The notes under the pieces: model-generated
Databases searched by the model: none
What the model was told of the DNA's origin: nothing
The model's input: the letters and a program-made list of their open reading frames with translations, nothing else
Program-made: the position numbers and the translations under genes
Shown: piece by piece, positions 1 through 64,000 of the stretch
How positions within the stretch are numbered: position 1 is the first letter of the stretch
How the letters are laid out: each line of letters starts with the position of its first letter
Assembly (NCBI GenBank): GCA_040387555.1
Contig: JAZKDO010000009.1
Location: 17,191 to 81,190 of the forward strand
Direction: 5' to 3'
Origin: Bacteroidota bacterium
GTDB taxonomy: Bacteria > Bacteroidota > Bacteroidia > B-17B0 > Aurantibacillaceae
DNA: 64,000 nt

Positions 1-893
1 TCTGAGCCGGCATTTACGGTAATTGGCGCTATAACATATATTTTCACAGAATTTGTGCTGTCAATAGAGCAATTTGCACTTTGCACAACAGCTTTAAATA
101 ATGTTGTTTGAGTTAAATTTGAAGTTGTTAAAGTTGTTGTTGTATTCGGAATTGCTAACCAGCTTGTTCCATTGTTTTCTGATGCAACCCAGTTAAGAAC
201 ATTCCCAACATTTCCCGACAAGTTTAATGTATTTGAATTATTTGCAAAACACACGGTTGTAGTGCCTACCGAATTTATTGTTCCAGCTACTGTAAGCGGA
301 TTAATAATAAAACTAACTTCCGAAGATGTATCTTTTAAACAAAAGGCACTGTTTTGAACAATAATGCGATACGAAATATTTTGGGTGATATTTGAATAGG
401 ATAAAGTAGTTGATGTATTTGAAATATTAGTCCAGGACGCTCCACTGTTAATTGACGATTGCCAGTAGAGCACACTTCCCGTATTTCCCGTTAAATATAA
501 GTTTCCATTTCCTGAACCACCGCAAAATGTACCGCCACCTAAAATAATCCCCCCAACTGATGGTAAATAAATGGTAACACAGGCAGTTGTAGAAGTGTCA
601 GCAGGAAATGCCCCACTTTTAACAATGGCCCTGTAGCATGTTGTTTGTTTTAAATTAAAATAGCTTTGGCTTGAAATGGTATTGCCGTTACTTGTCCAAG
701 TTGCCCCTCCGTTTGTAGAATATTGCCAGGTGACTACATTGCCTACATATCCTGAAATAGAAACGAAACCTGAATTTATAGTATCACAATAGGTTTGTGA
801 ACCGGATGCAATTCCTCCAACCGACTGAGCATTATTTTTAAGTGTGTATAAACACAAAAAAACTAGCAAAGTTATTTTTTGGAAGAAAGACAT
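1..893 (-). CDS. Secreted cell-surface repeat protein, N-terminal ~297 codons only (CDS continues beyond window start)
   Basis: Not in the ORF track because there is no stop codon inside the window. My own reverse translation from ATG (893-891) stays open to base 1. It gives the signal peptide MSFFQKITLLVFLCLYTLKNNAQS, then three ~75-aa repeats, each with G-x-V-x-x-W-x-x-S-x-N-x-G-x-(S/T)-W ... A-(I/V)-V-(K/Q)-S ... C. Confidence 0.6.
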   Translation of the reverse strand, partial: MSFFQKITLLVFLCLYTLKNNAQSVGGIASGSQTYCDTINSGFVSISGYVGNVVTWQYSTNGGATWTSNGNTISSQSYFNLKQTTCYRAIVKSGAFPADTSTTACVTIYLPSVGGIILGGGTFCGGSGNGNLYLTGNTGSVLYWQSSINSGASWTNISNTSTTLSYSNITQNISYRIIVQNSAFCLKDTSSEVSFIINPLTVAGTINSVGTTTVCFANNSNTLNLSGNVGNVLNWVASENNGTSWLAIPNTTTTLTTSNLTQTTLFKAVVQSANCSIDSTNSVKIYVIAPITVNAGS

Positions 894-1127
894 ACTCAAA
901 GATCTATATTTTTATACAGTGATAGTCGTTTTTAGTTACTACTTTAATTATTAAAGCAAGTACAGTTCGTACCAAATATAAATAATAAACACCGGAGTAT
1001 TGTTGTTTAAAGAAAATATTATTAATCAATTAATTATATGATAACGGTAAATTATGAAAATATATTTCTCTAACAAAAAAGGTCCTGAAAATTAAATTCA
1101 GGACCTTTAAAAGTTATATTTAAATTA

Positions 1128-1895
1128 CTATTCTGCTCCTTCAGTAGGAATGATATTAGGATCAACCATAATACGTCCGCAATGTTCACAAACAAGAATT
1201 TTTTTATTCATACGGATATCCAATTGTTTTTGTGGTGGGATTTTATTAAAACAACCTCCACAAGCGTCACGCTCTACAGGAACAACAGCTAATCCATTAC
1301 GGGTGTTAGCACGAACTCTTCTATAAGCATTTACCAGTCTGTCTTCAATACTTGCAGTTGCTTGCTCTGAAGCTTTAATTAGATCCTTTTCTTCTTTCTC
1401 AGTTTCAGCGATGATTTCATCTAACTCAGATTTCTTTAATTTTAAATCTTTTTGACGCTCAGAAAAATCATGTTGAGATTTTTCAACGATTTCTGATTTT
1501 GATTCAATGGCGAATTTATGTTCTTTTAAACGCTTTTCAGCCAATTGAATTTCTAAATTTTGAAACTCAATTTCTTTAGTAATAGCATCGTATTCACGGT
1601 TGTTTCTTACTTTTCCTTGCTGAGCTTCGTATTTTTTAATGTTTGCTTTGTAATCTTTTATGGCTTGTGTTTTTTCAGCAACCTGTTCTTCTAAATCTTT
1701 TAATTCCTGCGATAAATTATTCACACGAGTTTCTAAACCGGTAACGCTATCTTCCAAATCCTGAACCTCTAAAGGCAACTCACCACGCACGGTACGGATA
1801 CGGTCGATCTTTGAATCGATGATTTGTAATTCATATAAAGCACGAAGTTTACCTTCGATAGATGCATCAATTTTTTCTTTGATTTTAGCGCACAT
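1128..1895 (-). CDS. Coiled-coil protein with C-terminal C4 zinc ribbon (COG1579-like)
   Basis: Long heptad-rich Glu/Lys region followed by CGGC...CEHC. It lies immediately downstream of a NIF3 gene, which is the usual pairing. Confidence 0.65.
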   Translation of the reverse strand: MCAKIKEKIDASIEGKLRALYELQIIDSKIDRIRTVRGELPLEVQDLEDSVTGLETRVNNLSQELKDLEEQVAEKTQAIKDYKANIKKYEAQQGKVRNNREYDAITKEIEFQNLEIQLAEKRLKEHKFAIESKSEIVEKSQHDFSERQKDLKLKKSELDEIIAETEKEEKDLIKASEQATASIEDRLVNAYRRVRANTRNGLAVVPVERDACGGCFNKIPPQKQLDIRMNKKILVCEHCGRIMVDPNIIPTEGAE

Positions 1896-1898
1896 AGT

Positions 1899-2993
1899 TT
1901 AAAAATAATTAACTGGGTTAGTGTTTGTTTCCGTTAAATAGCTTGCGAAAGTAGGAAATTTATTTGATATAATCTCATAAAATATTTCAGGTGTAAACTG
2001 CTCTGTTTCGTAATGACCTACATCTGCCACTAAAATCTTATTATCGGCGTCAAAAAACTCATGATATTTGAAGTCGGAGCTAATGTAAATATCTGATTTT
2101 GAATTAATTGCGTTTTTAAGCAAGAAACTTCCACTTCCTCCACATAAAGAAACAGTTTTAATGGGTTTATTCAAAAAATCGGTATGTTTTATAAATTTTA
2201 CCTTAAAAATGCTTTTAAGGCGCTCTAAAAACTCTCTTTCAGGTATTGGGGTCTCAAGATTACCTATCATTCCCGAACCAATATTTTGGTAAGTATTTTC
2301 TAATTGGTAAATATCAAACGCCACCTCCTCATAAGGATGATTTTGTTTTAAAGCTGAAATTATTTGCGACTCATTTATAGTTTCATAGATTACTTCTAAC
2401 CTCGTTTCGTTTTCGATAGATAATTCACCTTTTGTCCCTGAAAATGGGTTTGAAAATTCGTTTGGTCTAAAAGTTCCTTTTCCTTCATTTATAAAACTAC
2501 ACTGACTGTAATTTCCAATGTTACCGGCGCCGGCATTAAATAAATCAGCCCTAACCAATTCCAAGTGAGAAGAAGGAACGAATGTCACTAATTTTTTAAG
2601 AAGAGATTTTTTTGGAGCTAAAATCCTAGTATTGATTAAGCCTAGCTTATCAGCTATTTTTTTATTTACACCCGAATGAACATTATCTAAATTTGTGTGG
2701 CAGGCATATATCGCTATGTTATTTTGAATGGCTTTAATAATAGTTCTCTCAACATAATTACTGCCATTTATTTTTTTAAGTCCGCCAAATATAATAGGAT
2801 GATGAGCAATAATTAAATTGCATTTTTTTTGAATAGCTTCCTCAACAATTGCTTCTGTGCAATCCAAGCAAAGTAAAGCACCACTAATTTCCATTTCTTT
2901 ATTTCCTGTTAATAATCCGCAATTATCATAGGATTCCTGGTAGGAGAGGGGAGCAAATTTTTCTAATTCTGAAATGATATCATGTAAAATCAT
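1899..2993 (-). CDS. Nif3-like dinuclear metal centre protein
   Basis: IIAHHPIIF and CHTNLD motifs. The 364-aa length fits the form with an inserted domain. Confidence 0.75.
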   Translation of the reverse strand: MILHDIISELEKFAPLSYQESYDNCGLLTGNKEMEISGALLCLDCTEAIVEEAIQKKCNLIIAHHPIIFGGLKKINGSNYVERTIIKAIQNNIAIYACHTNLDNVHSGVNKKIADKLGLINTRILAPKKSLLKKLVTFVPSSHLELVRADLFNAGAGNIGNYSQCSFINEGKGTFRPNEFSNPFSGTKGELSIENETRLEVIYETINESQIISALKQNHPYEEVAFDIYQLENTYQNIGSGMIGNLETPIPEREFLERLKSIFKVKFIKHTDFLNKPIKTVSLCGGSGSFLLKNAINSKSDIYISSDFKYHEFFDADNKILVADVGHYETEQFTPEIFYEIISNKFPTFASYLTETNTNPVNYF

Positions 2994-3010
2994 ATGTAAA
3001 TGTATCTTTT

Positions 3011-3571
3011 TTATTGCATCACTTCTTTAAAACGATTGCAACTAACTAAGTGATCATTGACCATTCCGGCAGCCTGCATATAGGCATAACAAATAGTTGA
3101 CCCAACAAAAGTGAATCCTCGTTTTTTTAAAGTTTTACTCATTTCATCCGATTCTGGACTGGTAGCGCGGATATCTGAAGGCAGTTTGACTTTGCTTACG
3201 ATTGTTTTATTGCCGGTAAATTGCCAGATGTACTGATCAAATGAACCAAATTCTTTTTGAACTTCGATAAAGGCTTTGGCATTTTTGATAGTACCTGTAA
3301 TCTTTAATTTATTCCTAATAATTCCTTCATTATGCATCAATTCCAAAACTTTTTCCTCATCAAATTTGGCTACTTTTTTGACGTCAAAATTCGCAAATGC
3401 TTTTTTAAAATGCTTTCGCCTGTGTAAAATGGTTTTCCAGCTTAAACCCGCCTGAAAACAATCAAGCACTAAAAACTCAAAATGTTTTTTGTCGTCATGC
3501 ACTGGCACACCCCATTCATGGTCATGGTAGTCTAGCATTTGTGTGTCATTTAGTGGCCAGGTGCAGTTCAT
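3011..3571 (-). CDS. tag: DNA-3-methyladenine glycosylase I
   Basis: CxW...YHDHEWGVP N-terminal signature, 186 aa. Confidence 0.8.
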   Translation of the reverse strand: MNCTWPLNDTQMLDYHDHEWGVPVHDDKKHFEFLVLDCFQAGLSWKTILHRRKHFKKAFANFDVKKVAKFDEEKVLELMHNEGIIRNKLKITGTIKNAKAFIEVQKEFGSFDQYIWQFTGNKTIVSKVKLPSDIRATSPESDEMSKTLKKRGFTFVGSTICYAYMQAAGMVNDHLVSCNRFKEVMQ

Positions 3572-3632
3572 AAAAATTCTTTAACAGTGTTAAAACAAAC
3601 AATTATCTTTATGCTAAAATTAAAAAAATATT

Positions 3633-4073
3633 ATGGGAATAGAAGAAAAAATAAATGCAGATGTTAAAGCCTCGATGTTAGCTAAGGATGCAAAACGATT
3701 AGAAGCTGTAAGAGCAATTAAGTCAGTGATCTTATTATTAAAAACCTCACCAGAAGGTTTGACAGAAGACAATGCGATGAAAGCTATTCAAAAAGAATAC
3801 AAGAAACGTAAAGAAACCGCAGATATTTACACCCAACAAAACAGGACAGATCTTGCAGCTGACGAGTTGGCCCAGGCACTAATCATGGAAGAATATTTAC
3901 CAAAACAGTTAGGTGAAGATGAGATAAGAGGTATTATTAAAAATGCCATTTCAGAGTCAGGAGCAAGTTCGGCTGCAGATATGGGGAAGGTAATGGGTGC
4001 AGCTAATAAAGTAATTGCTGGAAGAGCTGATGGGAAAGTTGTTTCTCAGTTAGTAAAAGAAATGTTAGGATAA
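3633..4073 (+). CDS. GatB/YqeY domain protein
   Basis: 146 aa. IxxDxKxAMKAKD-like N-terminus and a MGKVMG motif. Confidence 0.7.
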   Translation: MGIEEKINADVKASMLAKDAKRLEAVRAIKSVILLLKTSPEGLTEDNAMKAIQKEYKKRKETADIYTQQNRTDLAADELAQALIMEEYLPKQLGEDEIRGIIKNAISESGASSAADMGKVMGAANKVIAGRADGKVVSQLVKEMLG

Positions 4074-4095
4074 ACTAAGTCCTTAATTGTCAGGG

Positions 4096-4127
4096 AACCC
4101 ATTATCGTTAGGTAGTGGGTTTTTTTA
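4096..4127 (+). terminator. Intrinsic terminator after the YqeY-like gene
   Basis: aacccatta / taggtagtgggtt stem followed by a T7 run. Confidence 0.6.
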
Positions 4128-4345
4128 TCACCGAGATTTATCATCTGTGCTAAAAACTGCTTTAACGGTAGTATGAAAATTAAGGTTTTATTTAAATTTG
4201 CATCACGAAAAACATTAAAATCAGTACTAGTGGGTATTGATGACCTTATAAACCTCGTTAATTTTGCAGAATACTTCTAAAGTATTTTGGGATGTAAATA
4301 ACGATTTGTACTTGATTTAAAAATTGCCAATTGAATAAAATTAAA

Positions 4346-4558
4346 ATGAAATATTTTTTACAGGTAATATTATTTTTTAGCTTAATTACTTCCTCCTGCC
4401 AAAAAGAATATGCTTGTGTTTGCATGCACGAAATAACAGGCGAAAAAATTTATAAAGAAAAAGTGAAAACAACAAACCTTGGTAAAAAAGGTTTTGAAAA
4501 ATCCTGTCAAAGTAAAAACGATACAATCAATAAACTAAGGGACTGTCATATTGAATAG
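4346..4558 (+). CDS. Small Cys-rich lipoprotein, unknown function
   Basis: ATG at 4346 gives MKYFLQVILFFSLITSSC, a lipobox-like sequence. The track start at 4331 is TTG. Five Cys residues in the mature part. Confidence 0.45.
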   Translation: MKYFLQVILFFSLITSSCQKEYACVCMHEITGEKIYKEKVKTTNLGKKGFEKSCQSKNDTINKLRDCHIE

Positions 4559-4576
4559 TTCAGCCATTTAATTAAC

Positions 4577-4614
4577 TAAAAACCCTCATCGGCTAGCGCG
4601 GATGAGGGTTTTTT
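4577..4614. terminator. Bidirectional intrinsic terminator between convergent genes
   Basis: aaaaaccctcatc-N10-gatgagggtttttt: a 10-bp stem flanked by an A-run and a T-run. Confidence 0.8.
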
Positions 4615-4616
4615 AA

Positions 4617-7154
4617 TTAGCTATTATCTTCTTTTTTCTTTTTTGCTTTTGGCTTAACTGTCTTAACTACAATTTCACTTTTCTCAGTGTCGTAATCAAT
4701 TTCGATCTGATCACCTTCAGCCAAATTGCTCTGAATGATTTCTTCAGCCATTGGATCCTCCAAATACTTCTGAATGGCACGTTTTAAAGGCCTTGCACCG
4801 TACTGAGCATCATAACCTTTTTCAACAATAAAATCTTTTGCGGCATCAGTAATTTTGATCGTGTATCCTAAATTGTTAACACGGCCAAATAAACTGTTTA
4901 ATTCAATATCAATGATTTTATGAATATCTTTTTTGTCTAAAGAGTTAAACATGATCACGTCATCAATACGATTTAAAAACTCAGGAGCAAAGGCTTTTTT
5001 CAACGCATTTTCTACAACACCTTTATTACTTTCGGCTTCATGTTCTTGTCTGGTTTGTGTACCAAAACCAACGCCTTGTCCGAAATCTTTTAACTGACGT
5101 GCTCCAATATTTGAAGTCATAATTATGATCGTATTTTTGAAATCAATTTTACGACCTAAACTGTCCGTTAACTGTCCATCATCTAATACTTGTAATAACA
5201 TATTAAATACATCCGGATGTGCTTTTTCAATCTCATCTAATAACACAACAGAGTAGGGACGACGACGTACTTTTTCAGTTAACTGGCCGCCTTCTTCATA
5301 ACCAACGTATCCCGGAGGAGCACCAATTAAACGGGTTACAGCAAATTTCTCCATGTATTCACTCATATCAATACGAATCAATGCTTCATCGTTATCGAAC
5401 AAATGCCTGGCTAAAATTTTTGCCAACTGCGTTTTACCAACACCTGTTGGGCCCAAGAAAATAAAGGAACCAATTGGTTTATTTGGATCTTTTAATCCGG
5501 CACGGTTACGCTGAATGGCTTTAACAACTTTTTTTAATGCTTCATCCTGCCCAATTACTTTACCTTGCAACAGTTCAACCATCTTCACTAATTTCTCCCC
5601 TTCATTCTGAGAAATACGCTGAACAGGAACTCCACTCATCATGGAAACAACTTCGGCAACGTTATCTTCTGTAACTGTCACACGGTTCATTTTAGTTTCT
5701 TCTTCCCATGCTTTTTTAGCTGCATCTAATTGTGCCTGTAACTGCTTTTCAGTATCACGCAATTTAGCTGCTTCTTCATATTTTTGAGAACGAACAACCT
5801 GGTTTTTTAATTCCTTAATGTCTTCCATTTTTTTCTCAAGCTCCAAAACATTTTCAGGAACATTGATATTTGTAATGTGAACTCTTGAACCAGCTTCATC
5901 TAACGCATCAATGGCTTTATCCGGTAAATGCCTGTCAGTTAAATAACGAGCAGTTAAAGTAACACAAGCTTTAATAGCTTCTGGTGTATAACTTACGTTA
6001 TGATGATCTTCGTATTTGGACTTAATGTTATTTAAGATCTGTAAAGATTCATCCTGTGTTGCAGGCTCAATGATTACTTTCTGGAAACGACGCTCTAAAG
6101 CTCCGTCTTTTTCAATATGCTGACGGAATTCATCTAATGTAGTTGCACCAATGCATTGTATTTCTCCACGAGCTAAAGCTGGTTTAAACATGTTGCTCGC
6201 ATCCATGCTTCCGCTTGCACCACCTGCACCAATAATCGTATGAATTTCATCAATGAATAAAATCACATCCGGATTTTTTTCCAACTCATTCATTACTGCT
6301 TTCATACGCTCTTCAAATTGACCACGGTATTTTGTACCAGCCACTAAAGAGGCAAGATCTAAAGTAACAACGCGTTTTCCAAATAATACACGGGATACTT
6401 TTCGCTGAATAATTCTTAAAGCCAGTCCTTCAGCAATTGCTGATTTACCCACACCGGGTTCTCCAATTAAAATTGGATTATTCTTTTTACGACGTGATAA
6501 GATCTGAGAAACACGCTCAATTTCTTTTTCACGACCAACTACGGGATCTAATTTTCCATCTTCTGCCATTTTAGTTAAATCTCTTCCGAAATTGTCTAAC
6601 ACAGGCGTTTTAGATTTTGATTCTCCAGGTTTTTTTGCAGCACCGGTTCCTGCACTTCCAAATGATTCTTCATTTTCATCATCATCACCGGTAGCAGCAT
6701 TTTCAATTTTGTGTGGGTTTTCCATATATCCTTCTAATTCTAATTTTACAGCATTATAATCTACGCCAAATTTCCCCAACGTTTTGGTCACAACATTATC
6801 ATTGTCCTTTAATATGCACATTAATAAATGTTCAGTTCCAATTTGAGGAGCTTTAAAAACTTTTGCTTCTAAATAGGTTAATTTTAACGTCTTTTCCGCC
6901 TGTTTTACTAAGGGAATATTTGCCAGATTATTTACCTTTTTCATAGAAACGGGCAAACTCTGTTCTATCTGTTTCCTAAGATCCTGGATATTGATAGCTA
7001 GGTTCTTTAATAATTTAATACCAACGCCTTCTCCATCGCGGATCATACCAAGCATTAAATGTTCAATTCCAATATAATCATGCCCTAATCTTAGTGCTTC
7101 TTCTCGGCTAAACGTTATCACGTCCTTTACGCGCTGTGAAAATTTTGCTTCCAT
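4617..7154 (-). CDS. clpC: Clp/Hsp100 AAA+ chaperone, ClpC-type (two AAA modules, Clp_N repeats, UVR-like linker)
   Basis: Walker A GEPGVGKS and GPTGVGKT, N-terminal Clp_N repeats, 845 aa. Confidence 0.8.
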
Positions 7155-7426
7155 ATATTTTTTATAGTTCTATAAGTTCTAAACACAATTAATGCCATAA
7201 TCAAAAGTAACCGATAATGGCAGTTTTGGTTATTTTTGACCGCCTTTTTTTTAACATTAAAGCTGTTAATAACTCTACATCTAAATTACTATTAAAATAG
7301 GTATTTTCAAAGCCTATTAGCATTTTTTAGAAAGATAATTCTGTGAAATTTGTATTACATATTTAACTGACATTATTTCTGATTTTAGTGTAAAAAATAT
7401 AAAGAACTAAATAAATAAAAAAGAAT

Positions 7427-9982
7427 ATGAGCGGAGAGAAAATTATCCCAATTAACATTGAAGAGGAAATGAAAACTGCTTACATCGATTATTCGATGTC
7501 GGTTATTGTATCACGTGCGTTGCCTGATGTAAGAGATGGTTTAAAGCCGGTTCACCGAAGGGTGTTATACGGAATGTTAGATTTAGGTGTTTTACACAAT
7601 CGTCCGTATAAAAAATCAGCGCGTATTGTTGGGGAAGTGTTAGGAAAATACCATCCACATGGCGATACATCGGTATATGATACTATGGTTCGTATGGCTC
7701 AGGAATGGAGCTTACGTTATATGTTGGTTGATGGACAAGGAAATTATGGGTCAGTTGATGGTGATCCGCCAGCAGCAATGCGTTATACGGAGGCTCGTTT
7801 TCGCAAAATTACTGAAGAAATAATTGCAGATATTGAAAAAGATACGGTTGATTTTCGTCCCAATTTTGACGACTCTTTAACAGAGCCTACTGTAATGCCA
7901 ACACGTATACCAACGTTATTAATGAATGGTGCTTCAGGTATTGCAGTTGGTATGGCTACAAACATGGCACCACACAATTTAACGGAAGTTATTAGTGGTA
8001 TTTTAGCGTATATCGATGACAAGGACATTGACATTGATGGCTTGATGAAACATATTAAAGCGCCAGATTTTCCAACAGGTGGAACTATTTATGGTTATGA
8101 AGGAGTAAAAGATGCTTTCAGAACAGGCCGTGGGCGTGTTATGATGCGTGCCAAAGCGAGCATTGAACCGGTAAACAATCGAGAACGTATTATTGTAACT
8201 GAAATTCCTTATCAAATTAATAAGGCGGAAATGATCAAACGCCAATGGGAATTATGTAACGAAAAGAAAATTGAAGGAATAACTGAAATTCGTGATGAGA
8301 GTAACCGTGAAGGAATGCGTATTGTTTATGAATTAAGAACAGATGCTATTTCAAATGTTGTATTAAATAATTTATATAAATATTCTGCACTACAAACTTC
8401 ATTCTCAATCAATAACGTTGTATTGGTAAAAGGCCGTCCTGAAATGTTGAATCTAAAAGATATGATTCATTATTTTGTGGAACACCGTCATGATGTTGTT
8501 GTTCGTCGTACAAAGTTTGATTTAATGCAAGCCGAGAAACGCGCTCATATTTTAGAGGGTTTATTAATTGCTCAAAAAAATATTGAAGAAGTTATTAAAA
8601 TCATCCGTGAGAGTGCTAGTCCGGATGCAGCTAAAGATGAATTGATTACTCGTTTTAGTTTATCTGAGATTCAAGCTCGAGCAATTTTAGATATGCGTTT
8701 AAGAACATTGACCGGACTAGAGGTTGATAAATTAAATGCAGAATATGATGAGTTGATGAAGAGCATTGCTTACTTCAAAGAAATTTTAGGCGACGAGAAA
8801 TTACGTTATAAAATTATTCGTGAAGAGTTAGTGGAGATTGGTGAAAAGTATGGTGATGAACGTCGTACTGATATTGTTTATGCCGGTGATGATTTAAAAA
8901 TCGAAGATATGATTGCTGATGAAGACGTGGTTATTACCATTTCTCATTTAGGTTATATGAAGCGTACAAACCTTGCTGAATACCGTTCTCAAAACCGTGG
9001 AGGAAGAGGAAGTAAAGGAACAGCAACGCGTGATGAGGATTTTGTAGAACACATGTTTATTGCTTCCACTCACAATTACATTTTATTGTTTAGTGAAAAA
9101 GGCCAGTGCTATTGGATTCGTGCATATGAAGTTCCTGAAGGTGCTAAAAATAGTAAAGGACGTGCAATTCAGAATTTAATTAGTATTGCTCCTGATGATA
9201 AAATCAAAGCATTCATTAATATCAAAAATTTACAGGACGAAGAATATATTCAGAATAACTACATTATATTATGTACTAAAGATGGTATCATCAAAAAGAC
9301 ATCTGTAGAAGCTTATTCCCGTCCGCGTGCCAATGGTATTAATGCGATAACTATTCGAGAAGGAGATGTTTTGTTGGAAGCTGCTTTAACTAATGGTAAT
9401 AATGAAATTATGATTGCCACTAAATTAGGAAAAGTATGTCGTTTCCCTGAAGCAAAAGTTCGTCCGATGGGCCGTAATGCTTCTGGCGTAATTGGTATTG
9501 ATTTGAATGATGAAGAAGGTGGTAACAATGAAGTGATTGGAATGATTTGCATTGATGATATGCAGGCTAACGTTTTGGTAGTATCTGAAAAAGGTTACGG
9601 AAAACGTTCTGATATTGAAGAATACCGTATTACTAACCGTGGTGGTAAAGGTGTGAAAACAATTAATATTACTGAAAAGACTGGTAATTTAGTTGGAATT
9701 AAATCAGTAACCGATGCCAATGATTTAATGATCATTACCAAGAATGGAATTGCTATTCGTATGAATGTCTCAGATCTTCGTGTGATGGGACGTGCCACGC
9801 AAGGTGTCCGTTTAATTAATATTCAGGAAAGTGATAGCATTGCAGCTGTAACGAAAGTGGATCATGAAGATGAAATTGACGCAACTGTTGATGGAGTGGT
9901 TCCGGAAACTCCCGCAGGTGATGTAGCGCCTGGAGAAATTCCTCCACATGAAAATACTACACCAACGGACGATATCAGTTAA
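7427..9982 (+). CDS. gyrA: DNA gyrase subunit A
   Basis: DGLKPVHRR and AAMRYTEA (active-site Tyr), C-terminal beta-pinwheel repeats, 851 aa. Confidence 0.95.
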
Positions 9983-10035
9983 TAACGGATAAATTATATA
10001 ACACTTAAAATTTATATTTGAACAAATAATAAAGT

Positions 10036-12903
10036 ATGAACAAAAAAACAATCATCACAGGTGCATTAAGTTTAATAGGCTTAACATCTGTTATCGCACA
10101 ACCAACTTTAGTTGAAAAAGTTGAGCAGAAAGCAGACAAAGTGGTTATTCCTTATGAGAAGTGGAAATTACCTAATGGTTTAACTATTTTATTGAACGAA
10201 GATCATTCTGATCCTGTAGTTCATGTATTAGTTACTTACAAAGTTGGTTCAAATCGTGAAAGTTTGGGTAAATCGGGATTCGCGCATTTTTTCGAACATA
10301 TGATGTTCCAGGGATCCAAACATGTGGCTGATGAAGAGCATTTCAAAATGGTGTCTACTGCAGGTGGTAATATGAATGGTAATACTACTCAAGATAGAAC
10401 TGTTTATTTTGAAACAGTTCCATCGAACAATTTAGAAATGGCATTATGGTTAGAATCTGACCGTATGGGGTTTTTGTTGGATTCGTTAACAACAAAAAAG
10501 TTTGAAAACCAAAGAGATGCTGTTAAAAATGAAAAATCTCAAAATGTTGAAAATCAGCCTTATGCAATGGCATTTGTGGAAGAAATCAATAAAGCGCTTT
10601 ATCCTGAAGGGCATCCGTACAGCTGGCCGGTAATTGGTTATGTGGATGATTTGAACAGAGCTAATCTTGAAGATGTGAAGAATTTCTTCTTACGCTGGTA
10701 TGGCCCAAATAATGCTATCTTAACTATATCGGGTGATTTTAGTTCTCCTGAGGCTTTAGCTATGATTGATAAATATTTTGGAGGAATTAAACCTTGTCCG
10801 GAAGTTAAAAAAATGCGTGTTGCTCCTGTAACTTTAGCGACTGATAAATATACGGCTTATAAAGACCGTACATATTTTCCATTAAATTTAAGAGTTTATC
10901 CAACAGTTCCTCAGTACCACAGAGACGAGCCCGCTTTGGATATCTTAGGATTAATGATGGGTAATGGCAACAACTCCATTTTCTATAAAAATTTCGTAAA
11001 AACAAAGCCTGAAATTGCTGCCGGTGCAAATGTGAATCACCGTTCTATGGAATTGGGAGGAGAGTTTTCCGTTCAAATTTTTGCTTATCCGCCTGAGGAT
11101 TTTAATCTTGAAAAATTATTTACTGACATTGATAATAAAGTAAAATCAACCATTGAGGAGTTTGGTACTTCTGGTATTACAGATGATGCATTATTAAGAG
11201 CAAAGGCAGAAATTGAATCCAGTATGTATGGAAGTTTATCTACCGTTGGTAGTAAAGCAGGAACAATCTCAGAATGGGAGCGAGTACTTGGAAAAACATT
11301 TACGTTATCTGATGAAATTGATCGTTATAATAAAGTAACAAAAGAGGATATCATCCGTGTATTTAATAAATATATTAAAGGAGCAGGTGCAGCTGTTTTA
11401 AATACATACCCGATTATGAATCAGAAAGATTCTGTGAAAAGTATCAATCCATATGCCAATATGAAGTTTGAAACTCCGGCAGAATACAATGGTTTATCTT
11501 ATACTCCGGCTGCTGATAAATTTGACAGAGCAGCAAGACCTAAAGCAGGAGCCGCTAAACCCGTAACTATTCCAGATTATTTCACATCTAAATTATCAAA
11601 CGGAATTTCTATTATTGGAACAAAAAACACAGAAACTCCTGAAGTAACTATTGTTTTTACAATGGATGGTGGAAGTTTGGTTTTACCAGCAGATCAGCTT
11701 AAAAAGTTGGGTGTGGCAGAATTAACTGCAAATTTATTAAATGAAGGAACAAAAAATTACACTACGGAGCAGATCAGTGCAGAATTAGAAAAACTAGGAA
11801 GTTCCATTAACTTTTCTGCTAATAAATCAGCCACTACAATTCAAATCAGTTCGTTAAAAAAGAATTTAGACGCTACTTTAAAGTTATTTGAAGAAAAGTT
11901 ATTAAATCCAGGTTTTAATGCCGAAGACTTTAAATTAGCTAAAAAGCAATATAAAGAAAGCGTTAAAAACGATGAAACAAGCGCCGATGTTATGGCCGAC
12001 AGGGCTTTTAACTTTGCTCTTTATGGAAGTACAGTTATGGGCCTTGATCCATCCTTAAAAACAATTGAGAACGTTGAACTTGCAGATCTAAAAGATTATT
12101 ATAATAAATACTATTCGCCATCAGTTACAAGTGTTGTAATAGTTGGTGATGTGGAAGAAAAAGACATCATCGCAAAACTAACTTTCTTAAATAAATGGCA
12201 GGCAAAAGAAGTGAAGATGCAGCCTATAACAGAGCCTACACCTTCAACTGAACCTCAGTTCTTTATTTATAATAAATTTGGTGCGCCATCATCTGTAATT
12301 ACAATGGGTTATCCATCGCTTAAATTTGACGCAACAGGTGACTATTACAAAAACAGGATTGCTAACTATGTATTTGGTGGTGCTTTCAATAGCCGTTTAA
12401 ATTTAAATTTACGTGAGGAAAAAGGATTTACTTATGGTATCCGTTCTGGATTTTATGGCGGAAAATATGCAGGAACTTTTGAGATTTCTTCTTCTGTAAA
12501 ACGTCCTGCTACTGCTTTATCGTTAGCTGAGATCATTAAAGAATTCACTAATTATCAAACAAATGGTATTACTGATAAAGAACTTGAATTCACCAAAAAT
12601 TCTTTATTAAATGAAGAAGCATTAAAATATGAAGCGCCCTATCAAAAAGCATCTTTCTTATCAAATATTGTAAGATACAATTTAGATAAAGGATTTACTA
12701 CTGAGCAAAACAAGATCTTAAAAAACATGACAAAAGATGATGTGAATGCTCAGATAAAAAAATACTTCGATATCAATAAATTAACCACTGTAGTAGTTGG
12801 TGATAAAGCGATGATTGAAGCTCAGTTAGACAAAGCATCAAAGGATGCTAAGAATAAAGATGTATTAAATAAAGTTAAATTGAAGAAGATTTCTGTTGAT
12901 TAA
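10036..12903 (+). CDS. Secreted two-module M16 (pitrilysin/insulinase) zinc peptidase
   Basis: Signal peptide, HFFEH (HxxEH) zinc motif, 955 aa. Confidence 0.8.
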   Translation: MNKKTIITGALSLIGLTSVIAQPTLVEKVEQKADKVVIPYEKWKLPNGLTILLNEDHSDPVVHVLVTYKVGSNRESLGKSGFAHFFEHMMFQGSKHVADEEHFKMVSTAGGNMNGNTTQDRTVYFETVPSNNLEMALWLESDRMGFLLDSLTTKKFENQRDAVKNEKSQNVENQPYAMAFVEEINKALYPEGHPYSWPVIGYVDDLNRANLEDVKNFFLRWYGPNNAILTISGDFSSPEALAMIDKYFGGIKPCPEVKKMRVAPVTLATDKYTAYKDRTYFPLNLRVYPTVPQYHRDEPALDILGLMMGNGNNSIFYKNFVKTKPEIAAGANVNHRSMELGGEFSVQIFAYPPEDFNLEKLFTDIDNKVKSTIEEFGTSGITDDALLRAKAEIESSMYGSLSTVGSKAGTISEWERVLGKTFTLSDEIDRYNKVTKEDIIRVFNKYIKGAGAAVLNTYPIMNQKDSVKSINPYANMKFETPAEYNGLSYTPAADKFDRAARPKAGAAKPVTIPDYFTSKLSNGISIIGTKNTETPEVTIVFTMDGGSLVLPADQLKKLGVAELTANLLNEGTKNYTTEQISAELEKLGSSINFSANKSATTIQISSLKKNLDATLKLFEEKLLNPGFNAEDFKLAKKQYKESVKNDETSADVMADRAFNFALYGSTVMGLDPSLKTIENVELADLKDYYNKYYSPSVTSVVIVGDVEEKDIIAKLTFLNKWQAKEVKMQPITEPTPSTEPQFFIYNKFGAPSSVITMGYPSLKFDATGDYYKNRIANYVFGGAFNSRLNLNLREEKGFTYGIRSGFYGGKYAGTFEISSSVKRPATALSLAEIIKEFTNYQTNGITDKELEFTKNSLLNEEALKYEAPYQKASFLSNIVRYNLDKGFTTEQNKILKNMTKDDVNAQIKKYFDINKLTTVVVGDKAMIEAQLDKASKDAKNKDVLNKVKLKKISVD

Positions 12904-12960
12904 CTATGTAAATGCACAATATTTGCGTCTGTATAATATCATGCATAAATAATTCACATA

Positions 12961-12997
12961 AAAAACACCAGGTAACAAATTTATCTGGTGTTTTTTT
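12961..12997 (+). terminator. Intrinsic terminator after the M16 peptidase gene
   Basis: acaccag-N13-ctggtgt followed by T7. This places the next gene's start at 13023 rather than 12912. Confidence 0.65.
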
Positions 12998-13022
12998 ATA
13001 CCTTAATCCAAAATTTACTCAT

Positions 13023-14165
13023 ATGAAAAAAATTATTACTGTTGCGTTTTTGTCAATGACAGCAATAGCATTTAGTCAAAGCAACCAAATTCAAAATGCA
13101 ATTAATTACTTGCGTAATAAAGAACTTGATAAAGCCAAAGCATCTGCTGATGCTTCGACTGTTCATGAAAGTACAATGAACAATCCGAAAGCATGGATGT
13201 ATAGAGGAAAAGTTTACCAGGCTATTTATTTTGATACATCAAAAGTTGTTAAGGCTTATGACTTGGAATCCGCTGAAAAATCTTTAGAGAGCTACGTTAA
13301 GTGTTTAAAATTGGATAAAGAATCAGTTTATAAAGATGAAGTAAAAGGGCCATTGGTGCAGGCTACGGCGGCTGTAAGTAACAAGGCCAATTATTATAAA
13401 ATGAATAAAGAATTTGATAAAGCTTTATATTGTTATGAGTTATTGGAGCAGGCATTGCCTTATGATTTTGATCAGGGAATGAAACGGGCTAACATCACCA
13501 AAGAAAAATTGATGTATAACAAGTTTGACATGTACAAATACGCGGCAAATAAAGAAAAAACAAAAGAGTATGCGGATAAGCTGATTGATATTAAATACAA
13601 GGAACCAAAAATATATACTGATATGGTAAAACTATCCTTAATCGATAGAGATACAACGAAAGCCCTGGATTATATCGGTAAAGGAAAAATTATGTTTGAA
13701 GACAATATGGAATTAGTAAACCAGGAAATTAATATTTACCTGGCCCGTAATAAAACCAATGAGTTAAAAACCAAACTAACCGATGCAATAAATCTTTCGC
13801 CTGATAATGAAGTGTTGCATGCGATTTTGGCAAATTTATACCAAAAGACTAATGAAAATGATAAAGCCGAAGCGGAGTACTTAAAAGCATTGGAAATAAA
13901 ATCAGATTATGAAATTGCAAATTATAATCTTGGCGTTATGTATTTTAATATGGGTAACGATTGGAATGATAAATTAGGTGCTCTTCCTCCAAAAGAAACT
14001 ACTAAAGCCAAAGAATATGAAACTAAGGCTAATGAATATTTCAGAAAGGCCGTTGCAAACTTTGAAAAATCCTATGAAGTTTCCCCTGATAAAGCAACGA
14101 AACAACAATTGCGTAAATTGTTTTTGCGATTAGGCGAAACAGAAAAAGCAGACAAATATAAATAA
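13023..14165 (+). CDS. Secreted TPR-repeat protein
   Basis: ATG at 13023 gives MKKIITVAFLSMTAIAFSQ. TPR-like helical repeats follow. The track start at 12912 lies upstream of a terminator. Confidence 0.6.
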   Translation: MKKIITVAFLSMTAIAFSQSNQIQNAINYLRNKELDKAKASADASTVHESTMNNPKAWMYRGKVYQAIYFDTSKVVKAYDLESAEKSLESYVKCLKLDKESVYKDEVKGPLVQATAAVSNKANYYKMNKEFDKALYCYELLEQALPYDFDQGMKRANITKEKLMYNKFDMYKYAANKEKTKEYADKLIDIKYKEPKIYTDMVKLSLIDRDTTKALDYIGKGKIMFEDNMELVNQEINIYLARNKTNELKTKLTDAINLSPDNEVLHAILANLYQKTNENDKAEAEYLKALEIKSDYEIANYNLGVMYFNMGNDWNDKLGALPPKETTKAKEYETKANEYFRKAVANFEKSYEVSPDKATKQQLRKLFLRLGETEKADKYK

Positions 14166-14193
14166 GCGTATTTTTAGTTCTTAATAACATATC

Positions 14194-15534
14194 ATGAAAC
14201 TTTTACAAATTTTAATTTTAGCCACCATTTCCTTCACCGCATTTTCACAAAAAAATAAGGTGCAAGGAGCCTGGCGTGCTTTGAGTGACTACGAATCAAC
14301 ATTAGCGGATAATCCAGATGTATCTTATTTGTTGAAGGCAAAGGAAAATATTGACTTGGCTGCAAGCAATGAAGAAACTAAGAATCAGGTTAAAACTCAT
14401 GCTTACAGATGTAGAATTTATGTGAGTTTATTTTCAGAAAGTTTAAAAGCAGAAGAAAAAAAGCTTGCTGCAACCATTGCAGATAAAAACGAACGTATGC
14501 AAACAGCCTATGGTAATATTGCTACATCCGAACTTGAGGTGGCTAATAAAAGCGTTTCAAAAATTCAGGAAATAGACCCTAAAAAATTTGAAAAAATTTC
14601 AAAAGGGGAAACTGATTCTGAGGAAGATGGGAAATTATTTACCTCGATTTCTCAAATCCAGGTATATCAGGCAAATTTAGCAACAGGAAAATACAAAGTC
14701 AAAAAGTTTGATGAAGCAGCCGATTATTTTGAAGCTTTAGCATTGTCGAATACAATGATGACAGGTAAAAAGGATACCGCTAATTTTTATAATGCTAGTG
14801 TTTGTGCTCAAAAAGCAAAAAATCCTGCTAAAATGTTTGAATACAATAAAAAGATGATAGATCTGAATATCGCATCGCCTTATAATTATCAAACCATCTA
14901 TGAGTTGAAAACATCACAAAATGATACAGTTGCAGCTATGGAATATTTGAAAATGGGACGTGCTCAATTTCCAAGTGACATATTCTTAATGAATAAGGAA
15001 ACAGAAATGTTTTTGCAAAAAGGACAACAGGAAAAAGCATTGGAAAATTTGAAAACAGCCATCTCAAAAGAACCAAACAATGCAGTTTTACAATATGTGA
15101 TTGGGAATGTATACGATAATTTAGCAAATCCAAAAGGCAGATCAGGTAAGGACACCGTAAAACCAGTAAACTATGAAGAACTTGTTTTTAAAGCGGCTGA
15201 ACATTATCAAAAAGCGGTAGATCTAAAACCAACGAACCAGGAAAGCTATTTTAACACTTTATATAATCTGGGGGCTTTGTATAATAATTACGGAAATACT
15301 CTTTATAACAGAGCAATGGAAAAAGCAACCATTGTAGAACTGGCAAAAAAGCAAAAAGAAATGGAAGCTAAGAGTATGGAATACTATAAGAAGGCAATTC
15401 CCTATTTGGAACAAGCTCTTGCTGTAAAAGGAAATGACCAAACAACTATGTCCGCTTTACGCACATTATATTATAAAACTGGAAATGAAGCTAAAGGAAA
15501 AGAAATGAATGATAAAATCAAATCATTGAAATAA
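14194..15534 (+). CDS. Secreted TPR-repeat protein (paralogous in style to the preceding gene)
   Basis: Signal peptide MKLLQILILATISFTAFSQ and TPR-like repeats. Confidence 0.6.
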   Translation: MKLLQILILATISFTAFSQKNKVQGAWRALSDYESTLADNPDVSYLLKAKENIDLAASNEETKNQVKTHAYRCRIYVSLFSESLKAEEKKLAATIADKNERMQTAYGNIATSELEVANKSVSKIQEIDPKKFEKISKGETDSEEDGKLFTSISQIQVYQANLATGKYKVKKFDEAADYFEALALSNTMMTGKKDTANFYNASVCAQKAKNPAKMFEYNKKMIDLNIASPYNYQTIYELKTSQNDTVAAMEYLKMGRAQFPSDIFLMNKETEMFLQKGQQEKALENLKTAISKEPNNAVLQYVIGNVYDNLANPKGRSGKDTVKPVNYEELVFKAAEHYQKAVDLKPTNQESYFNTLYNLGALYNNYGNTLYNRAMEKATIVELAKKQKEMEAKSMEYYKKAIPYLEQALAVKGNDQTTMSALRTLYYKTGNEAKGKEMNDKIKSLK

Positions 15535-15556
15535 TAATAAGTGATTTTTTCTAAAA

Positions 15557-15588
15557 ATGGGCTGGTTTTTTAACCGGCCCATTTTTAT
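15557..15588 (+). terminator. Intrinsic terminator
   Basis: atgggctgg-N8-ccggcccat stem followed by a T-run. Confidence 0.7.
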
Positions 15589-15706
15589 TTTACCGCTCAT
15601 AATAATCTGGTATTTAATCAAAAAAAATACCTTTTTTAAACCACTTAAATAGTTAAATTTGCTATCCATTTTAATAATTACAGGGAACACAAATACACTT
15701 TTTTAT

Positions 15707-18052
15707 ATGATTCGTACATTTTACACATTTTGTTTATTATTTATCACACTTATTGGTTTTTCACAATTTGCTACAATTCGAGGTTTTGTTTATGATAAAT
15801 CTAATGGTGAACCAGTTGCTTTCTCTAATGTTTTTTTGAAAGGAACAACAACAGGTGCCTCTACAGATATGAATGGATACTTTTCCATTAATAAAGTGAA
15901 TGCCGGAGCGTATAGCTTAATGGTTACTAATTTAGAATTTGACACGATCTCTGAAAACATTACGGTTAAGGCCGGAGAAATTTTAAATAAAAAGTTCTTT
16001 GCTGTAAAAGGTGGTATTGTGTTAACTTCAGTTGATGTTACAGCTGATCAATTAGATAAGATTGAAACGCCCAATGTGGCAGTTCAAAAAATTGACCCCG
16101 TTGCCATTAATAAATTACCCAGTGTGGGTGAACCTGATTTAGCACAGTATTTACAGGTATTGCCAGGCGTTGTATTTACGGGCGATCAGGGTGGCCAGTT
16201 ATATATTAGAGGAGGTTTACCAATTCAGAATAAAGTATTATTGGATGGTATGGTAATTTATAACCCTTTTCACTCCATTGGATTATTTTCTGTGTTTGAT
16301 AATGATATCATGAGAAATGCTGATGTTTATAGCGCTGGTTTTGGTGCTGAATATGGAGGAAGAACCTCAGCCATTATGGATATTACAACTCGTGACGGTA
16401 ATAAGAAACATTTAGCAGGAAAAGTTTCTGCATCTACCTTTGGTGCTAAATTAACCCTGGAAGGTCCTTTAAAGAAATTGAAAGAAGATGGTAAAGGTAG
16501 TTCTTCATTCCTATTATCCGGAAAAACTTCCTATTTACCTCAAACGTCAAAAACTTTATATCCATACGCCAATAAAAACAACGATGATGGTTTGCCTTTT
16601 TATTATACCGATTTGTATGGAAAAGTTTCCTTTAACGGTAATAATGGAAGTAAGGTGAATTTATTTGGGTATAATTTTAACGATAAAGTTATTTATAAAG
16701 ATCTTGCAAAATTTAGTTGGACATCGTTTGGTGGTGGAAGTAATTTTATTTTGATTCCTCAAAACTCTACTTTGTTAATTGAAGGAAATTTCGCCTACTC
16801 GCAATACAAGATTAATTATGAAGGTTCCGTGCCAGAAGATAAAAAGTCAAGCTCTGTTGGCGGCTTTAATGGTGGATTTAATTTTTTAAAATATTTTGGC
16901 CGTAACGAATTAAAATATGGTTTTGAATTGGTAGGAACCAATACAAATTATGAATTGCAAAATCCAAATCTTTCCACTATAACTTACGCTAAAAACTCTT
17001 TGGAATTAGGAGCTCATATTAAATATCGTTGGTTAGATAAAAAGAAATGGATTGTTTTAGAGCCAAGCTTCAGATTACAGTACTATGCTAAATTTGGCCA
17101 GCTTTCGCCAGAGCCTAGATTACAAGGTAAAGTTAATTTCACTAAGAAAATCCGCTTTAAATTTGCCGGTGGCTTGTACAGTCAAAGTATTATGAGTGCT
17201 AGCTCTGACCGTGATGTAGTGAATTTATTTTATGGTTTTATTAACGGACCTGAAAATTTACCTACAGAATACAAAGATAAAAATAACAAAACAGTGGCTA
17301 CTAAAGGTGTGATTCAAAAATCTCGCCATATAGTTGCCGGTTTTGAAATTGATATTTTAAAAAATATTGAAATACAAATTGAAGGCTACCAAAAATATTT
17401 CACGCAAATGGCAAGTGTTAATAGAGAAAAATTATTTGACGACACTCCTGAAAATGCTGACAAATTAGATGCTCAGAAAAAAGATTTCATCATGGAGCAA
17501 GGAGATGTTAAAGGACTTGACTTTACTTTAAAATATGAGAAAAAGCGTTTTTACTTTTGGGCTGTATATTCTTTAACGTTTAATAAGCGTTACACCGGTA
17601 ACACAGCTAGTGGCGATGTTTATGAATATGCACCAGTTTACGACAGAAGACATAATGTGAATTTAGTTGGAACTTATACTTTTGGTAAAAAACGTAATCT
17701 TGATCTGAGTGTTCGTTGGAATTATGGTTCAGGTTTTCCTTTCACTCCAACTCAAGGTTATTACCCACAAGTTGATTTTAATAATAATTTTAATTATGAT
17801 TATACGACTTCTAATGCAAATCTTGGTTATGTGCCGGGAGATTATAATTCCCGACGTTTACCTGATTATCATCGTATGGATGTTAGTTTAAAGTGGACTT
17901 ATAACATCAGTGAAAAAACAAAACTCGAAATTAATATTGGCGCAACCAATGTATATAACCGCGAGAATATTTTTTATTACGATCGTGTAAAAAACAAACG
18001 TGTTAATCAATTGCCGATTTTGCCTAATGTTAACATCAGCTTTAAATTTTAA
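15707..18052 (+). CDS. TonB-dependent-receptor-like outer-membrane barrel with CarboxypepD_reg N-domain
   Basis: ATG at 15707 gives MIRTFYTFCLLFITLIGFSQ. This is followed by a GFVYD...FSN carboxypeptidase-regulatory-like domain and a plug-like segment. The C-terminus ends in ...NISFKF. Confidence 0.7.
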   Translation: MIRTFYTFCLLFITLIGFSQFATIRGFVYDKSNGEPVAFSNVFLKGTTTGASTDMNGYFSINKVNAGAYSLMVTNLEFDTISENITVKAGEILNKKFFAVKGGIVLTSVDVTADQLDKIETPNVAVQKIDPVAINKLPSVGEPDLAQYLQVLPGVVFTGDQGGQLYIRGGLPIQNKVLLDGMVIYNPFHSIGLFSVFDNDIMRNADVYSAGFGAEYGGRTSAIMDITTRDGNKKHLAGKVSASTFGAKLTLEGPLKKLKEDGKGSSSFLLSGKTSYLPQTSKTLYPYANKNNDDGLPFYYTDLYGKVSFNGNNGSKVNLFGYNFNDKVIYKDLAKFSWTSFGGGSNFILIPQNSTLLIEGNFAYSQYKINYEGSVPEDKKSSSVGGFNGGFNFLKYFGRNELKYGFELVGTNTNYELQNPNLSTITYAKNSLELGAHIKYRWLDKKKWIVLEPSFRLQYYAKFGQLSPEPRLQGKVNFTKKIRFKFAGGLYSQSIMSASSDRDVVNLFYGFINGPENLPTEYKDKNNKTVATKGVIQKSRHIVAGFEIDILKNIEIQIEGYQKYFTQMASVNREKLFDDTPENADKLDAQKKDFIMEQGDVKGLDFTLKYEKKRFYFWAVYSLTFNKRYTGNTASGDVYEYAPVYDRRHNVNLVGTYTFGKKRNLDLSVRWNYGSGFPFTPTQGYYPQVDFNNNFNYDYTTSNANLGYVPGDYNSRRLPDYHRMDVSLKWTYNISEKTKLEINIGATNVYNRENIFYYDRVKNKRVNQLPILPNVNISFKF

Positions 18053-18067
18053 AAAACATTTCTGAAA

Positions 18068-18622
18068 ATGGCTTTTAAAATTTATACAAAAACAGGTGAT
18101 AAAGGTCAAACTTCTTTAATAGGAGGAACAAGGATCCCTAAATTTGATATTCGTATCGAAGCTTATGGAACGGTGGATGAATTGAATTCAAATATCGGTT
18201 TAATAAGAGATCAGCCAATTGATGAACATTCAAAAACTATTTTAATTGAGATTCAGGACAGATTATTTACCATTGGTTCATTATTAGCCGCAGATCCTGA
18301 AAAAAATAAAATGGTATTGCCTCAAATCTCGGAAAAAGATATTGAATTATTGGAAAAAGAGATAGATGCTATGAATGAACATCTTCCGGAAATGAAACAT
18401 TTTGTTCTTCCTGGCGGACATTCTACCATTTCATTTTGTCATTTGGCAAGATGTGTATGTCGCCGTGCTGAACGTTGCGTGTTAAGGTTAAATGAAGAGC
18501 AGCCGGTTAACGAACTAATTTATAAATACCTCAATCGTTTATCGGATTATTTATTTGTTCTTTCCCGAAAATTTACCCAGGATTTAAAAGCTGTGGAAAC
18601 GCCCTGGATGCCACGCCTTTAA
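18068..18622 (+). CDS. ATP:cob(I)alamin adenosyltransferase, PduO type
   Basis: IYTKTGDKGQTSL N-terminal signature, 184 aa. Confidence 0.8.
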   Translation: MAFKIYTKTGDKGQTSLIGGTRIPKFDIRIEAYGTVDELNSNIGLIRDQPIDEHSKTILIEIQDRLFTIGSLLAADPEKNKMVLPQISEKDIELLEKEIDAMNEHLPEMKHFVLPGGHSTISFCHLARCVCRRAERCVLRLNEEQPVNELIYKYLNRLSDYLFVLSRKFTQDLKAVETPWMPRL

Positions 18623-19050
18623 TGTTACCGGCTATTGAAATAACAAAAGCCATGATGGCTAAAGATTATTTTAGCCAGTGGTTGGGAATTGAAGTCCTCG
18701 AAATTACACAAGGGGTCTGCAAATTAAAAATGACTGTTAGGAAAGATATGCTTAATGGTTTCGGAATTGCACACGGTGGAATTACTTATTCATTTGCCGA
18801 TAGTGCTTTAGCGTTTGCATCTAATTCGCATGGGCGAAAGGCAGTTTCTATAGAAACATCTATTTCACATATGGAATCTTTGCATGAAAATGATGTCATT
18901 TTAGCCGAAGCTATTGAAGAAAAATGCTCCAATAAAATTGGAATCTACACAATTAAGATTACAAGGTCTGCCGATAATTCCGTTGTTGCTTTATTTAAAG
19001 GAACTGTTTACCGAACTTCCCAAAATTGGTTAAATTCTGAAGCTGATTAA
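18622..19050 (+). CDS. PaaI-family hotdog-fold thioesterase
   Basis: GIAHGGITYSFADSA motif. Its start overlaps the upstream stop (TAATG). Confidence 0.7.
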   Translation: MLPAIEITKAMMAKDYFSQWLGIEVLEITQGVCKLKMTVRKDMLNGFGIAHGGITYSFADSALAFASNSHGRKAVSIETSISHMESLHENDVILAEAIEEKCSNKIGIYTIKITRSADNSVVALFKGTVYRTSQNWLNSEAD

Positions 19051-19101
19051 ACTTTAGTATATTTTTTGAGTCTTACTATCAATAACTCTAAAAAACTAGT
19101 C

Positions 19102-19578
19102 ATGTACACAATTAAAAAAATCCTTTTAATAACTATCATTTTATTTGGAACAACAGTTAATGCTTTAGCCCAAAAGGGCAGGGGACACGGGAATGGGAAT
19201 CACAACGGCAATCACCGTGGTACAAAAGTAGTTGTTAAACAACGAAACCCTCATCATAACCATGTAAGGGTTAGAAGTCCTTACCGGCCGGCAAAAGTTA
19301 TTGTTTACCACCCACATTGGAGACCAAATTACGGATATAACCGTCGGTGGGTATATTTTCCGCGTTATAATTTTTATTGGGATAATTGGAGACAAGGTTA
19401 TTATTTTATGAGTGGACCGACCTGGGTTTTTAATGCAACACCACCGCCAGTGGTTGTTAATGTTAATCTTGATAAGGAAACTAATTATGAGTTGAAAGAA
19501 ACTGAAGACGATATGGATGATGTTTACAGAACCAATAGCGAACATCAGAAGGAATTTAAGGCAGACAATGATAAATAG
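19102..19578 (+). CDS. Secreted His/Asn/Arg/Trp-rich protein, unknown function
   Basis: ATG at 19102 gives the signal peptide MYTIKKILLITIILFGTTVNALAQ. This is followed by GRGHGNGNHNGNHRG...HHNH...HPHW and an acidic tail. Confidence 0.5.
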   Translation: MYTIKKILLITIILFGTTVNALAQKGRGHGNGNHNGNHRGTKVVVKQRNPHHNHVRVRSPYRPAKVIVYHPHWRPNYGYNRRWVYFPRYNFYWDNWRQGYYFMSGPTWVFNATPPPVVVNVNLDKETNYELKETEDDMDDVYRTNSEHQKEFKADNDK

Positions 19579-19622
19579 TTAAATTTGAGTTGATTAGCAT
19601 TAAATATTGAGTAAAAAATAAT

Positions 19623-19653
19623 TTTGATGGTAACGGGGAATACTCTATATTTG
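19623..19653 (+). promoter_or_regulatory. Bacteroidota-type promoter for rplS (-33 TTTG, 19-nt spacer, -7 TATATTTG)
   Basis: TTTG at 19623-19626 and TATATTTG at 19646-19653. This matches the established TTTG / TAnnTTTG consensus and spacing. Confidence 0.6.
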
Positions 19654-19726
19654 CACTCCACTTTTTAGCCTCTGGTTGCACGGTGCAGCGAATGCCAAAA
19701 ATGATAAATACTTTAAATAAGAAACA

Positions 19727-20095
19727 ATGAGTTTATTATTAGATTACGTAAAAAAGCAATTAGCAACAGAAGTTGCACATCCAAAATTTAAAGCAGGTGA
19801 TACAATTACTGTACACTACAAAATTAAAGAGGGTGAAAAAGAGCGTATTCAGCAGTTTTCAGGTGTTGTTATTCAACGCAAAAACGAGCCGGCAACTTCA
19901 TCTTTTACAGTTCGTAAAATTTCCAATGGTGTAGGAGTAGAGCGTATTTTCCCGGTATCGTCTCCATTCATTGATAAAATAGAATTAAATAAAATAGGTA
20001 TTGTTCGCAGAGCGAAAATCTACTATATCCGTACTCGTACAGGTAAAGCAGCCCGTATCCGTGAGAAAATCCAAAAGAAAACAGATAAAGCTTAG
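19727..20095 (+). CDS. rplS: 50S ribosomal protein L19
   Basis: 122 aa, with typical L19 sequence ([16 protein letters not shown]...[11 protein letters not shown]). Confidence 0.9.
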
Positions 20096-20111
20096 TATTT
20101 ATCCAAATAAC

Positions 20112-20144
20112 AAAAAACCTCTCAGATTTCTGGGAGGTTTTTTA
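20112..20144. terminator. Bidirectional intrinsic terminator between rplS and murB
   Basis: aaaaaacctctcag-attt-ctgggaggtttttt. Confidence 0.8.
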
Positions 20145-20145
20145 T

Positions 20146-21162
20146 TTATACAATATTCACTTCCCGTTCAAGCTCAACTCCAAATTTATCTTTTACTGTT
20201 TGTAAAACATGCGTGGAGAGATCATAGATCTCATTACCTGATGCTTGCCCATAATTGACTAATACGAGTGCTTGTAATTTATGAACTCCGGCATCACCTT
20301 TTCGATAGCCTTTCAACCCGCATTGTTCAATGAGCCAACCCGCTGCTAATTTATAATTAGAATTTTCTAATGGATAGGCTACCAAATTTGGAAAGTTTAA
20401 TTTTAGATTTTCATAAACCTCTTTCGATACTTCAGGATTTTTAAAGAAACTTCCTGCATTTCCAATTTCTTTTGGATTTGGTAATTTACTGCTTCGGATA
20501 TTAATTACCGCTTGTGAAATGGCTTTTATACTCAGCTCAGATATGTTCATCGCATCCAACTCCTGTTTAATTGCGCCATACTCTACATGAAAAACAGGAT
20601 TTTTTGATAATTTAAAAGTAACCGAGGTAATAAGGAATTGATTTTTGAATTTGTGTTTAAATACACTTTCGCGGTATCCAAATTCGCAATCTGTTTGTGA
20701 AAATGTTTTCAACTCACCACTTACTGCATGAATTGCCTCTAATTCATAAAAAGTATCTTTTATTTCAACGCCATAAGCCCCAATATTCTGCATCGGACTG
20801 GCACCGGTGCAACCAGGTATAAGGGCAAGATTTTCCACTCCGCCATAATTTTTGTTGATGCACCACATTACAAATTCATGCCATACTTCACCGGCGGCAC
20901 ATTTCACAAACACAAAGTCATCGGTTTCTTTTGTTACTTCTATTCCTTTAATGTCGTTCTTAATTACGAGTGCATCTACGTTTTTCGTCAATAACATATT
21001 GCTTCCTCCACCTAAAATCAAATGCTTATTATCTTTGTAAGAGGCATTTTGTAGTAGTTCCTGAATATTTTTCAGAGATTGTACGGATGTAAAATATTTG
21101 GCATACGCTTCAATGCCAAATGTATTATAGGATTTTAACGAAAAATTAGAGGAAATAATCAT
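20146..21162 (-). CDS. murB: UDP-N-acetylenolpyruvoylglucosamine reductase
   Basis: FAD-binding GGGSNML motif and a MurB C-terminal domain, 338 aa. Confidence 0.85.
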   Translation of the reverse strand: MIISSNFSLKSYNTFGIEAYAKYFTSVQSLKNIQELLQNASYKDNKHLILGGGSNMLLTKNVDALVIKNDIKGIEVTKETDDFVFVKCAAGEVWHEFVMWCINKNYGGVENLALIPGCTGASPMQNIGAYGVEIKDTFYELEAIHAVSGELKTFSQTDCEFGYRESVFKHKFKNQFLITSVTFKLSKNPVFHVEYGAIKQELDAMNISELSIKAISQAVINIRSSKLPNPKEIGNAGSFFKNPEVSKEVYENLKLNFPNLVAYPLENSNYKLAAGWLIEQCGLKGYRKGDAGVHKLQALVLVNYGQASGNEIYDLSTHVLQTVKDKFGVELEREVNIV

Positions 21163-21173
21163 AAGCTTAAAAT

Positions 21174-21199
21174 TAAAAAAAGCCTCACTAGGAGGCTTT
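21174..21199 (-). terminator. Intrinsic terminator after the bacilliredoxin-like gene
   Basis: On the minus strand: agcctcc-tagtg-aggct stem followed by T7. Confidence 0.65.
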
Positions 21200-21242
21200 A
21201 TTATTTTAAGTACTTTTTAAAAGTGTATTGTTTGCAATTCGG

Positions 21243-21653
21243 TTAACAAAACTCGTCGTAAACCATTTTTAAATGTTCTGAAATCATTGCAGCTGTTCTT
21301 CCTTCAATATTATGACGTTCAACAAAATGAACTAACTCACCATTTTTAAATAAGGCAATTGCCGGTGAAGATGGAGGATATGGAGCAAAATGCTGGCGAG
21401 CCTGGTTAACAGCATCTCCATCAAATCCTGCAAACACAGTGGTTAATTTAGAAGGTTTTTTACCGTTTTCTAAACTTAATTTTACTCCCGGACGGCAAGC
21501 TCCTGCTGCGCAACCGCATACTGAATTTACAACCATTAAAACGGTTCCTTCATTTTTTAAAGCGGTTTCAACGCTATCCGGAGTTCTTAAATCTTCAAAA
21601 CCTACAGCAGTCAATTCTGCTTTCATTGGGGTAACTAATGCTTCTGGGTACAT
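21243..21653 (-). CDS. BrxA/BrxB-type bacilliredoxin-like thioredoxin-fold protein (YphP/YqiW, DUF1094)
   Basis: 136 aa with the VNSVCGCAAG (CGC) redox motif characteristic of this family. Confidence 0.65.
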   Translation of the reverse strand: MYPEALVTPMKAELTAVGFEDLRTPDSVETALKNEGTVLMVVNSVCGCAAGACRPGVKLSLENGKKPSKLTTVFAGFDGDAVNQARQHFAPYPPSSPAIALFKNGELVHFVERHNIEGRTAAMISEHLKMVYDEFC

Positions 21654-21767
21654 ATCTTTTTTATTTTAGTTGATTAAATTAATAGCATACAAAGATAGGG
21701 ATCATTTGTTAAAATCATGTATTAAAATAACTTAAATAAAAAGAGATAAAGAAATCTTGAAGATCTA

Positions 21768-22232
21768 TTATTTGTGAGTGAATTTATGATAAGATTCACT
21801 GGCCATTAGCGATTTAACTTTCTTATTAACCTCTAAAATAGCAACTGGATAATCATACAAATCTTTTTTTAAAGTAGTAGTATTTGGTGTTAACTCGATC
21901 TGTAATTCAAATGGGTCTTCGGTTAATTCCATCAAACCAGAAGGTATTTTAGTATTAACAATCACTAATTTATCAGGATAATTAGCTTTTTTAAATACAA
22001 CCGAATAAAGTGTATTGCTTTCCAATGAGAGCTTAATTGCCTTGGCTTTCTTATTATAAATAGAGTCTTTTAAATGTCCATCAGAATAAATAACAATAGA
22101 ATATTTATCAGTAGCTTTATCTTCAATGAGAGCGGAAGCATTGATTTCAACTACGTTAACCTGTGATTTGAGGCAAAAAGAGCAGACTAAAAGAACACTG
22201 AAGGGAAGTAATTTTTGAAAAAATGGTTTCAT
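21768..22232 (-). CDS. Secreted hypothetical protein
   Basis: Signal peptide only. No motif recognised. Confidence 0.4.
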   Translation of the reverse strand: MKPFFQKLLPFSVLLVCSFCLKSQVNVVEINASALIEDKATDKYSIVIYSDGHLKDSIYNKKAKAIKLSLESNTLYSVVFKKANYPDKLVIVNTKIPSGLMELTEDPFELQIELTPNTTTLKKDLYDYPVAILEVNKKVKSLMASESYHKFTHK

Positions 22233-22341
22233 AAAACTTAATCGACTTAATTTAATTTTGAATAATAAGTAATGTCAACCCTCATTTATACGGTAAGTGT
22301 TCCTAAAAGTTTCAAAAATTCTACAAAATATATATTTGTGA

Positions 22342-24483
22342 TTAAAATTTGAGTCTCGCCTGAAGTTTCAATTCTGTTTTATGTTCAGAATCAATCTGGT
22401 TCAAACTACCTTCCGATTGCACGGCTTGATTATCATAAATGGTAGATGCCACACGTACCCAAATTTCAAAATTACGTGTTACATCCCAGTTAACGATAAA
22501 ATACGCGCGTTGCCCTTTATTATATAATGCTGGGACTGAGTAGGAGTAGAGGACATCATTCTCATAAATGTAAACCCTGCTATTGAAACTCTTCGTATCA
22601 AAAACAGCATAACGAAGTGTAAAGGTAAAAGGAAATTTCATTTTCTTGTAAATGAGGTCCTGCGCAAAAGCTACACCGTCTTCATCAGGTGCAGCAGTCT
22701 GATCAATGTGCGTGTATTCTATCCTTGATTTGAATTTGACATCAGGTGTAATTTGAGCTGATAAATTATAACGGTAATTGTATTGTACGTATGGCTCCAG
22801 GTAATCATAAAAATTTTCTTCGGTGCTATTCACAAATTTTGTACGATGCCTGAAACGGAAATACATGTCGATTTTTTTTGTGGGCGTGTAATTTAATTGT
22901 GTAAAAACATCTCTGCCTGTTGAAGGGGCGCTGGCAGTTGATTTTAACCAGGAGAATTTGTATTGGTCCATATAAACGGAAAGCGTTAAGCTCTTAAAAA
23001 TTTTAGCTTCCATTCCCAGGTAGATGCTCTTTTCGTTTTGAGGCAAGGTATTTTCCGACACAGCACTACCAAATAAGTTCTGAAAATTCTTGTCGAAATT
23101 ACGGTAATGTGCTGCAAAGGTTAATTTTGGATCAAGGGCAACGATCAATCCCTGGCAAAAGGCTTTTCCCCCACTTGAGCTTATTGAATATTCCCCAAAT
23201 AAATTAGCATTCCTAAACACATAATTATAATCGACACCACCTACAAAATTGCTTTTACCCTGGTAATCAAATTTATTATATAAGCTTGGTGATTTAATTA
23301 ATTCAGCACTCAGGTTCATATTTTGTCCTGTAACACCAATGTGTAGGTTACGTTTGTTATAGGCTATGTTTCCACCCAATATAGTCTGATTGATAATGCC
23401 TTTATCCTGCATCAAAGAATTTGTATTGTGCATTCCACTTATTTCTAAGCTGCTAATACCAACCACATCAATTTCTCCGCTCTCTAAAGTATCAACAACG
23501 GTTGCATTCGCATCAATCTTTTTATAAGATGCTAAACCTGTAACTTCAAAATTCTTAATACGGAATGTTCCTGCGGCCCCTCTAAAAAAACGATTTTCAT
23601 CAAAACTTCGGTACGGCTTAATTCCGGTACCACTCCGTTTGATACTCATAACCGATGCCGATTTGCCGAAACCAAATCCCTGCCATAAAGTTAAGCCTTG
23701 CCCAAAAGTTGCCTGGTAATCTCCTACAACTAATGTTTTAATAAATTTAATATTTCGTATGGCAATATGTCCGCTATAAAAATCAAAGCCTTTGGTTTGT
23801 CTGTATTCCGCCCGTTTATTATTAGTTCCGTCATTTAAAGGCACGCTATCTACTTTTGAACCCCCAATGTTAAATTCTTCACCAGCGTCTTTTTCACCAG
23901 CTAAAACAAATGATACGTTATTATTATACTGAAAAGAATATCTGGCAAAAATTCTATTGGCACTACCTAAATAATAAGAATTTGGCTTTTTGTTTTTTGC
24001 ACTATCCGATACGTGGTAGCCAGCTTGTGGTTCAAGGATTCTTTGAAAGCGCGTAACAAATTCATGCTTGCCATCTTTGAACATTTCTTTGGTACTAAAA
24101 AAAGCCGAATTAAAATTATCGCTTACATAAACAAACGGCGTGATCTTTTTAATTGTATTCAAATCAAAGCCATTAACGCTTTGTAGTTCATAAATACTAA
24201 TTAAGTAGCCGTTCTTTTCGCGGTGTTTTAGCAAGTTATTAATCTGAATATCAGTAAGTATGAGCAGGTCAGCTAATTCTTCTCTTCTGGCTTTATTGAG
24301 ATTTAAAGGATGGTTCTTATAATATGTCCATGCTTCAGTTAAGTTAGTTAAATCTCCATCTTCTGATTGAAGTTGCTCTGATAATAATTCAATATTTTGG
24401 TTAATGAGTTCATCTACCTGTTCACTACCCTTATTGTTTAACGTATCATTTTGAGCATAAGAAACTAATGTTCCCAGGCACAT
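22342..24483 (-). CDS. ComEA-like helix-hairpin-helix domain fused to a large predicted outer-membrane beta-barrel (start codon uncertain, see findings)
   Basis: N-terminal LNLNKARREELADL...IYELQSVNGFD HhH pair, then ~550 aa of alternating beta-strand pattern ending ...LQARLKF. Confidence 0.55.
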   Translation of the reverse strand: MCLGTLVSYAQNDTLNNKGSEQVDELINQNIELLSEQLQSEDGDLTNLTEAWTYYKNHPLNLNKARREELADLLILTDIQINNLLKHREKNGYLISIYELQSVNGFDLNTIKKITPFVYVSDNFNSAFFSTKEMFKDGKHEFVTRFQRILEPQAGYHVSDSAKNKKPNSYYLGSANRIFARYSFQYNNNVSFVLAGEKDAGEEFNIGGSKVDSVPLNDGTNNKRAEYRQTKGFDFYSGHIAIRNIKFIKTLVVGDYQATFGQGLTLWQGFGFGKSASVMSIKRSGTGIKPYRSFDENRFFRGAAGTFRIKNFEVTGLASYKKIDANATVVDTLESGEIDVVGISSLEISGMHNTNSLMQDKGIINQTILGGNIAYNKRNLHIGVTGQNMNLSAELIKSPSLYNKFDYQGKSNFVGGVDYNYVFRNANLFGEYSISSSGGKAFCQGLIVALDPKLTFAAHYRNFDKNFQNLFGSAVSENTLPQNEKSIYLGMEAKIFKSLTLSVYMDQYKFSWLKSTASAPSTGRDVFTQLNYTPTKKIDMYFRFRHRTKFVNSTEENFYDYLEPYVQYNYRYNLSAQITPDVKFKSRIEYTHIDQTAAPDEDGVAFAQDLIYKKMKFPFTFTLRYAVFDTKSFNSRVYIYENDVLYSYSVPALYNKGQRAYFIVNWDVTRNFEIWVRVASTIYDNQAVQSEGSLNQIDSEHKTELKLQARLKF

Positions 24484-24522
24484 AAATAAAAAGCTAAATA
24501 TGTAATGAATGGTTTTGATAAT

Positions 24523-25380
24523 CTATAATTTCTCTGTTTCTTCGATCATATCGGTTTTTTTGGACTTGTCTTTCCCAAAAGAATACCTCAATCCAATTTG
24601 TGGCGATATTCCCAAAACACTATGATAAGAAGAACTCAGATCAATTTTTAATCCTTTATAATCCATTCCAATACCGAAGGACGCTTGAGCGGGATAGGAA
24701 GAGCCTCCAACACGTATATAAATTAACGAAGAAGGTTTGTACTCGATGCCACCTTTGAGGTTGATTTTTTGCGCGGATGTTTTTTCAGCTTCAGCTACAA
24801 AAAAAACTTTTGGTGAAAAGATATACTGCCCTCCTAATTTAAAAATGGTTGGGATTCTTTCGTTGTTATAATCTGTGATTTTTGCTCTGAAAGGATTATA
24901 AACATGGGTTGAAATTATCACTTGAGGAAGCAGCTTCGCAGTGAGTCCAAACGAACCTGTAACTGCGTGAGCTTTTCCATAGATGTCGGCTATTTTAGTG
25001 GATAGAAAATCAAAACCAATACCTGCAGATATGTTTTCATTCAGTTTCATTCCATAACTTAGAGTGGTTTGAGACTCGCGATATAATTCATAACCCAAGG
25101 TAGAGTAACAAAGACCGAAGGTTCCTTTTTTTACCGGAACAGCTGCTGCAAAACCAGTTTGATTCAATTCTTTTACAAAAAAACGATTTTCATAAAAAGC
25201 ACCCGCCTCGCCTTTTCTTACAAATCCTAAACTGCCCTGATTGTTTCTCACACTCCATACATCATAGATGGTTGACGACGCATGGCCAAGAGCTGCAGAC
25301 CGAGGCCCTATTGGTCCATCCCCATTTGAAGATACCAAGCAGGTGGGCAAAAGAATCAAAAATAATAAACAACGCTTCAT
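24523..25380 (-). CDS. Small outer-membrane beta-barrel protein, unknown function
   Basis: Signal peptide and amphipathic beta-strand periodicity, with the last strand IGLRYSF. 285 aa. Confidence 0.5.
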   Translation of the reverse strand: MKRCLLFLILLPTCLVSSNGDGPIGPRSAALGHASSTIYDVWSVRNNQGSLGFVRKGEAGAFYENRFFVKELNQTGFAAAVPVKKGTFGLCYSTLGYELYRESQTTLSYGMKLNENISAGIGFDFLSTKIADIYGKAHAVTGSFGLTAKLLPQVIISTHVYNPFRAKITDYNNERIPTIFKLGGQYIFSPKVFFVAEAEKTSAQKINLKGGIEYKPSSLIYIRVGGSSYPAQASFGIGMDYKGLKIDLSSSYHSVLGISPQIGLRYSFGKDKSKKTDMIEETEKL

Positions 25381-25549
25381 TTTATCAAATATAAATGAAA
25401 TTACATTAAGTTTTTATTTTAATACGCTATTTAACTCAAAAAATAATATACATTCTTTAGCTCCGTAAAAGAGTTTTAAGGCATTAATTAGTTTATATTT
25501 TTGCAAGTATTTTGATCTATTAAAATTATGTGCAATTAAATAAAAATTC

Positions 25550-25557
25550 TATATTTG
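25550..25557 (+). promoter_or_regulatory. -7 box TATATTTG
   Basis: Exact TAnnTTTG match 22 nt upstream of the ATG at 25579. Confidence 0.45.
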
Positions 25558-25578
25558 AAAATATACCTTAATTTATTT

Positions 25579-27846
25579 ATGTTTAGAAAAGCTTTATTCT
25601 TTGTTTTAATTATAGGGTTTCAAATTATTCAGGCTCAAAGCAATAAAGCTTTGTATCGCGAAAAATTCACTGAGGGTAATTACCTCATGTTAGAACAAAA
25701 TTATATACTAGCATTAAAATATTTTAAGGAAGCCTATGAGATAGATTCTTCTTCGGCCAACATCAATTATAAATTGGGTTTGTGTTATTTACAATCTCCT
25801 TCTGAAAAGTACAAAGCAGTATATCATCTTGAAAAAGCTGTTCAAAATGTGACTCACAATTATTCTCCGGAAGATATTACTGAAAAAAAAGCATCCGATT
25901 TGTCTTATTATTCTTTAGGGGAAGCTTATCGGTTAAACTATAATTTTATCGCTTCGTACGTATATTTTAAAAAGTTTAAAGACCTTGTTGGAGGGAAAAA
26001 TAGCGAACTAGCGGCTGACTTGGAAAAGCAATTGCAAAAGAACACAAACGCACAGGAATTTACCAAAGATACAGCCAAGGTACTAATCGTTAATCTGGGT
26101 GATAGCATCAATTCCCCTTATCCTGAATATAGTCCGGTAGTTTCTGCAGATGAATCTACTTTAATATTTACTTCAAGACGTCCCGGTAGCACGGGTGGTG
26201 AAAAAACAGATGATGGCCAGTATTTGGAAGATATTTATGTAAGTAATAAAAAAAGAGATGGTACATGGAGCGAAGCTAAAGCAATAAGTTCCACAATTAA
26301 TACAATTGGCAGCGAAGCTAATATTGGTTTATCACCGGACGGTACTCAATTGTTTGTTTATAAAGACGCCAACGGGGGCGATATATATTACAGCAAGTTC
26401 GAAGGTGAATCCTGGAGCCCTTTGTTACCATACGGCCCAAATGTTAATTCTCCCGACTGGGAAACGCACGCTTCTATTTCAGTGGATGGAAACACTCTGT
26501 ATTTTGTGAGTAACAGAAAAGAAGGAGGGTACGGCGGAAGAGATATATGGCGTTGTGTAAAATTGCCTAATGGTGTATGGAGTTTGGCAACCAATTTAGG
26601 GCCAACTATTAATACCTCTGATGATGAGGATGCTCCTTTTGTGCACCCGGATGGAGTCACTATGTTCTTTAGTTCAAAGGGCCATAAAAATATGGGTGGT
26701 TTTGACGTCTTTAAAACTACCAGAAATGAAGAAGGAAAATGGAGCGAACCTGAAAATTTACGTGCCCCAATAAATACGCCTGATGATGATATTTTTTATG
26801 TTCAATCGGCTGATGGAAAAAGGGGTTATGTTTCTTCCGCAAGGCGCGGAAGCTTAGGAGAAAAAGATATTTACCGGATTGATTTTGAAAGAACCATTGC
26901 TGAACCTTTAACGCTATTGAAAGGTGTATTGACTTTTAACGGAACCAATAAACAGCCGTTCAATGCACGTATTACCGTGATGGATGAAGACGGGTTAGTT
27001 GTTCAGGATATCAGGCCAAACGAAAAAACCGGCAAGTATATTATGATCCTCGCACCTGGAGTAAAAGGAAAAACTTATAAAGTTAATTTTGAAGCGGATG
27101 GATATCAGCCAGTATCTATTTCATTAGTGATTCCACCTAACTCTGCGTACCAGGAAATTGAAAAAGAATTTATACTTCAAATGATCAACCTGGAAACCAA
27201 AACACTGGGTACTATGGGAGTGAAAGGTGTAGTGAGAAACAAAGAAGGTCGATCAATACCCGGAGCGGAGATTTTAGTGAAAGATAATTTAACCGGAAAA
27301 TTACTCGAAACTTTTTACACAACAATTGATTCAGGTTCCTATTATTTTGTAGTGAACCGTGGACAAAATTACAATATTTCCTACGAAGCTAAGGGCTACC
27401 TGTTCCATTCAGAAAACATAAATGCACCCAAAGTGGCTGAATACTCTGTGATGCAAAAAGATGTAATCCTTGATAGGGTAGAGGTCGGTTCTAAGGTGGT
27501 GTTAAACAATATTTTCTTTGATTCCAATAAGTCAATCCTGAGAAAAGAATCAGGAGTTGAAATTGATAAGCTGGTTGCGCTCATGAATGACTATCCTGAA
27601 CTGGTTATTGAAGTTTCTGGTCATACGGACAGTAAAGGTAATGATGCTGCTAATATGATCTTATCACAAACCCGCTCACAGGCTGTGGTTAATGCCCTTA
27701 TTAAAAAAGGCATTAAAAAGGAGAAGCTCATCGCTAAAGGATATGGGGAAACCACTCCTATAGCTCCTAATACATTGTCTAATGGTAAACCTGATTTGAA
27801 AGGAATGCAGCTGAACCGCCGGGTGGAAATGAAAATCGTGAAGTAA
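25579..27846 (+). CDS. OmpA-family protein with N-terminal TPR, TolB-like (PD40) beta-propeller repeats and C-terminal OmpA domain
   Basis: ATG at 25579 gives MFRKALFFVLIIGFQIIQAQS. Repeated E(Y/W)SP/ISPDG motifs. The C-terminus has GHTDSKGN...NRRVEMKIV. Confidence 0.75.
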   Translation: MFRKALFFVLIIGFQIIQAQSNKALYREKFTEGNYLMLEQNYILALKYFKEAYEIDSSSANINYKLGLCYLQSPSEKYKAVYHLEKAVQNVTHNYSPEDITEKKASDLSYYSLGEAYRLNYNFIASYVYFKKFKDLVGGKNSELAADLEKQLQKNTNAQEFTKDTAKVLIVNLGDSINSPYPEYSPVVSADESTLIFTSRRPGSTGGEKTDDGQYLEDIYVSNKKRDGTWSEAKAISSTINTIGSEANIGLSPDGTQLFVYKDANGGDIYYSKFEGESWSPLLPYGPNVNSPDWETHASISVDGNTLYFVSNRKEGGYGGRDIWRCVKLPNGVWSLATNLGPTINTSDDEDAPFVHPDGVTMFFSSKGHKNMGGFDVFKTTRNEEGKWSEPENLRAPINTPDDDIFYVQSADGKRGYVSSARRGSLGEKDIYRIDFERTIAEPLTLLKGVLTFNGTNKQPFNARITVMDEDGLVVQDIRPNEKTGKYIMILAPGVKGKTYKVNFEADGYQPVSISLVIPPNSAYQEIEKEFILQMINLETKTLGTMGVKGVVRNKEGRSIPGAEILVKDNLTGKLLETFYTTIDSGSYYFVVNRGQNYNISYEAKGYLFHSENINAPKVAEYSVMQKDVILDRVEVGSKVVLNNIFFDSNKSILRKESGVEIDKLVALMNDYPELVIEVSGHTDSKGNDAANMILSQTRSQAVVNALIKKGIKKEKLIAKGYGETTPIAPNTLSNGKPDLKGMQLNRRVEMKIVK

Positions 27847-28025
27847 TATTTGTTCTTATATTATCATGCATTTCGACTGAAATTGTAGACAAAGAATTGA
27901 TATCCTGAGAAAACAAAATTCTTAACGGATATGTTAGGTTGGATTTGAGAAAACATGTACCTGAAATTTTGCTGAATTATTTTTTTGCCATTGATGTTGT
28001 TTCTTAACATTGGCATGAATGAACG

Positions 28026-29078
28026 CTACCTCAAAATGGATACAGAACCATTGTAAAGTTTGTCTTTACCATCGTTTAAGATGTAAAAATAAGTACCCGT
28101 AGGAAGAATGTTACCAAGGTGGGTTCCATTCCAGGTATTGTCATAATTAGTAGCGCTATAGATTATCTTTCCATAACGGTTATATATTTTTAAATTATTA
28201 TCTGGATATTTTTCAAGGTTGCCGATATAAAAAAAATCATTATCTCCATCATTGTTTGGCGTAAATGCTGAGTAAAAATGCAACACATCACCAGGAGTTA
28301 CTGTCACAGTTACTTCATCACTGCCGCCACAACCGTGTTGGTCTGTACAATAAAGTATATAAGTTGTCGTATTAATGGGCCACACATCCGGAATTGGTGT
28401 ATTCATATATTTAATCCGATATTCTGGTTGCCACCAATAAGTTAAGCCTCCTGAACCATGCAATGTAATAGTTGCTCCTTCTTCAATGGTTGTATCAGCA
28501 CCTGCATTCACGTCAGGAGGACCAAAAGCAGTTACAGTAACCATTGATATATTATCAGGGCATTTCCCATCAGAAACTGTTAATGTATAAACTGTTGTGG
28601 CAGAAGGGGAAGCAATTGGTTTTGGAGAAGTTGAACTACTAAGCCCATTGGGAGGTAGCCATTGAAAGCTATGATTGGTATTTACATTATTTGATGCGCC
28701 AATACGAACACCACCGCTTTGTCCTGAACAAAAGCCAGTATCAATACCAGCATTAAAGGTGTGAATTAAATTAAGCGTAATTACCACTGAATTTGAAACT
28801 ATATTTTCGTTTTTGTCGGTAACCGTTAGGGTATAAGTAATGTTTGAATTTAATCCTGAGAGAATTGGATTAGCAACTGTGGTAGAATTCAAAAAAGTGG
28901 AAGGCTCCCAAGAGTATGTATAAGGAGGAGTTCCTCCACTGGCGCTGGGTGAACCACCGATGGTTAAGCTTCCATTATTACAACCTTTCAAATCAGGCCC
29001 TGCATTTGCAGTTAACTGTCCAAATGCTTTAGTTAGGAAACAGGTTAAACAAACTATGTAAAGGCACGCTTTGTACAT
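28026..29078 (-). CDS. T9SS type B sorting-domain (gliding-motility-associated C-terminal domain) surface protein
   Basis: The C-terminus FTPNNDGDNDFFYI...IYNRYGKIIY...WNG...GTYFYIL is the classic type B CTD. Ig-like repeats lie upstream. Confidence 0.75.
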   Translation of the reverse strand: MYKACLYIVCLTCFLTKAFGQLTANAGPDLKGCNNGSLTIGGSPSASGGTPPYTYSWEPSTFLNSTTVANPILSGLNSNITYTLTVTDKNENIVSNSVVITLNLIHTFNAGIDTGFCSGQSGGVRIGASNNVNTNHSFQWLPPNGLSSSTSPKPIASPSATTVYTLTVSDGKCPDNISMVTVTAFGPPDVNAGADTTIEEGATITLHGSGGLTYWWQPEYRIKYMNTPIPDVWPINTTTYILYCTDQHGCGGSDEVTVTVTPGDVLHFYSAFTPNNDGDNDFFYIGNLEKYPDNNLKIYNRYGKIIYSATNYDNTWNGTHLGNILPTGTYFYILNDGKDKLYNGSVSILR

Positions 29079-29167
29079 TCACACAAATTTAGAAAAAGAA
29101 ACCAAATAATAAGAAAATATGAGGAGATGAAAGGATATCTGCAATTCTATTCATTAAATACTTACAA

Positions 29168-29893
29168 CTACCAAATTTCAAAATTGTTATAAATCATAAT
29201 TTTACCCCATTTTTCTTTACCAAATTGTTTCGAGATCTGTTCTCTCAATTCTGCGGTTTTGTATATTTTTTGTTTTGTTTTCTTAGCAACTAAAAGAACA
29301 GGGTCCGGTTTTACAACTTCCACCGATTTTGCAAAATAAATAATCCCTCCATCTTCCGTAGCCAATCCTAAAATGGCTCCGGGCAATCCTACAAAACTTT
29401 CAGGCCCAATGGAAACATTCACTTCTGTACAAAACCAGGCATAAATCCTCGTGGTGTCATTTGCCTGCCAGATAGCTTTTCTGCATTGATAACCGCAAAT
29501 TGTTCTCTTACTTTCGGTAATCTTCCATTTAAATGTGCGAATGGTATCAGCCATTAAAAATGATTCACCCCAGATTTTCTTTTCTGTGAGTCTTTTATTG
29601 GAACTCTGGTTTTGGTAAACAATATTTTTAGTAGTTGCCCAGCTCATACGTTCCACAAGGTCGCTTTCCTGTGGTTTAAAAACAGACAGGGAATCATTAA
29701 AATACAATTCAAAAATATCTATTTTGTTTTTATCTTCTTCTTTCAACCATTCTTTTACATCACCGTTGTTCTTAAACTTCTTGTAGAGATTGGTTTTACG
29801 TTCATAGGTAATTTTCCCAAATGTGATTTGTGAGAATAAAACCTGCGGCCAAACAAGTGTACCAATAAAAATAAGGAGCAGTTTTTTAATCAT
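29168..29893 (-). CDS. GLPGLI family protein
   Basis: GLPGAILGL motif, 241 aa. It overlaps the upstream barrel gene by 8 nt. Confidence 0.7.
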   Translation of the reverse strand: MIKKLLLIFIGTLVWPQVLFSQITFGKITYERKTNLYKKFKNNGDVKEWLKEEDKNKIDIFELYFNDSLSVFKPQESDLVERMSWATTKNIVYQNQSSNKRLTEKKIWGESFLMADTIRTFKWKITESKRTICGYQCRKAIWQANDTTRIYAWFCTEVNVSIGPESFVGLPGAILGLATEDGGIIYFAKSVEVVKPDPVLLVAKKTKQKIYKTAELREQISKQFGKEKWGKIMIYNNFEIW

Positions 29894-32624
29894 CTTCTTC
29901 CTCCTTTGCTTTATTACTGTTAAATTTAATAGTGGCTTTCAATAAAAAGTAACGGGATATGATGTTAGTTTTAATGTCTGTCACCACATTACTGCTAATG
30001 TCTCGGTCTACACTAATGTTTTGATTAAGCATATCATAGGCATAAAACCCTAAAATGAAATTTTCCCGTTTAAAGAAGGTTTTAGATAAAGAGGCATTCC
30101 ATACAAAATAATTAATGTTGTAGCCGTTACTTCGTTTACTATTTATGGTGTAATTAGCATCTGTTGAGAAAGTAAATTTCAAAGGTAACTTAGCATTAAT
30201 ATATCCGGAAAGCGATTGTGAAGAATAAGGTTTATTGCTGCTGTTATTTAAGGTTGAAGAAGATTGATTATAAGAATAGACTCCATTTACTCCCATTTCA
30301 AAATCATCTACTTCAAATTTTATGTTCAGATTAACAGAACTGCGGAAATCGTTCGTGGTATTTTCCAATCCATTAATGATGATTTTGTTACTGGCGTATG
30401 AGCCATTTAAGTTTGGTCCGATCTCGAGTTTTTTAGAAAAAAATGGAAGACTTGTGCCAAGGTAGCCATTGAAATTATAATTACCATTAACGTTTATGGC
30501 TTGAGAAATAGTTCTGCCAATACTGTCATAGTAGGTAGCGGTTGACATATCATTATCAGTGTACACATAAGTTAACCCCATCCAGGTGTACTTTCCGCTA
30601 ACTGATTTCCAAGAATTAAAATTCAGATCTACCTGATGTGAAAATGTTGGCAAAAGGTTAGGATTTCCGATATTGATAAAGTTTGGGTTAGTATTATCCC
30701 GTACCGGCTGTAGCTGGCTGATAGTTGGATTAACTGAACTGGTTCGGTAGTTAATACTCAAGGCTTTGTTATCAGAAAATTTGTAGCGCATGGTGGAGAA
30801 AGGCAGAATATTATTAAAATTCTGAGTCACATGTTGCTGTTTAAAAATGTTGTTATTATTGACGTATACATTCCGGGCCTTTGTACCAATCGTAAAACGA
30901 ATTTTCTTTACTTCATAAATAAACTTTAATCCTGCGCGGTTAATCTGTTTGATATTAACAAAATTGTTGGTCAGCGAGGAATCTAACTGGTTATATTCTC
31001 CGCCAATATTATTAAAGGCAGTCTTATCTTGTTTGCTTTTGTAGAACATATAGTCATAGGACACTTCAAATTTTATTTTTTTGGTGATAGGCTCAATAAA
31101 GGAAGATCCTGCAAAATGACTTTGATTCGAATTAAAACCTCTCTTCTGTTGATCTATAGATTTTAAAGAATTTAAAGAATCGACATAAGAATAATTATCT
31201 GTTTCTAAACTTCCCTCAGAGTTCGTTTCAGAAAATGAATTGTTGTAGTTTAAGGTAAGCAACCTGTCCTTCTTCATAAAACGCCTCAGTAACTTGAGGT
31301 TATTAGACAAATCGTATCCATTATTTTTATTGGTATTATTAATGAAAGTGTTTCGTGTTTTGATATTATCACTACTTAAAAAATCAGTTTCATCTTTGCT
31401 GGATAAACCGGTGGTTATTAATTTTACTTTTGAATTAAGAGTCAGGTCCGTTAAAGAATCTATTTTTTGCTCTAGACCTAGATTGATGGCATGCGCTTCA
31501 TTATTTGTAACCGATTCTGTTGCGTTTATTGAAGTATACGTTGTATCTTCTAAGAAGTACTGGGAGTTTTTATTTACTTTGGAATGAATGATACTATTAT
31601 TATAGGAATAGTTCAGGTTTATTTTTGTGTTTTTAAAAATCCTGTCGTTAAAATAAAATCCTGATTTTAGAGTTTGTGGAATACCCTGTGGCTGATTGTT
31701 TGAGTAAGACATATACATATCGCCGTCTTCATTCTGGCCACGGTCAAATTCATTATTTAACCCATATTTATAAACATCATCCCATCCAAAACTCGCATTT
31801 GGAGTGTTGCTGGCCAAACCAAATACAGAGACCTTTAGTTTCTTTTTAAAATAATTTCCCAATGCCTCACCTTCATAAAATTTTTGAAAATCACTTGCGC
31901 CGCTCAGTTTTCCGAAATAGCCTTTTTTAGCTTCGTCTTTTAATTTCAGGTTCAGAATCTTTTGAGTTTCTTCACCAGTGCTGGAATTGGCAACATCATC
32001 GCTTTTCTTTTCATATACCTGCACCGATTCTATGGCATTTGCATTGAGGTTCCTGGTTGCAACCGTGGGATCACCTCCAAAAAATTCATCTCCGTCAACC
32101 AATACTTTATCCACAGCCTTTCCCTGAGAAGTGATCTTTCCGTCTTTATCTACTTTTAATCCCGGTAGCTTTTTTAACAAGTCTTCCACCGTCGCATTGG
32201 CTTTTGTTTTAAAAGAATCTGCTGTATATATTAAGGTATCTCCTTTATAATAGATGGGATCTTTAAATGCAAAGATGGTTACCTCATCCAGTGAAACGTT
32301 CTTTGGTTGAAGAATGATCTTTCCGAAATCATATTCCAGATTTTTTTTGTCACCAAAAATAAAGTACCCCATGTCTGCAAACTTCGGGTGTGAAATGATC
32401 ACCTGGTAAGTATCGATAGGAATGGGTTTTAATTTAAAAGCACCGTTCTCATCAGTTCGGGTAAACCCTACTAACGTAGAATCCATTAATTTAATGGCCA
32501 TTATAATGGCATTTGGAAGAGGGCTTTTAGAGGCAGTATCCTGAACATTACCGGACACACTTAACTTCTGCGAGAAGGAAGAGACAGTACTTATTAAAAA
32601 TAAACAGAGTAAAATTCTCTTCAT
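29886..32624 (-). CDS. CarboxypepD_reg + plug outer-membrane beta-barrel (TonB-dependent-receptor-like)
   Basis: Signal peptide, N-terminal G-x-V-x-D...PLPNA regulatory-like domain, 912 aa. Standard partner of GLPGLI genes. Confidence 0.65.
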   Translation of the reverse strand: MKRILLCLFLISTVSSFSQKLSVSGNVQDTASKSPLPNAIIMAIKLMDSTLVGFTRTDENGAFKLKPIPIDTYQVIISHPKFADMGYFIFGDKKNLEYDFGKIILQPKNVSLDEVTIFAFKDPIYYKGDTLIYTADSFKTKANATVEDLLKKLPGLKVDKDGKITSQGKAVDKVLVDGDEFFGGDPTVATRNLNANAIESVQVYEKKSDDVANSSTGEETQKILNLKLKDEAKKGYFGKLSGASDFQKFYEGEALGNYFKKKLKVSVFGLASNTPNASFGWDDVYKYGLNNEFDRGQNEDGDMYMSYSNNQPQGIPQTLKSGFYFNDRIFKNTKINLNYSYNNSIIHSKVNKNSQYFLEDTTYTSINATESVTNNEAHAINLGLEQKIDSLTDLTLNSKVKLITTGLSSKDETDFLSSDNIKTRNTFINNTNKNNGYDLSNNLKLLRRFMKKDRLLTLNYNNSFSETNSEGSLETDNYSYVDSLNSLKSIDQQKRGFNSNQSHFAGSSFIEPITKKIKFEVSYDYMFYKSKQDKTAFNNIGGEYNQLDSSLTNNFVNIKQINRAGLKFIYEVKKIRFTIGTKARNVYVNNNNIFKQQHVTQNFNNILPFSTMRYKFSDNKALSINYRTSSVNPTISQLQPVRDNTNPNFINIGNPNLLPTFSHQVDLNFNSWKSVSGKYTWMGLTYVYTDNDMSTATYYDSIGRTISQAINVNGNYNFNGYLGTSLPFFSKKLEIGPNLNGSYASNKIIINGLENTTNDFRSSVNLNIKFEVDDFEMGVNGVYSYNQSSSTLNNSSNKPYSSQSLSGYINAKLPLKFTFSTDANYTINSKRSNGYNINYFVWNASLSKTFFKRENFILGFYAYDMLNQNISVDRDISSNVVTDIKTNIISRYFLLKATIKFNSNKAKEEEDD

Positions 32625-32737
32625 ATAATTTGCTTGAAAGCGAAAGTAATGAAGATAATAACGCAGGTTTCCTGAAAGGTGACAAAAAAAGTTAAAACAG
32701 GTTTAAATGGCTGCTTAGTAAAATAATCGGTAAGACA

Positions 32738-33739
32738 CTATTTAAAACTCTGCATCTTGACTACCAAATCTACCAAACGGTTACTGTAGCCAAATTCATT
32801 ATCATACCAACCAATGACTTTCACCAGGTTTCCAACCACACTTGTAAAATCGGAATCAAATACAACGGAGTGCGCATTACCAATCACGTCTACTGAAACC
32901 AAAGGGTCTTCAGAGTATTCAAGAATACCTCTTAATTCATTTTCAGAAGCTTCTTTAAAGGCTTTGTTGATTTGTTCCACACTTGGGTAATCAGTTAGCA
33001 CACAAGTGATATCTGTTAATGAACCATCAGCAACAGGGACACGCATACCACAGCCACCTAGCTTATCTTCCAAATCAGGGAAAATTTTACCAAGTGCTTT
33101 AGCCGCACCTGTACTCGTTGGTATAATGCTTAGTGCTGCGGCACGGGCTCTTCTCAAATCTTTATGAGGAGCGTCATGCAAACGCTGGTCACCGGTATAG
33201 GAGTGAACTGTAGTTACATAAGCTTCTTCAATGCCCCATTGTTTTAAAACCTGCAACATTGGTGAGGCACAATTCGTTGTACAGGATGCGTTGGATACGA
33301 TGGTATCTGTTGCTAATAGTTGATCATCATTCACACCCATCACGATGGTTTGAATATCATCATCTTTTGCAGGGGCAGACAAAATAATTTTTTTAGCGCC
33401 AGCATTCAAATGTTTTTGAGCCGACTCTTTATCTAAAAATAAACCGGTAGATTCAATTACAATATCAATTCCAAGTTCTTTCCAGGGTAATTTTTCAGGA
33501 TCTTTGGAAGCAAATATCTTCACTTCTTTTCCATTAACATAAATATGTGTGGCATCATGTGTGATCTCACCAGGGAAACGACGGTGCACAGAGTCGTATT
33601 TTAGAAGATGGGCCAGGGTAGCAGAATCTGTAATATCATTGATGGCAACTATATTAATGTCCGGATGATTAAAAGCGCATCTGAAAAATACTCTTCCGAT
33701 TCTTCCGAAACCATTGATAGCAACATTTATCTTTTTCAT
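32738..33739 (-). CDS. gap: Glyceraldehyde-3-phosphate dehydrogenase, type I
   Basis: INGFGRIGR and SCTTNC motifs, 333 aa. Confidence 0.9.
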   Translation of the reverse strand: MKKINVAINGFGRIGRVFFRCAFNHPDINIVAINDITDSATLAHLLKYDSVHRRFPGEITHDATHIYVNGKEVKIFASKDPEKLPWKELGIDIVIESTGLFLDKESAQKHLNAGAKKIILSAPAKDDDIQTIVMGVNDDQLLATDTIVSNASCTTNCASPMLQVLKQWGIEEAYVTTVHSYTGDQRLHDAPHKDLRRARAAALSIIPTSTGAAKALGKIFPDLEDKLGGCGMRVPVADGSLTDITCVLTDYPSVEQINKAFKEASENELRGILEYSEDPLVSVDVIGNAHSVVFDSDFTSVVGNLVKVIGWYDNEFGYSNRLVDLVVKMQSFK

Positions 33740-33847
33740 AATAGTAAGTTTAAAGTCTTGTAAAGTTACACTAAAGTTTAATCAATGTAAAACGGATTCG
33801 CATGAGTAAAATTGTAGCATTAAGGATTAATTTAAATTGTAGCATTT

Positions 33848-33869
33848 CTCGATTTCGCTCGAAGTGACA
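33848..33869 (-). repeat. Single dispersed copy of the 22-nt tgtcaYttcRagcgaaRtc element
   Basis: The reverse complement reads tgtcacttcgagcgaaatcgag, which resembles the three tandem units at 49207-49272. Confidence 0.4.
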
Positions 33870-33896
33870 AACAGCAAGACTTATATTGATGAAGAA

Positions 33897-34508
33897 TTAC
33901 TTCACTTCAAATTCCAAAAACAAGTCCTCTTTGATAAAACCCTGTAATTTATCACCAATTTTTACCGGGCCTACACCTTCCGGTGTTCCGGAATAAATTA
34001 AATCACCAACTTTTAGTGTTACAAATTGAGATACATAAGCAATGATTTTGTCGAAGCTGAACAACATGTCTTTTGTATTACCAATTTGTTTGGATTCGCC
34101 ATTGATCTTTAATTCAAAGCCAATGTCCGATAAATTTCCCAATAGGTTTTTGGAAACAAATTTACCGATAGGAGCAGAGCCATCAAAAGCTTTTGCTTTT
34201 TCCCAGGGCAATCCTTTTTCTTTCGCTTTCGCTTGTAAGTCTCTGGCAGTAAAATCTATACCAAGGCCTATTTCGTCAAAATATTTATGTGCAAACTCTT
34301 CTTTAATATGTTTCCCAACTTTATTAATTTTTAAAACGATCTCAATTTCATGGTGAAGGTCTTTGGTAAACTCAGGATAATAGAATGATTCACCATCTTT
34401 TAATAAAGCCGTATCCGGTTTCATAAAAAATACCGGCTCTGTTGGGATAGCGTTGTTTAATTCTTTAGCGTGTTCAGCGTAGTTACGGCCTATGCAAATG
34501 ATCTTCAT
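33897..34508 (-). CDS. Fumarylacetoacetate hydrolase family protein
   Basis: 203 aa, KIICIGRNY...HHEIE...GTPEGVG pattern. Confidence 0.75.
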   Translation of the reverse strand: MKIICIGRNYAEHAKELNNAIPTEPVFFMKPDTALLKDGESFYYPEFTKDLHHEIEIVLKINKVGKHIKEEFAHKYFDEIGLGIDFTARDLQAKAKEKGLPWEKAKAFDGSAPIGKFVSKNLLGNLSDIGFELKINGESKQIGNTKDMLFSFDKIIAYVSQFVTLKVGDLIYSGTPEGVGPVKIGDKLQGFIKEDLFLEFEVK

Positions 34509-34633
34509 AATTATAGTTTTGAGATACAGAGTTACACAAACAGATTGTTTATTGCAATTTATTCGAAGAATATTTAATAAAATAAACCCAATAACACTTT
34601 TTTGTGAGTATTGAAAATCCAGATCAATAATCT

Positions 34634-34641
34634 TATATTTG
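34634..34641 (+). promoter_or_regulatory. -7 box TATATTTG upstream of lhgO
   Basis: Exact TAnnTTTG match 21 nt upstream of the ATG. Confidence 0.45.
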
Positions 34642-34661
34642 AGAAATTTACAATCATTTAA

Positions 34662-35882
34662 ATGAGCACTACAAACTACGATATCATTATAGTTGGCGGC
34701 GGAATAGTTGGATTAGCAACGGCTTATAAACTAACCCTACAAAATCCAAATAAAACGATTTTAGTTCTTGAAAAAGAAAAAGAAGTGGCAGCGCATCAAA
34801 CCGGGCATAACTCCGGTGTGATTCATTCAGGCATTTATTATAAACCCGGCTCCTATAAAGCCATTAATTGCGTTGCCGGAAGAAGAGAGTTGATGGAGTT
34901 CGTCAAAGAACATAACATTCCTCATGACCTTTGCGGGAAGATTATTGTAGCAACCGAAGAAAGTGAACTTGCTCACTTGAACAAGGTATTTAACAATGGT
35001 TTAGCGAATGGTGTAGAGGGTATTGAAATGATTGACGCGAAACGTATCAGTGAAATTGAGCCCTATTGTAAAGGCATTGCGGGCATCTGGGTGCCATGTA
35101 CCGGTATTATTGATTACACAGATGTTGCCAGAAAATATGTGGAGTTGATTCATTCTAAAAATAATGGCAGTAAAGTATTGACAGGCCATAAAGTAACAGG
35201 CTTTGATAAGATAGGTAATACAACAAATGTAATTACTGAACACGGAACGTTTAATTGTAAATATTTAATTTCCTGTGCAGGTCTACAAGCCGACCGTATT
35301 ACAAAAAAGGATCATGTGAAAACCGATTCTGCTATTGTTGGTTTCAGAGGAGATTATTATGACCTGACAGAGAAGGGCAGAAAGAAAGTAAAGAATTTAA
35401 TTTACCCGGTTCCCAATCCAGAGTTTCCATTTTTGGGCGTACACTTTACCCGCATGATTAAAGGCGGTGTGGAGTGCGGACCTAACGCCGTATTTGTATT
35501 CGACAGGGAAGGTTATAGTAAAACAGCTTTTAGTTTAAGAGATACATTAGCAGCTTTTGGTTTTTTAGGTACCTGGAAATTCTTTAAAAAACACTGGCGT
35601 TTTGGATTGGATGAATACCGTGGTGCTTTTAGCAAAACGTATTTCTTAAACCGTTTGAGAAAGTTAATTCCTGATTTGCAGATGGACGATATTGAACCGG
35701 CGCGCTGCGGAATCCGTGCGATGGCATTAGGACCGGAAGGTGATATGCTGGATGATTTTAAAATCGAATACCAGGGAAATTCAATGCATGTGATTAATTC
35801 TCCATCACCGGCAGCAACGGCTTCTTTGGCTTACGGAAATGAGATTGCCAAGAAGGCCAAGGAGTATTTTAAACTGAATTAA
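34662..35882 (+). CDS. lhgO: L-2-hydroxyglutarate oxidase-like FAD oxidoreductase
   Basis: DIIIVGGGIVGLA Rossmann motif, HNSGVIHSGIYY, 406 aa. Confidence 0.7.
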   Translation: MSTTNYDIIIVGGGIVGLATAYKLTLQNPNKTILVLEKEKEVAAHQTGHNSGVIHSGIYYKPGSYKAINCVAGRRELMEFVKEHNIPHDLCGKIIVATEESELAHLNKVFNNGLANGVEGIEMIDAKRISEIEPYCKGIAGIWVPCTGIIDYTDVARKYVELIHSKNNGSKVLTGHKVTGFDKIGNTTNVITEHGTFNCKYLISCAGLQADRITKKDHVKTDSAIVGFRGDYYDLTEKGRKKVKNLIYPVPNPEFPFLGVHFTRMIKGGVECGPNAVFVFDREGYSKTAFSLRDTLAAFGFLGTWKFFKKHWRFGLDEYRGAFSKTYFLNRLRKLIPDLQMDDIEPARCGIRAMALGPEGDMLDDFKIEYQGNSMHVINSPSPAATASLAYGNEIAKKAKEYFKLN

Positions 35883-35922
35883 AATTATTTTTTTCTTAGA
35901 ATTATATGTCTTTTAGAAAGCT

Positions 35923-37119
35923 CTAGGCGCTTTTGTCAAATTCTATTTCATCACCTATCTCTATTTTATCAGCTGGCTTTTCTAAAGGTAATGTAAAGTA
36001 AAATGAGGAGCCTTCACCTTCAACGCTTTCTACCCAAATTTCACCACTGTTTTTTTCAAGAAAGCCTTTCACTAAAAGTAATCCTATACCGGCTCCCTTA
36101 TTTTCTTTTCGTGCTTCTGAAAGTGAATTAATCTGAGGAGTAAATAACCTATCCTGTATTTCTTTAGACATGCCTATGCCATTATCCTTTATCTGAATTA
36201 CTAATTTATTTTCGCTTTTTTTTGCGGTAACAGTTATATCGCCGCCTGCATTTGAGTGTTTTATAGCATTTGAAACGATGTTTTGAAGTACAGATAGCAA
36301 CATTTTTTCATCTGCAAATACACTTTCATTTTCCGCTATTTCATGATGAAGATTAATGGTATTAACAGACGCTGTTTCTTTTAAAGTCTCAAATACTTTA
36401 TTAACATACTTTGAAAGCAGAATTTTAGCAGGAGTAAAAACATCTGAAGCATATTTGATTCTCGCCCATTCAACAAGGTAGTCCAGCATATTCAATTCAT
36501 CTGTTGAAGCTTTGTGTAATTGCCCAAGCATTTCTTTTACTGCTTCAGGTTTCATTCTGTCAAAGTTTTCCTTCAGGTATTTTGTTCCTTGTATAATTCC
36601 GGTTAACGGACTTCTTAAATCATGGGACAAAATTGCCAGGATACTTTCTTTGTGAGTATTGAGTTCTTCAAGTTCTTTTACATATTTTTTAACAGCTTCC
36701 TCCGTATTTCTTCTTTCAGTTAAATCCCTTAAAATCTTAACATAACCAAGGAGTTCCCCTTCCAAACCAGTGAAGGGAAAAACCAAACCATAAGCGTAAA
36801 ATTCACTTCCATCTTTACAAACATGCCATCTGTTATCAACTGCTCTGCCTTCTTTTAGTGCATTATCAATTTCTGTTTTCGGGATACCATTTTTTTTATC
36901 CTCTTCTGAAAATATGATATCAAAAGGTTGCCCCACAGCTTCTTCAGTTGTATATCCAAAAATTGTTGCCGATCCTGAACTCCAACTATTAATATTTAAT
37001 TCTTTATCCAGGGTAAATATCGAATAGTCCTGCAAGCTATCAATCAACTGGCTATAAAACTCGGAAGTAGGTACGTATACGTTGTTAAGAATTTTTGGTG
37101 CAGTTTTTTCGTCTTTCAT
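35923..37119 (-). CDS. Cytoplasmic PAS-domain sensor histidine kinase (orphan)
   Basis: PAS domain, H-box SHDLRSPL, then N/G boxes (NAIKHS, DNGIGM, GAGIGL). No response regulator gene is adjacent. Confidence 0.8.
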   Translation of the reverse strand: MKDEKTAPKILNNVYVPTSEFYSQLIDSLQDYSIFTLDKELNINSWSSGSATIFGYTTEEAVGQPFDIIFSEEDKKNGIPKTEIDNALKEGRAVDNRWHVCKDGSEFYAYGLVFPFTGLEGELLGYVKILRDLTERRNTEEAVKKYVKELEELNTHKESILAILSHDLRSPLTGIIQGTKYLKENFDRMKPEAVKEMLGQLHKASTDELNMLDYLVEWARIKYASDVFTPAKILLSKYVNKVFETLKETASVNTINLHHEIAENESVFADEKMLLSVLQNIVSNAIKHSNAGGDITVTAKKSENKLVIQIKDNGIGMSKEIQDRLFTPQINSLSEARKENKGAGIGLLLVKGFLEKNSGEIWVESVEGEGSSFYFTLPLEKPADKIEIGDEIEFDKSA

Positions 37120-37342
37120 ATTTTGAAATTAAAGAGAAGTAAAGTTTTTTGTGTAATTATATATAACAATTGTTTCGATGAAGGTACTATAAAAACAGTA
37201 GGAATACGTTTGCATAAATAATAGGAAAAACATTGAAATTTTAATTAATCCGGAATATTATTTTAGACCCTTGGATTGATGATTTTAGGGTTCTTTTGCT
37301 ATTATAAAAATAAACACAGATATTGTACAAACATTTTAGAGT

Positions 37343-38068
37343 ATGACAAAAACAAACTGGCCAACTGCTTTACAACCCTTACTGGATAAGTATAAAGGTA
37401 AACAACATCCTTTAGATTATAAAAATACTTACCAGTTAATGATCATGGTAATTTTGTCGGCGCAGGACTCCGATAAGCATATCAATTCACTGGCACCGGT
37501 TTTATTTAAAGAATTTCCAAATTTAAAAGTACTGGCCAATTCAAGTATTGATTCATTAATTCCTTTTATTTCGAAGGTTCGTAATTTTGGCAACAAAGCA
37601 AACTGGATCATACAAATTGCAAAAACATTAAAAGAAGATAAAAATATTCCTTTAACAATGGAGGGTTTAACGGCACTTCCAGGTATTGGCAGAAAATCTG
37701 CGAATGTTATTATGCGGGAGTCCGGTATAAAAGCCGAAGGCATTATTGTAGATTTGCATGTAGTTCGTGTGGCCCCCCGTTTAGGAATTGCTGGTGGTAC
37801 AGATCCTAAGAAAATAGAAATTCAATTAATGGAAGTTATGCCGGAAAATACCTGGGGCGAGATCGGTATGGCTATTTCTTTTCTGGGTCGCGAAACCTGC
37901 AGGCCTACCAATCCTATGCATGATGAATGTGTTGTAAGAAAGGATTGTGAATATTGTAGGACCGGAAAAGTTGCTGAGGATAAACCACGAGAGAAAAAGA
38001 TAACTTTAAAAAAAGTTGCTCCAAAAAAAGAATCAGTGAAAAAATCTGCAACTAAAAAACGTGAATAA
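37343..38068 (+). CDS. Endonuclease III-like HhH-GPD glycosylase with Lys-rich C-terminal tail
   Basis: LPGIGRKSANVI HhH motif. Four Cys (C-x9-C-x5-C-x2-C), then ~40 aa of K-rich tail. Confidence 0.65.
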   Translation: MTKTNWPTALQPLLDKYKGKQHPLDYKNTYQLMIMVILSAQDSDKHINSLAPVLFKEFPNLKVLANSSIDSLIPFISKVRNFGNKANWIIQIAKTLKEDKNIPLTMEGLTALPGIGRKSANVIMRESGIKAEGIIVDLHVVRVAPRLGIAGGTDPKKIEIQLMEVMPENTWGEIGMAISFLGRETCRPTNPMHDECVVRKDCEYCRTGKVAEDKPREKKITLKKVAPKKESVKKSATKKRE

Positions 38069-38081
38069 GTTTTGAATACCG

Positions 38082-39290
38082 TTATTCAAGTACAACTTTT
38101 TTAAGAAGCTTTTTTTCATCTACCCACACTTCCAGTAGATAGATGCCTTTCACGTTTGAACTTAAATCAATTTGTTTTTTTGGTTCTGAAAACATTTCCT
38201 GTGAAAGGCATTGGCCAAGATTATTATATATGCATAATTTATATTTTTGTGAGGACGCTTTTATGTCGAGCATAAATAGTCCGTTGGTGGGATTGGGATA
38301 AATAGTGATATCATCGTTCATTTCGTTTTCAAAACCGCCACTTGTCAAATCTGTTGAGAATTCCCACAAATCTTTTTCAAGAAGCGGGTAGGGACTATCA
38401 CCGTAAAAGCCACCGGTGGAAATGTATCCTTTGTTTCCAACTCTGACTGCGGTTGCCATGCATCTGCCAGACCCACTAAAATCTGATAATTGTGTCCATT
38501 TATCCGTAACCTGATCCCATTCCCATACAGACTGCAGTGTATTTCCAAAGTTATCTTTTCCCGCAATCATATAAGCTTTTTTACCAATGGAAAATGCAGA
38601 AATACCAATACCAGTTGGGCCATTAAAGGAAGAACGTTGAGTCCAGGTGTTGGAAGTTTGATCCCACTCCCAAAGATCATGTAGTGCGTTGATATTTAAT
38701 CCTCCTACAATATAAGCTTTTGTTCCGATGGTAAAAGCTGCAGCGAAAGTTCTGGGACTTCCAGGGAAGTCAGCCTTTTTATTCCAATTGTTGCTTATTT
38801 GATCCCATTCCCATAAATCATTTAAATGATCTCCGTTTCCACCGGTTACAATATATCCTTTATCGCCAATCGAAAAACCCACACCCTGTGCTCTTGGACC
38901 ACCACCTAAATTTTTTTTCTGTGTCCAGGTATTTGTAGAAGCATCATACTCCCAAAAATCTTCCTGCCAACCGGATTGATTTCCGCCACCACCAATATAG
39001 CCTTTGTTTCCTATGGAAAAAGAAAATGCGTCATATCGTGGGCCACCTGGAAAGTTCTCTTTTTGAATCCATGAATTGGTGAGTTGATTCCATTGCCAAA
39101 TGTCATCCGTTCCCCAACGGTTCGCAGAAGTTTCTCCAGTACCTATATATAAACAATTATTGATCGAAAATCCAATAGCCCTGTTTCTTGCTTCACCTGA
39201 CAGGTTATTTTTTTGTGTCCATGAATTTTGACACGTTAATGTTGAAGCTGTTACAACAATAAATTGAATAAAAAGTATCAGAGTCTTCAT
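38082..39290 (-). CDS. Kelch-repeat beta-propeller protein with T9SS type A C-terminal sorting domain
   Basis: Six W-x-Q/K ... G-x-R ... F-x-I-G-x-K-(A/G)-Y repeats. The CTD reads IYPNPTNGLFMLDI...KGIYLLEV. Confidence 0.75.
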   Translation of the reverse strand: MKTLILFIQFIVVTASTLTCQNSWTQKNNLSGEARNRAIGFSINNCLYIGTGETSANRWGTDDIWQWNQLTNSWIQKENFPGGPRYDAFSFSIGNKGYIGGGGNQSGWQEDFWEYDASTNTWTQKKNLGGGPRAQGVGFSIGDKGYIVTGGNGDHLNDLWEWDQISNNWNKKADFPGSPRTFAAAFTIGTKAYIVGGLNINALHDLWEWDQTSNTWTQRSSFNGPTGIGISAFSIGKKAYMIAGKDNFGNTLQSVWEWDQVTDKWTQLSDFSGSGRCMATAVRVGNKGYISTGGFYGDSPYPLLEKDLWEFSTDLTSGGFENEMNDDITIYPNPTNGLFMLDIKASSQKYKLCIYNNLGQCLSQEMFSEPKKQIDLSSNVKGIYLLEVWVDEKKLLKKVVLE

Positions 39291-39456
39291 GGCTGTAACA
39301 AACGTATAACAAATCTACATCTGGTTTCATAAAAGGTATTTTCTTTTCGTTCGGGTCGTAGTTTTAATCGTTCAGTCATTACTGTTTTGGGTTTTTAAAA
39401 CAGTATTTTTAGATAGAAAATTAAATTCTTCTTCGTATGTTTGATTTATACAAGTG

Positions 39457-41688
39457 ATGAAAAACAACCTTTTATTAATACTTCTATTTTGGGTTTATTC
39501 TGTTTCCTCACAAGATTCTTCCAGAATTTTTAGCCTGATTGAGAAGAGCCGGGGATTTCTTCAAAAAAACGAAACAAATAAGGCTTTACAAACCGCCCGT
39601 CAGTCACTGGCTTTTAGTTATAAAACTTCTAATTATAAAGGAATCTCTTCTGCAGCCAACCAACTGGCCTATATTTTTGAAAGTAACAGTAATTATGATA
39701 GTGCCAATTTTTACCTCGATATAAGCATCACTGTTGCCGAAAAGTACCATCTTAAAAATGAGCTTGCGGTTGCGAATAATTTATCAGGACTGGTTTTATG
39801 GCATCAAAGCAGGTACAAAGAAGCTTTGCCGCATCATGCTGAAAGCCTTGAATTATTTCGTGAAACCAAAAACGAAAAAGGTTTGGCTGACACCTATGCG
39901 AAAACAGGAAATGTTTATTATGATCTGAGTGATTTTCCAAAGTCATTAGAGAATTTTCTACAGGCACTTAAAACTTACAGTAACATCAACGACAGCTCCG
40001 GCATTGCTGATGTTTGCAACTACATTGGCAAGGTTTATAATCGCCTGAATGAAAAGGAGTCTGCGAAAAAATATTTATTTAAAGCATTAAGTCTTCACCA
40101 GCGCATCCAAAATAACCGAGGCATTGCCATTTCATATAATGGATTGGGAAATGTGTTCATGGATAATCACGATTTGATCAAGGCATTGAAGTTTTTTCAA
40201 AAAAGCAAGGATTATCATTTGCTTGGCGGAGATCAGATTGGTATTTCTGTAGCTCATATTAACATCGGAACCATTTATAATATGATGTCTTCTTTGTCAG
40301 ATGATTCCTTGTCCATTGTAGCGCTTAATATTCATTACAAGTCCGTAAACTCGATTCGCAAAAGTATTCTCGATTCTGCGGAAAATTATTTCCAGGCTTC
40401 TATCGTTATTAATAGTAAAGTTGGAAATCAATTCGGACTTATATATGGTTATAACGGCATTGGCGATGTTTATGTTAAAGAACAACAATATAAGAAAGCA
40501 ATTTTGCAATTTCAAAGAGCTTATTCCATTTCTAAATTCCTGAAAGCTACCAGCGAGCAATATGAATCCGCTATGCGACTTGCAAGTGGTTATGAATTTA
40601 TGAATAATAAAGACAGCGCTTATTTTTACTTAAAAACCTATACTCATTTAAAAGAAGAGGTGATTGGAGAAGAGAGGCAAAGAGAATTGTTTAAGAAAGA
40701 AAGTCAGTATGAGTATGATAAACAGTTAGAGAAGCAAAAATTAATGAAGGAGGCGAGAGAAGCTATTGTGGCTGAAAAAGAAAAACGTCAGATGCTCATC
40801 ATTGTAGGAATTATAATTGTTTTGTTAATCGTGGTTTATTTTGCTGTTGTTTTAAATAAAAGGCTCAGAACAACCCGTCAGCAAAAGCAGGTAATTGAGC
40901 AACAAAAATTTAGTTTAGAACAAAAGAATAAAGAAATTATTGACAGTATAACATACGCTAAAAGAATCCAGGATGCAATGCTGACTTCAAGTACTTACAT
41001 TGAAGAAGAGATTAAAAAATTAAATGCAGAAAGTTTTATTGTGTTTAAGCCGAAAGATATTGTGAGTGGTGATTTTTATTGGTTTCATGTGGATGGTAAG
41101 GTTCTTTATTATATGACAGCCGATAGCACTGGTCATGGTGTTCCGGGAGGATTTATGAGCATGCTTGGGATTAATTTATTAAGTGAAATAGTTATTGAAC
41201 GAAAAATTAAAGATCCCGGTACAGTTTTGAATCAGTTGAGAGAGGAAATTATCCGCTCTTTAAAAACGGATGAAGGCTATTCTATGGATGGAATGGATTG
41301 TACCTTTTGCCGAATTGATACTGAAAAACAAATTCTTGAATATGCCTCTGCCAATAACTCCCTTTATCTGATCCGTAATGGGGAATTATCTGATTATAAA
41401 CCACAAAAAATGCCAGTGGGTTATATGGAAAATGCAGTGCCCTTTAAAACATTTGTAATTGATCTTCATAAAGGAGATATGATTTATACATTTACAGATG
41501 GATATGCCGATCAGTTTGGTGGTGAGAAAGGTAAGAAATTTAAATACAGTCATTTAAAAAATAAATTAGGTTCTATTTGCAGCCTGCCTTTAAAAGAACA
41601 ACAAACAAATCTGGATTCAACTTTCGAAATTTGGAAAGGTGCGTTGGAACAGGTAGACGATGTGTGTATAGTGGGAGTTCGAATTTAA
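39457..41688 (+). CDS. TPR - coiled coil - TM - PP2C/SpoIIE phosphatase sensor protein
   Basis: Signal/TM segment, ~8 TPRs, the TM helix IIVGIIIVLLIVVYFAVVL, then a PP2C domain (SGDFYWF, ADSTGHGVPG, TDGYADQFGG). Confidence 0.75.
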   Translation: MKNNLLLILLFWVYSVSSQDSSRIFSLIEKSRGFLQKNETNKALQTARQSLAFSYKTSNYKGISSAANQLAYIFESNSNYDSANFYLDISITVAEKYHLKNELAVANNLSGLVLWHQSRYKEALPHHAESLELFRETKNEKGLADTYAKTGNVYYDLSDFPKSLENFLQALKTYSNINDSSGIADVCNYIGKVYNRLNEKESAKKYLFKALSLHQRIQNNRGIAISYNGLGNVFMDNHDLIKALKFFQKSKDYHLLGGDQIGISVAHINIGTIYNMMSSLSDDSLSIVALNIHYKSVNSIRKSILDSAENYFQASIVINSKVGNQFGLIYGYNGIGDVYVKEQQYKKAILQFQRAYSISKFLKATSEQYESAMRLASGYEFMNNKDSAYFYLKTYTHLKEEVIGEERQRELFKKESQYEYDKQLEKQKLMKEAREAIVAEKEKRQMLIIVGIIIVLLIVVYFAVVLNKRLRTTRQQKQVIEQQKFSLEQKNKEIIDSITYAKRIQDAMLTSSTYIEEEIKKLNAESFIVFKPKDIVSGDFYWFHVDGKVLYYMTADSTGHGVPGGFMSMLGINLLSEIVIERKIKDPGTVLNQLREEIIRSLKTDEGYSMDGMDCTFCRIDTEKQILEYASANNSLYLIRNGELSDYKPQKMPVGYMENAVPFKTFVIDLHKGDMIYTFTDGYADQFGGEKGKKFKYSHLKNKLGSICSLPLKEQQTNLDSTFEIWKGALEQVDDVCIVGVRI

Positions 41689-41766
41689 AGAAAGTGCAGG
41701 AATGACTCTATCAATTCTTGGGTTATGATTTCTTTTTTTGTATTTTTAATTTATAAATTTTTATAT

Positions 41767-43854
41767 ATGAAGCGAATTTTACCTTTCCTGTTTTCGGTTA
41801 TAACTTTTCAGCTGGCAAATGCTCAAAATCCATTGCATTGCGGTGCAGACGAGATGCGTATCAATACATTAAAGCAATATCCTGAAATTGCAAAAGCAGT
41901 GATTGCAAAGGACATTGAATTGGAAAATTTTACTAAACATTTCAATCCGAATTTAAATAAAACTGCTACTGCTACATATGTGATTCCTGTTGTATTTCAT
42001 GTCATTCATAATTACGGAGTGGAAAATATTTCAGATGCACAGATTAAAGATGGATTAACGATTGTGAATAAAACATTTAATAAAACCCATCCCAATACTG
42101 CCACTATTAATGCAGCTTTTCAAAGTATTCACGCTGATTGCGACATTGAATTTCAATTAGCAACAAAAGATCCAAATGGAAATTGTCACAGCGGTATAAA
42201 TCGCGTGGCTTCATCCTTAACTACTTCTGGTGATCATCGCATTAAGAGTTTAATTCATTGGCCACCAACACAATATTTAAATGTGTACATCGTGGCTAAT
42301 GCCGCAGGATTAGCAGGCCATGCTATCTGGCCCAGTGATGCTGATACGATGCCCTCCTGGGATGGGATCGTTTTATCACATAATTATGTTGGAACTTTTG
42401 GTACGTCTAATTTAACTCAATCAGTTGCTTTTGCCCATGAATGTGGCCATTATCTGAATCTGCATCATATCTGGGGAGGCAATAACGTTCCTAATTTTTA
42501 CTTTTATCCATGTGCTGACCCTAATAAAGATTGTAATATCGATGATCTGGTAGCTGATACACCTCCAACTATAGGTTGGCAATCCTGCAATATTAATGGT
42601 GCATCATGCGGTAATGTTGTCGATAATGTTCAAAACGCGATGGATTATAGTTATTGTAACATTATGTTCACAGAGGGTCAAAAAACCAGAATGCAGGCAT
42701 GTTTAAATTCGGGAATCGCCGGAAGAAATAATTTATGGCAGCCAGCTAATTTAATGGCTACTGGTGTAAGTATACCAGGTACATTGTGCAAGGCAAATTT
42801 TGTCAGCAACAAGACGATGGTATGTCCGAGTGCTGCGGCAGTGACATTTACTAATACCTCTTATAACGGAGCATTTACATCTATTGAATGGAACTTTCCA
42901 GGCGGTACTCCTTCTGTTTCGGCAGTATCAAATCCAACAATTACTTATTCAACTCAGGGTTCATATAATGTCACTTTAAAAGTGAAAAATGGAAATGATT
43001 CTGTTACTGTAACCAAGCAAAATTATATTCATGTTCAGTCTAATACAGGTAGCGCATATCCATACTCAGAAAGTTTTGAAACGGTTACTTCTTTAAATGG
43101 AAATGAATGGTTTGCTAATAACCTTGATACAGCCAACACCTGGCAATTAACTAATCTGGCAGCCGCAACAGGTAGTACTAGTGTTATGTTGGATAATTTT
43201 AATAATACCATCAATGGACGAGATGAATTATACAGTCGTGCTATTAATTTAGCTGGTGCTTCAGCTGTATTCCTTAGTTTTAAATATGCGTTCGCCAGAA
43301 AAGATACAAGTAATAGAGATCAACTTATAGTTTATTCTGTAAGCGCTTGCGGTAGTACTTCTCTTGTAAAATTCAACGCTATTGGGTCGTCTCTGGAAAC
43401 TGTTACGCCTACTTCTTCTCCTTATTTTCCTGCTAATGCCGCAGACTGGAGATTTGTTAGCAGTAATATACTTCCATTACAATTAACAACAGGATTTCGT
43501 TTAAAATTTATATTCAATCAAAAAGGTGGTAATAATATTTTCATTGATGACATAAATATTGATATTGCAACGGACACTAAAGATATCACAGAAACCATTG
43601 ATATATTAAGTATTTTTCCTAATCCTTCAACCGATCATTGTTCGGTTAATTTTAAATTGAGTCAAACCAAAACATTATTATTTTCCATATTTAATGTCTT
43701 AGGTGATAAGGTATATTCGCTTCAAAAAAACATTTATGAAGAAGGTTTAAATGAAATAAAAGTAAATACTTCAAATCTTGCTAATGGAATATATACCATG
43801 CAGCTTCATGATGGAACCCGTGCCATTAATAAATCCTTAGTGATCAGTAAATAA
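41767..43854 (+). CDS. Secreted M43 (pappalysin/cytophagalysin-type) zinc metalloprotease with PKD domain and T9SS type A CTD
   Basis: ATG at 41767 gives MKRILPFLFSVITFQLANAQ. HECGHYLNLHHIWG zinc motif, a PKD-like FTNTS...YNVTLKV segment, and the CTD FPNPSTDH...NGIYTMQL. Confidence 0.75.
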   Translation: MKRILPFLFSVITFQLANAQNPLHCGADEMRINTLKQYPEIAKAVIAKDIELENFTKHFNPNLNKTATATYVIPVVFHVIHNYGVENISDAQIKDGLTIVNKTFNKTHPNTATINAAFQSIHADCDIEFQLATKDPNGNCHSGINRVASSLTTSGDHRIKSLIHWPPTQYLNVYIVANAAGLAGHAIWPSDADTMPSWDGIVLSHNYVGTFGTSNLTQSVAFAHECGHYLNLHHIWGGNNVPNFYFYPCADPNKDCNIDDLVADTPPTIGWQSCNINGASCGNVVDNVQNAMDYSYCNIMFTEGQKTRMQACLNSGIAGRNNLWQPANLMATGVSIPGTLCKANFVSNKTMVCPSAAAVTFTNTSYNGAFTSIEWNFPGGTPSVSAVSNPTITYSTQGSYNVTLKVKNGNDSVTVTKQNYIHVQSNTGSAYPYSESFETVTSLNGNEWFANNLDTANTWQLTNLAAATGSTSVMLDNFNNTINGRDELYSRAINLAGASAVFLSFKYAFARKDTSNRDQLIVYSVSACGSTSLVKFNAIGSSLETVTPTSSPYFPANAADWRFVSSNILPLQLTTGFRLKFIFNQKGGNNIFIDDINIDIATDTKDITETIDILSIFPNPSTDHCSVNFKLSQTKTLLFSIFNVLGDKVYSLQKNIYEEGLNEIKVNTSNLANGIYTMQLHDGTRAINKSLVISK

Positions 43855-44010
43855 TCCAAAGTCATGTTGTCTCATTTCTTTTAGAGTTATTTAGACCTTA
43901 TAAGAAGTTAGGAAAATTTAATACTTTAATGGCATAAATTAATAGAAAAATAAACCTTTTGGTTAATTTTTACAATCAGTTTCTGCCAATTCCTTATTAT
44001 CTTTAACGCT

Positions 44011-46035
44011 GTGTCATTTAAACTAATATCTGAATTTCAGCCCACAGGAGATCAGCCAACTGCGATTAAACAATTAGTAGAAGGATTGAAATCCAATTCA
44101 AAACACCAGGTACTTCTAGGAGTAACGGGTTCCGGAAAAACGTTTACGGCAGCTAATGTGATCCAACAAGTTAACAAGCCAACTCTGATCTTAAGCCATA
44201 ATAAAACACTGGCGGCCCAATTGTTCAGTGAGTTTAAGCAGTTCTTTCCGGACAATGCTGTGGAATATTTTGTGAGCTACTACGATTACTACCAGCCGGA
44301 AGCTTTTTTGCCAACTACCGGAACGTATATTGAAAAAGACCTACAGATCAATGATGAGATTGAAAAATTGCGTATCAGTGCTTCTTCCGCTTTGCTGTCG
44401 GGTAGGAGGGATGTGATTGTGGTCTGTTCTGTTTCCTGTATATATGGTATTGGTAACCCAACGGATTTTAAAAAGAACATTATTGCCATTGAAGCAGGAA
44501 CGGTAATTTCCCGAAATAGGTTTTTACATTTATTGGTGGCCGCCTTATATTCAAGAACCACCGAAGAATTTAAACGCAGTACTTTCAGAGTAAAAGGTGA
44601 TACCGTCGATGTTAATTTATCATATGCTGATCATGCCGTTCGCATTAGTTTTTTTGGTGATGAAATAGAATCCATTGAAACGTTTGATCCACAATACGGA
44701 ACGATCATCGAAAAATTTCAAACTTTTTCCATCTATCCGGCCAATATATTTGTGACATCTCCTGATACTATGAAAAGTGCGATGGTACAAATCCAGGAAG
44801 ATCTGGAAAGACATAAAGCATTTTTATTATCGCAGGGAAAAGACCTGGAAGCAAAGCGAATAGAAGAGCGTGTGAATTACGATCTTGAAATGATGAGGGA
44901 ACTCGGTTATTGCAGCGGCATCGAGAATTATTCCCGTTATATGGATGGCCGTCCACCTGGCACCAGACCTTTCTGTTTGATTGATTATTTTCCGGATGAT
45001 TTTTTAATGATGATTGATGAGAGTCATGCAACTGTTCCACAAATCAGGGCTATGTTTGGTGGCGACTTATCGCGCAAACAAAACTTAGTTGAATATGGTT
45101 TTCGCTTGCCATCTGCTATGGATAATCGTCCTTTAAAATTTGAAGAGTTTGAAGATCTTACTAATCAGGTAATTTATATTTCAGCTACTCCGGCAGAATA
45201 TGAGCTGGAAAAGGCGGAGGGAATAGTAGTAGAGCAATTAGTTCGTCCTACTGGTATTTTGGATCCAATTATTGAAGTTCGTCCTAGTGGTAATCAGGTG
45301 GACGATCTGCTGGATGAAATTCACAAAGTTGTTGCGAAAGACGAGCGTATTTTAGTTACAACGCTTACTAAGCGAATGGCAGAAGAATTATCCAAATACT
45401 TAACCAAGCTTCAGATTCGGTGTCGTTATATTCATAGTGAAGTAGATACTTTAGAACGTGTGGAGATTTTGCGCCAGTTAAGGGTAGGTATGTTTGATGT
45501 ATTGATTGGAATTAATTTACTGCGAGAAGGATTGGATTTGCCCGAAGTTTCCTTAGTAGCGATTTTAGATGCTGATAAGGAAGGGTTTTTAAGAAATGTG
45601 CGGAGTCTTGTTCAAACCTCGGGTAGGGCAGCCCGTAATGTGAATGGGAAAGTGATCATGTACGCCGATAAGATTACCGATAGCATGCGTATTACGATTG
45701 AAGAAACTGACAGAAGAAGGAAGCGACAGATCGAATATAATTATAAGAATGGGATCACACCAACCCAGGCCGGTAAGAAATTGTTATTGCAGCCAAACGA
45801 TCACGGTGTAGAAGTAACAGTAGACGGTAAACTGGTGAGAACGTATATTGAGCCGGAGGAGTATAGTGTAGCCGCTGATCCGGTAGTTCAGTATATGAGT
45901 AAAGATGAATTGAAAAAACAAATCACCAAATTAAAATCAGCTATGCTGAAAGCTTCTAAAGAAATGGATTTTATGAAGGCAGCTAGTTTAAGGGATGAAA
46001 TGTTTGGTTTGGAGAAATTGATGGAAAGTAAATAG
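44011..46035 (+). CDS. uvrB: Excinuclease ABC subunit B
   Basis: GTG start, FQPTGDQP, GVTGSGKT, C-terminal UVR motif, 674 aa. Confidence 0.9.
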   Translation: MSFKLISEFQPTGDQPTAIKQLVEGLKSNSKHQVLLGVTGSGKTFTAANVIQQVNKPTLILSHNKTLAAQLFSEFKQFFPDNAVEYFVSYYDYYQPEAFLPTTGTYIEKDLQINDEIEKLRISASSALLSGRRDVIVVCSVSCIYGIGNPTDFKKNIIAIEAGTVISRNRFLHLLVAALYSRTTEEFKRSTFRVKGDTVDVNLSYADHAVRISFFGDEIESIETFDPQYGTIIEKFQTFSIYPANIFVTSPDTMKSAMVQIQEDLERHKAFLLSQGKDLEAKRIEERVNYDLEMMRELGYCSGIENYSRYMDGRPPGTRPFCLIDYFPDDFLMMIDESHATVPQIRAMFGGDLSRKQNLVEYGFRLPSAMDNRPLKFEEFEDLTNQVIYISATPAEYELEKAEGIVVEQLVRPTGILDPIIEVRPSGNQVDDLLDEIHKVVAKDERILVTTLTKRMAEELSKYLTKLQIRCRYIHSEVDTLERVEILRQLRVGMFDVLIGINLLREGLDLPEVSLVAILDADKEGFLRNVRSLVQTSGRAARNVNGKVIMYADKITDSMRITIEETDRRRKRQIEYNYKNGITPTQAGKKLLLQPNDHGVEVTVDGKLVRTYIEPEEYSVAADPVVQYMSKDELKKQITKLKSAMLKASKEMDFMKAASLRDEMFGLEKLMESK

Positions 46036-46036
46036 G

Positions 46037-46912
46037 ATGAGAATCGCCACCAACAAACTATCAGACCTCTTCGAATTTTACAAAACAGAACTATTATCTG
46101 TTTATGACGAAGAAGAATTGTATGCAATTTTCGAATTGGTCTGCGAACATTTTTTAGGTTATTCAAAAACAGACACCAGATTAAATTTTAATGGCAACCT
46201 GAATCAATCAGATGTCCTGAAAATTTATGATACGGCAAAAGCTTTAAAAACCGGCGCACCTGTGCAATACATTTTAGGGGAAGCTCATTTTTACGATTTG
46301 AAATTCAAGGTCAACTCCTCAACTTTAATTCCCCGTCCCGAAACCGAAGAATTAGTAGACTTGATAATTAAATCTCAAACACCCAATAACCAACATCCAA
46401 TATCTATTCTTGATATTGGAACAGGATCAGGTTGTATTCCGGTTACTTTAAAAAAACATTTGCCATATGCGAAATTAACCGCGGTTGATATTTCAGAAAA
46501 AGCACTTGAGGTAGCTCAATCCAACGCCATCAAAAATAAAGTAGAAGTTGAGTTCATAAAATGCGATATCCTTTCCCAATTTATCACTCATCATTCAAAA
46601 TTCAACATTATTGTAAGTAACCCTCCTTATGTTCTAAATTCAGAAGCTAAACAAATGGAAGCCAGGGTTTTGGATCACGAACCTCACGTAGCACTTTTTG
46701 TGGAAGATACAGATCCAATTATTTTTTACAAACGGATCATTGATCTTTGCAATGACCATTTAGAAGAAAATGGTTACTTGTTTTTTGAATTGAATCCCCT
46801 GTATGCGAATGAAGTAAAAAACTATGCAAATGACAGTAAAATCTTTAATTTTACCGAGATTTTAAATGATATGAGCGGCAAACAACGATTCTTAAAAATA
46901 CAAAAGAAATGA
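46037..46912 (+). CDS. prmC: Peptide chain release factor N5-glutamine methyltransferase
   Basis: LIPRPETE, GTGSGCI and NPPY motifs. Confidence 0.8.
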   Translation: MRIATNKLSDLFEFYKTELLSVYDEEELYAIFELVCEHFLGYSKTDTRLNFNGNLNQSDVLKIYDTAKALKTGAPVQYILGEAHFYDLKFKVNSSTLIPRPETEELVDLIIKSQTPNNQHPISILDIGTGSGCIPVTLKKHLPYAKLTAVDISEKALEVAQSNAIKNKVEVEFIKCDILSQFITHHSKFNIIVSNPPYVLNSEAKQMEARVLDHEPHVALFVEDTDPIIFYKRIIDLCNDHLEENGYLFFELNPLYANEVKNYANDSKIFNFTEILNDMSGKQRFLKIQKK

Positions 46913-47694
46913 AATATTTAGTTATTCTATTAACTTTTTTATCATCAATTCTATTTTCTCAAGAGAAGATTCAAAAGGAGGTTGACAAGCCCGCTCAACC
47001 TGTTGGTGGAAAATTAGATGTAGATTATGTATTCGAGTCACAGGTTATTTATCCTGTAAATTTATTAAAGAAAAAAGCCAGTGCTGATGTGGCTATATAT
47101 TTTACAGTGTTAGCTGACGGTTCTGTCAAAGACATTGAATTCAAAAATGATTACAAGGAAGAATTTAAAAACGAAGCTAAACGTCTTTTACGGTATTTTA
47201 TTTTTACACCGTCTACCATTGGTAATGTGAGTGTGGCCTCGCAAAGTTTTTTAGTATTTAAATTTAATCCTGATACCTATAAAAAATATACGAAGAAAAG
47301 AGGATTTGTCATTCACAAGGAGCGTGCTTCTTTTGACACAAGTTTTGTTGTATATAAAATGGCTGATTCTTCTCCTGAATATTACAAAGGTGAGGAAGCC
47401 CTGGGTGAATTTATTCTGTCGAATTTAGAATACCCGGATCTGGCTATTCGGCAGAATTTGCAAGGCACCGTTATCATGAGTTTTATTGTAGAGCCTAATG
47501 GCACTTTAAGTAATCTGGTTGCTGAAAAAGAATTCAATCACTTTTGCACCCAGGAAGCTCTTCGCATTATGCGGGAAACCAAATGGAAACCGGGTAAAAA
47601 AGACGGTAAAGCTATCCGTTATAGAACTAAATATCCTATTGTATTCAGTTTAAAAAATATTAATAAAGACAATGCAACCAGCGAGCAGCGCTAG
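46909..47694 (+). CDS. TonB C-terminal-domain protein (two TonB_C-like modules)
   Basis: DKPAQPVGG and a C-terminal ...NLQGTVIMSFIVEPNGTLSN motif. ATGA overlap with prmC. Confidence 0.6.
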   Translation: MKYLVILLTFLSSILFSQEKIQKEVDKPAQPVGGKLDVDYVFESQVIYPVNLLKKKASADVAIYFTVLADGSVKDIEFKNDYKEEFKNEAKRLLRYFIFTPSTIGNVSVASQSFLVFKFNPDTYKKYTKKRGFVIHKERASFDTSFVVYKMADSSPEYYKGEEALGEFILSNLEYPDLAIRQNLQGTVIMSFIVEPNGTLSNLVAEKEFNHFCTQEALRIMRETKWKPGKKDGKAIRYRTKYPIVFSLKNINKDNATSEQR

Positions 47695-47712
47695 TATAAA
47701 ACAGTAAAAAAA

Positions 47713-49200
47713 ATGAATTATTCAATCCACCCCGAAAAGAGAATTACTATAAGTGACGTTCAACATATTTTAGAATCGAATGTTACATTGGTGCTTTCCG
47801 ATAAAGCCAAACAAAATATTGTGGCGTGTCGCGAGTATCTTGATAAAAAAATGGCTTCTCAAAAAGAGCCCATCTATGGCATTAATACAGGTTTTGGTTC
47901 TTTGTGTAATGTGATCATCCCGGATAGTGAACTTGAACAATTACAAACGAATTTGGTAATGTCTCATGCGTGCGGGATGGGTGATGAAGTGCCTTTGGAA
48001 ATTGTGCGCTTAATGTTATTATTAAAGATTCAGTCATTGTCTTATGGTAAAAGCGCTGTACAGTTAAAAACTGTTGAGCGACTGATAGATCTTTATAATT
48101 TAAAAGTTTATCCTATCATCTATCAGCAAGGTTCTTTAGGTGCGTCAGGTGACTTATCGCCTTTAGCACATTTGTCTTTGCCGTTATTGGGAATGGGAGA
48201 AGTGAATTATCAGGGAAATAAATACCCGGCTGCTGCGGTTTTAAAACAGTTAGGATTGGAGCCTATTACGTTGAAATCGAAAGAAGGATTGGCCTTATTA
48301 AACGGCACTCAATTTATGAGTGCATATGGCGTATGGTGTTTAATAAAGTCAAATAGGCTGAACGCATTGGCAGATTTCATTGGAGCTATTTCGTTGGATG
48401 GTTTTGATGGAAGAAGTGAGCCTTTTAAAGATAATATTCACATCATCCGTCCTCATAATGGTCAGTTACAAACGGCCAGGGCCATTCTGGAAAATCTAAA
48501 AGGCAGTGAAATATTAGCACAGAAAAAAGTACAGGTGCAGGATCCGTATTCTTTTCGCTGTATTCCCCAGGTTCATGGTGCAACTAAAGATGCGACAGTG
48601 TATGTAAATTCAGTTTTTGAAACCGAGATCAATTCAGTAACAGATAACCCAACAGTATTCCCGGAAGACGATGAAATTATCAGTGGAGGAAATTTTCATG
48701 GACAACCATTGGCTATCAGCCTTGATTTTTTAGCAATCGCTATTGCGGAATTAGGAAGCATTTCGGAAAGACGAGTGTATCAGTTAATATCGGGGATCCG
48801 TAATTTACCGGCTTTTTTAGTAGCTAAACCAGGACTGAATTCAGGTTTCATGATTCCTCAATATACTGCGGCAAGCATCGTTAGTCAGAACAAACAATTA
48901 TGTACTCCGGCCAGTATTGATAGTATTGTTTCCAGTAATGGCCAGGAAGATCACGTAAGTATGGGAGCTAATGCAGCAACTAAATGTTATAAAGTGATTG
49001 AAAATGTAGAAAAACTAATGGCTATTGAATTATTAAATGCATCGCAAGCAATTGAATTCAGAAGACCATTACAATCATCACCAAAAATCGAGAAAGTGTT
49101 GGCAGATTTTAGAAAATTAATTCCCTTTATTAAAGATGACAAAATCATGTACCAGGAAATGGAAGCGACTTTACAATTTGTAAAAACATTAACCATCTAA
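47713..49200 (+). CDS. hutH: Histidine ammonia-lyase (aromatic amino acid lyase family)
   Basis: GSLGASGDL MIO-forming motif, 495 aa. No hutU or hutI adjacent. Confidence 0.8.
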   Translation: MNYSIHPEKRITISDVQHILESNVTLVLSDKAKQNIVACREYLDKKMASQKEPIYGINTGFGSLCNVIIPDSELEQLQTNLVMSHACGMGDEVPLEIVRLMLLLKIQSLSYGKSAVQLKTVERLIDLYNLKVYPIIYQQGSLGASGDLSPLAHLSLPLLGMGEVNYQGNKYPAAAVLKQLGLEPITLKSKEGLALLNGTQFMSAYGVWCLIKSNRLNALADFIGAISLDGFDGRSEPFKDNIHIIRPHNGQLQTARAILENLKGSEILAQKKVQVQDPYSFRCIPQVHGATKDATVYVNSVFETEINSVTDNPTVFPEDDEIISGGNFHGQPLAISLDFLAIAIAELGSISERRVYQLISGIRNLPAFLVAKPGLNSGFMIPQYTAASIVSQNKQLCTPASIDSIVSSNGQEDHVSMGANAATKCYKVIENVEKLMAIELLNASQAIEFRRPLQSSPKIEKVLADFRKLIPFIKDDKIMYQEMEATLQFVKTLTI

Positions 49201-49206
49201 AAAATT

Positions 49207-49272
49207 TGTCAGTTCGATCGGAGTCAATTGTCATTTCAAGCGAAGTCACCTGTCAGTTCGATCCGAGTCGAT
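49207..49272 (+). repeat. Three head-to-tail 22-nt repeats
   Basis: tgtcagttcgatcggagtcaat / tgtcatttcaagcgaagtcacc / tgtcagttcgatccgagtcgat, in perfect 22-nt register in the hutH-downstream intergenic region. Confidence 0.75.
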
Positions 49273-49282
49273 AACAACCTAT

Positions 49283-49864
49283 ATGAAACATCTAAGCATT
49301 ATATTTCTATTAATTATGGCAGGCAAACTTTCATTTGCTTGTCAATGCCCTATAACCGAATTAACAGACAAGGAGCTTGCTAAATATGATATAATTTTTA
49401 GAGGAAACATAAATTCTATAAAACTTGATAAACAAAATAGTCAGGCTATTTTTACGATCAGTGAGCTATACAAAGGATTACTTGCGCAGGATTTTAAGAT
49501 TTTGTTTAATAATGACGATGTTTGCAAACTGGAATTAAGGGTAGGTGATGAATGGCTCATTTATACAAACTATCACCAGATCGATAATGCTAAACTTGAT
49601 TTTTGCAGCCGAAGCCGGAAGTTCTTTGTGAATATCAAAGAGGATTTTTTTGCAGAGACCACAGGAATCTCTTATGATGAGGAAATACGCTATTTACAAA
49701 CCAATTTAGGAATACATAAGTTGATGAAAGAAAATCCAAATAAAGTGGAGAACAGAAATTCATTACCCTCCAGTAATCAATCTGTTGTCTTAATTATTTG
49801 CTCTATTCTCGGACTGATCTTTTTCTATTTACTCATCAATAAACTTTTTAAAAAGTTTAGTTAA
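49283..49864 (+). CDS. C-terminally membrane-anchored protein with TIMP/NTR-like N-terminal domain (tentative)
   Basis: Signal peptide ...KLSFA|CQC would expose an N-terminal C-x-C. The downstream motifs YDIIFRG, LYKG, DDVC, EWLI and DFC line up with the TIMP N-domain pattern as I recall it. C-terminal TM helix VVLIICSILGLIFFYLLI. Confidence 0.4.
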   Translation: MKHLSIIFLLIMAGKLSFACQCPITELTDKELAKYDIIFRGNINSIKLDKQNSQAIFTISELYKGLLAQDFKILFNNDDVCKLELRVGDEWLIYTNYHQIDNAKLDFCSRSRKFFVNIKEDFFAETTGISYDEEIRYLQTNLGIHKLMKENPNKVENRNSLPSSNQSVVLIICSILGLIFFYLLINKLFKKFS

Positions 49865-49875
49865 TACAGACCCAA

Positions 49876-50511
49876 ATGAAAGTGCAGTTACATAAAGCTC
49901 ATCCCTGGCATGGTATCTCCATCGGCGAAAAATGCCCTGAGATCATTACTTCTTTTATTGAAATGGTTCCGGCCGATCATGTTAAATATGAAATTGATAA
50001 AGCATCAGGTTACCGTAAAGTCGACCGGCCTCAGAAATTTTCCAATATCATTCCTGCACTTTATGGTTTTGTGCCTCAAACCTATTGTGGTGAATTAGTT
50101 GCTGAACGAGCCAACGAAAGAACAAACCGCAAAGACATTATCGGTGATGGAGATCCTTTGGATATCTGTGTGTTAACCGAACGTAATATAACCAGTGGTG
50201 ATATCATTGTAGAAGCTATTCCCATTGGTGGTTTTCGGATGATAGACAAGAATGAGGCAGACGATAAGATCATTGCGGTGATGGCTAAGGATGAAATTTA
50301 CAGTAAATGGAAAGATATCCTGGATTGCCCTGAGCCATTGATCAATCGATTACGCCATTACTTCTTAACATATAAAAATATACCGGGAGAATCAACCGCT
50401 ATTGTAGAGATTACAGAAACTTATGGTAGAGAAGAAGCACATGAAGTGATCCGCCGTAGTGTGAAAGATTATGATAAACTATACAGATCATTCATGGATC
50501 TGGGTATGTAA
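49876..50511 (+). CDS. ppa: Inorganic pyrophosphatase (family I, long form)
   Basis: DGDPLD and IGGFRMIDKNEADDKIIAV motifs, 211 aa. Confidence 0.8.
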   Translation: MKVQLHKAHPWHGISIGEKCPEIITSFIEMVPADHVKYEIDKASGYRKVDRPQKFSNIIPALYGFVPQTYCGELVAERANERTNRKDIIGDGDPLDICVLTERNITSGDIIVEAIPIGGFRMIDKNEADDKIIAVMAKDEIYSKWKDILDCPEPLINRLRHYFLTYKNIPGESTAIVEITETYGREEAHEVIRRSVKDYDKLYRSFMDLGM

Positions 50512-50671
50512 GAGCAGTATCTTTAGTTTTTTATCAGATTGATAAAAGATTTTTTTAGATAGGTTTTTTGTCTTAATAATACGAAGCTACACCTCATTTA
50601 TGTAATTTGGGAAATAGCGACGATGCTAAGCACGCACATTTTTAATTATATTTATACATCTAATTTTTAGT

Positions 50672-51355
50672 ATGAAATACCTTGCTTTTTTCTCTTTGTT
50701 GGTTTGGCACTTAACTTCTTTTGCGCAGAAGTCTGTAAACCACAGACTGGTATTTCATCCCATGTTTGGGGATTCGGTTTTAAAAGAGGCGACCTATTAT
50801 CAAATCAACAGTAACGATAGTATACAAATAACTGCTTTAAAGTTTTACATTTCCGGTCTTGAACTTTCGTATCAACATAAAACTGTTTGGAAAGAAAAAA
50901 ACAGCTATCATCTTATGGATGCTTTTCAGGAAGGAAGTTTAACCCTGCCTTTACCATTACCTGCGAAATTAAAATATGACCGTGTTAAATTTAACTTAGG
51001 TATTGATAGTGTAACCAGCGTGTCCGGAGTAATGGGTGGCGATCTGGATCCAACCAAAGGAATGTATTGGACCTGGCAAAGTGGCTATATTAATTTTAAG
51101 CTGGAGGGTAACAGCAATTTATGCAAAACCCGCAATACCGAATTTCAATTTCATTTAGGGGGGTATCAGTTTCCGCATAATAACCTGCAATCTATTTTTA
51201 TGGATATGCCTCATCAAAAATTAGATGTGGTCATCGATATAAAAAAAATGGTAGGTGATTTGCCACTCACACAAATGCACCATATCATGTCGCCGGGAAA
51301 TGAAGCGATGCTTTTAACGGAAACAGTGATCAATGCCATGAGGGCTAAAAAATGA
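50672..51355 (+). CDS. MbnP-like periplasmic (copper-binding) protein
   Basis: Signal peptide, LKFYISGLEL and DPTKGMYWTWQSGYINFKLEG motifs as I recall for the MbnP family. ATGA overlap with the following di-haem peroxidase gene. Confidence 0.55.
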   Translation: MKYLAFFSLLVWHLTSFAQKSVNHRLVFHPMFGDSVLKEATYYQINSNDSIQITALKFYISGLELSYQHKTVWKEKNSYHLMDAFQEGSLTLPLPLPAKLKYDRVKFNLGIDSVTSVSGVMGGDLDPTKGMYWTWQSGYINFKLEGNSNLCKTRNTEFQFHLGGYQFPHNNLQSIFMDMPHQKLDVVIDIKKMVGDLPLTQMHHIMSPGNEAMLLTETVINAMRAKK

Positions 51356-52359
51356 AACAAAAATTTTTTATAGGATTTTTTTTGTGTGTTACCTTATGTG
51401 CCTTCCATGTAATAGATACTAAATTGTTTGTTTCTCCTGAAAACTGGCCTAAACCAAGTTACGATTTTACACAAAATCCTTTAACCTTTGAAAGCGTTCA
51501 GTTAGGCCGGCACTTATTTTACGATCCCATTCTGTCAAAAAACAATAAGATTTCCTGTGCCAGTTGTCATTCTCAATACACGGCCTTTACCCATGTGGAC
51601 CATAATTTAAGCCATGGTATCGATGATCGGATTGGCGTTAGAAATTCACCGGCTTTGATGAATCTTGCGTGGCATACATCTTTTATGTGGGATGGTGCGG
51701 TTAACCATTTGGATGTACAGGCATTAGCTCCGATTAGTCACCCGGATGAGATGGGGGAGAGTATTCAACAGGTAGTTACTAAATTAGGTCAGTCTGAAAA
51801 ATACAAAAAGTTATTCTATAAAGCTTATGGAGATAGGGTTATCACAGGTGAGCGTACTTTGAAAACCATTTCTCAATTCATGCTCACCTTAGTGAGCGCC
51901 AACTCAAAATATGACAGTGTGATGCGAAAGCAAAAACAATTTACAACACAAGAAAAAAGAGGATATGCCTTATTTCAAAAAAATTGTAATACCTGCCATA
52001 CCGAACCTTTATTTACAAACCTGCAATTTGAGAATAACGGCTTGTCCGTTGACACGACTTTAAATGATTTCGGTAGGATGAAGATTACTAAAAACAATTC
52101 CGATTCATTAAAATTTAAAGTACCTACGTTACGTAACGTTGAGTTTTCTTATCCTTACATGCATGATGGCAGGTTTAAAACGTTATCCCAGGTACTGAAA
52201 CATTATACCAATGGCGTTCATCAAAGTGAAACATTAGCGAAATCGTTAGATGCACCGATTGTGTTATCTTCCAACGATAAAGTGGATTTGGTAGCGTTTC
52301 TATTAACGCTGACTGATAAAAAGTTTTTATTTGATCCAAGATATTCTTTTCCAAAATAA
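51352..52359 (+). CDS. Di-haem cytochrome c peroxidase / MauG-family enzyme (MbnH-like)
   Basis: Two CxxCH motifs (CASCH, CNTCH), 335 aa, translationally coupled to the MbnP-like gene. Confidence 0.7.
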   Translation: MKQKFFIGFFLCVTLCAFHVIDTKLFVSPENWPKPSYDFTQNPLTFESVQLGRHLFYDPILSKNNKISCASCHSQYTAFTHVDHNLSHGIDDRIGVRNSPALMNLAWHTSFMWDGAVNHLDVQALAPISHPDEMGESIQQVVTKLGQSEKYKKLFYKAYGDRVITGERTLKTISQFMLTLVSANSKYDSVMRKQKQFTTQEKRGYALFQKNCNTCHTEPLFTNLQFENNGLSVDTTLNDFGRMKITKNNSDSLKFKVPTLRNVEFSYPYMHDGRFKTLSQVLKHYTNGVHQSETLAKSLDAPIVLSSNDKVDLVAFLLTLTDKKFLFDPRYSFPK

Positions 52360-52452
52360 TTTATTTCGCCTTTAATAACTTTTGGGCGATAGATATTATT
52401 GGTTTACCTAAAAATTTAATTTCAACTCTGCCTTGATATTACCTTTATACTA

Positions 52453-52580
52453 TATAAATTTATTTAGGGGAGTATCATAAGAGCAATCTGCGATTTAACC
52501 CTTATACTTGATCCGGGCCATACCGGTAAAAGAAAAATAAGTGTAACCCTCTCATAGAAATATGAGAGGGTATTTTTTTT
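52453..52580 (+). ncRNA. THI-box-like structured RNA unit, copy 1, with intrinsic terminator
   Basis: Preceded by TACCTTTA (52440-52447).
- P1: 52458-52465 with 52535-52542.
- P2: AGGG (52466-52469) with CCCU (52499-52502).
- P4: CUU with AAG.
- P5: CCGG with CCGG (52513-52526).
- Terminator: CCCUCUCAUA-GAAA-UAUGAGAGGG plus U8. Confidence 0.55.
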
Positions 52581-52813
52581 AGTTCAATAATGAGTCATTG
52601 TGACTAAGTGGGGTGGAAATTTTCTTAAATGGAAGCCGAGAGAAACAAAGTCACACAAGTTTCGAAGTAATTTATAGAATTAAAGAACCGACTCATGATA
52701 TCACGATTACCGTTGTCATATTTTTTACTGTTAATTTTAATTTCCGGCTATCTGTTTAATGGGTTCAACTAAAAATTAAATACCTGGGATTTTACTGATG
52801 TATCTTTACAGTA

Positions 52814-52946
52814 TATTATTTATTTAGGGAATAAGTTCACCAGAGCAATCTTAGACTTACAACCCTCATAACTTAAATCGGGATGAAATCCAATCTAAGA
52901 AAAATAAGTATAACCCTCTTGTAGCAATGCAAGGGGGTATTTTTTT
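52814..52946 (+). ncRNA. THI-box-derived structured RNA unit, copy 2 (most divergent), with intrinsic terminator
   Basis: Preceded by TATCTTTA (52801-52808).
- AGGG with CCCU is retained.
- UAAGU with ACUUA extends the helix.
- The apical hairpin AGA-GCAA-UCU is retained.
- P5 is replaced by GGAU-GAA-AUCC (52881-52891).
- Terminator: CCCUCUUGUA-GCAA-UGCAAGGGGG plus a U-run. Confidence 0.5.
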
Positions 52947-53197
52947 ATATGTATTTTCGTTGTCGATAACGACAGTACGATAATGGTATTTATAATCCAG
53001 GAGAGTAATCTATCACACGGTCACTGTCTAATTATATGTTATAAAGTCTTCTCGATGTCCATAGCAACTACTTCATAGTGTGACATCTTGATTTGTAATT
53101 TTTAATCTTCACTGTTAATTTTAATTTCTGGCTACCGATATCATCGCTTTAACTAATAATAAAAAAAACACTTTAATCTCAGCGTACCTTTATAGTA

Positions 53198-53327
53198 TAT
53201 TATTTATTTAGGGGAGGTTTTGAAAGAGAAATCTGAGAATTAAACCCTTATAACTTGATCCGGACAATACCGGCGAAAGAAAAGTAAGTATAACCCTCTT
53301 GTAGCAATACAAGGGGGTATTTTTTTT
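53198..53327 (+). ncRNA. Near-consensus THI-box (TPP riboswitch-like) aptamer with intrinsic terminator, copy 3
   Basis: Preceded by TACCTTTA (53185-53192).
- P1: 53201-53209 with 53282-53290.
- P2: AGGG with CCCU.
- P3: GGUUUU with GAAAUC.
- J3/2: CUGAGA (53233-53238).
- UAU junction, then P4 CUU with AAG.
- J4/5: GAU.
- P5: CCGG-ACAAUA-CCGG.
- J5/4: CGA.
- Terminator: 11-bp stem with GCAA loop (53293-53318) plus U8. Confidence 0.65.
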
Positions 53328-53496
53328 ATTTAATTTTCATTGTTGCGCAGTTTATGAAATCGTGAAAGAAAATAAAACATTCTTTTAAATATTGAAATCG
53401 TTTGTTTAAGCCTCAACTCTTCAATTTGACCTATCACTTATCCGTCCTTAACTAAAAATTAAAAAAACGGATCATTCCTGATGTACCTTTATAGTA

Positions 53497-53624
53497 TATT
53501 ATTTATTTAGGGAATTTTCAAAAAGTTAGTCTTTAGAAATAACCCTCATAACTTAAATCGGGGAATACCGAAATAAGAAAAATAAGTATAACCCTCTTGT
53601 AGCAATACAAGGGGGTATTTTTTT
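53497..53624 (+). ncRNA. THI-box-derived structured RNA unit, copy 4, with intrinsic terminator
   Basis: Preceded by TACCTTTA (53484-53491).
- P1: 53500-53508 with 53580-53588.
- P2: AGGG with CCCU.
- P4: CUU with AAG.
- P5: UCGG-GGAAUA-CCGA.
- J3/2 is altered to CUUUAGA, J4/5 to AAA and J5/4 to AAU.
- The terminator is identical to copy 3. Confidence 0.5.
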
Positions 53625-53728
53625 GAGTAAACGCATCCATTCATCTCAACATTGTTCCTATTCACCTAGTTAATTTTTTAATCCAGCATTCAAATTCTAT
53701 TTTTATATTTAATAAACATAAAAAACGA

Positions 53729-55102
53729 ATGCATATGATAAAAAAAATAGCAACAATGGTTCTGGTTTCTGGCAGCGCAATGGTAATAGCACAAACAAAT
53801 CCTGCCATCTCCTCATGGTTAAGAAATACTACCGGCATTACAGGTAGGCATTATGTATCGGGAAATTCTACTGCCATCACTGATGCTACGTTATCAGCAA
53901 ATGTTCAAACGGTAAAATATTCTGCAAATTATGTATACGTAAGTACCCAGGGAATTCCTGCTTATATCACCGGACCTTTTCTGGATGGTAATCCATCCCT
54001 GGCAACAAATCAGAATGCTATTTTTAAATTTCCATTAAGTCCTGCTCAAAATACCGGAACGCCCACAGCTACATCCGGAGGAAACATTGGTGTATTTATA
54101 AATGGTGTTGCTTTATTTGATTACCGCGATGGTGTTTCATGGAAAAATTCAACCAGTGCAATGGCCGGTGGCCCTTTAGGTGGCTCCGGTGATGGTGTCT
54201 GGAACCGGGATGCAATTGTAGCGGAAAAGGCAGGATTTGATTGTTCAAAAGGACATCCGGCGATGGGAAATTATCATCACCATCAAAATCCAAGCGCTTA
54301 TAATTTGGATAGAGTGGTAATCTCTAACATTTGTAATTTATATGTCGCAGATGGTTTGTATGCAATCGACAGTACTCAACATTCTCCTTTACTAGGTTAT
54401 GCCTATGATGGTTTTCCGATTTATGGTGCTTATGCCTACAAAAATTCAAACGGCACCGGTGGGATTGTAAGAATGAAATCCAGTTTCAGTTTAAGAAACA
54501 TTACAGTTAGAAATACATATTACACTGGTACTTCTGTTACAGCTGGACCAAATGTAAGTAGTACTTATCCATTAGGAACATTCAGAGAAGACTATCAATA
54601 CAATACCACATCAACCCTTACTCCTGAATATCTGGACGATCATAATGGACGCTTTTGTGTAACACCGGAATATCCGGCAGGTATTTATTGTTATTTCGCA
54701 ACGGTGGATCAAAATTGGAATTCAGCATATCCATATGCTGTTGGGCCAACTTTTTACGGAACAAAAGTAGCTGTGAAAGTGACATCAATAACTGAAACGG
54801 TGACTAGCTACACAGGAACTTCCACCGGAACTGGTGAATCAGAAAAAGAAAATTTTAGTATGTTAGTATATCCAAATCCGGCAAGTGACTTAGTGGCCAT
54901 TCAGTTAAATAATATAACAAAAGATAACCTGAGCGTGGAATTGTTTGATATTACTGGAAAGCTAGTTCAAAAAACAATGATATACCAAGGGAGCACCATC
55001 GCTTATTTTGATACAAGAACGCTTTATAGCGGAGAGTACATCATTAGAATCCATCAAGGCACCATGACGCAGACTAAGAAAATTCTGATCGAAAAACAAT
55101 AA
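53729..55102 (+). CDS. YHYH-domain secreted protein with T9SS type A C-terminal sorting domain
   Basis: Signal peptide, GNYHHHQNP, GYAYDGFPIYG and DDHNGRF motifs typical of the YHYH family. The CTD reads VYPNPASDLVAIQL...SGEYIIRI. Confidence 0.6.
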   Translation: MHMIKKIATMVLVSGSAMVIAQTNPAISSWLRNTTGITGRHYVSGNSTAITDATLSANVQTVKYSANYVYVSTQGIPAYITGPFLDGNPSLATNQNAIFKFPLSPAQNTGTPTATSGGNIGVFINGVALFDYRDGVSWKNSTSAMAGGPLGGSGDGVWNRDAIVAEKAGFDCSKGHPAMGNYHHHQNPSAYNLDRVVISNICNLYVADGLYAIDSTQHSPLLGYAYDGFPIYGAYAYKNSNGTGGIVRMKSSFSLRNITVRNTYYTGTSVTAGPNVSSTYPLGTFREDYQYNTTSTLTPEYLDDHNGRFCVTPEYPAGIYCYFATVDQNWNSAYPYAVGPTFYGTKVAVKVTSITETVTSYTGTSTGTGESEKENFSMLVYPNPASDLVAIQLNNITKDNLSVELFDITGKLVQKTMIYQGSTIAYFDTRTLYSGEYIIRIHQGTMTQTKKILIEKQ

Positions 55103-55122
55103 TTTAATTTAAAGGAATAACA

Positions 55123-55149
55123 AGCCCGCTTTGTAAAGAGCGGGTTTTT
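55123..55149 (+). terminator. Intrinsic terminator after the YHYH gene
   Basis: agcccgct-ttgtaa-agagcggg followed by T5. Confidence 0.7.
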
Positions 55150-55319
55150 GCATTAATCGGCAGAGATAAGTGAAAAAAGCTTTTTTCTGCTACGTTTAAT
55201 CTTTTCAGCATGATGGCTCTGCCTTTATATATTCAAATTTAGACTTTTCATTCCAATTTTTTATATAAAGAAAAATAATCCGTTTTAATTTGTGACTTGA
55301 CTTAATAAAAGGAAACTTT

Positions 55320-55327
55320 TATATTTG
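55320..55327 (+). promoter_or_regulatory. -7 box TATATTTG
   Basis: Exact TAnnTTTG match upstream of the second TPR-PP2C gene. Confidence 0.4.
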
Positions 55328-55421
55328 AACAGATCGTTTTAAATTGTCATAAATCCAAAATACAATTACACCTTTGCAGCAGGTTCATATTTGTTCCCAG
55401 TATAAAATAAAAAGGGTTTTC

Positions 55422-57596
55422 GTGTCTTTTTCAAAAGTTGCGTTCATTCTGCTATTTAGTTTTTGCACTCATTTTTTAAGTGCCCAGCAGGGTTCTAAAA
55501 TTGAAGACCTTGAAAAGAAACTTCAAAATACCAACGATCCCAAAACAAAAATAGAAATTCTTAATAGGCTAGGGGAACTGTATTTAAGAACCGAACCTCC
55601 AAAGGCCAGAGCCTATTGTCTATCAGCGCTTGAGATCTCAGAAAGGATAAATAATCATCAAGGGAAAATCAATAGCAGTAATACCATTGCCAATACGTAT
55701 TACCTGGAAGGAAATTATAATTCATCTTTGGATTATTATTTAAAAGCCTTAAAAGTTGTAGAGGAGATCGGTGATAAAAAAGGAATTGCTAATGGCTTAA
55801 TGGGAATAGGAAATATTTATTCCGCGCAAGGAAATTATAAACTCTCATTGGAATATCAGCTAAAATCTTTAAAGATCCGACAAGAATTAAATGATAAGGA
55901 TGGTATTGCCAGTTGTTATAATAACATTGGCATCATTTACATGGAACAAAAAGAGTTTGATAAAGCCTTAGAATATCAGTTAAAATCTCTTGAGTTAAAA
56001 CTGGAAGTAGGAGATAGGAAAGGCTCTTCATCGAGCCTTGGAAACATTGGTACGATTTATTATGAGAAGGGTAATTATCCGTTAGCTTTAGAATACCAGC
56101 AAAAAGCCTTTGAAATAAGGAAAGAGTTGAATAATAAAAAAGGTATTGCCATGAGCTTTATTGACATGGGTAATATTTATGAAAAGCAAGGCAAGCTAAC
56201 AGACGCTATACAATCGGAACTAAAAGCAATTTCCGTTGCAAAAGAAGTTGGTTATAAGTCAGCTTTAAAAGGTGCTTACCTCAGTTTATCGGCTATGTAT
56301 GAAAAGATAGATAGTACAAAAAATGCTTTGGAATACTATAAATTATTTACCGCTATAAAAGACAGTATTTTTAATAAAGAGAATTCGTCCAAACTAATAG
56401 AGATGCAAACCCGCTTTGATACTGATCGTAAAGAGAAAGAAATTGCGCTATTGACCAAAGGAAGAGAAATTCAGGCTCTCCAAGCTAAGCAACAACAATT
56501 TGAGATTGAAAAACACAGAATGGAATCTCTGCAAAATAAGATGGAGGCCTTGCAACGCAAACGAGAAATAGAATTAAAGGGGCGAGAACTGCACGGAGAA
56601 AAATTAAAGAACGAAGCGAAAAATAAAGAAATTAAAATCCAGGAAGCTGAGTTGAAAAACCAAAAAATGATGCGCAATATTACTAATGGTGGGTTGTTAC
56701 TGGCCTGTTTATTTGCAGTAGTATTGTTTTTGGGAATTAGACAAAAGCAAAAAGCCAATAAAAAACTGGAGCAGAAAAATACGGAGATTGCCGAAGCCTA
56801 TAAAATAATCCAATTGAGCAGAGATCAGATTGCTGAAAAAAATAAAAATATTACCGATAGTATCAACTATGCTCAAAGAATTCAGCAGGCAATTCTTCCT
56901 TCCAAAGAAGAAATGGATAAGTACCTGAAGGAATACTTTATTTTATTCAGGCCAAAAGATATTGTGAGTGGCGATTTTTATTTTTATGCCGAACAAAATG
57001 GAAAAATTATAATTGCGGTTGCCGATTGCACCGGTCACGGTGTGCCCGGAGCATTCATGAGTATGATCGGAAATGATATGCTGAACCAGATCATCATGGA
57101 AAAAAGAATTACGAAACCTTCTGAAATTTTAAATCAGCTGAACAAAAGCATGAAACGGGCTTTAAAACAGGAATCCGAAAAATTGGAAACAACAGATGGA
57201 ATGGATATTGCAATTTGCGCCATAGATATTGAAACGAGAAAAGTGGAATATGCCGGAGCTATGAGGCCCTTATATTTTGTTTCAGGCACATTCGAAAAAG
57301 TTCTTGCAGACAATACGTCTATAGGCGGCTTTACTTCTGAAGATCATCAATTCACTAATCACGAACTTGATTTAAAAATTGGTGATACCTTTTATGTTTT
57401 TACAGATGGCTATGTAGATCAGTTTGGCGGTGAAAAAGGAAAAAAATTTATGACTAAGAATTTTCAAAACTTACTTTCAACTATTCATACCAGACCTTTA
57501 GAGGAACAATACGAGGTACTAGAACACACATTGACTACCTGGCGTAAAGAAAAAGAACAGGTAGATGATATTCTTGTTATTGGAGTAAAAGTATAA
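55422..57596 (+). CDS. TPR - coiled coil - TM - PP2C/SpoIIE phosphatase sensor protein (paralogue of 39457-41688)
   Basis: The start is ambiguous: the track gives TTG at 55374, but GTG at 55422 gives SFSKVAFILLFSFCTHFLSAQQ. The architecture matches the paralogue: TPRs, a Q/K/E-rich coiled coil, the TM helix GGLLLACLFAVVLFLGI, and a PP2C domain (SGDFYFY, ADCTGHGVPG, TDGYVDQFGG). Confidence 0.7.
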   Translation: MSFSKVAFILLFSFCTHFLSAQQGSKIEDLEKKLQNTNDPKTKIEILNRLGELYLRTEPPKARAYCLSALEISERINNHQGKINSSNTIANTYYLEGNYNSSLDYYLKALKVVEEIGDKKGIANGLMGIGNIYSAQGNYKLSLEYQLKSLKIRQELNDKDGIASCYNNIGIIYMEQKEFDKALEYQLKSLELKLEVGDRKGSSSSLGNIGTIYYEKGNYPLALEYQQKAFEIRKELNNKKGIAMSFIDMGNIYEKQGKLTDAIQSELKAISVAKEVGYKSALKGAYLSLSAMYEKIDSTKNALEYYKLFTAIKDSIFNKENSSKLIEMQTRFDTDRKEKEIALLTKGREIQALQAKQQQFEIEKHRMESLQNKMEALQRKREIELKGRELHGEKLKNEAKNKEIKIQEAELKNQKMMRNITNGGLLLACLFAVVLFLGIRQKQKANKKLEQKNTEIAEAYKIIQLSRDQIAEKNKNITDSINYAQRIQQAILPSKEEMDKYLKEYFILFRPKDIVSGDFYFYAEQNGKIIIAVADCTGHGVPGAFMSMIGNDMLNQIIMEKRITKPSEILNQLNKSMKRALKQESEKLETTDGMDIAICAIDIETRKVEYAGAMRPLYFVSGTFEKVLADNTSIGGFTSEDHQFTNHELDLKIGDTFYVFTDGYVDQFGGEKGKKFMTKNFQNLLSTIHTRPLEEQYEVLEHTLTTWRKEKEQVDDILVIGVKV

Positions 57597-58739
57597 CTAG
57601 TAACCCTTTAAGTTAATCGCATTACCATCGATCATGGTTACTCGCTTTCCCATTTTTTTCTGAATCACTTTAAAGTGGTGTTCTTCCTCCGGAGAAATTA
57701 ATGATATGGCTTCACCCGATGATTCTGCTCTTCCTGTTCTTCCAATTCGGTGAATGTAATCTTTTGGAGAACGAGGCAATTCATAATTAATTACATATGG
57801 CAAAAACTTGATATCAATACCACGAGCCATTAAATCAGTAGCTACCAATACTTTTACTTTGCCGGTTTTGAAAAAATTTAAGGCCTCTTCTCTACCAAGT
57901 TGACTTTTTTTACTGTGAATAGCAAACGCATCAATCCCATTCTGGTTGAGCTTCAAAGCTACTGCATCGGCCCTATGAACAGACGATGTGAAAATCAATA
58001 CCTGTTTTATTTTTTGTTCTTTCAAAATATAACGTAATAAAGGGCCTTTTTTTTCTTCAGAAACTAAATACCCAAATTGTTTAATCAGATCCAGGTTTTT
58101 TTCTTCTTCTTCTACTTTAATCACAACCGGATTACGCAACAGATTTCGGTTGATGTTATTCAGGTCTTCACTTAAGGTTGCAGAAAACAATAAATTTTGT
58201 CGGTTCTTGGGCAAGAAAGAAATGACCTTTTTCATTTCATCCTGAAAGCCAAGGTTCAGCATTTTGTCGGCTTCATCCAATACCAATGTTTTAATGGCTG
58301 ATAAAGAAACAGCGTTCGTAGAAATTAGTTCGAGCAATCGTCCAGGTGTGGCAACTAAAATTTCCACACCTTGCATACCAATCATTTGTGGGTTAATGGA
58401 AACTCCACCATACACGGCCATCGTTTTTATGGATGTGGGCAAATTTGCGCCTAATACTGTAAACACTTCATTCACCTGAATGGCTAATTCACGCGTTGGC
58501 ACAAGAACCAATACCCGAATATGCCTGTTTTTGGTAGAACCGCCGCTTTGCAATTGTTGTAAAATGGGCAGCACAAAACTTGCCGTTTTACCGGACCCGG
58601 TCTGTGCTATTCCTAAAATATCTTTTCCATCAAGAATGGCAGGAATTGCCTGCTGTTGGATAGGGTAGGGCTGAGTATATTTTTGTTCAACCAGTGCTTT
58701 TAATAACGGAATGGACAGACCAAGATTTGAAAAGGGCAT
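57597..58739 (-). CDS. DEAD-box ATP-dependent RNA helicase (RhlE-like, short)
   Basis: AQTGSGKT, DEAD, SAT and HRIGRTGR motifs, 380 aa. Confidence 0.85.
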   Translation of the reverse strand: MPFSNLGLSIPLLKALVEQKYTQPYPIQQQAIPAILDGKDILGIAQTGSGKTASFVLPILQQLQSGGSTKNRHIRVLVLVPTRELAIQVNEVFTVLGANLPTSIKTMAVYGGVSINPQMIGMQGVEILVATPGRLLELISTNAVSLSAIKTLVLDEADKMLNLGFQDEMKKVISFLPKNRQNLLFSATLSEDLNNINRNLLRNPVVIKVEEEEKNLDLIKQFGYLVSEEKKGPLLRYILKEQKIKQVLIFTSSVHRADAVALKLNQNGIDAFAIHSKKSQLGREEALNFFKTGKVKVLVATDLMARGIDIKFLPYVINYELPRSPKDYIHRIGRTGRAESSGEAISLISPEEEHHFKVIQKKMGKRVTMIDGNAINLKGY

Positions 58740-58782
58740 AGTGTTTTATTTATGACAGTAAATATAAGCATCCTTTTTTTAT

Positions 58783-58900
58783 TTGGGCGTGCCGGCGAAA
58801 GAGACAGCGCCGTCAGGGTTTACGCTCCAATCTTTCGTCTGCGCTTCGGCTCCGCTCAACGCCCAACGAAAGGATTTTCACTTCAATCCTTCACGCGGGT
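58783..58900. repeat. GC-rich structured island in an AT-rich intergenic region
   Basis: ttgggcgt (58783-58790) pairs with acgcccaa (58859-58866). Nested cggcg/cgccg pair (58793-97 with 58808-12). Hairpin aaggatt-N8-aatcctt (58870-58891). Ends in tcacgcgg. Confidence 0.5.
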
Positions 58901-59080
58901 TTTACGTTCAAATATAGTTGATAATACAATTTTGAAATACAATTACATGAAGGATATAAAGTAGATATACTTTTGCTGGTTCGCCGAATATGGTTACTGA
59001 GATTGTCTCAGTTATCGAAGAGCTTGCAAAGAATTGAATCCTCCATCTGCTTTATAAATACTGCTCAAATTTTAATGTAG

Positions 59081-59088
59081 TATATTTG
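59081..59088 (+). promoter_or_regulatory. -7 box TATATTTG upstream of the dbpA-like gene
   Basis: Exact TAnnTTTG match. It overlaps the track's GTG start at 59088, which argues for the ATG at 59106. Confidence 0.45.
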
Positions 59089-59105
59089 TGTTTCAAAATA
59101 AACTC

Positions 59106-60419
59106 ATGAATCACTCAAAAATACTTTCCCATTTCAACATCACAGAATTAAACGAAATGCAGAAAGCAACTTTGGAAGCTATTCCAAAGCCAAATGATGT
59201 GATTCTTATTTCTCCAACAGGTTCAGGAAAGACCATTGGTTTTTTATTACCCATTCTTGGATTGCTTGACGTTGAAAAAGAAGGGGTGCAGGTTCTGATA
59301 TTAGTGCCATCCCGTGAACTGGCTATTCAGATTGAGCAGGTTTTTAAACAAATGGGCACAGCATTTAAAATCAACTGCTGTTATGGTGGCCATTCGGTCC
59401 GCATCGAAGAAAACAACTTTCAGCACCCACCCGCAGTTTTAGTTGGAACCCCTGGAAGAATTGCTCATCATTTGCGCCGTAAAAATTTAACAATAGATCA
59501 TACGCACACCATAATATTAGATGAGTTTGATAAATCTTTAGAGTTTGGATTTAAAGAGGAAATGGATTTTATTATTGGCCAGTGTAAGCATTTAAGAAAA
59601 CGTATTTTAACTTCTGCAACGCCATTAAAAGAAATTCCTGATTTTGTTGGATTGAAACATAGTGTTGAATTAAATTACACCACGGAACATAAAGAGTTAA
59701 AATCGGCTCTAGTTATTAAAGCAGTAAAGGTAGAAGGTGATGATAAGCTCGAAGCTTTAATGTTGTTGTTAGGTAAGATCAATGCCAAATCAACCATTGT
59801 GTTTTGTAACCATCGTGAGGCAGTAAACAGGATCTCTGAACAATTATCTATTTATAAAGTTGATCATGGTTTTTACCACGGCGGACTTGAACAAATTGAC
59901 CGCGAAAAAACGCTCATCAAATTACGAAATGGTAGTATTAATTTATTAATCACAACCGATTTAGCTGCCCGTGGTTTAGATATACCTGAAATTGAAGCGG
60001 TGATCCATTACCAGTTTCCGGCAACGGAAGATGTTATGATTCACCGGAACGGAAGAACTGCCAGGATGAATGCGAATGGAACAGCTTATTTTTTGTTGGA
60101 TCTAAATGATCATTTACCAAAATTCATGAATGTGGTTCCGGAAGAAGAAACGCTTCCTAAGAAATTAGTATTACCGGCGCCCTGCGAATGGAAAACACTT
60201 TACATTGGAGCCGGTAAAAAAGACAAGATCAATAAAATGGATATTGTTGGGATGCTTCTACAAAAAGGCCAATTGCAAAAAGAGGAGTTAGGTAAAATTG
60301 AAGTGTTGGACCATTCAGCTTACGTAGCGGTTAAAGCGAATAAGATCATTAAAACATTGCAATTAATCAAAGAAGAAAAAATCAAGAATCGGAAAATTAA
60401 AATGGAGGTTTCTTCCTAA
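59106..60419 (+). CDS. DEAD-box RNA helicase with DbpA-type C-terminal RNA-binding domain
   Basis: SPTGSGKT, DEFD (a DEAD variant), SAT and HRNGRTAR motifs. The C-terminus GAGKKDKINKMDIVGML is typical of the DbpA RBD. Confidence 0.75.
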   Translation: MNHSKILSHFNITELNEMQKATLEAIPKPNDVILISPTGSGKTIGFLLPILGLLDVEKEGVQVLILVPSRELAIQIEQVFKQMGTAFKINCCYGGHSVRIEENNFQHPPAVLVGTPGRIAHHLRRKNLTIDHTHTIILDEFDKSLEFGFKEEMDFIIGQCKHLRKRILTSATPLKEIPDFVGLKHSVELNYTTEHKELKSALVIKAVKVEGDDKLEALMLLLGKINAKSTIVFCNHREAVNRISEQLSIYKVDHGFYHGGLEQIDREKTLIKLRNGSINLLITTDLAARGLDIPEIEAVIHYQFPATEDVMIHRNGRTARMNANGTAYFLLDLNDHLPKFMNVVPEEETLPKKLVLPAPCEWKTLYIGAGKKDKINKMDIVGMLLQKGQLQKEELGKIEVLDHSAYVAVKANKIIKTLQLIKEEKIKNRKIKMEVSS

Positions 60420-60472
60420 CGATTAATTAAACGCATAAATACAGAGATTTTTATTTTAGTTGTTCATATTAA

Positions 60473-60512
60473 ACACATAGAAGGCTTCGCCCTTCTATGT
60501 GTTCTTATTTTA
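60473..60512 (+). terminator. Intrinsic terminator after the dbpA-like gene
   Basis: 12-bp stem acacatagaagg-cttcgc-ccttctatgtgt followed by a T-rich tract. Confidence 0.65.
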
Positions 60513-60555
60513 TAATCCTTCTGTTTTTCGCTATGTGCCTATGTGGTTAAACTCA

Positions 60556-61401
60556 TTACCAGTCGCTGCTGCTACCGCCGCCACCTGAGTCTCCACCACC
60601 GCCACCGCTAAAACCTGAATCACTTGAGGATGATGAACTGCTCCATGAAGAAGAATCACCCGAAGAACTCCAACTGCTCGTTCCTGAACTATTAACCAGA
60701 TCTTTGCGAAGTGATAGCGCAACAAAAATCATAATTAACATAAGGAAGGAGCCAATAAAAGGAATTAAAAAAAAGATGATCGACAGGATGATAATTACCT
60801 TTTTTGCAGTGGGCTTGCCTTTTAATCCTTTATTTATGAGCAAAGTGATTAATAAGAACACGGCACTAAATACATAGAAGAAAACAAATAATCCAACCGG
60901 CGATTCTTCAATGTCTGTAGGATTGAATTCATGCTTACTATAATATATCAATTGATCCACTCCTTTATCAATGCCTTCATAATAAAGGTTTTGTTTAAAC
61001 AAAGGCCGCATATCGTTATCCTGAATATGTTTAGTAAGTAAATCAGGTAAAGCACCTTCCAAACCATAACCTGTCTGAATTCTGAATTTACGATCATCGG
61101 AAAAAATGCCTATCAGGATTCCGTTATTTTTTCCTTCCTGACCAACATGCCAATTATGAAAAATTTCCTGGCAATAATTTTCCAAAACTTTGCCCTCTAA
61201 TGAAAAAGCAGTATAAATAAATAATTGGTTCGTAGTGCTGTCTTCAAACGCCCTTAATTTTGAATTAAGTAAAAGTTCTTCAGCAGAACTCAATAAATCG
61301 GCATCATCCGTAATATAGTTTGTTGGTTTTACTGGAAATTCCTGTGCATTTATGCAACAAAAGTGAATTAGGAAAAATAAAAGTAAAAGCATTCGCATCA
61401 T
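60556..61401 (-). CDS. TPM-domain (YgcG-like) membrane protein with Gly/Ser-rich C-terminal tail
   Basis: Signal peptide, TPM-like domain (ITDDADLLS...), two TM helices, and a tail SSSSSSDSGFSGGGGGDSGGGGSSSDW. Confidence 0.65.
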   Translation of the reverse strand: MMRMLLLLFFLIHFCCINAQEFPVKPTNYITDDADLLSSAEELLLNSKLRAFEDSTTNQLFIYTAFSLEGKVLENYCQEIFHNWHVGQEGKNNGILIGIFSDDRKFRIQTGYGLEGALPDLLTKHIQDNDMRPLFKQNLYYEGIDKGVDQLIYYSKHEFNPTDIEESPVGLFVFFYVFSAVFLLITLLINKGLKGKPTAKKVIIILSIIFFLIPFIGSFLMLIMIFVALSLRKDLVNSSGTSSWSSSGDSSSWSSSSSSSDSGFSGGGGGDSGGGGSSSDW

Positions 61402-61500
61402 TTTTGTTTGAGATTTGAGTAAAACATTGGTTCGGCACTTATAAAATTATGCTTTTAAGAAATATTCTTAATTAAATTAGGTTATTGTTAATAATATGTT

Positions 61501-61508
61501 TATATTTG
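61501..61508 (+). promoter_or_regulatory. -7 box TATATTTG upstream of the rhlE-like gene
   Basis: Exact match ~105 nt upstream of the ATG at 61614, which implies a long 5' UTR. Confidence 0.4.
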
Positions 61509-61613
61509 TATACTTCTTATGAAGACTGTAGTTCAATCCGCTTGTAAATGCCAATTGCAAATCGAATACTTTTACATTTTTCTTAATAAAGTATTTAATA
61601 ACAAAGACAATTA

Positions 61614-62744
61614 ATGACATTTACAGAATTAAAATTGATCAAACCGCTGCTTACCGCGCTTGACAAAAAAGGATACAAAGAACCGTCTCCTATCCAACAA
61701 CAAAGCATTCCCCACATTTTATTAGGAAAAGATATTTTTGGTTGTGCCCAAACAGGTACAGGAAAAACTGCAGCTTTTGCATTACCCATTTTACAATTAA
61801 TGGATGCTGCTAAGAAACCTAATCAGCGTCGCGAAATTAAAGCCTTAATTTTAGCACCAACACGCGAATTAGCTACTCAAATCAGTGAAAATTTTAAAGA
61901 ATATGGTGAAAACCTCGGCTTTAAACATGCCGTTGTTTTTGGTGGTGTTTCACAATTTCATCAGGTAGTAGCAATCAAAACAGGTATTGATATTTTAATC
62001 GCCACTCCTGGTCGTTTATTAGATTTAATGCAACAAGGTATTATCAAATTAGGAGCGGTTGAATATTTTGTTTTAGATGAAGCTGACCGTATGTTAGATA
62101 TGGGTTTTATCAACGATATGAAAAAAGTGATTGCTAAGTTGCCTGTTAAAAGACAAACCATGTTTTTTTCAGCAACTGCAGCGCCAAATATCATGAAGTT
62201 GGCTAATACTATTTTAAATAATCCAGTAAGCGTAGCAGTGAACCCGGTTTCTTCTACAGCAACTTTAGTAAAACAATCTGTTTACTTTGTTCAAAAAACT
62301 AAGAAGAGTGCTTTACTAAAATTCATTTTAGATGATAAGAAAATTAACCATGTGTTAATATTTACAAGAACAAAACACGGAGCTGATAAAGTTGCTAAAG
62401 CTTTAAATGCTTTCAAAATAAAAGCAGAAGCCATTCACGGAAATAAATCGCAGAATAATCGTGAGAAAGCACTGAAAGGATTTAAAGACAGAACCATTAA
62501 TGTATTAGTAGCTACAGACATTGCCTCAAGAGGAATTGATGTGGATAAATTAACCCATGTGATTAACTACGAAATTCCTGAGCAAGCGGAAGCATATGTT
62601 CATAGAATTGGTAGAACAGGTAGGGCAGGGGAAAGCGGTGAAGCTATTTCATTATGCAGCCACGAAGAATTACCTTACTTTAAAGGCATACAAAAACTGA
62701 TTAAAAAAGATATAGATGTGATTAAAAAACATCCTTATTCATAA
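61614..62744 (+). CDS. DEAD-box ATP-dependent RNA helicase (RhlE-like)
   Basis: AQTGTGKT, DEAD, SAT and HRIGRTGR motifs, 376 aa. Confidence 0.85.
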   Translation: MTFTELKLIKPLLTALDKKGYKEPSPIQQQSIPHILLGKDIFGCAQTGTGKTAAFALPILQLMDAAKKPNQRREIKALILAPTRELATQISENFKEYGENLGFKHAVVFGGVSQFHQVVAIKTGIDILIATPGRLLDLMQQGIIKLGAVEYFVLDEADRMLDMGFINDMKKVIAKLPVKRQTMFFSATAAPNIMKLANTILNNPVSVAVNPVSSTATLVKQSVYFVQKTKKSALLKFILDDKKINHVLIFTRTKHGADKVAKALNAFKIKAEAIHGNKSQNNREKALKGFKDRTINVLVATDIASRGIDVDKLTHVINYEIPEQAEAYVHRIGRTGRAGESGEAISLCSHEELPYFKGIQKLIKKDIDVIKKHPYS

Positions 62745-62806
62745 AGCATTCTTAAGTTAAGAATAACAACAAATAAAATAAATAATAACAACAAAAAACA
62801 AAAAAA

Positions 62807-62995
62807 ATGAAAAACGGAGTAGTAAAATTTTACAACGAAGCAAAAGGTTTCGGATTTATTAAAGAAGAAAATGGCCCAGAGATCTTTGTTCATGCAACAG
62901 GTTTACAAGAAGAAATTCGTGAAAACGACGAGGTTGTATTTGACGTGCAAGAAGGTAAAAAAGGATTAAACGCAGTTAACGTTAAGTTAGCTTAA
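62807..62995 (+). CDS. Cold-shock protein (CspA family), copy 1
   Basis: 62 aa with KGFGFI (RNP1) and IFVHA (RNP2). Confidence 0.9.
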   Translation: MKNGVVKFYNEAKGFGFIKEENGPEIFVHATGLQEEIRENDEVVFDVQEGKKGLNAVNVKLA

Positions 62996-63037
62996 TCCAT
63001 TAATTAAAATAAAAAATAACAATATAAAATATATATT

Positions 63038-63226
63038 ATGAAAAACGGAGTAGTAAAATTTTACAACGAAGCAAAAGGTTTTGGATTTATTAAAGAAGAT
63101 AACGGACCAGAAATTTTTGTTCACGCAACAGGTTTACAAGAAGAAATTCGCGAAAACGATAACGTTGTATTTGACGTTCAAGAAGGAAAAAAAGGATTAA
63201 ATGCAGTTAACGTTAAGTTAGCTTAA
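63038..63226 (+). CDS. Cold-shock protein (CspA family), copy 2
   Basis: 62 aa, differing from copy 1 at two residues (E20D, E43N). Confidence 0.9.
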   Translation: MKNGVVKFYNEAKGFGFIKEDNGPEIFVHATGLQEEIRENDNVVFDVQEGKKGLNAVNVKLA

Positions 63227-63244
63227 TTTAAATTCTAATACAAA

Positions 63245-63280
63245 TAAAAAAACCTCGCTGATTTCAGCGAGGTTTTTTTA
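63245..63280. terminator. Bidirectional intrinsic terminator
   Basis: aaaaaaaacctcgctg-attt-cagcgaggttttttt. Confidence 0.8.
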
Positions 63281-63670
63281 TTTGATCAAACTTAATAACC
63301 ATTCCATTCCATGATCTTCGCTATCAAACGCTTTACTTGGCTTTGGTGGCTTATTAAATTTTAAATAAAATTGCATCAAAATTCTTTGTCCCAAATTCAA
63401 AACCACTAAAGCGTCTCCCAAAGTATACATTTGGCCTTCAGGACTTGCTGAAAAATCCCGTGATTCAGGTAGAAAATGAGTGTGATAGCCCGGTACCATC
63501 AAGACCGCTGCTTCTTTTCCACCACTTAATTCACCAATAGCATGATTAATACCTCTACACTCTTTTAATCCAATAATAACTTCATCAAACATTTCCACTC
63601 TAACAATTTTATTGTCTAACAATTGAACTCGTGCGTACTCTAATTCAATTTCTTTAACACTTTCAATCAT
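63278..63670 (-). CDS. Hypothetical protein
   Basis: I prefer the ATG at 63670 (MIESVKEIELEY...). The track start at 63739 would overlap the upstream rhodanese CDS by 61 nt. No motif recognised. Confidence 0.4.
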   Translation of the reverse strand: MIESVKEIELEYARVQLLDNKIVRVEMFDEVIIGLKECRGINHAIGELSGGKEAAVLMVPGYHTHFLPESRDFSASPEGQMYTLGDALVVLNLGQRILMQFYLKFNKPPKPSKAFDSEDHGMEWLLSLIK

Positions 63671-63678
63671 TGGCCGTT

Positions 63679-64000
63679 TTATTTGAATAAATTCACAATT
63701 GAATCTTTCCAGCTTTTTTTTGGCTGAGTTGAGGGGCAAACAAATTCGGTGGTTTTTGCATCTGTTTTCTGAATGGCGCTATAGCCACCTGCAATATCAA
63801 CTAAATTTGTATAACCATTTCTTTTAAGCAGAGAAGCGGCTATCATACTTCTATAACCACCAGCACAATGAATGTGATACTCTTTTTCTTTGGAAAGGAA
63901 ATTCTGCCAGTCAGTAATAAAATCCAACGGATTTGAAGCAATATCCATTAAATGGCTAGCCTCGTATTCTCCCGGTTTTCTTACATCCAAAATATTTAAT
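63679..64000 (-). CDS. Rhodanese-domain sulfurtransferase, C-terminal part (5' end beyond window)
   Basis: HCAGGYRS active-site loop. The ORF is open to the window edge. Confidence 0.65.
   Translation of the reverse strand, partial: LNILDVRKPGEYEASHLMDIASNPLDFITDWQNFLSKEKEYHIHCAGGYRSMIAASLLKRNGYTNLVDIAGGYSAIQKTDAKTTEFVCPSTQPKKSWKDSIVNLFK

What the first reader, a model, noticed from the sequence alone, without database searches (positions are those of the whole stretch)
52360..53728. 1.37-kb ORF-free gap holding four tandem, apparently autonomous copies of a ~130-nt structured RNA unit
This is the longest stretch in the window without an ORF of 60 aa or more; the rest of the window is gene-dense. 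It contains four same-strand copies of one unit. The AGGG anchors lie at 52466, 52826, 53210 and 53509, so the spacings are 360, 384 and 299 nt.
Each unit has three parts:
- a conserved TA(C/T)CTTTA box that resembles the Bacteroidota -7 element TAnnTTTG, 6-9 nt before the first helix;
- a multi-helix fold;
- a strong intrinsic terminator with a 10-11-bp stem, a GNRA-type loop and a run of 6-9 U.
The helices are supported by compensatory differences between copies:
- The terminator arms read CUCAUA/UAUGAG in copy 1 and CUUGUA/UACAAG in copies 3 and 4. Copy 2 has CUUGUA/UGCAAG, with one A.G mismatch next to the loop.
- The internal hairpin reads CCGG/CCGG (copies 1 and 3), UCGG/CCGA (copy 4) and GGAU/AUCC (copy 2).
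The conserved core has no ATG shared between copies on either strand, so it is not a peptide gene. Spacers 1 and 2 also share actgttaattttaatttc[ct]ggcta exactly 100 nt upstream of the AGGG, at 52727-52750 and 53111-53134. This indicates that a longer block was duplicated and then diverged.
Multi-copy tandem sRNA genes are known in other phyla (Qrr, PrrF, LhrC). I am not aware of an equivalent described for Bacteroidota, nor of four complete aptamer-plus-terminator units in a row.
Basis: seen in the sequence. Interest (0 to 1): 0.85.

Follow-up and report, generated by a model that had tools for sequence, protein, structure and literature searches.

The report
Four tandem TPP-riboswitch-derived cassettes
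The gap holds four head-to-tail copies of a thiamine-pyrophosphate (TPP) riboswitch unit, each with its own promoter-like box and terminator. Only one copy still looks able to bind TPP, so this is an unusual version of a known regulatory RNA, not a new kind of small RNA.

Summary
Window 52360-53728 is the longest ORF-free stretch in the window. It carries four same-strand units, each with a TAYCTTTA box, a three-way-junction RNA and an 11-bp terminator.

The units are not a new RNA family. They are homologues of the TPP riboswitch (Rfam RF00059). Copy 3 scores 63.1 bits (threshold 54.3), copy 1 scores 43.3, copy 4 scores 33.7, and copy 2 is not detected.

Copies 1, 2 and 4 have changes at the nucleotides that contact TPP in solved structures. 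They keep P1, P2, the linker, the terminator and the promoter-like box almost unchanged.

The array lies between mbnH and a secreted YHYH-family gene. Close relatives have three units or one unit at the same site. More distant relatives have none, and there mbnH and YHYH are 55-75 nt apart.

Corresponding units are 91-92% identical between genomes whose third codon positions are saturated (43-47%). The units are therefore maintained and are not junk. No reading frame shows a coding signal.

Most likely this is a duplicated series of promoter-riboswitch-terminator cassettes acting as attenuators ahead of YHYH. Autonomous riboswitch-derived small RNAs remain a serious rival.

It is a new variant of a known kind, of moderate interest.

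The parts
52406..52447 (+). Unit 1 upstream region. It holds the A/T-rich block ACCTAAAAATTTAA (52406-52419) and the -7-like box TACCTTTA (52440-52447).
   Evidence: Both blocks recur in all 8 units of three genomes whose neutral sites are saturated. The flavobacterial sigma-A -7 box consensus is TAnnTTTG at -12 to -5 (PMC9723704). Here the last base is A.
52452..52580 (+). Unit 1 RNA (W1). It is a diverged TPP-type aptamer (P1 to P1 about 52458-52542) followed by the terminator 52546-52571 and a U tract to 52580.
   Evidence: Rfam TPP scores 43.3 bits, below the 54.3 threshold. J3-2 reads CUGCGA instead of CUGAGA, and CCGGUA replaces CCGGCG. W1 is 91% identical to the first unit of L081.
52727..52750 (+). 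24-nt block ACTGTTAATTTTAATTTCCGGCTA, about 100 nt upstream of unit 2. The second copy lies at 53111-53134, upstream of unit 3.
   Evidence: It aligns with CAGTTAATTTGAAATTTTGGCTA in L081. It is partly complementary to the AACTAAAAATTAAA block.
52767..52808 (+). Unit 2 upstream region. It holds AACTAAAAATTAAA (52767-52780) and the box TATCTTTA (52801-52808).
52812..52947 (+). Unit 2 RNA (W2). It is a remodelled aptamer-like three-way junction (about 52817-52910) followed by the terminator 52913-52938 and a U tract.
   Evidence: Rfam TPP does not detect it even at E<=10. It reads GGGAAU, CUUAGA, CUUAAAUCGGG and lacks GCG. The MFE fold keeps the P1/P2/arm/arm topology. The Logan contig L120 confirms the sequence up to 52925.
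53151..53192 (+). Unit 3 upstream region. It holds AACTAATAATAAAA (53151-53164) and the box TACCTTTA (53185-53192).
53196..53327 (+). Unit 3 RNA (W3). It is a canonical TPP riboswitch aptamer (Rfam match 53200-53298) followed by the terminator 53293-53318 and a U tract to 53327.
   Evidence: RF00059 scores 63.1 bits against a threshold of 54.3, E=5e-10. CUGAGA, UGAUCCGG and CCGGCG are all present. W3 is 92% identical to the canonical units of L081 and 86% to that of L092.
53450..53491 (+). Unit 4 upstream region. It holds AACTAAAAATTAAA (53450-53463) and the box TACCTTTA (53484-53491).
53495..53625 (+). Unit 4 RNA (W4). It is a remodelled aptamer-like three-way junction (about 53500-53588) followed by the terminator 53591-53616 and a U tract.
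   Evidence: Rfam TPP scores 33.7 bits, below threshold. It is the same subtype as W2 (GGGAAU, CUUUAGA, CUUAAAUCGGGG...CCGAAAUAAG). P4 and P5 are kept through A-U and U-A pair changes. The aptamer-part fold has a z-score of -2.4.
53661..53705 (+). Conserved promoter-like leader directly upstream of YHYH: TTCACCT (53661-53667) and the TATTTTTA box (53698-53705).
   Evidence: The blocks are conserved in the window, L081, L085, L086 and L092, while the rest of the leader is at random identity.
53735..55102 (+). Downstream gene: a YHYH-family protein with a T9SS (type IX secretion system) C-terminal sorting domain. An alternative ATG lies at 53729.
   Evidence: Pfam PF14240 at 4.2e-55 and PF18962 at 1.1e-14. 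The 100%-identical database protein P0001 is 455 aa.
50672..52359 (+). Upstream genes: mbnP-like (50672-51355) and mbnH-like di-haem peroxidase (51352-52359).
   Evidence: Pfam MbnP and CCP_MauG; NCBIfam MbnH family. The mbnP-mbnH-YHYH triad is conserved in relatives.

Best explanation
**What it is.** The gap holds a tandem array of four cassettes. Each cassette is a sigma-A-type promoter-like box, a TPP-riboswitch-type aptamer and an intrinsic terminator. The array arose by repeated tandem duplication of a single cassette that sits between mbnH and a YHYH gene in a narrow Bacteroidota clade.

**The four units.**
- Copy 3 is a canonical TPP-sensing riboswitch with a terminator as its expression platform. 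When TPP is bound, the aptamer holds the GGGGAGG segment. The downstream AACCCUCU... arm is then free to form the terminator, and transcription stops after about 125-130 nt.
- Copy 1 is an old, conserved derivative with a changed pyrophosphate pocket and a changed J3-2.
- Copies 2 and 4 are a younger subtype in which both ligand-sensor arms are remodelled. The complementarity needed for an antiterminator is also weakened, so these two should terminate by default.

**How it works.** The array acts in cis as a series of attenuators with internal promoters on transcription running toward YHYH. Most initiations end as short terminated RNAs.

**What is shown and what is inferred.**
- Shown: the identity of the units, the architecture, conservation across genomes, and the lack of coding signal.
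- Inferred: promoter activity, ligand binding, the switching mechanism, and the effect on YHYH.
For: **Identity.** Rfam TPP matches copy 3 at 63.1 bits (above threshold), copy 1 at 43.3 and copy 4 at 33.7. All four fold into the P1/P2, P3-arm and P4-P5-arm three-way junction plus a separate 11-bp terminator.

**Same site in relatives.**
- L081 and L082 have three units: the first is copy-1-like (41.9 bits) and two are canonical (62.3 and 67 bits).
- L092 has a single canonical unit (67 bits).
- The L085 and L086 contigs both begin with the 31-mer of a unit terminator.
- Thirteen further loci fetched through the look-up of encoding contigs include five lineages at 78-83% YHYH identity with only 55-75 nt between mbnH and YHYH.
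- The 80 GTDB loci at 61-74% identity have no unit at all. The model can detect unrelated TPP riboswitches at 20-48 bits.

**Constraint.**
- W1 is 91% identical to R1a, and W3 is 92% identical to R2b and R3c. YHYH and mbnH third codon positions are only 43-47% identical, and the post-array leader is 54% identical against 53% for shuffled sequence.
- Differences between W2 or W4 and W3 are concentrated in the two sensor arms (26/60 and 25/56). Only 4/75 and 3/75 fall in P1, P2, the linker and the terminator.

**Helices.** 93.4% of cells are paired. Four pairs show changes on both sides. Slid-register controls give 40-56% paired.

**Promoter-like box.** It sits where a flavobacterial -7 box should lie relative to the 5' end of P1.

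**Antiterminator.** A candidate pairing, GGGGAGGUU with AACCCUCU, lies within 1.4-1.9 kcal/mol of the aptamer fold in W3 and W1.

**Precedent.** Tandem complete TPP riboswitches are known, and so are promoters between tandem riboswitches (PMC9481103).
Against: - **No expression data.** There are no transcript data for this region.
- **Default state is predicted OFF.** In every unit the predicted ground state is aptamer plus terminator, even without ligand. P1 is long (8-9 A-U or G-U pairs).
- **The candidate antiterminator is weak where it matters.** It is 4-11 kcal/mol worse in R1a, R3c, S1, R2b, W2 and W4. A ligand-dependent switch is therefore not demonstrated.
- **The last unit blocks the route.** In the window, the last unit before YHYH (W4) lacks the TPP contacts and the antiterminator. 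This should block read-through from the only canonical unit.
- **YHYH seems to have its own promoter.** It has a conserved promoter-like leader of its own.
- **L085 separates the unit from YHYH.** A convergent PKD/CHU_C gene lies between them.
- **No thiamine link.** YHYH has no known connection to thiamine, and most of its orthologues lack any riboswitch.
Confidence: 0.5

Rival explanations
1. **Autonomous riboswitch-derived small RNAs.** Each cassette is a self-contained gene whose product is the terminated RNA of about 125-130 nt, or its TPP-dependent read-through form. These RNAs act in trans or by sequestering a factor, and YHYH is transcribed from its own promoter.

From my own knowledge, not checked here, the models are:
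- the Listeria SAM riboswitch RNAs SreA and SreB;
- the B12-riboswitch-controlled ncRNAs EutX and Rli55.
For: - Every unit keeps a -7-like box and an upstream A/T block across three genomes.
- Every unit keeps a strong terminator.
- No robust antiterminator is found.
- In W2 and W4 the promoter box, P1, P2, linker and terminator are nearly invariant while the ligand arms have drifted.
- YHYH has its own conserved promoter-like leader.
- In L085 a convergent gene lies between the unit and YHYH.
Against: - No transcription start or target data exist.
- The canonical TPP core is strictly kept in W3, R2b, R3c and S1. That argues for ligand-controlled output, which is most simply a cis read-through decision.
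- The units occur only at this one locus, always pointing toward YHYH.
- No unit was found elsewhere in the window, the fetched loci or the metagenome scan.
- The conserved framework could also be kept by gene conversion.
Confidence: 0.25
2. **Decaying duplicates.** Only the canonical unit (copy 3) is a working riboswitch. Copies 1, 2 and 4 are pseudo-riboswitches left by unequal recombination. They have no function of their own and are kept similar by gene conversion.
For: - Copies 1, 2 and 4 fall below the Rfam threshold or are undetected.
- They lack G40, G60, C77 or G78 equivalents.
- Copy number differs between close relatives: 0, 1, 3 or 4.
- W2, W3 and W4 share a lineage-specific terminator variant, which suggests concerted evolution.
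- The sensor arms of W2 and W4 differ from each other at 25/60 positions.
Against: - The copy-1 type keeps its own diagnostic differences (GAGCAAUCU, CCGGUAAAAG, AAGUGUAACC). It is also 91% identical between two genomes with saturated neutral sites. Plain decay would not give this, and neither would full homogenisation.
- Non-functional units that keep strong terminators upstream of a gene would be costly unless they were tolerated or useful.
- P4 and P5 of W4 are kept through pair changes.
Confidence: 0.15
3. **Multi-ligand logic array.** The diverged units are TPP-family variants that sense other thiamine-related compounds, such as thiamin, TMP or HMP derivatives. The array would then integrate several signals.
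For: - Some RNAs classified as TPP riboswitches are reported to have altered specificity for thiamin or TMP, including in tandem arrangements (PMC9481103).
- The copy-1 type changes the pyrophosphate pocket (CG to UA) in both genomes while keeping P4 and P5.
Against: - The J3-2 pyrimidine-sensor residues also differ, and they differ between the two copy-1 orthologues (CUGCGA against CUAAGA).
- W2 and W4 have lost all the main contacts, and their arms are not conserved between each other.
- No further examples were found.
Confidence: 0.08
4. **Small peptide genes or an assembly artefact.** Either the repeats encode a short protein on one strand, or the array is a mis-assembly of a single unit.
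For: - Stop-free stretches of 33-48 codons exist on the minus strand across the units.
- Short-read assemblies break inside the units.
Against: - No frame on either strand has an excess of synonymous over non-synonymous differences, and start codons are not conserved.
- The four units and three spacers are mutually distinct sequences.
- An independent assembly reproduces units 1 and 2 exactly.
- A three-unit array is present in two separate NCBI assemblies.
Confidence: 0.02

Closest known systems
TPP riboswitch (THI element, Rfam RF00059) with an intrinsic-terminator expression platform
   Same: - Copy 3 passes the curated threshold.
- It has the CUGAGA, UGAUCCGG...CCGGCG and P1-P5 architecture.
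- It is followed by a terminator.
   Different: - Copies 1, 2 and 4 fail the threshold and lack ligand-contact residues.
- P1 is unusually long, and no strong antiterminator is evident.
- The neighbouring genes (mbnPH, YHYH) are not thiamine genes.
Tandem ('pseudo-cooperative') TPP riboswitches, such as Bacillus anthracis tenA (Welz and Breaker 2007), and the 213 tandem TPP representatives including one triplet (PMC9481103)
   Same: Several complete units, each an aptamer plus its own terminator, lie in series on one strand upstream of one ORF.
   Different: - There are four units, not two or three.
- The host is Bacteroidota. The enrichments reported in PMC12452182 are for Bacillota thiamine operons.
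- Every unit carries its own promoter-like box.
- Spacers are long (167-248 nt).
- Only one unit is canonical.
[quoted passage not shown]
   Same: A higher-order repetition of one riboswitch class in a single leader.
   Different: The ligand class differs. In those arrays all units are thought to be functional and to share one transcript.
Glycine 'singlet plus ghost aptamer' arrangements (cited in PMC9481103)
   Same: A degenerate former aptamer is kept next to a functional one, and its helical scaffold is kept without its ligand pocket.
   Different: - Ghost aptamers share one expression platform with their partner and contact it directly.
- Here each degenerate unit has its own P1, terminator and promoter-like box, and lies hundreds of nt away.
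Riboswitch RNAs acting as or within sRNAs: Listeria SreA/SreB and Enterococcus/Listeria EutX/Rli55 (from my own knowledge, not checked here)
   Same: A riboswitch plus terminator gives a discrete small RNA whose form depends on the ligand. This matches the 'autonomous unit' reading.
   Different: Those RNAs have demonstrated trans targets. SreA and SreB also still precede genes they regulate in cis. None forms a tandem array. Nothing is known here about targets.
   Same: Several same-strand copies of a short RNA of about 100-130 nt, each with a terminator and possibly its own promoter.
   Different: Those are Hfq-dependent base-pairing sRNAs with no aptamer ancestry. The units here are riboswitch homologues. 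The resemblance is in layout only.

Membership tests
TPP riboswitch (RF00059) | Covariance-model score at or above the curated gathering score (54.3 bits) | tested here: met
   Met for copy 3 only, at 63.1 bits. Copy 1 scores 43.3 and copy 4 scores 33.7, both below threshold. Copy 2 is not reported at E<=10. Counterparts in relatives score 67, 67 and 62.3 bits (canonical) and 41.9 bits (copy-1 type).
TPP riboswitch (RF00059) | Three-way junction: P1 closing helix, P2/P3 pyrimidine-sensor arm and P4/P5 pyrophosphate-sensor arm | tested here: met
   All four units give this topology in the MFE fold and centroid. 93.4% of cells are paired on the 8-unit alignment, against 40-56% in slid registers. 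The P3 helix is poorly paired (73.7%).
TPP riboswitch (RF00059) | Conserved J3-2 CUGAGA. From established knowledge of the thiM structures, G40 and the G42/A43 stack recognise the pyrimidine ring. | tested here: not met
   Copy 3 has CUGAGA. Copy 1 has CUGCGA, copy 2 has CUUAGA and copy 4 has CUUUAGA. The L081 first unit has CUAAGA. The feature is met in one of four units.
TPP riboswitch (RF00059) | Pyrophosphate pocket residues: the G of UGAU (G60) and the CG after P5 (C77, G78), from established knowledge of the thiM structures | tested here: not met
   Copy 3 has UGAUCCGG...CCGGCG. Copy 1 keeps UGAU but has CCGGUA. Copies 2 and 4 have UAAAUCGG and ...AAUCUA / ...GAAAUA. The feature is met in one of four units.
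TPP riboswitch (RF00059) | Binds TPP and changes expression-platform folding | not testable with these tools
   This needs in-line probing, ITC and termination assays. Thermodynamic folding finds only a weak candidate antiterminator.
TPP riboswitch (RF00059) | Association with thiamine biosynthesis, salvage or transport genes | tested here: not met
   The flanking genes are mbnP, mbnH and YHYH with a T9SS domain. No thiamine gene lies among the ten neighbouring genes scanned, between 47.7 and 61.4 kb. The function of YHYH is unknown: the only PDB sequence matches of note are to its T9SS sorting domain, and the AF2 model is unusable.
Tandem (pseudo-cooperative) riboswitch | [quoted passage not shown] | tested here: met
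   Four aptamer-type folds, each with its own terminator, lie on one strand with no intervening ORF of 60 aa or more.
Tandem (pseudo-cooperative) riboswitch | All units sense the same ligand and lie on one transcript | tested here: inconclusive
   Only one unit keeps the TPP consensus. Each unit has a promoter-like box, so there may be several transcripts. There are no transcript data.
Independent multi-copy sRNA genes | Own promoter and own terminator for each copy | tested here: inconclusive
   The terminator is present in each unit. The promoter is only a conserved TAnnTTTA box at the expected distance from P1. The flavobacterial consensus is TAnnTTTG. The generic motif is not enriched in the window: 108 found against 101 expected.
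Independent multi-copy sRNA genes | A trans target or a phenotype independent of the downstream gene | not testable with these tools
   No expression or target data are available.

The most novel reading that the evidence does not exclude
The diverged units are functional products of cassette amplification, not decaying copies. In this reading a promoter-riboswitch-terminator module has multiplied and partly changed function.
- The copy-1 type is conserved between genomes, with its own diagnostic changes.
- The copy-2/4 type keeps its promoter box, P1, P2, linker and terminator, but has remodelled arms.

The new function would be either autonomous small RNAs or variant aptamers for another ligand. 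This would catch a riboswitch turning into sRNA genes, and it would link thiamine status to a secreted YHYH protein next to a copper-associated mbnPH pair.
Probability: 0.25. Interest if true: 0.75.

Novelty: new variant of a known kind. Interest (0 to 1): 0.45.

Why it matters
- **Copy number.** If the four-unit count holds, it exceeds the single triplet reported for TPP riboswitches in PMC9481103. The array also comes from a phylum where tandem riboswitches have had little attention.
- **Evolution of an array.** The series of 0, 1, 3 and 4 units at one locus shows a riboswitch cassette being inserted into an operon, amplified together with its promoter, and then partly stripped of its ligand pocket while its framework is kept.
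- **Testable questions.**
  - What is selected in an aptamer that no longer looks able to bind its ligand?
  - Do internal promoters change the dose-response of tandem riboswitches?
  - Is the uncharacterised YHYH secreted protein connected to thiamine?
- **Limits.** The class of RNA and the idea of tandem repetition are both established. The evidence comes from a handful of metagenome assemblies, with no expression data.

Tried and rejected
**Other RNA families.** In the permissive Rfam scan, everything apart from TPP is far below threshold (ncr1575, PyrR, L10 leader and others) and mostly reflects the terminator.

**Small ORF on either strand.** Stop-free stretches exist on the minus strand. 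No frame shows an excess of synonymous changes, and starts are not conserved. Rejected.

**Units elsewhere.**
- My covariance model R1 finds only the four copies in the window.
- It finds none in 80 GTDB loci with YHYH orthologues. A regular expression for the TPP core agrees.
- The metagenome scan with a unit-specific pattern found nothing.
- A looser P4/P5 pattern found 26 unrelated single TPP riboswitches of higher G+C, scoring 20-48 bits with R1. They serve only as a sensitivity control.
- The viral contig scan found nothing.

**Spacers.** They have no similarity to anything held, apart from the 24-nt block.

**Function of YHYH.**
- The only matches of note in the PDB sequence search are to the T9SS sorting domain.
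- A literature search for 'YHYH' returned nothing relevant.
- The AlphaFold model from a shallow alignment had a mean pLDDT of 41.9, so no fold search was attempted.

**Antiterminator.**
- The first constraint run did not enforce the pairing and is uninformative.
- The enforced run gives a GGGGAGGUU:AACCCUCU alternative. It is competitive only in W1 and W3 and lies 5.3 kcal/mol above the aptamer fold in the single-unit genome. Inconclusive.

**Source contig.** The window's YHYH protein could not be looked up by exact sequence, either from the 53729 start or as P0001. The source was reached through MbnH instead.
Full report
**1. Observation**

Window 52360-53728 (1369 nt) is the longest stretch without an ORF of 60 aa or more. 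The next longest is 770 nt.

It contains four same-strand units.
- AGGG anchors lie at 52466, 52826, 53210 and 53509.
- TAYCTTTA boxes lie at 52440, 52801, 53185 and 53484. The extended box TAYCTTTAYA occurs 6 times in the window against 1.24 expected.
- Four 11-bp terminator-like hairpins have GAAA or GCAA loops and 7-8 T. Shuffles give 1.1 such sites.
- The 24-nt block shared by spacers 1 and 2 is real. It is the only other similarity among the spacers.

- The odd pair in the copy 2 terminator is a U.G wobble.
- The terminator 'compensatory' changes are shared by copies 2-4 as a block, so they do not count as independent events.

An independent Logan assembly (L120) matches window 48352-52925 without a mismatch. 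It stops inside the copy 2 terminator, as expected at a repeat.

**2. Identity**

The units are TPP riboswitch homologues.
- Rfam RF00059 matches copy 3 at 63.1 bits (gathering score 54.3).
- At a permissive threshold it matches copy 1 at 43.3 bits and copy 4 at 33.7 bits.
- Copy 2 is not reported.

All four fold into the TPP topology. A long A-U-rich P1 and P2 close two arms, followed after 2-3 nt by a separate terminator.

Copy 3 has the hallmark CUGAGA, UGAUCCGG and CCGGCG. The other copies differ at these sites.

| Unit | J3-2 | Pyrophosphate pocket / other |
|---|---|---|
| Copy 3 | CUGAGA | UGAUCCGG...CCGGCG |
| Copy 1 | CUGCGA | CCGGUA |
| Copy 2 | CUUAGA | GGGAAU, CUUAAAUCGG, no GCG |
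| Copy 4 | CUUUAGA | GGGAAU, CUUAAAUCGG, no GCG |

From established knowledge of the thiM structures, the changed positions include the pyrimidine contact (G40) and the pyrophosphate contacts (G60, C77, G78).

**3. Context and relatives**

*Flanking genes.* Upstream are mbnP-like and mbnH-like genes. Downstream is a YHYH-family protein with a T9SS sorting domain. The window comes from a Bacteroidota MAG.

*Distant relatives.* Among 80 GTDB loci with YHYH orthologues (61-74% identity), my covariance model of the units (R1) finds nothing. A regular expression for the TPP core also finds nothing. R1 does detect unrelated TPP riboswitches at 20-48 bits, so the absence is meaningful.

*Closer relatives.* These differ in copy number.

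| Locus | YHYH identity | Units at the site |
|---|---|---|
| L081, L082 | 82% | Three in the mbnH-YHYH gap: a copy-1-type unit, then two canonical ones |
| L092 | 82% | One canonical unit directly after mbnH |
| L085, L086 | 83-84% | Contigs begin with the 31-mer of a unit terminator |
| L083, L087, L089, L091, L093 | 78-83% | None; only 55-75 nt between mbnH and YHYH |

The cassette was therefore inserted into an mbnPH-YHYH gene string in one small clade and then amplified to different extents.

**4. Constraint**

*Between the window and L081.*
- YHYH third codon positions are 43% identical, and those of mbnH are 47%.
- The leader after the array is 54% identical, against 53% for shuffled sequence.
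- Yet W1 is 91% identical to R1a, and W3 is 92% identical to R2b and R3c.
- The copy-1 type keeps its own diagnostic differences in both genomes. It is therefore an old, maintained variant.

*Within the window.*
- W2 and W4 differ from W3 at 26/60 and 25/56 positions in the two sensor arms.
- They differ at only 4/75 and 3/75 positions in P1, P2, J2-4, the linker and the terminator.
- The -7-like box and an A/T block about 40 nt further upstream recur in all eight units.

*Structure and coding.*
- On the eight-unit alignment 93.4% of cells pair, against 40-56% in slid registers.
- Four pairs change on both sides: three in the terminator and one in P5.
- No frame on either strand shows a coding pattern.

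**5. Mechanism**

The box sits where the flavobacterial sigma-A -7 element (TAnnTTTG, -12 to -5; PMC9723704) would place a start a few nt before P1. A promoter in each unit is therefore plausible but unproven.

The only candidate antiterminator is GGGGAGGUU (5' side of P2/P3) pairing with AACCCUCU (5' arm of the terminator).
- It lies within 1.4-1.9 kcal/mol of the aptamer fold in W3 and W1.
- It is 4-11 kcal/mol worse in the other units.
- It is 5.3 kcal/mol worse in the single-unit genome.

By thermodynamic prediction every unit defaults to aptamer plus terminator. W2 and W4 (GGGAAU) should terminate regardless of ligand.

Several observations weaken a simple 'four switches control YHYH' picture.
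- W4 is the last unit before YHYH.
- YHYH has its own conserved promoter-like leader, with TTCACCT at 53661-53667 and a TATTTTTA box at 53698-53705.
- In L085 a convergent gene lies between a unit and YHYH.

On the other hand, the strict conservation of the canonical TPP core implies a ligand-dependent output.

My weights are:

| Reading | Weight |
|---|---|
| Cis attenuator array with internal promoters | about 0.5 |
| Autonomous riboswitch-derived RNAs | about 0.25 |
| Decaying duplicates | about 0.15 |
| Variant-ligand logic | about 0.08 |
| Peptide gene or assembly artefact | about 0.02 |

**6. Comparison with known systems**

Tandem complete riboswitches, including TPP pairs, are well described. 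The survey reports 213 tandem TPP representatives and one triplet. It also reports promoters between tandem elements, and TPP-class variants with altered specificity (PMC9481103).

A later survey reports tandem TPP enrichment in Bacillota thiamine operons (PMC12452182).

The differences here are:
- four units;
- a Bacteroidota host;
- a promoter-like box in each unit;
- long spacers;
- a non-thiamine neighbourhood;
- only one canonical aptamer.

Membership in RF00059 is met for copy 3 and not for the other three copies.

**7. Verdict**

The finding is real and correctly described, but its interpretation as an unprecedented sRNA family is not right. It is a new variant of a known kind. Interest is 0.45.

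The most novel reading still open is a riboswitch cassette amplifying and changing function into small RNAs or new aptamers. I give it a probability of about 0.25.

Noticed in passing
window 58807-58905 (-), box at 58909-58916 (-): A Flavo-1 RNA (RF01705, 43.5 bits against a threshold of 42) lies between two divergent DEAD-box helicase genes. A perfect TAnnTTTG box (TATATTTG) lies 3 nt upstream of the model start. It is a useful internal example of a promoter-proximal small RNA in this genome.
   Followed up: partly
window 50672-55102; L083, L087, L089: mbnP-like, mbnH-like and YHYH genes form a conserved triad. In relatives without the RNA units the mbnH-YHYH gap is 55-75 nt. There the triad is preceded by an ECF-type sigma factor gene and two small ORFs, which suggests an ECF-controlled operon.
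   Followed up: partly
window 53661-53705; L081, L085, L086 and L092 leaders: Conserved blocks lie just upstream of YHYH in the array-bearing clade: TTCACCT(C/A)G.TTA and a TAYTTTTA box about 30 nt before the ATG. The rest of the leader is at random identity. This is possibly a dedicated YHYH promoter with a regulator site.
   Followed up: partly
L085 1-2420: In one relative (Logan SRR28468947) a 655-aa PKD/CHU_C gene on the opposite strand lies between the end of a unit terminator and YHYH. Read-through from the unit would therefore be antisense to that gene.
   Followed up: no
window 52727-52750 with 52767-52780: The 24-nt conserved spacer block is partly complementary to the conserved AACTAAAAATTAAA block 23 nt downstream (13 nt, 85%). 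This could be an A-U hairpin in read-through RNA or a symmetric protein site. Spacer 1 also has nested inverted repeats: 52587-52596 with 52690-52699, and 52599-52605 with 52649-52655.
   Followed up: no
window 358-1127: This is the second-longest stretch without an ORF of 60 aa or more (770 nt), near the start of the window. No Rfam family reaches its threshold there.
   Followed up: no
window 19992-20148 (+): A weak match to my unit model R1 (17.7 bits, E about 0.1). It is probably terminator-driven and was not examined.
   Followed up: no
window 53729 and 53735: Two in-frame ATGs start the YHYH ORF. The identical database protein (P0001, 455 aa) starts at the second one.
   Followed up: yes

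Follow-up and report, generated by a model that had tools for sequence, protein, structure and literature searches.

The window analysed here, 64 kb of DNA from a member of the Bacteroidota, carries four co-oriented cassettes between an MbnH-like gene and a gene for a YHYH-domain protein (Table 1). In each cassette a conserved box lies upstream of a THI-box three-way junction, which is followed by an 11-bp terminator. A preliminary description had placed the feature at 52453-53624; the strings quoted in it were found as given, but the repeat unit reaches about 80-95 nt further upstream of each aptamer, so that the feature starts near 52358. The spacers between cassettes measure 156-238 nt, and their unique parts, the roughly 130 nt that follow terminators 1-3, had no match elsewhere in the window or among the loci retrieved. 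Two short ORFs in these unique parts (48 and 31 aa) are of a sequence that is missing from the array of the related MAG L082.

The MbnH-like gene on the left flank forms an operon with an MbnP-family gene upstream, and its match to the NCBIfam MbnH family TIGR04039 (8.6e-66) was under the curated cut-off of that family. A look-up of the gene returned an identical Logan contig, which is broken inside copy 2 and added nothing new. On the right, the YHYH protein is 100% identical to a 455-aa protein (P0001) of an NCBI Bacteroidota MAG, and an exact look-up of the form that begins at an upstream ATG found no match. A sequence search of the PDB with the YHYH protein matched the T9SS tail only, and the AlphaFold2 model (mean pLDDT 40) was too poor for use. 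Profile annotation of the array neighbourhood, where the neighbours are YHYH/T9SS, MbnP and MbnH, recognised no thiamine-pathway gene.

Table 1. Features of the cassette array and its flanking genes (window positions).
Feature	Position	Strand	Evidence
MbnP-family gene	50672..51355	+	Pfam PF20243, 1.7e-38; NCBIfam MbnP_like_WxW, weak; upstream operon with MbnH-like gene
MbnH-like di-haem cytochrome c peroxidase gene, left flank	51352..52359	+	Pfam PF03150, 7e-55
Cassette 1 conserved upstream region (box 1 TTTTGGGCGATAG, box 2 TTTACCTAAAAATTTAA)	52358..52439	+	repeat families D2, D4; alignable to the corresponding regions of cassettes 2-4 and of the L082 array
Cassette 1 TACCTTTA box, putative -7 promoter element	52440..52447	+	motif match; L088 counterpart
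Copy 1, aptamer-like fold, u1-type; J3/2 CUGCGA, J5/4 UA for CG, P3 arm remodelled (AUC/GAU + AGA-GCAA-UCU)	52458..52543	+	Rfam TPP 43.3 bits; fold; L082 orthologue
Copy 1 terminator (ACCCUCUCAUA-GAAA-UAUGAGAGGGU + U8)	52546..52580	+	terminator scan; compensatory changes relative to copies 2-4
Cassette 2 conserved upstream region, including box TATCTTTA (52801-52808)	52719..52808	+	repeat families, alignment
Copy 2, aptamer-like fold, B-type; GGGAAU, J3/2 CUUAGA, P4 CUUA/UAAG, new P5-position hairpin GGAU-GAA-AUCC	52817..52910	+	own model R1, 95.1 bits; fold
Copy 2 terminator	52913..52946	+	terminator scan
Cassette 3 conserved upstream region, including box TACCTTTA (53185-53192)	53103..53192	+	repeat families, alignment
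Copy 3, canonical TPP riboswitch aptamer (predicted); CUGAGA, GAU and CG all present	53201..53290	+	RF00059, 63.1 bits
Copy 3 terminator	53293..53327	+	terminator scan
Cassette 4 conserved upstream region, box 2 + TACCTTTA (53484-53491), box 1 degenerate	53448..53491	+	repeat families, alignment
Copy 4, aptamer-like fold, B-type; J3/2 CUUUAGA, J4/5 AA, J5/4 AA, P5 UCGG/CCGA, P4 CUUA/UAAG	53500..53588	+	Rfam TPP 33.7 bits; fold
Copy 4 terminator	53591..53624	+	terminator scan
YHYH leader carrying TTCACCTAGTTAAT; TAnnTTTA box (TATTTTTA, 53698-53705) 29 nt before ATG	53625..53734	+	homologous leaders in relatives
YHYH-domain protein gene with T9SS sorting tail, downstream of array	53735..55102	+	Pfam PF14240, 4.2e-55; PF18962

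Folding bore out the scaffold that had been reported for all four copies, consisting of P1 (9 bp), P2 (AGGG/CCCU), P4 (CUU/AAG), a hairpin in the P5 position and the terminator. Over nine units, 94% of the cells in helices P1, P2, P4 and P5 were paired, and 11-12 of the 12 P2/P4/P5 pairs are intact in each of copies 1, 2 and 4. Only copy 3 scored above the Rfam gathering threshold for the TPP riboswitch (RF00059, 54.3 bits), with copies 1 and 4 below it and copy 2 giving no match at E<=10. In its core, copy 3 shares 93-96% identity with the canonical copies of L082 (92% when copy 3 is compared with L082-b/c), and the canonical copies of relatives score 62.3-67.0 bits. All six canonical units have CUGAGA in J3/2, and all canonical units have CG in J5/4. 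Judged by its sequence, copy 3 is the canonical TPP aptamer of this array.

The C-G dinucleotide of J5/4, 3' of P5, contacts the pyrophosphate of TPP through Mg2+, as in the thiM and thiC structures. The pyrimidine pocket is formed by J3-2 (U39-G40-A41-G42-A43), where G40 hydrogen-bonds to the pyrimidine ring and G42/A43 stack on it (PMC2018614). Copies 1, 2 and 4 lack the J5/4 C-G and have an altered J3/2 and P3. The dinucleotide is replaced by UA in copy 1 and its L082 counterpart (L082-a), by AA in copy 4, and by UC within the re-formed hairpin of copy 2, and the variants do not keep the canonical P3 intact (overall, 75% of cells are paired). The junction strings given earlier were recovered exactly, both for J3/2 (CTGAGA at 53233-53238 in copy 3, CTGCGA at 52488-52493 in copy 1, CTTAGA at 52850-52855 in copy 2 and CTTTAGA at 53531-53537 in copy 4) and for J4/5 and J5/4 (GAU/CGA in copy 3, GAU/UAA in copy 1, AAA/AAU in copy 4, and the different hairpin, GGAU-GAA-AUCC, of copy 2). 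A long imperfect hairpin in the P2-P3 arm had also been put forward as a trait of copies 1, 2 and 4. This had to be abandoned, as a corresponding hairpin (AGA-GAAA-UCU) is available to copy 3 and to canonical copies from other genomes, and the energies of the arm were no better than those of shuffles (z +0.07 to -2.07).

The number of cassettes at the mbnH-YHYH site differs among related MAGs, being 0, 1, 3 or 4. One cassette is present in L094 and L096 (Rfam TPP 67.0 and 63.4 bits, respectively), and three are found in L082/L083, namely one of the copy 1 type (u1-type) and two canonical units in series. L087 has at least one, its contig beginning within a cassette terminator, and L084, L086, L089, L091, L093 and L095 have none. 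Wherever a cassette occurs (five of five genomes), it is co-oriented with YHYH and lies directly upstream of it. A search of 80 GTDB loci with YHYH orthologues (61-74% identity), using a model of the four copies, detected no cassette, so the array is not a general property of YHYH loci. A metagenome scan with the pattern ATTTAGGGRAN{20,45}ACCCTN{3,6}ACTTRAWYCGG returned a single locus, L088, with one canonical TPP unit in a different context; the DNA of this locus reaches 196 nt beyond the unit, and no variant copies were gained from it. The variant copies are known from two genomes only, with two sequences per variant type. Since the site holds 0, 1, 3 or 4 copies, and one or more canonical TPP copies persist in every fully readable array, the array probably originated when a single TPP cassette was amplified in tandem.

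Copy 1 has a positional orthologue in L082, at 5238-5366 (aptamer 5238-5332), which is 91% identical to it and scores 41.9 bits with the Rfam TPP model, likewise below the gathering score. Four-fold sites are only 27-40% identical between the window and L082, that is, saturated. The two orthologues have seven derived states in common; both show the J5/4 change from CG to UA and a compensatory remodelling of the P3 base (U24A with A45U; U26C) that creates a new helix. They differ in J3/2, which reads CUGCGA in copy 1 and CUAAGA in L082-a (GC versus AA at positions 40/41), each one substitution from CUGAGA, and also at one L5 position (C versus G) and in J2/4. Variation between the u1-type orthologues is greatest in the loops and junctions. 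On these comparisons, copy 1 is an older paralogue type that is conserved across species.

Copies 2 and 4, the B-type, have diverged from copy 3 at 24-26 of about 70 core positions (around 35%). The substitutions have largely spared the helices: 11-12 of 12 P2/P4/P5 pairs are kept, compared with about six expected under random substitution (P=0.004 and 0.0002 for copies 2 and 4), and in copy 4 all 12 are intact despite 26 substitutions in 69 core positions. Compensatory changes were seen in P5 (C-G to U-A) and in P4 (G.A to A-U). In P1 and the terminator both copies remain close to copy 3 (94-98% identity). Among the genomes compared no orthologue of either was found, the subtype being seen in this genome only. 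As J3/2 length, P3, P5, L5 and J5/4 all differ between these two copies, no common pocket is visible.

The four cassettes also share sequence upstream of the aptamers. The box TAYCTTTAYASTATAT had four matches compared with 0.03 expected, and the upstream boxes are about 78% identical, the remainder of each spacer being unalignable. The TACCTTTA boxes resemble TAnnTTTG, the -7 promoter consensus of Bacteroidota, and we infer that they are promoter elements. In L088, the consensus TAAGTTTG lies 7 nt from P1, the same distance as the boxes of the window. Terminators, each an 11-bp hairpin followed by U7-8, stand after every copy (four found in the scan versus 0.8 expected). All four are perfect hairpins, with compensatory double changes at four pairs of the helix. 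The leader immediately before YHYH has homologues that are 80-87% conserved among L082, L087, L094 and L096, and it is possible that this leader serves as YHYH's own promoter. The array may be dispensable for YHYH, given that its own TAnnTTTA leader is conserved and that L086 retains both leader and gene without any cassette.

Thermodynamic prediction (folds of truncated transcripts, and folds with either terminator strand blocked) gave no antiterminator for any unit, the canonical ones included, and aptamer and terminator stood together in every minimum-free-energy fold. This leaves a TPP-dependent read-through without a visible structural basis. Partial complementarities were found between the P2 3' strand and the terminator 3' strand, between GAGGUU and AACC(C)UC, and between ACCUUU of the leader and GGGGGU; they were rejected, as none covaries with the terminator alleles. 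With no antiterminator predicted and a promoter-like leader belonging to YHYH itself, the regulatory mode of the array can only be inferred.

The account preferred here is that one self-contained cassette, inserted between mbnH and YHYH in one sub-clade of the Bacteroidota, was amplified in tandem in a lineage-specific manner. Each cassette would consist of a promoter-like region, a THI-box aptamer that begins a few nucleotides past the putative start of transcription and, last, a strong intrinsic terminator, and would mainly yield a terminated RNA of about 125-135 nt, with a read-through fraction running on towards YHYH. Copy 3 would make this fraction TPP-dependent. Copies 1, 2 and 4 would no longer answer TPP in the canonical manner, and selection would keep them as structured, TPP-insensitive promoter-plus-terminator modules that block read-through from mbnPH and set the level of transcription into the sensor and YHYH. 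Ligand-blind modules, or modules of altered affinity, are favoured over a clean new specificity. Taken as a whole, ligand-blind modules included, the account is plausible and is advanced tentatively. Several observations do not sit easily with it. No antiterminator pairing is predicted for any copy, and the YHYH leader, with a TAnnTTTA box of its own, is kept in the cassette-less L086. The last cassette before YHYH contains variant copy 4, where constitutive termination would cut the TPP sensor off from YHYH. A ligand-blind module has no obvious need of P2, P4 and P5, yet all three are preserved, which suggests that the RNA fold is itself functional. The promoters, the transcript ends and any binding of ligand are, moreover, predictions from sequence, and the variants come from only two genomes.

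The preliminary description had held that sequence alone could not separate a change of ligand from decay. Comparison with relatives does so in part: decay is disfavoured, and a new ligand is not established. If copies 1, 2 and 4 were non-functional and drifting neutrally, their scores below the Rfam threshold and the loss of canonical contact residues would be expected, the restriction of copies 2 and 4 to this genome would fit, and the near identity of these two to copy 3 in P1 and the terminator may reflect recent duplication or gene conversion. Some variant positions are indeed unconserved. The helices, however, are intact; copy 1 and its orthologue still agree at 91% of positions although the genomes have diverged to saturation, and they share seven derived states; the substitutions in copies 2 and 4 avoid the helices or are compensated there; and all four terminator hairpins are perfect. 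Simple decay is thus not supported by these comparisons and is very unlikely for the variants as a group, being largely refuted for copy 1. As the three variants appear preserved rather than decaying while having lost TPP-binding residues, they have probably gained a role different from TPP sensing. That this role is the sensing of another compound by one or more of them (thiamine, TMP, HMP or another pyrimidine), which would make the array a multi-input attenuator, is an unlikely reading. Consistent with it are the purifying or structural selection on the variants, the CG to UA change in the pyrophosphate-side junction and the P3-base remodelling common to copy 1 and L082-a, and the J3/2 of both orthologues, only one substitution from CUGAGA, a sign that the pyrimidine side may still be under some constraint. 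According to Sherlock et al. 2022 (PMC9481103), thiamin or TMP is preferred by some members of the TPP class. The same orthologues disagree, however, at J3/2 40/41 (G40 being the base that hydrogen-bonds the ligand), at the L5 position and in J2/4, and G42-A43 of the u1-type can join a Watson-Crick helix (AUC/GAU), by which the intercalation site would be lost. Copies 2 and 4, seen in this genome only, have no visible common pocket; no thiamine-pathway gene is nearby; and each variant type is represented by two sequences. That copies 1, 2 and 4 make up one or two unrecognised THI-box-derived aptamer types for a non-TPP compound is rated as unlikely. If it were true, the copy 1 type might, for example, read a ligand without pyrophosphate contacts, and the locus would be a natural four-unit, multi-input RNA array from tandem duplication, caught while diversifying.

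The cassettes could instead be stand-alone sRNA genes, each giving a riboswitch-derived RNA of about 130 nt that acts in trans or as a decoy, with a copy number that varies as in multi-copy sRNA families. Terminated riboswitch transcripts that act in trans (SreA/SreB of Listeria) and tandem sRNA arrays (LhrC, NsiR1) are known. A conserved upstream region and strong terminator in every cassette, the lack of a predicted antiterminator, a promoter-like YHYH leader that persists without the array in L086, and purifying selection across the whole u1-type cassette, upstream box included, would all suit such genes. They are nevertheless an unlikely explanation, as no conserved single-stranded 'seed' is evident and the u1 loops and junctions are the most variable parts, while the constant co-orientation directly upstream of YHYH in five genomes has the look of a cis-element. 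Furthermore, no TPP-contact residue has been lost from the canonical copies, an indication that the sensing of ligand matters. A pseudo-cooperative tandem riboswitch, in which all four copies bind TPP and sharpen the dose-response of YHYH, is highly improbable. Tandem TPP riboswitches are common, with 213 cases including one triplet (PMC9481103), and the L082 array does have two canonical copies in series. Here, however, J5/4 CG, the canonical J3/2 and the canonical P3 are missing from all copies but copy 3, and because the pockets differ, the same ligand for all units is unlikely. A single leader is doubtful too, because each unit has a conserved promoter-like box, and the spacers of 156-238 nt are not the short linkers of one leader.

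Other systems resemble the array in part. Riboswitch variants that keep the scaffold include guanine to 2'-dG or xanthine, the ykkC subtypes and the TPP-class RNAs with a preference for thiamin or TMP (mentioned in PMC9481103). In known variant classes the altered pocket residues do not vary among the many representatives, and the gene context shifts coherently. The variants described here likewise keep the helices and replace junction residues, with J5/4 UA conserved between two species, but the pocket residues differ in part between the sole two orthologues and the gene context is unchanged. Listeria LhrC1-4 and Nostoc NsiR1 are tandem sRNA genes, each with its own promoter and terminator, that are not known to derive from riboswitches. 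The array shares with them the head-to-tail order of (putative) promoter, short structured RNA and terminator, and a copy number that differs between relatives; it is distinguished by its derivation from a riboswitch, and neither a target nor a seed can be suggested for it. Copy 3 belongs fully to RF00059: it has the P1-P5 junction and CUGAGA, its P5 is flanked by GAU and CG, and a terminator follows. Copies 1, 2 and 4 share P1, P2, P4 and the P5-position hairpin with that family, but are below its threshold or undetected, have lost the J5/4 CG, and have an altered J3/2 and no canonical P3. Also unlike the family, no antiterminator is predicted, and YHYH, a T9SS-secreted protein encoded beside mbnPH, is no known thiamine gene. 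Pseudo-cooperative tandem TPP riboswitches, such as that of Bacillus anthracis tenA (Welz & Breaker 2007, as cited in PMC9481103), also have serial, co-oriented aptamer-plus-terminator units upstream of one ORF and vary in copy number. The array has four units, of which one is canonical, and the units look like separate transcription units because each has about 80-95 nt of promoter-like sequence and the spacers are long. The TPP/HMP-PP tandem logic gates place a thiamine-pathway riboswitch in series with a different second sensor (Atilho et al. 2019, PMC6478431). The HMP-PP aptamer (thiS motif), however, has no relation to the THI-box fold, being a small hairpin embedded in a terminator, and an Rfam scan of 52300-53800 at E<=10 gave no match to it in the array.

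In the literature searched, nothing specific was found on YHYH and thiamine or on THI-box pocket variants, nor was any array in which a canonical TPP sensor is flanked by three paralogues with a kept scaffold, an altered pocket, and a promoter-like region and terminator of their own. Tandem TPP riboswitches as such are already known. A THI-box fold without its pocket that is kept by selection would be a new ligand sensor, a ligand-independent attenuator or a trans-acting RNA. The locus ties a TPP sensor to a copper-associated YHYH/MbnPH neighbourhood with no known thiamine connection, and the relatives with 0, 1, 3 and 4 cassettes provide a rare natural series for riboswitch duplication and divergence.

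The intergenic region upstream of the YHYH-domain gene was found to hold four head-to-tail cassettes (copies 1 to 4). Each comprised about 80-95 nt of conserved A/T-rich sequence ending in the box TAYCTTTAYASTATAT (four matches in the window against 0.03 expected), a 9-bp P1 helix of A-U and G-U pairs starting 7 nt past a TAYCTTTA octamer, a THI-box-like three-way junction, and a terminator hairpin with a perfect 11-bp stem and U7-8 (four in the window against 0.8 expected in a terminator scan). In all four copies the predicted fold has the aptamer next to the terminator. The strings, coordinates and J3/2, J4/5 and J5/4 residues given in the preliminary description proved right in every case. 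The long hairpin it drew for the P2-P3 arm of copies 1, 2 and 4 exists, but copy 3 and canonical copies elsewhere can form it equally well and it is no more stable than shuffled sequence, so that it does not discriminate the variants. Against the Rfam TPP model (RF00059, gathering score 54.3), copy 3 scored 63.1 bits and is a member; copies 1 and 4 (43.3 and 33.7 bits) fell below the gathering score, as did L082-a, the first cassette of the related locus L082 (41.9 bits), and copy 2 gave no match at E<=10. Because of this threshold and the loss of two defining pocket features, copies 1, 2 and 4 are not filed as TPP riboswitches, yet they are clearly derived from one. The first ~130 nt after terminators 1-3 are unique sequence: they resemble neither one another nor the spacers of L082, where no such stretch occurs, nor any other fetched DNA.

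Coordinates of the cassette array, its neighbours and related features
Feature	Locus	Coordinates	Remark
MbnP gene	window	50672-51355	upstream of array
MbnH-like di-haem peroxidase gene	window	51352-52359	upstream of array
Four-cassette array	window	52358-53624 (+)	
Unique spacer starts	window	52581-52718, 52947-53102, 53328-53447	after terminators 1-3
Copy 3 aptamer	window	53201-53290	canonical
YHYH leader	window	53625-53734	
YHYH leader	L082	5873-6000	
YHYH leader	L086	2320-2419	
YHYH leader	L087	100-204	
YHYH leader	L094	1070-1166	
YHYH leader	L096	1795-1904	
YHYH-domain protein gene with T9SS tail	window	53735-55102	downstream of array
Gap after YHYH	window	55103-55373	272 nt
TPR-SpoIIE protein gene	window		downstream of YHYH
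Flavo-1 RNA (RF01705)	window	58807-58905 (-)	between two DEAD-box helicase genes
Flavo-1 RNA	L087	5960-6044	syntenic place
Flavo-1 RNA	L089	7494-7574	
First cassette (L082-a)	L082	5238-5366	
MbnH-like ORF	L094	1-720	
Split YHYH	L096	1904-2638	
Single TPP unit	L088	13790-13928	

No cassette was present at 80 GTDB loci with YHYH orthologues of 61-74% identity. Closer relatives (YHYH 78-84% identical) fell into two groups, and the number of cassettes at the mbnH-YHYH site was 0, 1, 3 or 4 across genomes. Five loci (L084, L089, L091, L093 and L095) have a gap of 55-75 nt without a cassette, and L086 has lost the mbnH neighbourhood, keeping YHYH without a cassette. L094 and L096 each carry one canonical cassette (Rfam 67.0 and 63.4), L087 has at least one, its contig starting within a cassette terminator, and L082 has three, the same three as in the independent assembly L083, which argues against the arrays being assembly artefacts. 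A Logan contig that matches the window exactly breaks off inside copy 2, as a repeat would lead one to expect. At least one canonical TPP aptamer is present in every fully readable array. Most simply, a single promoter-riboswitch-terminator cassette would have been inserted and then amplified in tandem. In L094 the MbnH-like ORF extends 19 codons past the point (...FSFPK) at which it usually ends and enters the upstream boxes, so that the conserved upstream region of the cassette overlaps the annotated coding end. The YHYH gene of L096 seems split: a short ORF starts at the normal ATG and is followed by a called 208-aa fragment, which reflects either a frameshift or pseudogene, or an assembly error.

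Four-fold degenerate sites of five flanking genes were only 27-40% identical between the window and L082, that is, saturated. Against this, copy 3 shares 92% identity with both canonical copies of L082, and copy 1 shares 91% with L082-a. The latter two are mutual closest relatives and stand first in both arrays, and are therefore orthologous (the u1-type). The five canonical copies of the sub-clade all agree at 104 alignment columns, and copy 1 and L082-a each depart from them at 13 of these. Seven derived states are common to both, including J5/4 CG to UA and the changes U24A, U26C and A45U, which together convert a possible U-A/U-A/U.G pairing at the base of the P3 arm to A-U/U-A/C-G; three positions are non-canonical in both with different changes, and seven are changed in one copy only. 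The last include A41C (window) and G40A (L082) in J3/2, and since each occurs in one orthologue, CUGAGA was probably still present in the common ancestor. P1, P2, P4, P5 and the terminator are left intact by all differences between the orthologues. On these sequence comparisons, copy 1 represents a conserved paralogue type in its own right and is no pseudogene.

Copies 2 and 4, found in the window's genome only, have ten derived states in common, including GGGAAU, J2/4 U to C, J4/5 U to A, G40U, the fourth P4 pair G.A to A-U, and P5 C-G to U-A, which points to a single 'B-type' ancestor. Their cores are 64-72% identical to each other and to all other units; in the P1 3' strands and terminators they match copy 3 at 94-98% identity, and gene conversion could be the source of these flanks. 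With core changes relative to copy 3 at 26/69 (copy 4) and 24/70 positions (copy 2), 12 of 12 (P=0.0002) and 11 of 12 (P=0.004) P2/P4/P5 pairs are intact, where about six would be expected under random substitution, so changes have been kept out of the helices or compensated inside them. Judged by this retention, copies 2 and 4 are not products of neutral decay. Across ten units, compensatory double changes were seen at four pairs of the terminator helix (CUUGUA/UACAAG versus CUCAUA/UAUGAG) and at one pair of P5.

The consensus of the Bacteroidota -7 element is TAnnTTTG. We infer that the box TACCTTTA is such an element from its likeness to this consensus, its fixed position 7 nt upstream of P1 in every cassette of every genome, and a perfect TAAGTTTG at the same distance in the single TPP unit of L088. 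As upstream boxes are conserved between species within otherwise unalignable spacer, each cassette looks like an autonomous unit that would yield a terminated RNA of ~125-135 nt. No antiterminator was predicted for any unit, canonical ones included (window, L082, L094, L096 and L088; truncated transcripts, or either terminator strand blocked), and aptamer and terminator were structurally independent in every predicted fold. The conserved YHYH leader has a TAnnTTTA box of its own, 25-45 nt upstream of the ATG, and may serve as an independent promoter or operator. Its pattern TTCCATCTCAAAAT...TTCACCTCGATTATTTTTATGTT...TTACTTTTATAAA occurs in the cassette-bearing sub-clade and in cassette-free L086, with ~100 nt common to L082, L086, L087, L094 and L096; the window's version is more diverged. 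The L088 unit is canonical and lies on an unrelated metagenome contig; besides a consensus -7 box it carries a terminator of its own, and no ORF was seen in the following 150 nt, where the stored DNA ends.

In TPP riboswitches the pyrimidine pocket is J3-2, with G40 forming a hydrogen bond to the ring and G42/A43 stacking against it, and the pyrophosphate pocket is the P4/P5 interface (PMC2018614). CUGAGA, GAU and CG are kept in all six canonical units. The CG 3' of P5, which we take to be the pyrophosphate contact via Mg2+ of the TPP riboswitch crystal structures, is lost in every variant, making canonical TPP recognition by these unlikely. Our tentative preference, held at somewhat less than an even chance, is that copy 3 would act as an attenuator that responds to TPP and sends read-through transcription into YHYH, and that copies 1, 2 and 4 would be TPP-insensitive, structurally maintained promoter-plus-terminator modules, blocking read-through from mbnPH and setting the level of transcription that reaches the sensor and YHYH. 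Statements on promoters, terminator efficiency and ligands are drawn from sequence throughout.

Its main rivals are re-tuned ligand sensing by the variants, which we consider rather unlikely, and stand-alone riboswitch-derived small RNAs, likewise unlikely. The u1-type has UA at J5/4 in both species and a P3 base remodelled with compensation, which might be the pattern of a re-tuned aptamer. However, the conservation of pocket residues that the preliminary description made the test of new specificity extends no further: in comparisons of two sequences per type, with variants from two genomes, the u1-type orthologues disagree at J3/2 positions 40/41, one L5 position and J2/4, their G42-A43 can enter a Watson-Crick helix, and the two B-type copies disagree in J3/2 length, P3, P5, L5 and J5/4. 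Plain decay, the other explanation offered there, is very improbable given the identity of copy 1 to its orthologue despite saturation and the pairs kept by copies 2 and 4. Least probable is an ordinary tandem riboswitch in which all units sense TPP. A review (PMC9481103) describes tandem TPP riboswitches as common (213 cases, one triplet) and some TPP-class RNAs as preferring thiamin or TMP. The present array differs from known tandems in having four units with a single canonical one, a promoter-like region on every unit, one pocket-altered type conserved across species, and a YHYH/MbnPH neighbourhood without known thiamine link.

The source genome is an AT-rich Bacteroidota MAG (35% G+C), and an NCBI Bacteroidota MAG has annotated proteins that match the window's YHYH and MbnH at 100% identity. 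No thiamine genes were recognised near the array, and we know of no thiamine link for YHYH, whose AlphaFold model (pLDDT 40) was too poor for use. At least four genomes of a single sub-clade (the window, L082, L094 and L096) have a canonical TPP riboswitch directly 5' of the YHYH/T9SS gene; in the sister clade YHYH is normally in an operon with an ECF sigma factor, MbnP and MbnH (copper-associated). In L082, L086 and L087, YHYH and TPR-SpoIIE are separated by a convergent LOG-family gene (lysine-decarboxylase-like), at the place of the window's gap. The window's Flavo-1 RNA scored 43.5 bits (gathering score 42), and the same RNA occurs in L087 and L089.

Follow-up and report, generated by a model that had tools for sequence, protein, structure and literature searches.

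The intergenic region and its units

The window analysed here is a 64-kb stretch of the source genome (G000 below). Within it, the 1.37-kb gap between a pair of mbnP/mbnH-like genes and the gene for a YHYH-domain protein is filled by an array of four units, the third of which, at 53198-53327 (copy 3), is the subject of this report. The main features of the region, in window coordinates, are the following.

50672-51355, plus strand: mbnP-like gene, upstream of the array (PF20243, 1.7e-38)
51352-52359, plus strand: mbnH-like gene of the di-haem MauG family, upstream of the array (PF03150, 7e-55)
52440-52582, plus strand: copy 1 unit, with a promoter-like box (52440-52447), a TPP-like fold and a terminator (52546-52571)
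52801-52948, plus strand: copy 2 unit, with the box TATCTTTA (52801-52808), a divergent three-way-junction fold and a terminator (52913-52938)
53185-53192, plus strand: TACCTTTA, a Bacteroidota -7-type box (TAnnTTTG-like), putative promoter of the copy 3 unit
53201-53290, plus strand: TPP aptamer of copy 3, closed by P1 and lying inside the RF00059 match at 53200-53298
53293-53318, with U-run 53320-53327, plus strand: intrinsic terminator of copy 3 (11-bp stem with 5 GC, 4-nt loop, 8 U)
53484-53626, plus strand: copy 4 unit, between copy 3 and the next gene, with a box (53484-53491), a TPP-like fold and a terminator (53591-53616)
53729-55102, plus strand: next gene, encoding a YHYH-domain protein with a T9SS C-terminal sorting domain (PF14240, 4.2e-55; PF18962, 1.1e-14)

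For the mbn-like genes there is also a TIGR04039 match (8.6e-66), below the cut-off of that model, and a gene for a TPR-SpoIIE phosphatase comes after the YHYH gene. Successive units are spaced by 367, 380, and 298 nt, and the poorly conserved spacers hold only short ORFs (24–58 aa), none with a coding signature. Elsewhere in the window, a match to Flavo-1 RNA (RF01705; 43.5 bits against a gathering score of 42) sits at 58807-58905 on the minus strand between divergent DEAD-box helicase genes, with more Flavo-1 matches near the YHYH loci of relatives (L021, L028), and a 193-aa ORF without a Pfam or NCBIfam match occupies 49283-49864 on the plus strand between the hutH-side genes and an inorganic pyrophosphatase gene.

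The gene order around the array was compared across the genus, in which 40 of the 53 species genomes contain a match to the YHYH protein. Thirteen relatives without the array were inspected, and in 10 of them the YHYH gene begins about 100–130 nt (about 230 nt in one case) after mbnH. Many genomes of the genus carry a conserved TCACCTCC-type motif about 70 nt before the YHYH start. In G000 this motif lies downstream of copy 4 together with a TATATTTA box, so that YHYH appears to have its own promoter-like box, which we count against a switch acting on this gene; the array was therefore inserted upstream of the apparent YHYH promoter region. Judged by gene order, the array is probably best described as a young, lineage-specific insertion between mbnH and the promoter region of the YHYH/T9SS gene. 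A motif of the form ATCGCA followed after 10–14 nt by T(T/C)CACCTCC, again about 70 nt ahead of the YHYH start in many genomes of the genus, is found at 53655-53715 of the window and in the upstream regions of L020-L034. G000, G001, and G064 keep it 3′ of the array, and it may serve the copper-related cluster as a promoter element or as the site of a regulator.

Copy 3 is a member of the TPP riboswitch family

The whole window was searched against Rfam 15 with cmscan, and two families reached their gathering scores, RF00059 (TPP) among them. The RF00059 match covers 53200-53298 on the plus strand and the full length of the model (positions 1–105). Its score of 63.1 bits exceeds the gathering score of 54.3 bits, corresponding to an E-value of 5e-10 over the 64-kb window and of 1.1e-11 when the scope is the intergenic region. 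Copy 3 is thus a genuine member of the RF00059 family. A previous reading of the sequence alone had assigned it to the THI box and had proposed this search as a check; every element it named was located at the position given. As Rfam detects copy 3, the identification is in itself routine. The elements of the aptamer, all on the plus strand, are as follows.

53201-53209 with 53282-53290: P1, 9 bp of which 2 are G-U, including an A/U extension
53211-53214 with 53245-53248: P2, GGGG with CCCU (RF00059 alignment)
53212-53217: GGGAGG, proposed antiterminator strand, within the 5′ strands of P2 and P3
53216-53221 with 53228-53233: P3 (RF00059 alignment)
53233-53238: CUGAGA (J3-2), the pyrimidine-sensor motif, identical to that of the fetched thiM leader
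53249-53251: UAU, read from the sequence
53254-53256 with 53277-53279: P4, CUU with AAG (RF00059 alignment)
53257-53259: GAU, in the pyrophosphate-sensor arm (53257-53276)
53260-53263 with 53270-53273: P5, CCGG with CCGG, with the loop ACAAUA at 53264-53269
53274-53276: CGA, 3′ end of the pyrophosphate-sensor arm

The three-way junction of P1, P2-P3, and P4-P5 is seen both in the covariance model alignment and in an independent minimum free energy (MFE) fold. The pyrophosphate-sensor arm has a posterior of '*' at all positions against the RF00059 consensus, and copy 3 lacks the P3a stem that the model treats as optional.

For comparison, the thiM leader of E. coli K-12 was fetched from NC_000913.3. 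It reads C-GGGG-UGC, P3, CUGAGA-AAUA-CCCG-UAU-CA-CCU-GAU-CUGG-AUAAUG-CCAG-CGU-AGG-GA, which agrees at all compared positions with the version that the sequence-only reading had quoted, so the position-for-position comparison with copy 3 stands. CUGAGA, UAU, GAU, CG, and the P5 loop pattern A-x-AAU-R occupy matching positions in the two RNAs, and the difference in P4 is indeed compensatory, consisting of a single pair that is C-G in thiM and U-A in copy 3. The CUGAGA of copy 3 is the counterpart of thiM C38-A43, and its arm at 53257-53276 is the counterpart of G60-A61 plus C77-G78. The ligand-contact nucleotides of thiM, which we take from the crystal structures to be G19, U39-A43, G60, and C77-G78, are all matched in copy 3 (53214, 53234-53238, 53257, and 53274-53275), as judged from the thiM leader and the model consensus. 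Copy 3 departs from the E. coli riboswitch in three respects: thiM controls translation whereas the platform of copy 3 is an intrinsic terminator, the P1 of copy 3 is a 9-bp A/U helix (which also sets it apart from RF00059), and the gene 3′ of copy 3 is not a thiamine gene.

Related units were then sought with a 19-nt degenerate pattern of the P1-3′/terminator junction in 185,579 species genomes. This search returned 49 loci, among which an nhmmer profile confirmed units in only three relatives of G000: G019 (L076), G001 (L087), and G064 (L088). Array units are found in 4 of the 53 species genomes of the genus, at a single locus in each. The other collections searched contained none, two pattern scans of metagenomes yielded no usable result, and the only sequencing run carrying the locus is a DNA watershed metagenome. 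The ten units and their RF00059 scores are as follows.

G000, four units: copy 3, 63.1 bits; copy 1, 43.3 bits; copy 4, 33.7 bits; copy 2, no match (E <= 10, intergenic region)
G064, three units: A, 41.9 bits; B, 62.3 bits; C, 67.0 bits
G019, two units: a, no RF00059 match at E <= 0.01; b, 66.8 bits
G001, one unit: 63.4 bits

Copy 3 is the only one of the four G000 units to pass the TPP threshold, copies 1 and 4 scoring below it, and its canonical orthologues in the three other species score 62.3–67.0 bits. The CUGAGA motif is unchanged in all five canonical units and altered in all five below-threshold units. The aptamer core of copy 3 is 93–96% identical to those of the canonical G064 and G019 units and 82% identical to that of G001, where 6 nt are deleted in the P3 loop region, while the DNA 20–60 nt upstream of the promoter-like box shows 30–62% identity between species. 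In this comparison the core of copy 3 is evidently under purifying selection.

The other TPP matches examined in the genus, at five loci, precede thiC-thiE, thiC, or thiS-thiC. One of them is the second TPP riboswitch of G000 itself (contig 3, 992199-992291, minus strand, 66.1 bits), located in a thiS-thiC leader. This leader resembles copy 3 in belonging to the same family and in having a -7-type box directly before P1, but its sequence is unrelated outside the aptamer consensus and its expression platform is different. A derivation of copy 3 from the thiS leader was considered and ruled out: the similarity is limited to aptamer consensus positions, so that copy 3 did not arise by recent duplication of that leader. 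Two TPP riboswitches were also observed in other families of the same class, at L012 1493-1591 (plus strand, 61.6 bits) and L013 1489-1584 (minus strand, 62.5 bits), both above the gathering score. Each has a hairpin or terminator after it and is located upstream of a non-thiamine gene, for an OsmC-like and a DUF6799 protein respectively.

Terminator, antiterminator, and promoter-like box

Having placed copy 3 in a known family, we examined its expression platform. A terminator scan found that the hairpin begins two bases past P1, in agreement with the earlier description of a long A/U P1 abutting the terminator arm (P1 at 53201-53209/53282-53290, terminator from 53293), and its energy is -17.1 kcal/mol. 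The same scan returned four terminator-like sites in 52300-53800, compared with 0.8 ± 0.9 in shuffled sequences. In all ten units the terminator helix is fully paired (100% of cells), and in three of its pairs both partners have changed (UG/CA replaced by CA/UG, and U-G by A-U). The terminator of copy 3 is a real element, and the conservation of the core together with a covarying terminator supports both a functional aptamer and a functional terminator.

The sequence-only reading had also suggested that a 5′ segment could pair with the terminator arm as an antiterminator. Duplex energies, by which we judged antiterminator strength, favor such a pairing in a slightly different register: the best partner of the 5′ arm of the terminator is GGGAGG with CCUCUU at 53295-53300, extended by UA with UA, at -9.8 kcal/mol. 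This pairing is the best one in four of the five canonical units, representing four species (-9.6 to -9.8 kcal/mol; -9.6 to -9.7 in G064_C, G019_b, and G001). The fifth, G064_B, has a weaker antiterminator (-7.7 kcal/mol) owing to a change in the terminator arm that is compensated inside the terminator, a point that we count against the switch reading. Among the below-threshold units, four of five reach -5.7 to -7.1 kcal/mol and G019_a reaches -9.3 kcal/mol with another partner. The parts of the OFF-switch layout that had been proposed can all be identified (aptamer, abutting terminator, and a candidate 5′-strand antiterminator), but a layout says nothing about the target.

Folding without ligand weighs on the other side. 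The MFE fold of 53197-53328, at -34.7 kcal/mol, consists of the three-way junction and, 3′ of it, the terminator; the aptamer fold is the MFE at all truncated lengths tested, and the antiterminator, which is far weaker than the terminator (-9.8 against -17.1 kcal/mol), is never the MFE; both points count against a switch. Thermodynamics alone therefore predicts the OFF state, and because ligand-free folding already gives aptamer plus terminator, the ON state can only be a presumed one. In our model, copy 3 would act as a kinetic OFF switch. The TACCTTTA box of the unit would direct transcription from a start site just a few nucleotides 5′ of P1. With TPP bound, P1, P2/P3, and P4/P5 would be locked and GGGAGG held within the aptamer, such that the 53293-53318 hairpin and the U-tract would end the RNA at about 130 nt. 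Without TPP, GGGAGG would pair with the 5′ arm of the terminator in a fraction of transcripts, and the polymerase would read on.

TAnnTTTG is the -7 element of Bacteroidota promoters. The TACCTTTA box lies 8 nt before P1, which would put the start site at about 53196-53200. A TAnnTTT[GA] box is present in all ten units of the four species, with the T, A, and TTT letters never varying and with a perfect TACCTTTG in G019_b, and it stands at the equivalent place before P1 in four of five thiC/thiS TPP leaders of the genus. A sigma-70 promoter scan is uninformative for Bacteroidota (9 sites against 8.0 expected) and the count of TAnnTTTG across the whole window is at chance level, so the argument for a promoter draws on conservation and position. 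On the grounds that the box is kept in 10/10 units and has the same position in the thiC/thiS leaders, we favor, with some reserve, the view that each unit is a promoter-to-terminator cassette.

Taken together, these results add copy 3 to a known riboswitch class as a new member that is very likely a TPP-sensing OFF switch. We put at roughly 80% the probability that copy 3 functions as an OFF-type TPP riboswitch acting by transcription termination.

Sister units, target, and comparison with known systems

All ten units fold into the same three-way junction, and several carry compensating changes: P5 has a compensated C-G to U-A change in two units, copy 4 has a P5 of UCGG with CCGA, and G019_a has P2 as GAGGGC with GCUCUC and P4 as CUC with GAG. 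Nucleotides of the ligand site are altered in the sisters of copy 3. Copy 1, whose orthologous units are G064 (A) and G019 (a), has CUGCGA, and its GCG motif has become GUA; in copies 2 and 4, UUAGA or UUUAGA is found, and GAU and CG are gone. The folds without TPP-contact nucleotides lie at 52453-52582, 52813-52948, and 53496-53626 of the window and at L010 1720-1915 (minus strand). The -7 box/P1 and P1-3′/terminator segments of the below-threshold units are 92–100% identical although their cores are only 44–66% identical; for copy 4 against copy 3 the values are 100% (-7 box/P1), 96% (P1-3′/terminator), and 66% (core). Compared with their orthologues, the cores of copies 1, 2, and 4 are unconserved (44–86% identity). 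This pattern would be compatible with selection for transcription, termination, and fold without TPP binding, and also with recent duplication and gene conversion of the flanks.

The array could alternatively be the decaying relic of a duplicated leader that is drifting to loss, with copy 3 as the copy that has not yet decayed in G000. The loss of contact nucleotides in three of the four G000 copies, the variation in copy number from 1 to 4 across species, and the core of G019_a, which is only 44–49% identical to its orthologues, would fit such a history. We nevertheless regard it as highly improbable, as each of the four species has at least one canonical copy at 62–67 bits, the canonical core is more conserved than the adjoining non-coding DNA, the terminators covary, and the below-threshold copies retain the fold.

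We next considered what copy 3 might control. No thiamine gene lies downstream of it, where the YHYH/T9SS gene is followed by the TPR-SpoIIE phosphatase gene, and this absence counts against the switch reading. Pfam, NCBIfam, and the ESM Atlas describe the protein only as a 'YHYH protein' with a T9SS tail, giving no link to thiamine, and a literature search on YHYH and riboswitches brought up nothing pertinent. In G001 and G064 the unit directly upstream of YHYH is canonical, and in G000 it is the below-threshold copy 4. In G019, YHYH and mbnPH are absent from the locus and the two units lie between a pirin gene and a convergent gene of the LOG family (lysine-decarboxylase-like), which also speaks against a switch; the TPR-SpoIIE gene is still the next neighbor there (L010/L076). 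The YHYH gene of G001 (L011 1800-2552) itself appears truncated or interrupted, with a stop after the signal-peptide codons and a restart at about residue 225; this metagenome-assembled genome is 89% complete with 8% contamination, and an assembly error is possible. The ancestral role of the array would most likely have been to add TPP-dependent read-through into YHYH, as the units are arranged in G001 and G064. In G000, read-through from copy 3 would first meet copy 4, which is below the threshold and has a strong terminator and no good antiterminator; the main effect of copy 3 would therefore be on how long a non-coding transcript becomes, with about 130 nt at its own terminator and about 430 nt if the polymerase reads through to that of copy 4. 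For copy 3 we infer the promoter, the ON state, and the target, and the target is possibly a non-classical one.

These arrangements bear on a second explanation, a classical tandem (pseudo-cooperative) leader, in which the 1.37-kb region is one 5′ UTR of YHYH and the four units, in series on one transcript, bring about a sharp TPP-dependent shut-off of the gene. All units are on the same strand upstream of YHYH, two canonical units of G064 directly precede the gene one after the other, and the literature describes tandem TPP riboswitches in which each has its own terminator (PMC9481103, PMC2258182). In G064 two units pass the TPP model (B, 62.3 bits; C, 67.0 bits), whereas in G000 only one of four does, and copies 2 and 4, having neither contact motifs nor an antiterminator, would in series block read-through at any TPP level. 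Every unit moreover keeps its own -7-type box, the distances between units are 299–384 nt and the spacers are poorly conserved, YHYH is not known to be linked to thiamine and has a promoter-like box of its own, and the G019 array has no same-strand gene directly after it. On balance we consider a single tandem leader unlikely.

A third possibility, somewhat less doubtful than the tandem leader though still tentative, is that the units are stand-alone, riboswitch-derived small RNA genes, each autonomous and with a product that acts in trans or binds a protein or ligand. Copy 3 would be, with the same reserve, the TPP-responsive member of the set. Analogues exist in SreA/SreB, which are SAM riboswitch small RNAs, and in EutX/Rli55, an RNA controlled by AdoCbl. 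Flanking segments that stay near-identical beside diverged cores, a three-way junction kept in 10/10 units with compensating changes in P2, P4, and P5, the persistence of the G019 array after loss of its mbnPH and YHYH neighbors, and spacers without a credible ORF all speak for such genes. Yet for a trans regulator, a presence at one locus in 4 of 53 genomes would be recent and restricted, and the identity of the flanks could equally reflect recent duplication or gene conversion instead of selection. Its fullest form, in which the array consists of autonomous small-RNA genes built on the TPP scaffold, with copy 3 as a free-standing TPP sensor whose read-through sets the length or activity of a non-coding RNA and not the expression of a thiamine gene, and with the sisters retuned to another ligand or partner, is as a whole less likely still than the tandem leader.

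The functional TPP riboswitch that we favor for copy 3 matters through its context, since a well-conserved TPP aptamer without a thiamine gene to control is unusual, and it occurs here in apparent promoter-to-terminator cassettes repeated one to four times. The locus offers a natural series of one canonical aptamer and three scaffold-preserving variants that could be used to study the loss or change of riboswitch specificity. Altered specificity within the class is known from TPP-class variants for thiamin or TMP (PMC9481103) and from the HMP-PP thiS-motif riboswitch (PMC6478431). Copies 1, 2, and 4 resemble these variants in keeping the TPP scaffold while the pyrophosphate- and pyrimidine-sensor nucleotides are changed; the likeness is limited to these sister copies, whose cores are unconserved, and does not extend to copy 3.

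Tandem TPP riboswitches make up less than 1% of regulated UTRs (PMC2258182), with 213 tandem representatives, one triplet included (PMC9481103), and the surveys consulted place them mainly in Bacillota, upstream of thiamine genes and within one leader (PMC12452182). In the tenA tandem of Bacillus anthracis (Welz and Breaker 2007, as described in PMC2258182 and PMC9481103), a single 5′ UTR ahead of a thiamine-salvage operon carries both aptamers, and both bind TPP. As far as those two accounts describe it, the tenA tandem differs from the present array in that no thiamine gene follows the array and in that the array units each have a promoter-like box, lie 300–380 nt apart, and in three of four cases fail the TPP model. 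The two systems are alike in consisting of repeated complete units of aptamer plus terminator on one strand, a likeness that in G064 extends to two canonical units in series. If the units are instead autonomous, the array would be a Bacteroidota addition to the very few riboswitches that regulate or act as non-coding RNAs, and if the sisters have also been retuned, it would present a riboswitch family diversifying in place beside a copper-related mbnPH/YHYH cluster.
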